DNA from: Pseudobacteriovorax sp.
GTDB taxonomy: Bacteria > Bdellovibrionota_B > Oligoflexia > Oligoflexales > Oligoflexaceae
Reading direction: 5' to 3'
Assembly: GCA_050293845.1 (NCBI GenBank)
Contig: JBNKNM010000196.1
Span: forward strand, 1 to 10,732
Length of the DNA: 10,732 bases
The notes below the pieces were generated by a model, which saw only the letters and a list, made by a program, of their open reading frames with translations, was not told the origin of the DNA and did not search any database. The position numbers and the translations under genes were made by a program. This document shows, piece after piece, positions 1 to 10,732 of this stretch (positions are counted from its first letter, which is position 1; the number at the start of each line of letters is the position of its first letter).

Positions 1-221
1 GCATGGGAATCCTTTTTAATGATGGCAAGGACGCTAACGACCAATAACACAAAGGACGAAAAAAATGCTGATATGGCACTGGGTACGTGTAGATAGATGA
101 TGCGATAGACTTCACCCATGTGTTTTTCCGTGGGTGCAAATTTAAGTGCCCAAAACCAGCTAAGTGATAGTGCTAGCAGTACAAAAACGCCAAAGGCAAA
201 ATGCTTCTTTTCATGTTCCAT
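1..221 (-). CDS. ccmC: Heme exporter protein CcmC (cytochrome c biogenesis), 5' part only; runs off the left edge
   Basis: Not in the ORF track. Manual translation from ATG at 221: MEHEKKHFAFGVFVLLALSLSWFWALKFAPTEKHMGEVYRIIYLHVPSAISAFFSSFVLLVVSVLAIIKKDSH... It has TM1, the CcmC-typical G-x-x-YRIIYLHVP motif with the conserved heme-ligand His, and TM2. Starts 9 nt after the ccmB stop. Confidence 0.93.
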   Translation of the reverse strand, partial: MEHEKKHFAFGVFVLLALSLSWFWALKFAPTEKHMGEVYRIIYLHVPSAISAFFSSFVLLVVSVLAIIKKDSH

Positions 222-230
222 ATCTATTCC

Positions 231-926
231 TTATTCTGCTTTGATGAGTTCACCAAATAGTAATATTCCTAATGTTAAGTAGATCACGCCAAATATTAAC
301 AGAAGTCCTAACCACGACTCTAATAGGGTACTCAAAGTATATTTATCAATGAGAATTCCTTTAGAGGACTCGACAGCTGAAATCAGGACCGGTGCTGTAA
401 GAGGAAAGTACAAAAGAGGGTAGAGAATCTGCTTTGAGCCAGAACGCATCATCATCGTTGATAACAAGACTCCAAGAGCGACCATACCCGAAAGTGCGGT
501 AATGGCCACTGTAACAAGAGGCCAAGTCAGCATTGAAATACCGCTTTTTGCGTAAAAAAAGCTTGTTAAGCCCATAGTCGGAATTAGAATTAACATTCCC
601 ATAAAAAAAACTGTCAGATATTTCCCTATGAACCAGGCCATAGGTGAAATAGGGTAGGTTCTGAGCAAATCGAACACGCGGTCCTGAAGGTCAGGCTCCA
701 GGGACCTCGCAAAGGCAATTTGAAGAGCAAAAAATGCTGTCAAATAGGTCTCAGCTACGAGCAGGCGCGCAACACCTTCTCCCTCAATGGCTCCAATAGA
801 AAAAGAAAATAATACCAATACAGTAATAGCAAACAGCAAAGGTGCCATCCAGCGCTCGGGGTTTGCCCACTCCAAACGAAAGCTATGCTGAATGAGAGTC
901 CAAATTTGGCTGGTAAACTGCTTCAT
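231..926 (-). CDS. ccmB: Heme exporter protein CcmB (ABC permease, about 6 TM helices)
   Basis: 231 aa, highly hydrophobic. FARSLEPDLQDRVFDLL resembles the CcmB F-x-x-D-x-x-DG-L region and ILYPLLYFPLTAPVLI resembles the LLPLL-x-LPL-x-x-PVLI motif. Lies between ccmA and ccmC; ATGA overlap with the ccmA stop at 923-926. Confidence 0.92.
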   Translation of the reverse strand: MKQFTSQIWTLIQHSFRLEWANPERWMAPLLFAITVLVLFSFSIGAIEGEGVARLLVAETYLTAFFALQIAFARSLEPDLQDRVFDLLRTYPISPMAWFIGKYLTVFFMGMLILIPTMGLTSFFYAKSGISMLTWPLVTVAITALSGMVALGVLLSTMMMRSGSKQILYPLLYFPLTAPVLISAVESSKGILIDKYTLSTLLESWLGLLLIFGVIYLTLGILLFGELIKAE

Positions 927-1558
927 AGATTTCCAGCCTTTCGTATTTCGTACACCTGAGGATTTAATTGTTTTAATGGCTCGACATCATGACTGACCAC
1001 CACGGCTGAGCCGCCTAGCTCTAAGTGTCCCTTGAGGATAGCCTGGAATTGCTCAATCCCTCTGGTATCCAACCCGTATAAGGGTTCATCGAGAAGCCAA
1101 AGTGGTGTCCGGGAAAGGGCTACCCTAGCTAGGGCTAAGCGCCGCTTCATCCCTGTAGAAAATTTTTCTACGGGAAAGGATTGACGAACCAAGGGGTGGG
1201 CTAAGTTCCAGCGCTCTAACTCATCAATAATGAGCTGGTCATGATGAGCAAGTCCGCGAAGCTTTAACCAAAAGCGCAGGTTTTCCATGGCATCCATTTT
1301 TCCATACAGCGCATTTGCTTCTGCAGGTAGATATTCGGTGTATAAGCGCCGATCGGTTACAAGTTTAGCATCAACTTCCAAGGAAATTGTGCCTGATGTT
1401 TCTTTGATGAGTCCTGCTAAAATTCCCATGAGGGTCGTTTTTCCACACCCATTAGGCCCGATAATGTGGATCAGCTCATGGGTCTTAACCACAAAGCTAA
1501 CCCCGTCAAGGATGGGCCTGAATTTATATCCAAATTTTACATCTGTTATCTTCAACAC
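923..1558 (-). CDS. ccmA: Heme ABC exporter ATP-binding protein CcmA
   Basis: 211 aa, GTG start. Walker A GPNGCGKTT, signature variant FSTGMKRRLALAR, Walker B LWLLDEP, H-loop VVSHD. Size and adjacency to ccmB/ccmC fit CcmA. Confidence 0.92.
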   Translation of the reverse strand: MLKITDVKFGYKFRPILDGVSFVVKTHELIHIIGPNGCGKTTLMGILAGLIKETSGTISLEVDAKLVTDRRLYTEYLPAEANALYGKMDAMENLRFWLKLRGLAHHDQLIIDELERWNLAHPLVRQSFPVEKFSTGMKRRLALARVALSRTPLWLLDEPLYGLDTRGIEQFQAILKGHLELGGSAVVVSHDVEPLKQLNPQVYEIRKAGNL

Positions 1559-1560
1559 AA

Positions 1561-2727
1561 CTAAAAATCCGCTACATTGACTGCAAAGTTTATGTGAGTT
1601 CTCCGTTCTACCACGCGAATATTATTAACTCCAACATCTTCTACACTGGAAGCTAGGTTTAAACCTATAATACCAAGGTTTATCCCTGTACCATACGATA
1701 TTCCTGCGACATTATAACCAACTCTAAATGCTGTAATGGACTCGGCTCCATATCGAGAGCCCCAAGTCCATTCCAAACTGGACTTTAATTTTTTATGTAA
1801 AGAGCTTCCTGTTTGGGTTAGGCTGTCACCTTCAAGGGTCAGGTGTAGGGCTCCCCAAGACCTGAAACTGGGATTTAAGGAGAAGCTTAACGTGGCATCT
1901 TCCTCGACGAGGAGATCCTCTTGTGCCTCGTCAGTATTACGATATTTGGTATCACCTGCATTGCGAAAAACAAGACCTAGGCTTGGTCGCCAGTGGGGAG
2001 CTAGAACCCATACAGCCCCTATATTTAGAGGGGCTCCCACATACTCTTGACGGTTATCTTTAAACTGACTTTTTCGAGTTTCGGGAGTGCTAAGGTCGGT
2101 GAACGCAAATGTTCCGGCAACAACATCCCGCTGGTAAAAGCCAGCATGCATGCCAAAATAGAAGCGTTGGCTCGGATCTTTAAAGCTGAATCCGAGACTT
2201 GGTCCTTTCACCGTTCGCGAAATTACGGAAACCTCAGTGCTGTTAGAGTCCTCAGCCGCTGCAGCTACTTGAGTGTCATAAACATACGCAATCATTGTTC
2301 TCCAGAAAACAATATTAGGTACGATGGAAACCCTTCCATACTGGCGCTTGCCTTGTTGGGTGCGTAAAATTTGGTTAACAATCGCCTCATTATTGAGGTC
2401 TTCAACTTTGCTCAAGTCGCGCTTTAGTTTCATAGTGTCATTGTTTACAGCAACAGCAAAATAAGGAAAATGGAGTTGGTTGATGATCGGTCGCTTACTA
2501 CTAACCTCAATGCCTCCGATGGCGGCAGGGTTGTAATAAGCAGCATCCATGCCATTTGCTGTCGTAGCTATAGCTCCACTCAAGCTGGCTGCTCGGGCTG
2601 ATGGCCAAAGAGATTCGTCAAAAACTGCATTCTCAATGGGACTTTTTTTTACCTGACAGAAAGAGAACTTAGCCCCAATAGTTAGGGCAAATATACTAGT
2701 CATTTTAATATGGTTGACTAAGCTCAT
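1561..2727 (-). CDS. Putative outer-membrane beta-barrel protein (TraF-like/PorV/FadL-like N-terminal plug motif)
   Basis: 388 aa with an N-terminal signal-like segment. SARAASLSGA...AAYYNPAAIG matches the R-A-x-x-M/L-G-G-A...Y/W-NPA-x-L motif of FadL/PorV/TraF-like barrels. Many amphipathic alternating strands (GPSLGFSF, FYFGMHAGF, SLGLVFRN, AFRVGYN, ISYGTGINLG); ends in INFAVNVADF with a terminal Phe. SD-like AGGAGAAGG upstream. Confidence 0.72.
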   Translation of the reverse strand: MSLVNHIKMTSIFALTIGAKFSFCQVKKSPIENAVFDESLWPSARAASLSGAIATTANGMDAAYYNPAAIGGIEVSSKRPIINQLHFPYFAVAVNNDTMKLKRDLSKVEDLNNEAIVNQILRTQQGKRQYGRVSIVPNIVFWRTMIAYVYDTQVAAAAEDSNSTEVSVISRTVKGPSLGFSFKDPSQRFYFGMHAGFYQRDVVAGTFAFTDLSTPETRKSQFKDNRQEYVGAPLNIGAVWVLAPHWRPSLGLVFRNAGDTKYRNTDEAQEDLLVEEDATLSFSLNPSFRSWGALHLTLEGDSLTQTGSSLHKKLKSSLEWTWGSRYGAESITAFRVGYNVAGISYGTGINLGIIGLNLASSVEDVGVNNIRVVERRTHINFAVNVADF

Positions 2728-2756
2728 TTAACACCTTCTCCTGCCAGCGCGTTCAC

Positions 2757-2784
2757 CTATCGGCACATCCTGATATAATCTTAA
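2757..2784 (-). promoter_or_regulatory. Putative sigma28 (FliA)-type promoter for the beta-barrel-ccmABC genes
   Basis: Minus strand reads TTAAG-attatatcaggatgt(15 nt)-GCCGATAG, inside the 60-bp gap 2728-2787 and 29 nt before the ATG at 2727. The -10 box matches the sigma28 consensus GCCGATAA at 7 of 8 positions. Confidence 0.68.
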
Positions 2785-2787
2785 GGT

Positions 2788-3750
2788 CTATTTTTCATTC
2801 GGTTTTTTGCGTGGCCTGAAGACAGATGAGCAGGTCATATGAAGATAGATCGCATCAAATTCATCAGTATTATAACATTCTATGGCACCGGAATTTTTAT
2901 CCCTTGGAGCGTCAGAATACTTATAGCGGCATTTTCCATTTAATTTCAAAGGAGTCCCACTGGCGGTAAACCTGGCAGCATTCATTTCGTAAGCTTCCCA
3001 TGGAGGGATGATGAATTCGTACTCTTTTTTTTTGGCTTCTTTATATTTACCGGATAGTTTTAGCGATAATAGCTTGTGCTTCCTTTTAATATCTTCTTGG
3101 GTAATGGTGGGCATACCTGACTCTCCCGAGCTAAGGTTCTCTGTCGATGATTTCCCATCCTTTGATTGCGTCATAATTCTCACATATAAGTTAGGCGTTT
3201 TTTTGTGGGGCTTAACCAAGGAATCGTTTTTGGGGAACATGACATACCATTTATCTCCAGTAAAAAGTTCCAATTCTACCTTACGACCAGCAGTACTCTC
3301 GCTTGCTTTGCAAGCGTAAATTCCGATGTTTTGATTCATTCCTGCATCAAGCTCCCCTAAGGGAACTACATTCGCCAATCGATAGGGAGTGTTCCAACTC
3401 ACAGCGGTACCATTATCCTGGGGGCCGGCACTAACCCGCCAACTTAGTTTTCCCGATGCATCGATATCTTTTAGCTCGAATGCAATACTAGTGCTTTTGC
3501 ATATTCTATGATCGGGTTTCTCGGGATCGGTAGTGATAGTCAGGCATTGATCCTGCGGAGGGTTGACTTGGATAAATCCTTTGGTTCGCAAGTGGTTCGC
3601 AGAAAATTTAACTTTACTTGAGCGCTTGATGCGAACTGTATGACCTACAGGAGGTGAAAACATAGGCTTGAGAATTTTCAACCGCTCCTGTTGGGTTGCC
3701 GATTGGTTAAATAGAGAAGCTATGATGAACGAATTGAAAAGCACACTCAC
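2788..3750 (-). CDS. Hypothetical protein, probably exported, six cysteines
   Basis: 320-aa open frame. Its GTG start overlaps the upstream stop (GTGA at 3747-3750). Short hydrophobic N-terminus, Lys-rich, beta-rich composition, 6 Cys, no CXXCH. No family recognised. Confidence 0.8.
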   Translation of the reverse strand: MSVLFNSFIIASLFNQSATQQERLKILKPMFSPPVGHTVRIKRSSKVKFSANHLRTKGFIQVNPPQDQCLTITTDPEKPDHRICKSTSIAFELKDIDASGKLSWRVSAGPQDNGTAVSWNTPYRLANVVPLGELDAGMNQNIGIYACKASESTAGRKVELELFTGDKWYVMFPKNDSLVKPHKKTPNLYVRIMTQSKDGKSSTENLSSGESGMPTITQEDIKRKHKLLSLKLSGKYKEAKKKEYEFIIPPWEAYEMNAARFTASGTPLKLNGKCRYKYSDAPRDKNSGAIECYNTDEFDAIYLHMTCSSVFRPRKKPNEK

Positions 3751-4673
3751 TGGGTAAATCTCATCTCGTAGATATCAGTACTCATATTATGGGTATATAA
3801 GATTGAGGAACTCTTGGGTGACCATAGGGGGAATCTCTCATCTGCACCTGGGGTCCGGGTAAGGTCTTTCAGGGAGCCATCCAAAGAAATGATAGAAATA
3901 TCGTGACTTACAATTTTTTTACCAATAAACTTGGCCTTGGCGAATAAAATTAGTTTGCCATGAGGATGCCAACTGGGATCTGTACCACGTGCCAGCAGCT
4001 GTGGTGATTCGCCATCTTTTGCCAGGTAGATGCGTTCGTGCTTGGTCGCCCATACAATGCTTCTTCCATCTGGTGAAATTTTATAGGAATAGACCGATTT
4101 TTCTGCGCTCATGGGACGCATAGAAATACCATTATTACTAACCCAAAAAACGCGATCTCCCGCGACAAGCCAGTAACCTAGCTTAGTTTTCAGAGAACGC
4201 TTCCAAGTTCCCATTCGCTCCGTAGGATATTCTAATTTGTGGGACTTTATGCCGTCTTTGGAGAGTATATAAAAGCGGTAATCACGGGGGTCCAAGCTAA
4301 TGGAACTGGTTAAACCCTCGTATTTTTCAAGGCTTACGCTATTTTTAAGGTAGGTATCATAGGCTTTTAGTTCTGATATAGCTCCATCCTTATTGCTGTA
4401 TACCTCCCTATAAAATAAACGAGCCCCATCGGGAGCCCAAAAAAAAGCATGGCCTACATGATATGAGGAGATACGGTAACTGTCTCCCGTTTTTAAATTG
4501 GCGATGAACAGCCCTTTTCCCTGACTATTTGTATAGGCCAATAATTTATTTAGACGATTAATTTTGGGAAAAAATATATGTCCTTCTATCCTGAGATATG
4601 GCGTGGAAACTGGTGTCCTTCCCACGCCATAGCAAGGTAGGGTCAGTAATATAAGAATGAGCATTTTAACCAT
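3747..4673 (-). CDS. Exported TolB-like (PD40 repeat) beta-propeller protein
   Basis: 308 aa with signal peptide MVKMLILILLTLPCYG. Repeated PD40-type blades: FFWAPDGARLFY, ISLDPRDYRFYI, ISPDGRSIVW, PSWHPHGKLILF, PLWSPKSSSILY. Too short to contain the TolB N-terminal alpha/beta domain and no pal neighbour, so not called tolB. SD-like AAGGGAGAG upstream. Confidence 0.82.
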   Translation of the reverse strand: MVKMLILILLTLPCYGVGRTPVSTPYLRIEGHIFFPKINRLNKLLAYTNSQGKGLFIANLKTGDSYRISSYHVGHAFFWAPDGARLFYREVYSNKDGAISELKAYDTYLKNSVSLEKYEGLTSSISLDPRDYRFYILSKDGIKSHKLEYPTERMGTWKRSLKTKLGYWLVAGDRVFWVSNNGISMRPMSAEKSVYSYKISPDGRSIVWATKHERIYLAKDGESPQLLARGTDPSWHPHGKLILFAKAKFIGKKIVSHDISIISLDGSLKDLTRTPGADERFPLWSPKSSSILYTHNMSTDIYEMRFTQ

Positions 4674-5030
4674 ATGGCTCTCCCTTGGTTATGAGCATAT
4701 CACAGCCTTCCTCTTACAATTTTTCCTACTTATGTATTACAGTGATAACTTACTAGAATAAAAACCTGGGAATCTGAAGAATTCTTCGTTTGCTGCGTTA
4801 TGCCAACCTTCCGAAACTCTCACCTACTTTGCTATGCTGCGGTTTAGAAAGCGCGTCATGCATCCGAAGCTTTTTCGAATTCCTTAAAATTATTAACTAA
4901 TTTTCAATTGTTTCGATCCGGGAAATACGAATCGAATTTTCTAGGCTCAGGATTCCTGTTATGTCAGGCGGGAAAGGTATATTCTCATGTGTCGTCGATG
5001 ATGTTAAAATTTCGAAAAGGTAAGTTTTAC

Positions 5031-5058
5031 TTTAGCTTACCATCTGAATTACCGATAA
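5031..5058 (+). promoter_or_regulatory. Putative sigma28 (FliA)-type promoter for the gltF-like gene
   Basis: TTTAG-cttaccatctgaatt(15 nt)-ACCGATAA, 26 nt before the ATG at 5085. Same spacing as the motif at 2757-2784. Followed by SD-like AGAGGG at 5075-5080. Confidence 0.58.
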
Positions 5059-5084
5059 GATAGCGGATTTGCAAAGAGGGTATC

Positions 5085-5456
5085 ATGAATCTTATTCTAT
5101 TTCTTATTTTAACATTTTATATGAGTAGCACTTTACTGGCTATACCGACGAAATTGCCGGTGTTCAATAGCAGCAAGACGCAAAGCCTTGATGCTAGAAT
5201 TTTACTAGCAAAAGGTAAGAAAAAGGATCGCAAAGGTAAAAAACGCTACCTTCAGGGTGAAGCTAGAAGTTCTTCAAGTAAGACATCCATAGATTTTGAT
5301 GCAGCCTCCATTGATGGCGAGCGTCGTACCCCTGTAGGAGTGCAAGTTGGTGGTACCAAGCAGGATAATGGTTACGATTTGATTAATTTAAGGCTTCGTT
5401 GGCATCCGGAAATGATTAAGTCGACATCAAATCTAGAGACCGGTAAAAGTCAATAG
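5085..5456 (+). CDS. gltF: Exported small protein, GltF/CglF (adventurous gliding motility) family-like
   Basis: 123 aa: signal peptide ending LLA, Lys-rich linker, then KTSIDFDAASIDGERRTPVG...K...YDLINLRLRWHPEMIKSTSNL. This follows the GltF/CglF pattern KT-x-IDF-x4-I-x-G-[DE]-x3-P-x-G...LI-x-x-R-x-x-[FW]-x6-S-x3-L as I recall it from myxobacterial proteins; recognised by eye, not by search. Confidence 0.66.
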   Translation: MNLILFLILTFYMSSTLLAIPTKLPVFNSSKTQSLDARILLAKGKKKDRKGKKRYLQGEARSSSSKTSIDFDAASIDGERRTPVGVQVGGTKQDNGYDLINLRLRWHPEMIKSTSNLETGKSQ

Positions 5457-5466
5457 ATTAGTTCGT

Positions 5467-6006
5467 TTAAAGTGCAGTATGAAGCTCTAGAAATCGATCG
5501 AGTTCAATGATGTCTTTCTGCTGGACGGATAACTTTCTCCAGGTTAGCCATCCATAGCGATCACCTAGGTATATTGTTGGTAGGTCTGGCTGGTGAAAAT
5601 TGTTCATCAACTCAACATTGGCCAGTATATTATAGCCCTTTATCTGGTATGCTTTTACAAATCCTGCGGCGTCTGCCTCCGTATCATGGGCAAAAATATA
5701 AACAAAAGTAGTATGACGTTTTTCATATTTTTCTTGTAATTCTATAATATTACGAATAAGCACCTGGCAAGGGATACACCAGGATGCTAGGAAGATAGCA
5801 ACTGTTGCATAACCTCGTTGAGGTTTGAAAGTTAGTCGTTCTGTATCGCCAATTTTTTTTCCTGAGATTACAGGAAAATTATACCAAGAATGAACATATC
5901 TGCTTGTGATAGTATCAAGGATAGCATTAGTTTTTGGCGCTGGTTCGGCAGCTCTTCCGTTGTGAGCTGATAGTAGAAGGATGAAGTATAAAAACCATTT
6001 TCTCAC
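5467..6006 (-). CDS. Exported TlpA/ResA/CcmG-like thiol-disulfide oxidoreductase (thioredoxin fold)
   Basis: FLASWCIPCQ (WCxxC) active site and cis-Pro motif DLPTIYLGDRYG. The ORF track starts at TTG 6018, but GGAGGA (6011-6016, minus strand) sits just before the GTG at 6006, giving MRKWFLYFILLLSAHNGRA, a clean signal peptide. Confidence 0.85.
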   Translation of the reverse strand: MRKWFLYFILLLSAHNGRAAEPAPKTNAILDTITSRYVHSWYNFPVISGKKIGDTERLTFKPQRGYATVAIFLASWCIPCQVLIRNIIELQEKYEKRHTTFVYIFAHDTEADAAGFVKAYQIKGYNILANVELMNNFHQPDLPTIYLGDRYGWLTWRKLSVQQKDIIELDRFLELHTAL

Positions 6007-6058
6007 GAAATCCTCCAAATCTAAGTTAACTTCATTTTATCATAGGTAGTAGCAAGCA

Positions 6059-7297
6059 TTGGACGCCGTAGAAAATCAAATACAGAATATCAAGAAGCTT
6101 TGGGATTTTAATTGGGGTGCCATGGATGTCCTAATTGGGGGCAGGTCGTCAATTGATCTTGACAAATTACGCTTTAAAAACTGGCAAGATGCCACAGAGT
6201 TCATTAAATATTACGGCTTTGATCCAGAATCAGCTGTTGATTCCAGAAAAATTCATGCTGTTATTGTGGAATCGTGGAACTTTATTGAAAGGTATCTTAT
6301 TCCCAAGGAATGGGAAAAAGGTTTAAAACCACCGGAAGATCTGCTGCGTTATCAGGATGTACGAGATATTATACTGTCTGCTTCTGACGTGCGTCCCGAA
6401 AAAGCCATTAAACAGGCTTGGGCTTGCTCTGTTTTGCGAGTGATGCATACCATAGCTCATATTGATGGTGTGCAACGCTATGCTGATTTCCCCATAGCAC
6501 GCGACCAGATTATGCAGCGATTTCAGAAGTTTATATTTCGTGACGAGGTGGGGCAGCTCCGATTTGGCAAAAACAACCTTTCTATAGGCTTATCCCGTAT
6601 CGAGTGGAAGTATCAAAAGCCTCGCGAGTCGATAATTTTAAAGCTACTACATAAGAAAGCTAATGTAACAGAAACCATCTATGATCTGATTGGAATGCGT
6701 ATTGTTACTCGAAATTTGTGTGATGTTTTAGTTGTTGTAAAGTTTTTAAGAGACTTCCATATGGTCACCTTTGCCAATTGCAATCCATCTCGGGCGCGAA
6801 ACTCTCTCATGGACGTGGAATCATTTCGTCATAATGTAGAGACGCTCAAGGTGATGTTGGACAACCAAAAAATTTCTCCATCAGAATTTTCGTCATTGCT
6901 GCAAAGTGTGACTCGTCACCTTGAAAAAAATACAGCACGCATCAATCCTCACTCGGGTCATAACTATAGGTCCATTCAGCTAACTTGTAGGCAGCTCATC
7001 CGTATGCCGTCTCGTTCTAGTATTTGGCAAAAAAAGCTTGTTGATTTTATAGAAAAGCATGAGATTAAAGGAGATCATATTAGCATATTGCAAGACATAG
7101 CAAGGTTGTTAAAGCTGGATAACGAAAAATCCCGAAGGCATCTTGGTTTTTTTCCTTTTGAAATTCAAGTTATGGACGAAGAAACATTTCAGAAAAATAT
7201 GCTCGGTGATGCAAATCATGGACGTTATAAACAGTCACAAATCAAATCTGCCAGGCGCCGTGTACTTGCCAAAGTGTTGACAAATAAGTTTTATTAG
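6059..7297 (+). CDS. TIGR04552/TIGR04562-like protein with a divergent RelA/SpoT synthetase (nucleotidyltransferase-fold) domain
   Basis: 412 aa, TTG start (start uncertain). Ordered RSH-synthetase-like motifs: KPRESIILKLLHK, IYDLIGMRIVT, NPHSGHNYRSIQLT, FPFEIQV, ANHGRYK. No HD hydrolase, TGS or ACT domain visible. Family label is from memory of ~400-aa myxobacterial/bdellovibrio proteins. Confidence 0.78.
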   Translation: MDAVENQIQNIKKLWDFNWGAMDVLIGGRSSIDLDKLRFKNWQDATEFIKYYGFDPESAVDSRKIHAVIVESWNFIERYLIPKEWEKGLKPPEDLLRYQDVRDIILSASDVRPEKAIKQAWACSVLRVMHTIAHIDGVQRYADFPIARDQIMQRFQKFIFRDEVGQLRFGKNNLSIGLSRIEWKYQKPRESIILKLLHKKANVTETIYDLIGMRIVTRNLCDVLVVVKFLRDFHMVTFANCNPSRARNSLMDVESFRHNVETLKVMLDNQKISPSEFSSLLQSVTRHLEKNTARINPHSGHNYRSIQLTCRQLIRMPSRSSIWQKKLVDFIEKHEIKGDHISILQDIARLLKLDNEKSRRHLGFFPFEIQVMDEETFQKNMLGDANHGRYKQSQIKSARRRVLAKVLTNKFY

Positions 7298-7329
7298 GTA
7301 TAACTTCCAGTTTATTATGTGGAGTTTAT

Positions 7330-8073
7330 ATGGCGATTCTATGGCAAAAATCTATAGATGACACTATGTATCAGGTCCGAAATGCTGGAAAAACGATGCG
7401 TTTGTACACTAATGGAATTCTACACACAGAGTACAATCCGAACCATATACTCACTGGCAGCGTTTGGGATCTTCTTTTGCTGGGATCATTTCTGGTACCT
7501 ATAGGTCATTTGAAAAGAGTTTTGGTGTTAGGAGTCGGTGGTGGTGCAGTACTAAATCAAATTCATTATTTTTTTCCTAAAGCTACTATTACTGGTGTTG
7601 AACTCAACCCCACACATCTGAGAGTAGCCAAGGATTTTTTTGCATTAAATACTATGAATCATGAACTCATTGAAGCGGATGCTATCGACTGGGTTAACAC
7701 AAATCAAAATAGAACCTACGACCTAATTATTGAAGATCTATTTTGTGAAACGGACGGTGAACCCGAGCGTGTTAAAGAAGCTAATAAATCTTGGGTTAGT
7801 AAGCTTGATGGGATGCTCAGTCCCTCAGGGGTTATGGTTGTTAATTTTATTGATCGAGATAGTTTATTAAGAAGCTCAACCGTATTTCAAGAAACTGGAA
7901 AATACGCGTCAGGGCTTCGGTTTACCACCAAGAATTGTTTCAATATTGTTGCTGTTTACAGTCGCAAATCCGTATTGAGTAGCGAGCTTCTACAGAGGTT
8001 ACGTGAATACCCCTTATTGGATAGTCGCAAGAAAGCATGCAAACTTCATTATAATGTTCGAAAGCTCTTCTAG
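7330..8073 (+). CDS. Spermidine-synthase-like class I SAM-dependent transferase
   Basis: 247 aa. Motif I VLVLGVGGGA, acidic motif II ITGVELNP, EADAIDWV, YDLIIEDLF and LSPSGVMVVN; N-terminal RLYTNGILHT beta region as in SpeE-like proteins. SD GGAG at 7321-7324. Confidence 0.82.
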   Translation: MAILWQKSIDDTMYQVRNAGKTMRLYTNGILHTEYNPNHILTGSVWDLLLLGSFLVPIGHLKRVLVLGVGGGAVLNQIHYFFPKATITGVELNPTHLRVAKDFFALNTMNHELIEADAIDWVNTNQNRTYDLIIEDLFCETDGEPERVKEANKSWVSKLDGMLSPSGVMVVNFIDRDSLLRSSTVFQETGKYASGLRFTTKNCFNIVAVYSRKSVLSSELLQRLREYPLLDSRKKACKLHYNVRKLF

Positions 8074-10088
8074 CCGAGATACTGAAGAAAGATTAAAGAA
8101 CGATCATCTTCGAGGTTTTCTGATATCTGTATAGAACTTAGAATGCCTGTAAGATAGTCAAGATCTACTTTGGTTTTTTTATCTTGCTCCAGGGTGCGTA
8201 TTAGCTTTCGCAGGCTACGGGAGCCTTCCAGGTAACCATCTGTAACAGTAAAAAGGATTTGACTTGTTTGCATAGTGATGGTTTTCTCTTCCATTACGAT
8301 CTCATCCCGGAGACCTAAGGGAGTGCCCCTAAGCATGGAGAACTCAGTTTTTTGAGGAGAGTGGAGAAACCAACCGGGGCTACCAGCATTGATTAGTTTA
8401 CAAGTCCCATCCTTGAATATGGTTGCTGTCGCCACCGTACAGGTAATGTGATAACTATACAAATCGATAAGTCGGGCATTGATTTTTTCCAGGGCTGCTA
8501 CAAGGCTAATATTCTCAGTTTCATAATCTTTAAGCAGGCTGATGATGCTTGCCACCGTAATGGCAGCCGATGGTCCTTTCCCCATCACATCTCCCATGAT
8601 AAAACGGGTTTCATCGCGGGATACCCGCCAAATATAGAACCAATCTCCAGCCATCTTCAAATGGGGAACATACAGCAGATGGTAACGGAAGTGAGATAAA
8701 GTTCCCGACATATTTTTGGGCAGTAGCAGGTTTTGCACAGCTTTTCCGAGGCTTAAGTAACCGTCTAGTTTAGCTAATTCGGCAGATTCCTCAAGGCGTC
8801 GTGATTTTTCTTCGTAATAGTTTCTCTCTATGGAAACTAACTTTATTTCCTCCTGCAATCTATTATGAGTAAAGTATAGGAATCCGGTACTGCAGAATCC
8901 CAAGCATGGTGTGAGCCAAGGAATTTCGATGGACATATAGGAAAACAAATAGATGGCTAGAAAAATATAGGAAGAAATGACAAGAGATACACCAATCCAA
9001 AATGCCGAAACAGAAGCATGAATTCCTAACAAGGTTCCAATAATAGCCAAAATGAGAATGGTAAACGGTGAACCATCAATAGAGTTGATCCACTGGGATT
9101 CTAAAATACTTGAAATCATGGAGGCAATAATCATGCCTCCTGGTATTTCACCAAAGGGGCTGACTTCATGGAAATCGGTATGACCAGAAGCGAATGATAG
9201 TAGTATCAGAACAATATCCCCTTGGTTGACTGTAGTTTCGTTTTCCCCAGTTCTAGCCCGACGAATCAAAGGATGTAGTGGTGATGTCATTTTATATAAG
9301 TGTTGGGGTGGACGATAATTTATGGTCACACGACCTTTTTTATTAATAGGTACCTTATGGTTGTTGATATGCAGCTCTTTACGATCTATGTAGACACTAT
9401 CTGCAGTAAAAATACTAAGATGAGGAATGATGATATCAGAGCTAATCCTATAAAAGGGGGAAACAGTTCCATCGCTATTGGAGATAATGTGACCTTGGCC
9501 ATGGAACACATCTTCGAGCTGTTGTGTGGGGCCATAAATATGGGCATCATATTGTCTATCAAGAATTAACTCCAGGTCAAACACATCAATTTCGGGGTTC
9601 AAATAACTTTCAATACGGAAAAACTCTTTGTTTCTATCTAAAGCATGACGATATCTCATCGGTTTATTATTGAGGTAGACACCGGTATAAACATTGAGAT
9701 TCTCCTGTTTAAGGGATTTATACCACTTTTCACTATCCTCTTGATATTCTGATAATAACCCATCAATTAAGATGGCTTTTGGCTTACGTTCACTGATATT
9801 GATCAACATTTTAGTGAGGTCTTCGGGGCTAAGACGTGGCCCCCCTAGAAAGGCAAAGCTACTATCATCAAGGGCGAAAATTTTAAGTCTGGGAGAAAGA
9901 GGAGGAGTTTGTCCTAGAATATCCCGAGACTGAAATAAAAAAGGGTATATGATATTTGTTTTCAGGTATTGTTCTAGGGGGCTGAAGGGAATAGCTACAA
10001 TGGCAATAGTCAGTAGGCATGCAGCGCCATGGAAGGTGTACCAGGAGCGACCGCTTGCAAAAAAATCTTGGATGGCTCTTTCCGTCAT
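8070..10088 (-). CDS. Membrane sensor phosphatase: CHASE2 domain + TM helices + PP2C/SpoIIE (RsbU-like) domain
   Basis: 672 aa. N-terminal TM; CHASE2 hallmarks KIFALDDSS, KPKAILIDGLLSE, GRVTINYR, GDIVLI, SPFGEIPGGMIIASMISSIL; three to four TM helices; coiled coil ending LGKAVQNLLLP; PP2C motifs MAGDWF, MGDVMGKGPSAA, NAGSPG, GTPLG, TDGYLE, EDDRSLI with the metal-binding Asp residues intact. Confidence 0.88.
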   Translation of the reverse strand: MTERAIQDFFASGRSWYTFHGAACLLTIAIVAIPFSPLEQYLKTNIIYPFLFQSRDILGQTPPLSPRLKIFALDDSSFAFLGGPRLSPEDLTKMLINISERKPKAILIDGLLSEYQEDSEKWYKSLKQENLNVYTGVYLNNKPMRYRHALDRNKEFFRIESYLNPEIDVFDLELILDRQYDAHIYGPTQQLEDVFHGQGHIISNSDGTVSPFYRISSDIIIPHLSIFTADSVYIDRKELHINNHKVPINKKGRVTINYRPPQHLYKMTSPLHPLIRRARTGENETTVNQGDIVLILLSFASGHTDFHEVSPFGEIPGGMIIASMISSILESQWINSIDGSPFTILILAIIGTLLGIHASVSAFWIGVSLVISSYIFLAIYLFSYMSIEIPWLTPCLGFCSTGFLYFTHNRLQEEIKLVSIERNYYEEKSRRLEESAELAKLDGYLSLGKAVQNLLLPKNMSGTLSHFRYHLLYVPHLKMAGDWFYIWRVSRDETRFIMGDVMGKGPSAAITVASIISLLKDYETENISLVAALEKINARLIDLYSYHITCTVATATIFKDGTCKLINAGSPGWFLHSPQKTEFSMLRGTPLGLRDEIVMEEKTITMQTSQILFTVTDGYLEGSRSLRKLIRTLEQDKKTKVDLDYLTGILSSIQISENLEDDRSLIFLQYLG

Positions 10089-10268
10089 GCTTGGCCTTAT
10101 TGAGGTTGTTCGCTGTCTTTTTTTCGGTTCAGACTAGAAAAAATCACCTTAGGGTATAGGTAAAGATTTCATAGCCTATTAGTATGGGGTTGTGCCTAGA
10201 ATATTATAGGAACTAGGATATAACTGTGTTATAAAACTGCAATTTCCAAGATGGGTGGGGGAGAGTGC

Positions 10269-10732
10269 TTGTATCTATCTGAAAAAATTAGGAAAAAAGC
10301 TGTAGCTGCGATCAATGACTATAGTATGATTGAGGCTGGTGATCGCATTATGGTCGCGGTTTCAGGCGGTAAGGACTCCTCGATCCTTTTATTAACCCTA
10401 AAGGAGATCCAGTCCCGTGCCAAAATCAATTTTACTATTCAACCAGTAATTCTGGATCAAAAGCAGCCGGGCTTCAGAATTGACGCTTTTGCCCACTGGA
10501 TTAAGACCCTTTCCCTTGACCTCGATGTCATCAATGAAGATACCTATTCGATAGTTACAGATAAGGTAAAAGGTGGTAAATCTTTCTGCGGTCTTTGCTC
10601 TCGTTTACGGCGTGGTATTCTTTATAACTATGCCGCTAGCCATGGCTTCACCAAGATAGCTCTCGGTCATCATCGCGACGATATGAACGAAACTTGGCTC
10701 CTTAATTTGTTTTTTAATGGGCGCATGGCATC
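10269..10732 (+). CDS. ttcA: tRNA 2-thiocytidine(32) synthetase TtcA, 5' part only; runs off the right edge
   Basis: Not in the ORF track. Manual translation from TTG 10269 (SD GGGGGAG just upstream; an in-frame ATG also exists at 10251): MYLSEKIRKKAVAAINDYSMIEAGDRIMVAVSGGKDSS...LDQKQPGF...EDTYSIV...FCGLCSRLRRGILY...KIALGHHRDD. PP-loop SGGKDS, CxxC, LDQKQPGF and GHHRDD are diagnostic of TtcA. Confidence 0.96.
   Translation, partial: MYLSEKIRKKAVAAINDYSMIEAGDRIMVAVSGGKDSSILLLTLKEIQSRAKINFTIQPVILDQKQPGFRIDAFAHWIKTLSLDLDVINEDTYSIVTDKVKGGKSFCGLCSRLRRGILYNYAASHGFTKIALGHHRDDMNETWLLNLFFNGRMA

Follow-up and report, generated by a model that had tools for sequence, protein, structure and literature searches.

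RSH enzymes were long believed to make only (p)ppGpp, and the His of the YxSxH motif together with the Arg-Thr of the EIQIRT motif is required for the use of GDP/GTP. Exceptions are the synthesis of (pp)pApp by Tas1 and FaRel and the pyrophosphorylation of tRNA by FaRel2 and CapRel, each of which opened new bacterial physiology. The residues surrounding the ATP donor have been described for SaRelP: K80, S84, K88 and R91 bind the phosphates, R78 and R112 sandwich the adenine, H190 contacts the ribose, and D107 and E174 are the Mg2+ ligands (PMC5794853). The Tyr of the G-loop stacks on the acceptor base (PMC5794853; bioRxiv 10.1101/2021.04.30.441581). In FaRel2, a tRNA-modifying RSH enzyme, the Mg Asp D90 and the stacking Tyr Y128 are reported as essential (bioRxiv 10.1101/2021.04.30.441581), so these two residues mark activity whichever acceptor is used.

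Here, we describe a protein of Pseudobacteriovorax sp. that, on its predicted model, is confirmed as an RSH-synthetase-fold protein, and whose acceptor side differs from that of every characterised (p)ppGpp synthetase. Its gene lies in the window, that is, the whole stretch of 10,732 nucleotides that was analysed. The ORF is real, as the original prediction had it. No alternative start codon is found 5' of the family-conserved W15/F17/W19, and an identical 412-aa protein is present in a public collection. The features of the gene, with the evidence for each, are as follows.

6059..7297, + strand: TIGR04562/TIGR04552 protein with an RSH-synthetase-like core (412 aa, TTG start)
6059..6451, + strand: all-helical, family-specific N-terminal domain, residues 1-131 (secondary structure; pLDDT 88-96 over residues 40-130)
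6452..7297, + strand: RSH-synthetase-like catalytic core, residues 132-412 (structural alignment)
6608..6655, + strand: donor-phosphate motif K184..K187-x-R189-x-S191-x-x-x-K195-L-L-H198-K199 (Pfam, alignment to YwaC, conservation)
6683..6700, + strand: D209-L-I-G212-M-R214, with the putative Mg2+ Asp and second adenine-stacking Arg (RelSeq D264, M. tuberculosis Rel, YwaC alignment)
6785..6802, + strand: P243-S-R245-A-R247-N248, probable counterpart of the RxKD motif (by eye against the Rel of the same genome)
6806..6934, + strand: insert 1, residues 250-292, about 43 aa, two helices (253-268 and 274-284)
6944..6991, + strand: acceptor (G-) loop and strand N296-P-H298-S...Y303-R-S-I-Q307-L-T309-x-R311 (conservation, hhalign)
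7013..7135, + strand: insert 2, residues 319-359, about 41 aa, helical hairpin (helices 319-333 and 339-357)
7148..7177, + strand: catalytic Glu strand F364-F-P-F-E368-I-Q370-V-M-D373 (hhalign, and HMMER to RelSeq P321-I-E323)
7217..7261, + strand: H387-x-x-Y390-K391..Q394....R399-x-R401, with the putative ribose His and a basic C-terminal helix (alignment, invariance)

The protein is a full-length match to two NCBIfam models, TIGR04562 (324.9 bits, cutoff 140, profile positions 1-355 of 356) and TIGR04552 (314.3 bits, cutoff 125, positions 3-351 of 352), which also recognise homologues from five distant loci (E 1e-96 to 1e-109). Both had been named as checks together with Pfam RelA_SpoT (PF04607), which gave only a marginal match to half of its domain, reaching 28.2 bits (threshold 27) over profile positions 4-53 of 113 and residues 187-237 of the protein. 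In a six-frame scan of the genome the target scored 25.4 bits with this model, under the cutoff. Another member of the family attains up to 42 bits over profile positions 3-111, at least 27 bits are reached by 7 of 12 longer members (442-506 aa), and most close homologues carry a precomputed RelA_SpoT annotation. The notion of an unrecognised family had to be dropped on these grounds, since the family is already catalogued; its member proteins are uncharacterised. The sole name in NCBIfam is 'TIGR04552 family protein', in line with the earlier statement that no function is assigned, and a literature search on TIGR04552, TIGR04562 and MXAN_4858 found no biochemical datum for any member. The proposed stand-alone architecture also agrees with the data: HD, TGS and ACT domains gave no Pfam match in the 412-aa protein at E values up to 10, PF04607 is the only Pfam domain in the 12 longer members, and no fused form of at least 722 aa was found, the last being weak evidence. 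The protein ends 25 residues past HxxYK. Rfam gave no match over the window, and a scan of positions 4600-8200 was uninformative, its 9 promoter-like and 4 terminator-like sites being near the 10.8 and 2.7 expected.

The similarity of the target to RSH enzymes in sequence is weak, or marginal, and a search of PDB sequences with the single protein returned chance matches only. The family profile, when compared with PDB sequences, matched YwaC with an E value of 4.4e-4 and paired D209 with D264 of RelSeq, E368 with E323, and HxxYK with AHWAYKK. In hhalign comparisons with 30 SYNTH domains of long Rel proteins, the N-terminal half matched with E 7.8e-4 (probability 25%) and the part from EIQ to HxxYK with E 2.3e-5 (probability 76%). 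The AlphaFold (AF2) model has a pLDDT of 82.9 overall; its lowest confidence falls on the acceptor-loop hinges, residues 241-250 and 291-300, where pLDDT drops to about 55. In VIA-align comparisons residues 132-392 of the model superpose on RelQ (5ded_E; Z 9.4, rmsd 3.4, 155 residues aligned), and B. subtilis SAS2 (6fgk_A) is matched equally well (Z 9.4, rmsd 3.3, 151 aligned, 20% identity). The best 21 rows of the structural alignment are all RSH-type chains (Z 9.4 to 7.5); 20 of these are RSH by title and the remaining one is 3l9d, S. mutans smu.1046c. A Foldseek-independent scan of 48,161 chains again placed RSH chains in all of its best 6 rows (Z 9.4-8.0), and only 4 chains reached a Z of at least 8 on the whole model; the best Foldseek E value was 4.4e-3. 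Pol lambda, Pol mu, TdT, CdnE and OAS1 are weaker matches (Z 5.5-7.2), and in both structural searches RSH chains stand about 2 Z units ahead of all other nucleotidyltransferases. The RSH synthetase fold postulated from the sequence is thus what both searches return, and the suggested superposition on RelQ, RelP and Tas1 gave a Z of 9.4 for RelQ and SAS2 and of 5.8 for Tas1. Judging from these superposition statistics, the motifs would converge on one pocket.

All motif coordinates of the original prediction are correct (K187 at 6617, D209 at 6683, Y303 at 6965, E368 at 7160 and H387 at 7217), as is its RARN site (R245-N248), and both the family profile and hhalign place the motifs collinear with those of RSH synthetases. 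The conservation figures that follow refer to an alignment of 76 family sequences with overall identity down to 31%. The donor-phosphate motif is the counterpart of R-x-K-x-x-x-S-x-x-x-K-x-x-R, in which three of the four SaRelP phosphate ligands are identical (K187, S191 and K195) and the last Arg, R91 in SaRelP, is replaced by the invariant H198 with K199 adjoining. R112 and H190 of SaRelP are likewise kept, as R214 and H387. The position of the first Arg, R78 in SaRelP, corresponds to residue 185, which is Tyr in the target and varies in the family; K184, one residue before it, is 96% conserved. The counterparts of R78 and R91 not being kept, the protein may use a donor other than ATP or may bind its donor weakly. 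DLIGMR had been listed among the changed motifs, but D-x-x-G-x-R is usual in B. subtilis YwaC and M. tuberculosis Rel, and among the proteins compared only RelSeq and the Rel of the same genome have the Ala of DxxAxR. D209 and R214 of this motif are invariant. Overall, K187, S191, K195, D209, R214, E368 and H387 are at least 97% identical across the 76 sequences; at such low overall identity, the resemblance to RSH motifs is not due to chance, and constraint this strict on residues that map to SaRelP is at the level expected of a working catalytic site.

The acceptor side is where the family departs from the canonical pattern. The P243-S-R245-A-R247-N248 stretch can only be inferred to correspond to P-G-R-F-K-D of the Rel of the same genome, because hhalign of so short a stretch is non-significant; conservation reaches at least 97% at P243, R245 and N248, and 95% at R247. 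In the acceptor loop, N296, Q307, T309 and R311 are at least 97% conserved, Y303 is 93% conserved, with Phe in some other members, and H298 is 86% conserved, a His or an aromatic residue standing family-invariantly where PKxNGY has Lys. YxSxH reads YxSxQ, with a Gln (Q307) that is invariant family-wide, and the underlying pairing of YRSIQLTC with YQSLHTTV is collinear and by itself non-significant (hhalign, E 0.35). EIQIRT has become E-x-Q-x-x-D throughout the family, the Arg being gone and the invariant D373 standing in place of Thr. Both the YxSxH His and the EIQIRT Arg-Thr of canonical (p)ppGpp makers are therefore absent, and family-invariantly so. The changes Q307, D373, N296, N248 and R311 are as invariant as the catalytic residues, which argues for selection on a different pocket and not for decay. 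The earlier reading, that the catalytic Asp and Glu are kept while acceptor residues differ, consequently extends to the whole family, in which most donor-site residues are invariant too.

Structural alignments to RelQ start at residue 132, and the extra N-terminal region therefore comprises about 131 aa and not the approximately 180 aa first proposed. Its invariant residues in the 76 sequences are S30, D33, Y52, G53, W121 and C123, followed by H130 and H134. Residues 8-140 modelled alone gave a pLDDT of 82, and against 48,161 chains their best PDB match was RbcX (Z 7.3), which is under the meaningful level for helical bundles; matches of this segment were uninterpretable and no recognisable fold emerged for residues 1-131. 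An ESM Atlas feature search with residues 1-140 stayed within noise (best score 0.81). A remnant of an HD domain was considered and set aside; no HD chain is among the best 50 matches of residues 8-140, with the reservation that Z values of 7.3 or less carry little meaning for a helical bundle. The two helical insertions of about 50 aa that had been proposed do exist, in somewhat smaller sizes of about 43 and 41 aa. Insert 1 follows the RxKD-like motif and precedes the G-loop Tyr, splitting the acceptor loop, and is found family-wide, distant members included, with variable length. Insert 2 is gapped across residues 325-359 in 15% or more of the rows and is missing from the distant members shown, hence it is lineage-specific. 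The Oligoflexia branch, which has insert 2, is about 50-70 aa longer than the branch of 335-400 aa found in Myxococcota MAGs and Kiloniella.

The family comprises 496 clusters at 50% identity, with members known from reports or detected here in Myxococcales, Bdellovibrio, Kiloniella and further lineages. Within the phylum, 111 of 131 genomes carry a single copy (72 of the 83 high-quality ones). A long Rel occurs alongside it in all 41 sampled genomes, and the genome studied here encodes a separate Rel of 778 aa. An earlier insertion in MXAN_4858, the M. xanthus member, was reportedly described by Pathak & Wall in 2012, as a citing preprint has it. According to that preprint, MXAN_4858 carries a TIGR04552 domain, lies close to the G1 cluster and has a Tn-seq phenotype resembling that of gliding (glt) mutants (bioRxiv 10.64898/2026.08.28.747804). 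The annotation of one Bdellovibrio genome includes a TIGR04552 protein (PMC9888234), and insertion or frameshift mutants of the family are reported as viable, one of them having reached high frequency in Bdellovibrio (bioRxiv 10.64898/2026.08.28.747804; PMC9888234). In supplementary file 1 of the RSH census of Jimmy et al., three Bdellovibrio genomes are listed with Rel[HS] only (PMC7229694). As far as this file goes, the published census mostly leaves the TIGR04552/TIGR04562 clade uncounted, suggesting that its SYNTH similarity lies below that of the known ppGpp-making SAS subfamilies. For M. xanthus the census has a 'Rel[S]' entry, which might be MXAN_4858.

Two neighbours upstream of the gene recur in related loci.

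5085..5456, + strand: small secreted CglF/GltF-like protein (NF033764, E 9.7e-7; 28.7 bits where the cutoff is 90)
5467..6018, - strand: thioredoxin-like (ResA/CcmG-like) gene, divergent (weak Pfam and NCBIfam matches)

Within the class, no neighbour is better conserved than the thioredoxin-like gene, whose product is secreted: 58 of 80 related loci have it directly upstream, as against 0 of 15 distant ones. The CglF/GltF-like ORF is near the target in 51 of the 80 loci, a PD40 gene recurs in 46 and a gene for an unknown protein of 320 aa in 44. All four are confined to one class, and none of the 15 distant loci, whose neighbours are heterogeneous, shares any of them. The distribution of the 320-aa gene was followed with a single-protein query, so that absence means not found with that query, and is discordant with that of the target: it was found in 0/33 against 31/33 in one family and in 3/4 against 0/4 in one genus. 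A functional module with these neighbours was accordingly rejected, and class-limited synteny with a discordant pattern is a lead and not a system. An operon with the downstream SpeE-like methyltransferase gene (32-nt gap) was also discarded, this gene being conserved in only 1 of 80 loci. The target gene is without a universal operon partner, and the 'undescribed system' originally suspected here is not borne out. No conserved small partner gene was seen across the 80 related and 15 distant loci, and the PADLOC defence models gave no match for the target. In view of this, of the single copy in most genomes and of the long Rel present in every one sampled, the behaviour of the gene is that of a single-copy signalling or housekeeping enzyme, passed on vertically and working beside long Rel, and not that of a toxin or defence gene.

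Hence, we tentatively hypothesize that the target acts as a pyrophosphokinase whose acceptor specificity or regulation is non-canonical, a reading that in our judgement falls a little short of evenly balanced. The new product or target suggested in the original prediction is likewise a conjecture. An NTP, most likely ATP, would serve as donor, its phosphates contacted by K187, S191, K195 and H198/K199 and its base and ribose by R214 and H387. Mg2+ would be held between D209 and E368, and a purine nucleotide, stacked on Y303, would receive the beta,gamma-pyrophosphate at its 3'-OH. With a split G-loop, Gln for His, x-Asp for Arg-Thr and a 131-aa additional domain, acceptor specificity or loop gating is expected to be non-canonical.

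The same enzyme might simply be an ordinary SAS that makes (p)ppGpp from ATP and GDP/GTP and bears its N-terminal domain and inserts as regulatory add-ons. The structural ranking fits such a role, since the housekeeping enzymes RelQ, RelP and Rel are closest (Z 9.4-8.0), well ahead of Tas1 and CapRel (Z 5.8); the protein retains the Tyr for stacking, both Mg ligands (Asp and Glu) and a P-x-R-x-R-N similar to RxKD, and the gene is chromosomal, single-copy and non-mobile, as are those of housekeeping SASs. We nevertheless consider it somewhat unlikely, given that every sampled genome already has a long Rel, that Q307, D373, the lost Arg of IRT and the His or aromatic residue at the Lys of PKxNGY are invariant and all on the acceptor side, and that a 43-aa insert splits the G-loop. 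Also, the three Bdellovibrio genomes of the census file come with Rel[HS] only (PMC7229694), although a TIGR04552 protein has been annotated in a Bdellovibrio genome (PMC9888234). A role other than that of a pyrophosphokinase has been weighed as well. The target might be a pseudoenzyme or a regulator that binds nucleotides, with the RSH fold as scaffold, or it might catalyse another polymerase-beta-type reaction such as nucleotidyl transfer. One adenine-stacking and one phosphate-binding Arg are lost, DNA polymerases, CdnE and OAS1 do match, though less well, and D373 adds an invariant acidic residue to the catalytic strand. Pseudoenzymes, however, usually lose metal ligands, whereas D209 and E368 stay invariant across the 76-sequence alignment; RSH chains score well above the other nucleotidyltransferases, and D373, five residues past E368, would be expected on the other face of the strand, as strand geometry suggests. 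We regard this alternative as quite improbable.

The pyrophosphorylation of RNA 3' ends, of tRNA or other RNA, as performed by FaRel2, PhRel2 and CapRel but here as a regulated housekeeping activity, is in our estimation very unlikely. RSH enzymes take the CCA end of tRNA with the same Asp and Tyr (bioRxiv 10.1101/2021.04.30.441581), and CapRel is among the structural matches. With a pI of 10.06 (family median 9.3) the core is basic, and it ends, after HxxYK, in a conserved Arg/Lys-rich helix (K391, R399, R401; pI 11.6 for the tail, residues 385-412). Charge does not discriminate, however, as ordinary Rel SYNTH domains of the same class are equally basic (median pI 9.18). Furthermore, the structures are nearer to nucleotide-using SASs, no antitoxin-like neighbour is conserved and no defence model matches, and the viable mutants, one of them frequent in Bdellovibrio, give no pointer to toxicity.

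A wider version of the preferred reading of a non-canonical pyrophosphokinase, which we put forward as unlikely, is that the family constitutes a previously unclassified RSH lineage that makes a non-(p)ppGpp messenger or uses a non-canonical acceptor. The N-terminal domain, with D33, H130 and H134, might sense a signal or turn the product over, and, among Myxococcota and bacteria of the Bdellovibrionota type, the signal might tune the machinery of Glt-type gliding and of the envelope. The Tn-seq phenotype of MXAN_4858, glt-like as it is, would then be accounted for. The link to Glt draws on the CglF/GltF-like ORF and on the position of MXAN_4858 close to the G1 cluster, yet distant members are without such neighbours, the family is also found in Kiloniella, and the 320-aa neighbour has a discordant distribution.

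In the whole clade, the catalytic machinery is strictly constrained and the acceptor pocket is different yet equally constrained. The family is easily testable, as it requires a single soluble protein of 40-47 kDa and the transposon phenotype in M. xanthus offers a genetic handle. If its members were plain ppGpp makers, they would still form a new class of regulated SAS in predatory and social bacteria; if not, they would define new RSH chemistry.

Compared with known systems, the target is a full-length member of the MXAN_4858/TIGR04552/TIGR04562 family, showing no family-level difference. RelQ (SAS1/YjbM) and RelP (SAS2/YwaC) of Firmicutes are its best structural matches. They share with it the phosphate-binding Lys, Ser and Lys, the Mg Asp and Glu, the second stacking Arg, the ribose His and the G-loop Tyr, and like it have no HD, TGS or ACT domain. 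In contrast to RelQ and RelP, the target has an additional 131-aa N-terminal helical domain and a G-loop interrupted by a 43-aa helical insert, reads YxSxQ for YxSxH and ExQxxD for EIQIRT, and has a variable residue for R78 and His for R91; the second, 41-aa insert of the Oligoflexia branch is also foreign to RelQ and RelP. The SYNTH domains of long RSH enzymes (Rel of S. aureus, S. equisimilis, B. subtilis and M. tuberculosis, and RelA and SpoT of E. coli) are almost as close (Z 9.3-8.2) and likewise have P-x-R-x-[KR]-[DN] ahead of the G-loop, whereas no HD, TGS, ACT or ribosome-binding domains were detected in the target. Tas1 (6ox6_A; Z 5.8, 146 residues aligned, 19% identity) and CapRel (7ztb; Z 5.8-6.2) have the same fold. 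Unlike the toxic RSH enzymes, the target is single-copy and vertically inherited, without an immunity or antitoxin neighbour, a secretion context or a match to defence models, and the bi- or tricistronic antitoxin arrangement or fused antitoxin domain of the toxSAS enzymes FaRel, FaRel2, PhRel and CapRel is absent. As RSH cores that keep the Asp and the Tyr while the acceptor changes, Tas1, CapRel, FaRel2 and PhRel2 set the precedent for the chemistry considered here (bioRxiv 10.1101/2021.04.30.441581).

The target gene lies in a window of 10,732 bases with a G+C content of ~41%:

6059-7297, + strand, open reading frame of 412 codons with a TTG start

This start call is sound: from the stop codon upstream of it to the conserved W15-x-F17-x-W19 there is no alternative start. 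An identical 412-aa protein is present in a public collection (P0002). With 324.9 bits for TIGR04562 (cutoff 140) and 314.3 bits for TIGR04552 (cutoff 125), the protein matches two NCBIfam models end to end, and the sole name they carry is 'TIGR04552 family protein'. The Pfam RelA_SpoT match, at 28.2 bits, lies just above the threshold of 27 bits and spans profile positions 4-53 of 113 only; in other family members it takes in the whole profile, with scores of up to 42 bits (positions 3-111). At least 27 bits are reached by 7 of 12 longer members, and none of the 12 has a further domain. The target has no signal peptide and, as originally predicted, no HD domain detectable by Pfam, and no fused forms of the family were found, although the search evidence on this point is weak. 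A word-indexed search retrieved 367 proteins at E ≤1e-3 and an exhaustive search 496 clusters at 50% identity (151 of them at E ≤1e-30), the nearest named relative being from Pseudobacteriovorax antillogorgiicola (69% identity). The target is best described as a variant protein of the RSH synthetase type, within a family that is catalogued already and uncharacterised.

The RSH synthetase fold expected for the target is borne out by structural comparison of its AlphaFold2 model, which was built on 35 homologues (mean pLDDT 82.9, pTM 0.71). Foldseek E-values against the PDB are weak (best 4.4e-3), but small alarmone synthetases (SAS) occupy its first ten rows. VIA-align gave Z 9.4 twice: to B. 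subtilis RelQ (5ded_E), with 155 residues between 132 and 392 of the model aligned at rmsd 3.4, and to SAS2/YwaC (6fgk_A). RSH-type chains take up its best 21 rows, ahead of Pol lambda (Z 7.2) as the top non-RSH row. In a Foldseek-independent scan of 48,161 representative chains, RSH enzymes fill the top six rows (Z 9.4-8.0), with Tas1 and CapRel lower down (Z 5.8).

Of 131 genomes of the phylum, 111 carry a single TIGR04562 gene (72 of the 83 of high quality), and none of 14 control genomes has one. Most of the 80 related loci are Oligoflexus or Oligoflexales records; together with the nearest named relative, this shows the window to come from an Oligoflexia-type bacterium. The family also extends to Kiloniella and other lineages; NCBIfam was run on the homologues from five of the 15 distant loci (31-36% identity, other phyla), and all five proved genuine TIGR04562 members. 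All 41 sampled genomes of the class encode a long Rel, that of the window's genome having 778 aa (PF04607, 149.8 bits). A third RSH-type gene of this genome (contig C88, L002:907-1989, - strand) encodes a 360-aa SAS-like protein (PF04607, 86.7 bits) in which the RxK, DxxGxR, YRSLH and EIQIRT motifs are canonical and the C-terminus is extended by ~160 aa; it scores 87 bits against NF053588 (YjbM-type GTP diphosphokinase; cutoff 320) and 61.8 bits against the PADLOC candidate defence model PDC-S33, and may be a defence- or toxin-type SAS.

Other features of the window:
1561-4673, - strand, conserved envelope gene trio between ccmCBA and the thioredoxin-like gene: PorV/TraF-like outer-membrane barrel (388 aa), 320-aa protein, PD40/TolB-like beta-propeller (308 aa)
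5085-5456, + strand, CglF/GltF-like small ORF
7330-8073, + strand, spermidine-synthase-like class I methyltransferase, 32 nt downstream of the target
8070-10088, - strand, 672-aa membrane sensor phosphatase with N-terminal CHASE2 and C-terminal PP2C/SpoIIE domains

Across the 80 related loci, a divergent thioredoxin/ResA-like gene directly upstream of the target (58), the CglF/GltF-like ORF (51), the PD40/TolB-like gene (46), the 320-aa gene without family (44), and ccmA/ccmB and the outer-membrane barrel (24 each) recur, and judged by their N-termini these neighbours are secreted or envelope proteins. None was found at the 15 distant loci, whose neighbours are heterogeneous (MotA/MotB once, MBL-fold hydrolases twice, DJ-1 downstream in three related MAGs), so that the synteny is a class-level feature and the 'undescribed system' of the original prediction is not supported. 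The phyletic patterns of the target and the 320-aa gene also disagree, and PADLOC gave no defence-system match for the target; we conclude that it is a stand-alone, vertically inherited gene. The SpeE-like methyltransferase (best PADLOC match mad2, 43.7 bits) recurs in 1 of 80 loci, adjoining the target elsewhere only in its closest relative, L004, and the CHASE2-PP2C/SpoIIE gene lies near the target in 11 of 80, at varying positions on either strand. The 320-aa protein has no match in Pfam, NCBIfam or PADLOC; its gene occurs in 77 of the phylum's 131 genomes, and homologues from three genomes (G008:C2:36661-37539, G037:C322:3190-4164 and G005:C29:10965-11861) contain one in-frame TGA each, which could be sequencing error, pseudogene or recoding. 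Next to distant members lie an MBL-fold hydrolase overlapping the target's start (L080:7235-7996, faint Apyc1-like match), a divergent MBL-fold gene (L076:7094-7840), an HD-domain protein two genes away (L072:6364-7044) and a DJ-1/PfpI gene immediately downstream (L074-L076); these are possible nucleotide-turnover genes, in too few cases for a conclusion.

In the literature searched, the name TIGR04562 was not found and TIGR04552 appears in 10.64898/2026.08.28.747804 and PMC9888234. In their RSH census, Jimmy et al. (2020) list three Bdellovibrio genomes with Rel[HS] only, several Myxococcales with Rel plus an SAH, and an extra 'Rel[S]' in M. xanthus, which places the TIGR04552 family largely outside the published RSH classification, though Pfam touches it (PMC7229694). 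A single-base indel in the TIGR04552 gene of Bdellovibrio sp. NC01 rose to high frequency in one evolved population out of six; the gene is thus dispensable there (PMC9888234). The M. xanthus protein MXAN_4858 is stated to carry the TIGR04552 domain, its gene lies near the G1 cluster, and its Tn-seq fitness patterns resemble those of glt genes (2026 preprint, 10.64898/2026.08.28.747804). The preprint also cites an earlier insertion without overt motility effect (Pathak & Wall 2012). CglF is GltF (MXAN_4868, 89 aa), encoded in the G1 cluster MXAN_4870-4862 (PMC3169522, PMC4488436). The family thus lies near a GltF-type gene in two phyla, a suggestive but thin lead to a glt link. The window's CglF/GltF-like ORF and a second copy in the genome (contig C94, L115:8866-9126, - strand) score 29 and 33.8 bits against NF033764, both under the cutoff of 90; the second lies directly downstream of a gene for a 388-aa TPR protein, at the contig end, an order recalling gltE-gltF of the M. 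xanthus G1 cluster.

The active site was compared using a family alignment of 76 sequences (the target and 75 of the 80 locus-encoded homologues, five truncated or over-long ORFs being left out) and, for hhalign, the synthetase regions of 30 long Rel proteins of the class. The family profile found YwaC among PDB sequences (E 4.4e-4) and aligned D209 with D264 of S. equisimilis Rel, P-F-E368-I-Q with P321-I-E323-I-Q, and H387-x-x-Y-K with A-H-W-A-Y-K. With hhalign, the N half of the family gave E 7.8e-4 (probability 25%) and the part from the catalytic Glu to HxxYK E 2.3e-5 (76%); the pairing of Y-R-S-I-Q-L-T-C with Y-Q-S-L-H-T-T-V is in the right order and by itself not significant (E 0.35). 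P243-S-R-A-R-N248 corresponds by eye, position by position, to P-G-R-F-K-D of the genome's own Rel, a stretch for which hhalign is not significant.

Active-site residues of S. aureus RelP, with roles as given in PMC5794853, and their target counterparts:
K80, S84, K88 (phosphate contacts): K187, S191, K195, kept
R91 (phosphate contact): H198, invariant and followed by K199, changed
R78 (adenine stacking): residue 185, variable across the family
R112 (adenine stacking): R214, kept
H190 (ribose contact): H387, kept
D107, E174 (Mg2+ ligands): D209, E368, kept
Y151 (G-loop Tyr): Y303, kept

The kept residues are at least 97% identical over the 76 sequences, save Y303 (93%, with Phe in some others). 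Family-wide replacements are Gln307 for the YxSxH His, E-x-Q-x-x-D373 for the Arg-Thr of EIQIRT, and N296-P-[H/Y/F]298 at the PKxNGY site. The original prediction had placed every motif at its correct position (K187 6617, D209 6683, Y303 6965, E368 7160, H387 7217), but DLIGMR is no changed motif, Gly being usual there in both YwaC and M. tuberculosis Rel. The observation is confirmed and its interpretation supported in part, for the fold and for a kept core with a changed acceptor site; a new product stays conjectural. A helical insert (residues 250-292) fills precisely the interval from the RxKD-like motif to the G-loop Tyr, a second hairpin (319-359) is restricted to the Oligoflexia branch, and HxxYK is followed by a conserved basic helix (K391, Q394, R399, R401). 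The first 131 residues make up an all-helical domain in which S30, D33, Y52, G53, W121, C123, H130 and H134 are invariant; modelled alone (pLDDT 82), it gave no interpretable fold (best match RbcX, Z 7.3).

Both metal ligands, the acceptor Tyr, the ribose His, three phosphate ligands out of four and one of the stacking Arg are strictly conserved, in sequences down to 31% identity, which is the pattern expected of an active pyrophosphokinase; the Asp and Tyr are essential even in tRNA-modifying RSH enzymes (10.1101/2021.04.30.441581). A non-catalytic protein, or one of other chemistry, seems improbable. Against an active enzyme with altered acceptor use count the weak sequence-level RSH similarity, the two lost donor-site Arg and the low model confidence at the acceptor-subdomain hinges (pLDDT ~55, the least confident part). 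The predicted SAS-like fold and kept core would also suit an ordinary (p)ppGpp synthetase, which we consider rather unlikely: the non-canonical acceptor residues are equally strict and, together with the rebuilt G-loop, argue for a different acceptor or loop gating rather than decay. Pyrophosphorylation of RNA 3' ends seems very improbable. We tentatively favour an active enzyme whose small-nucleotide specificity or regulation is non-canonical, and the protein is a good, inexpensive subject for experiment. In RelP and RelQ the acceptor loop is a short beta3-beta4 connection (PMC5794853), whereas in the target it is predicted to be a subdomain of ~65 residues.
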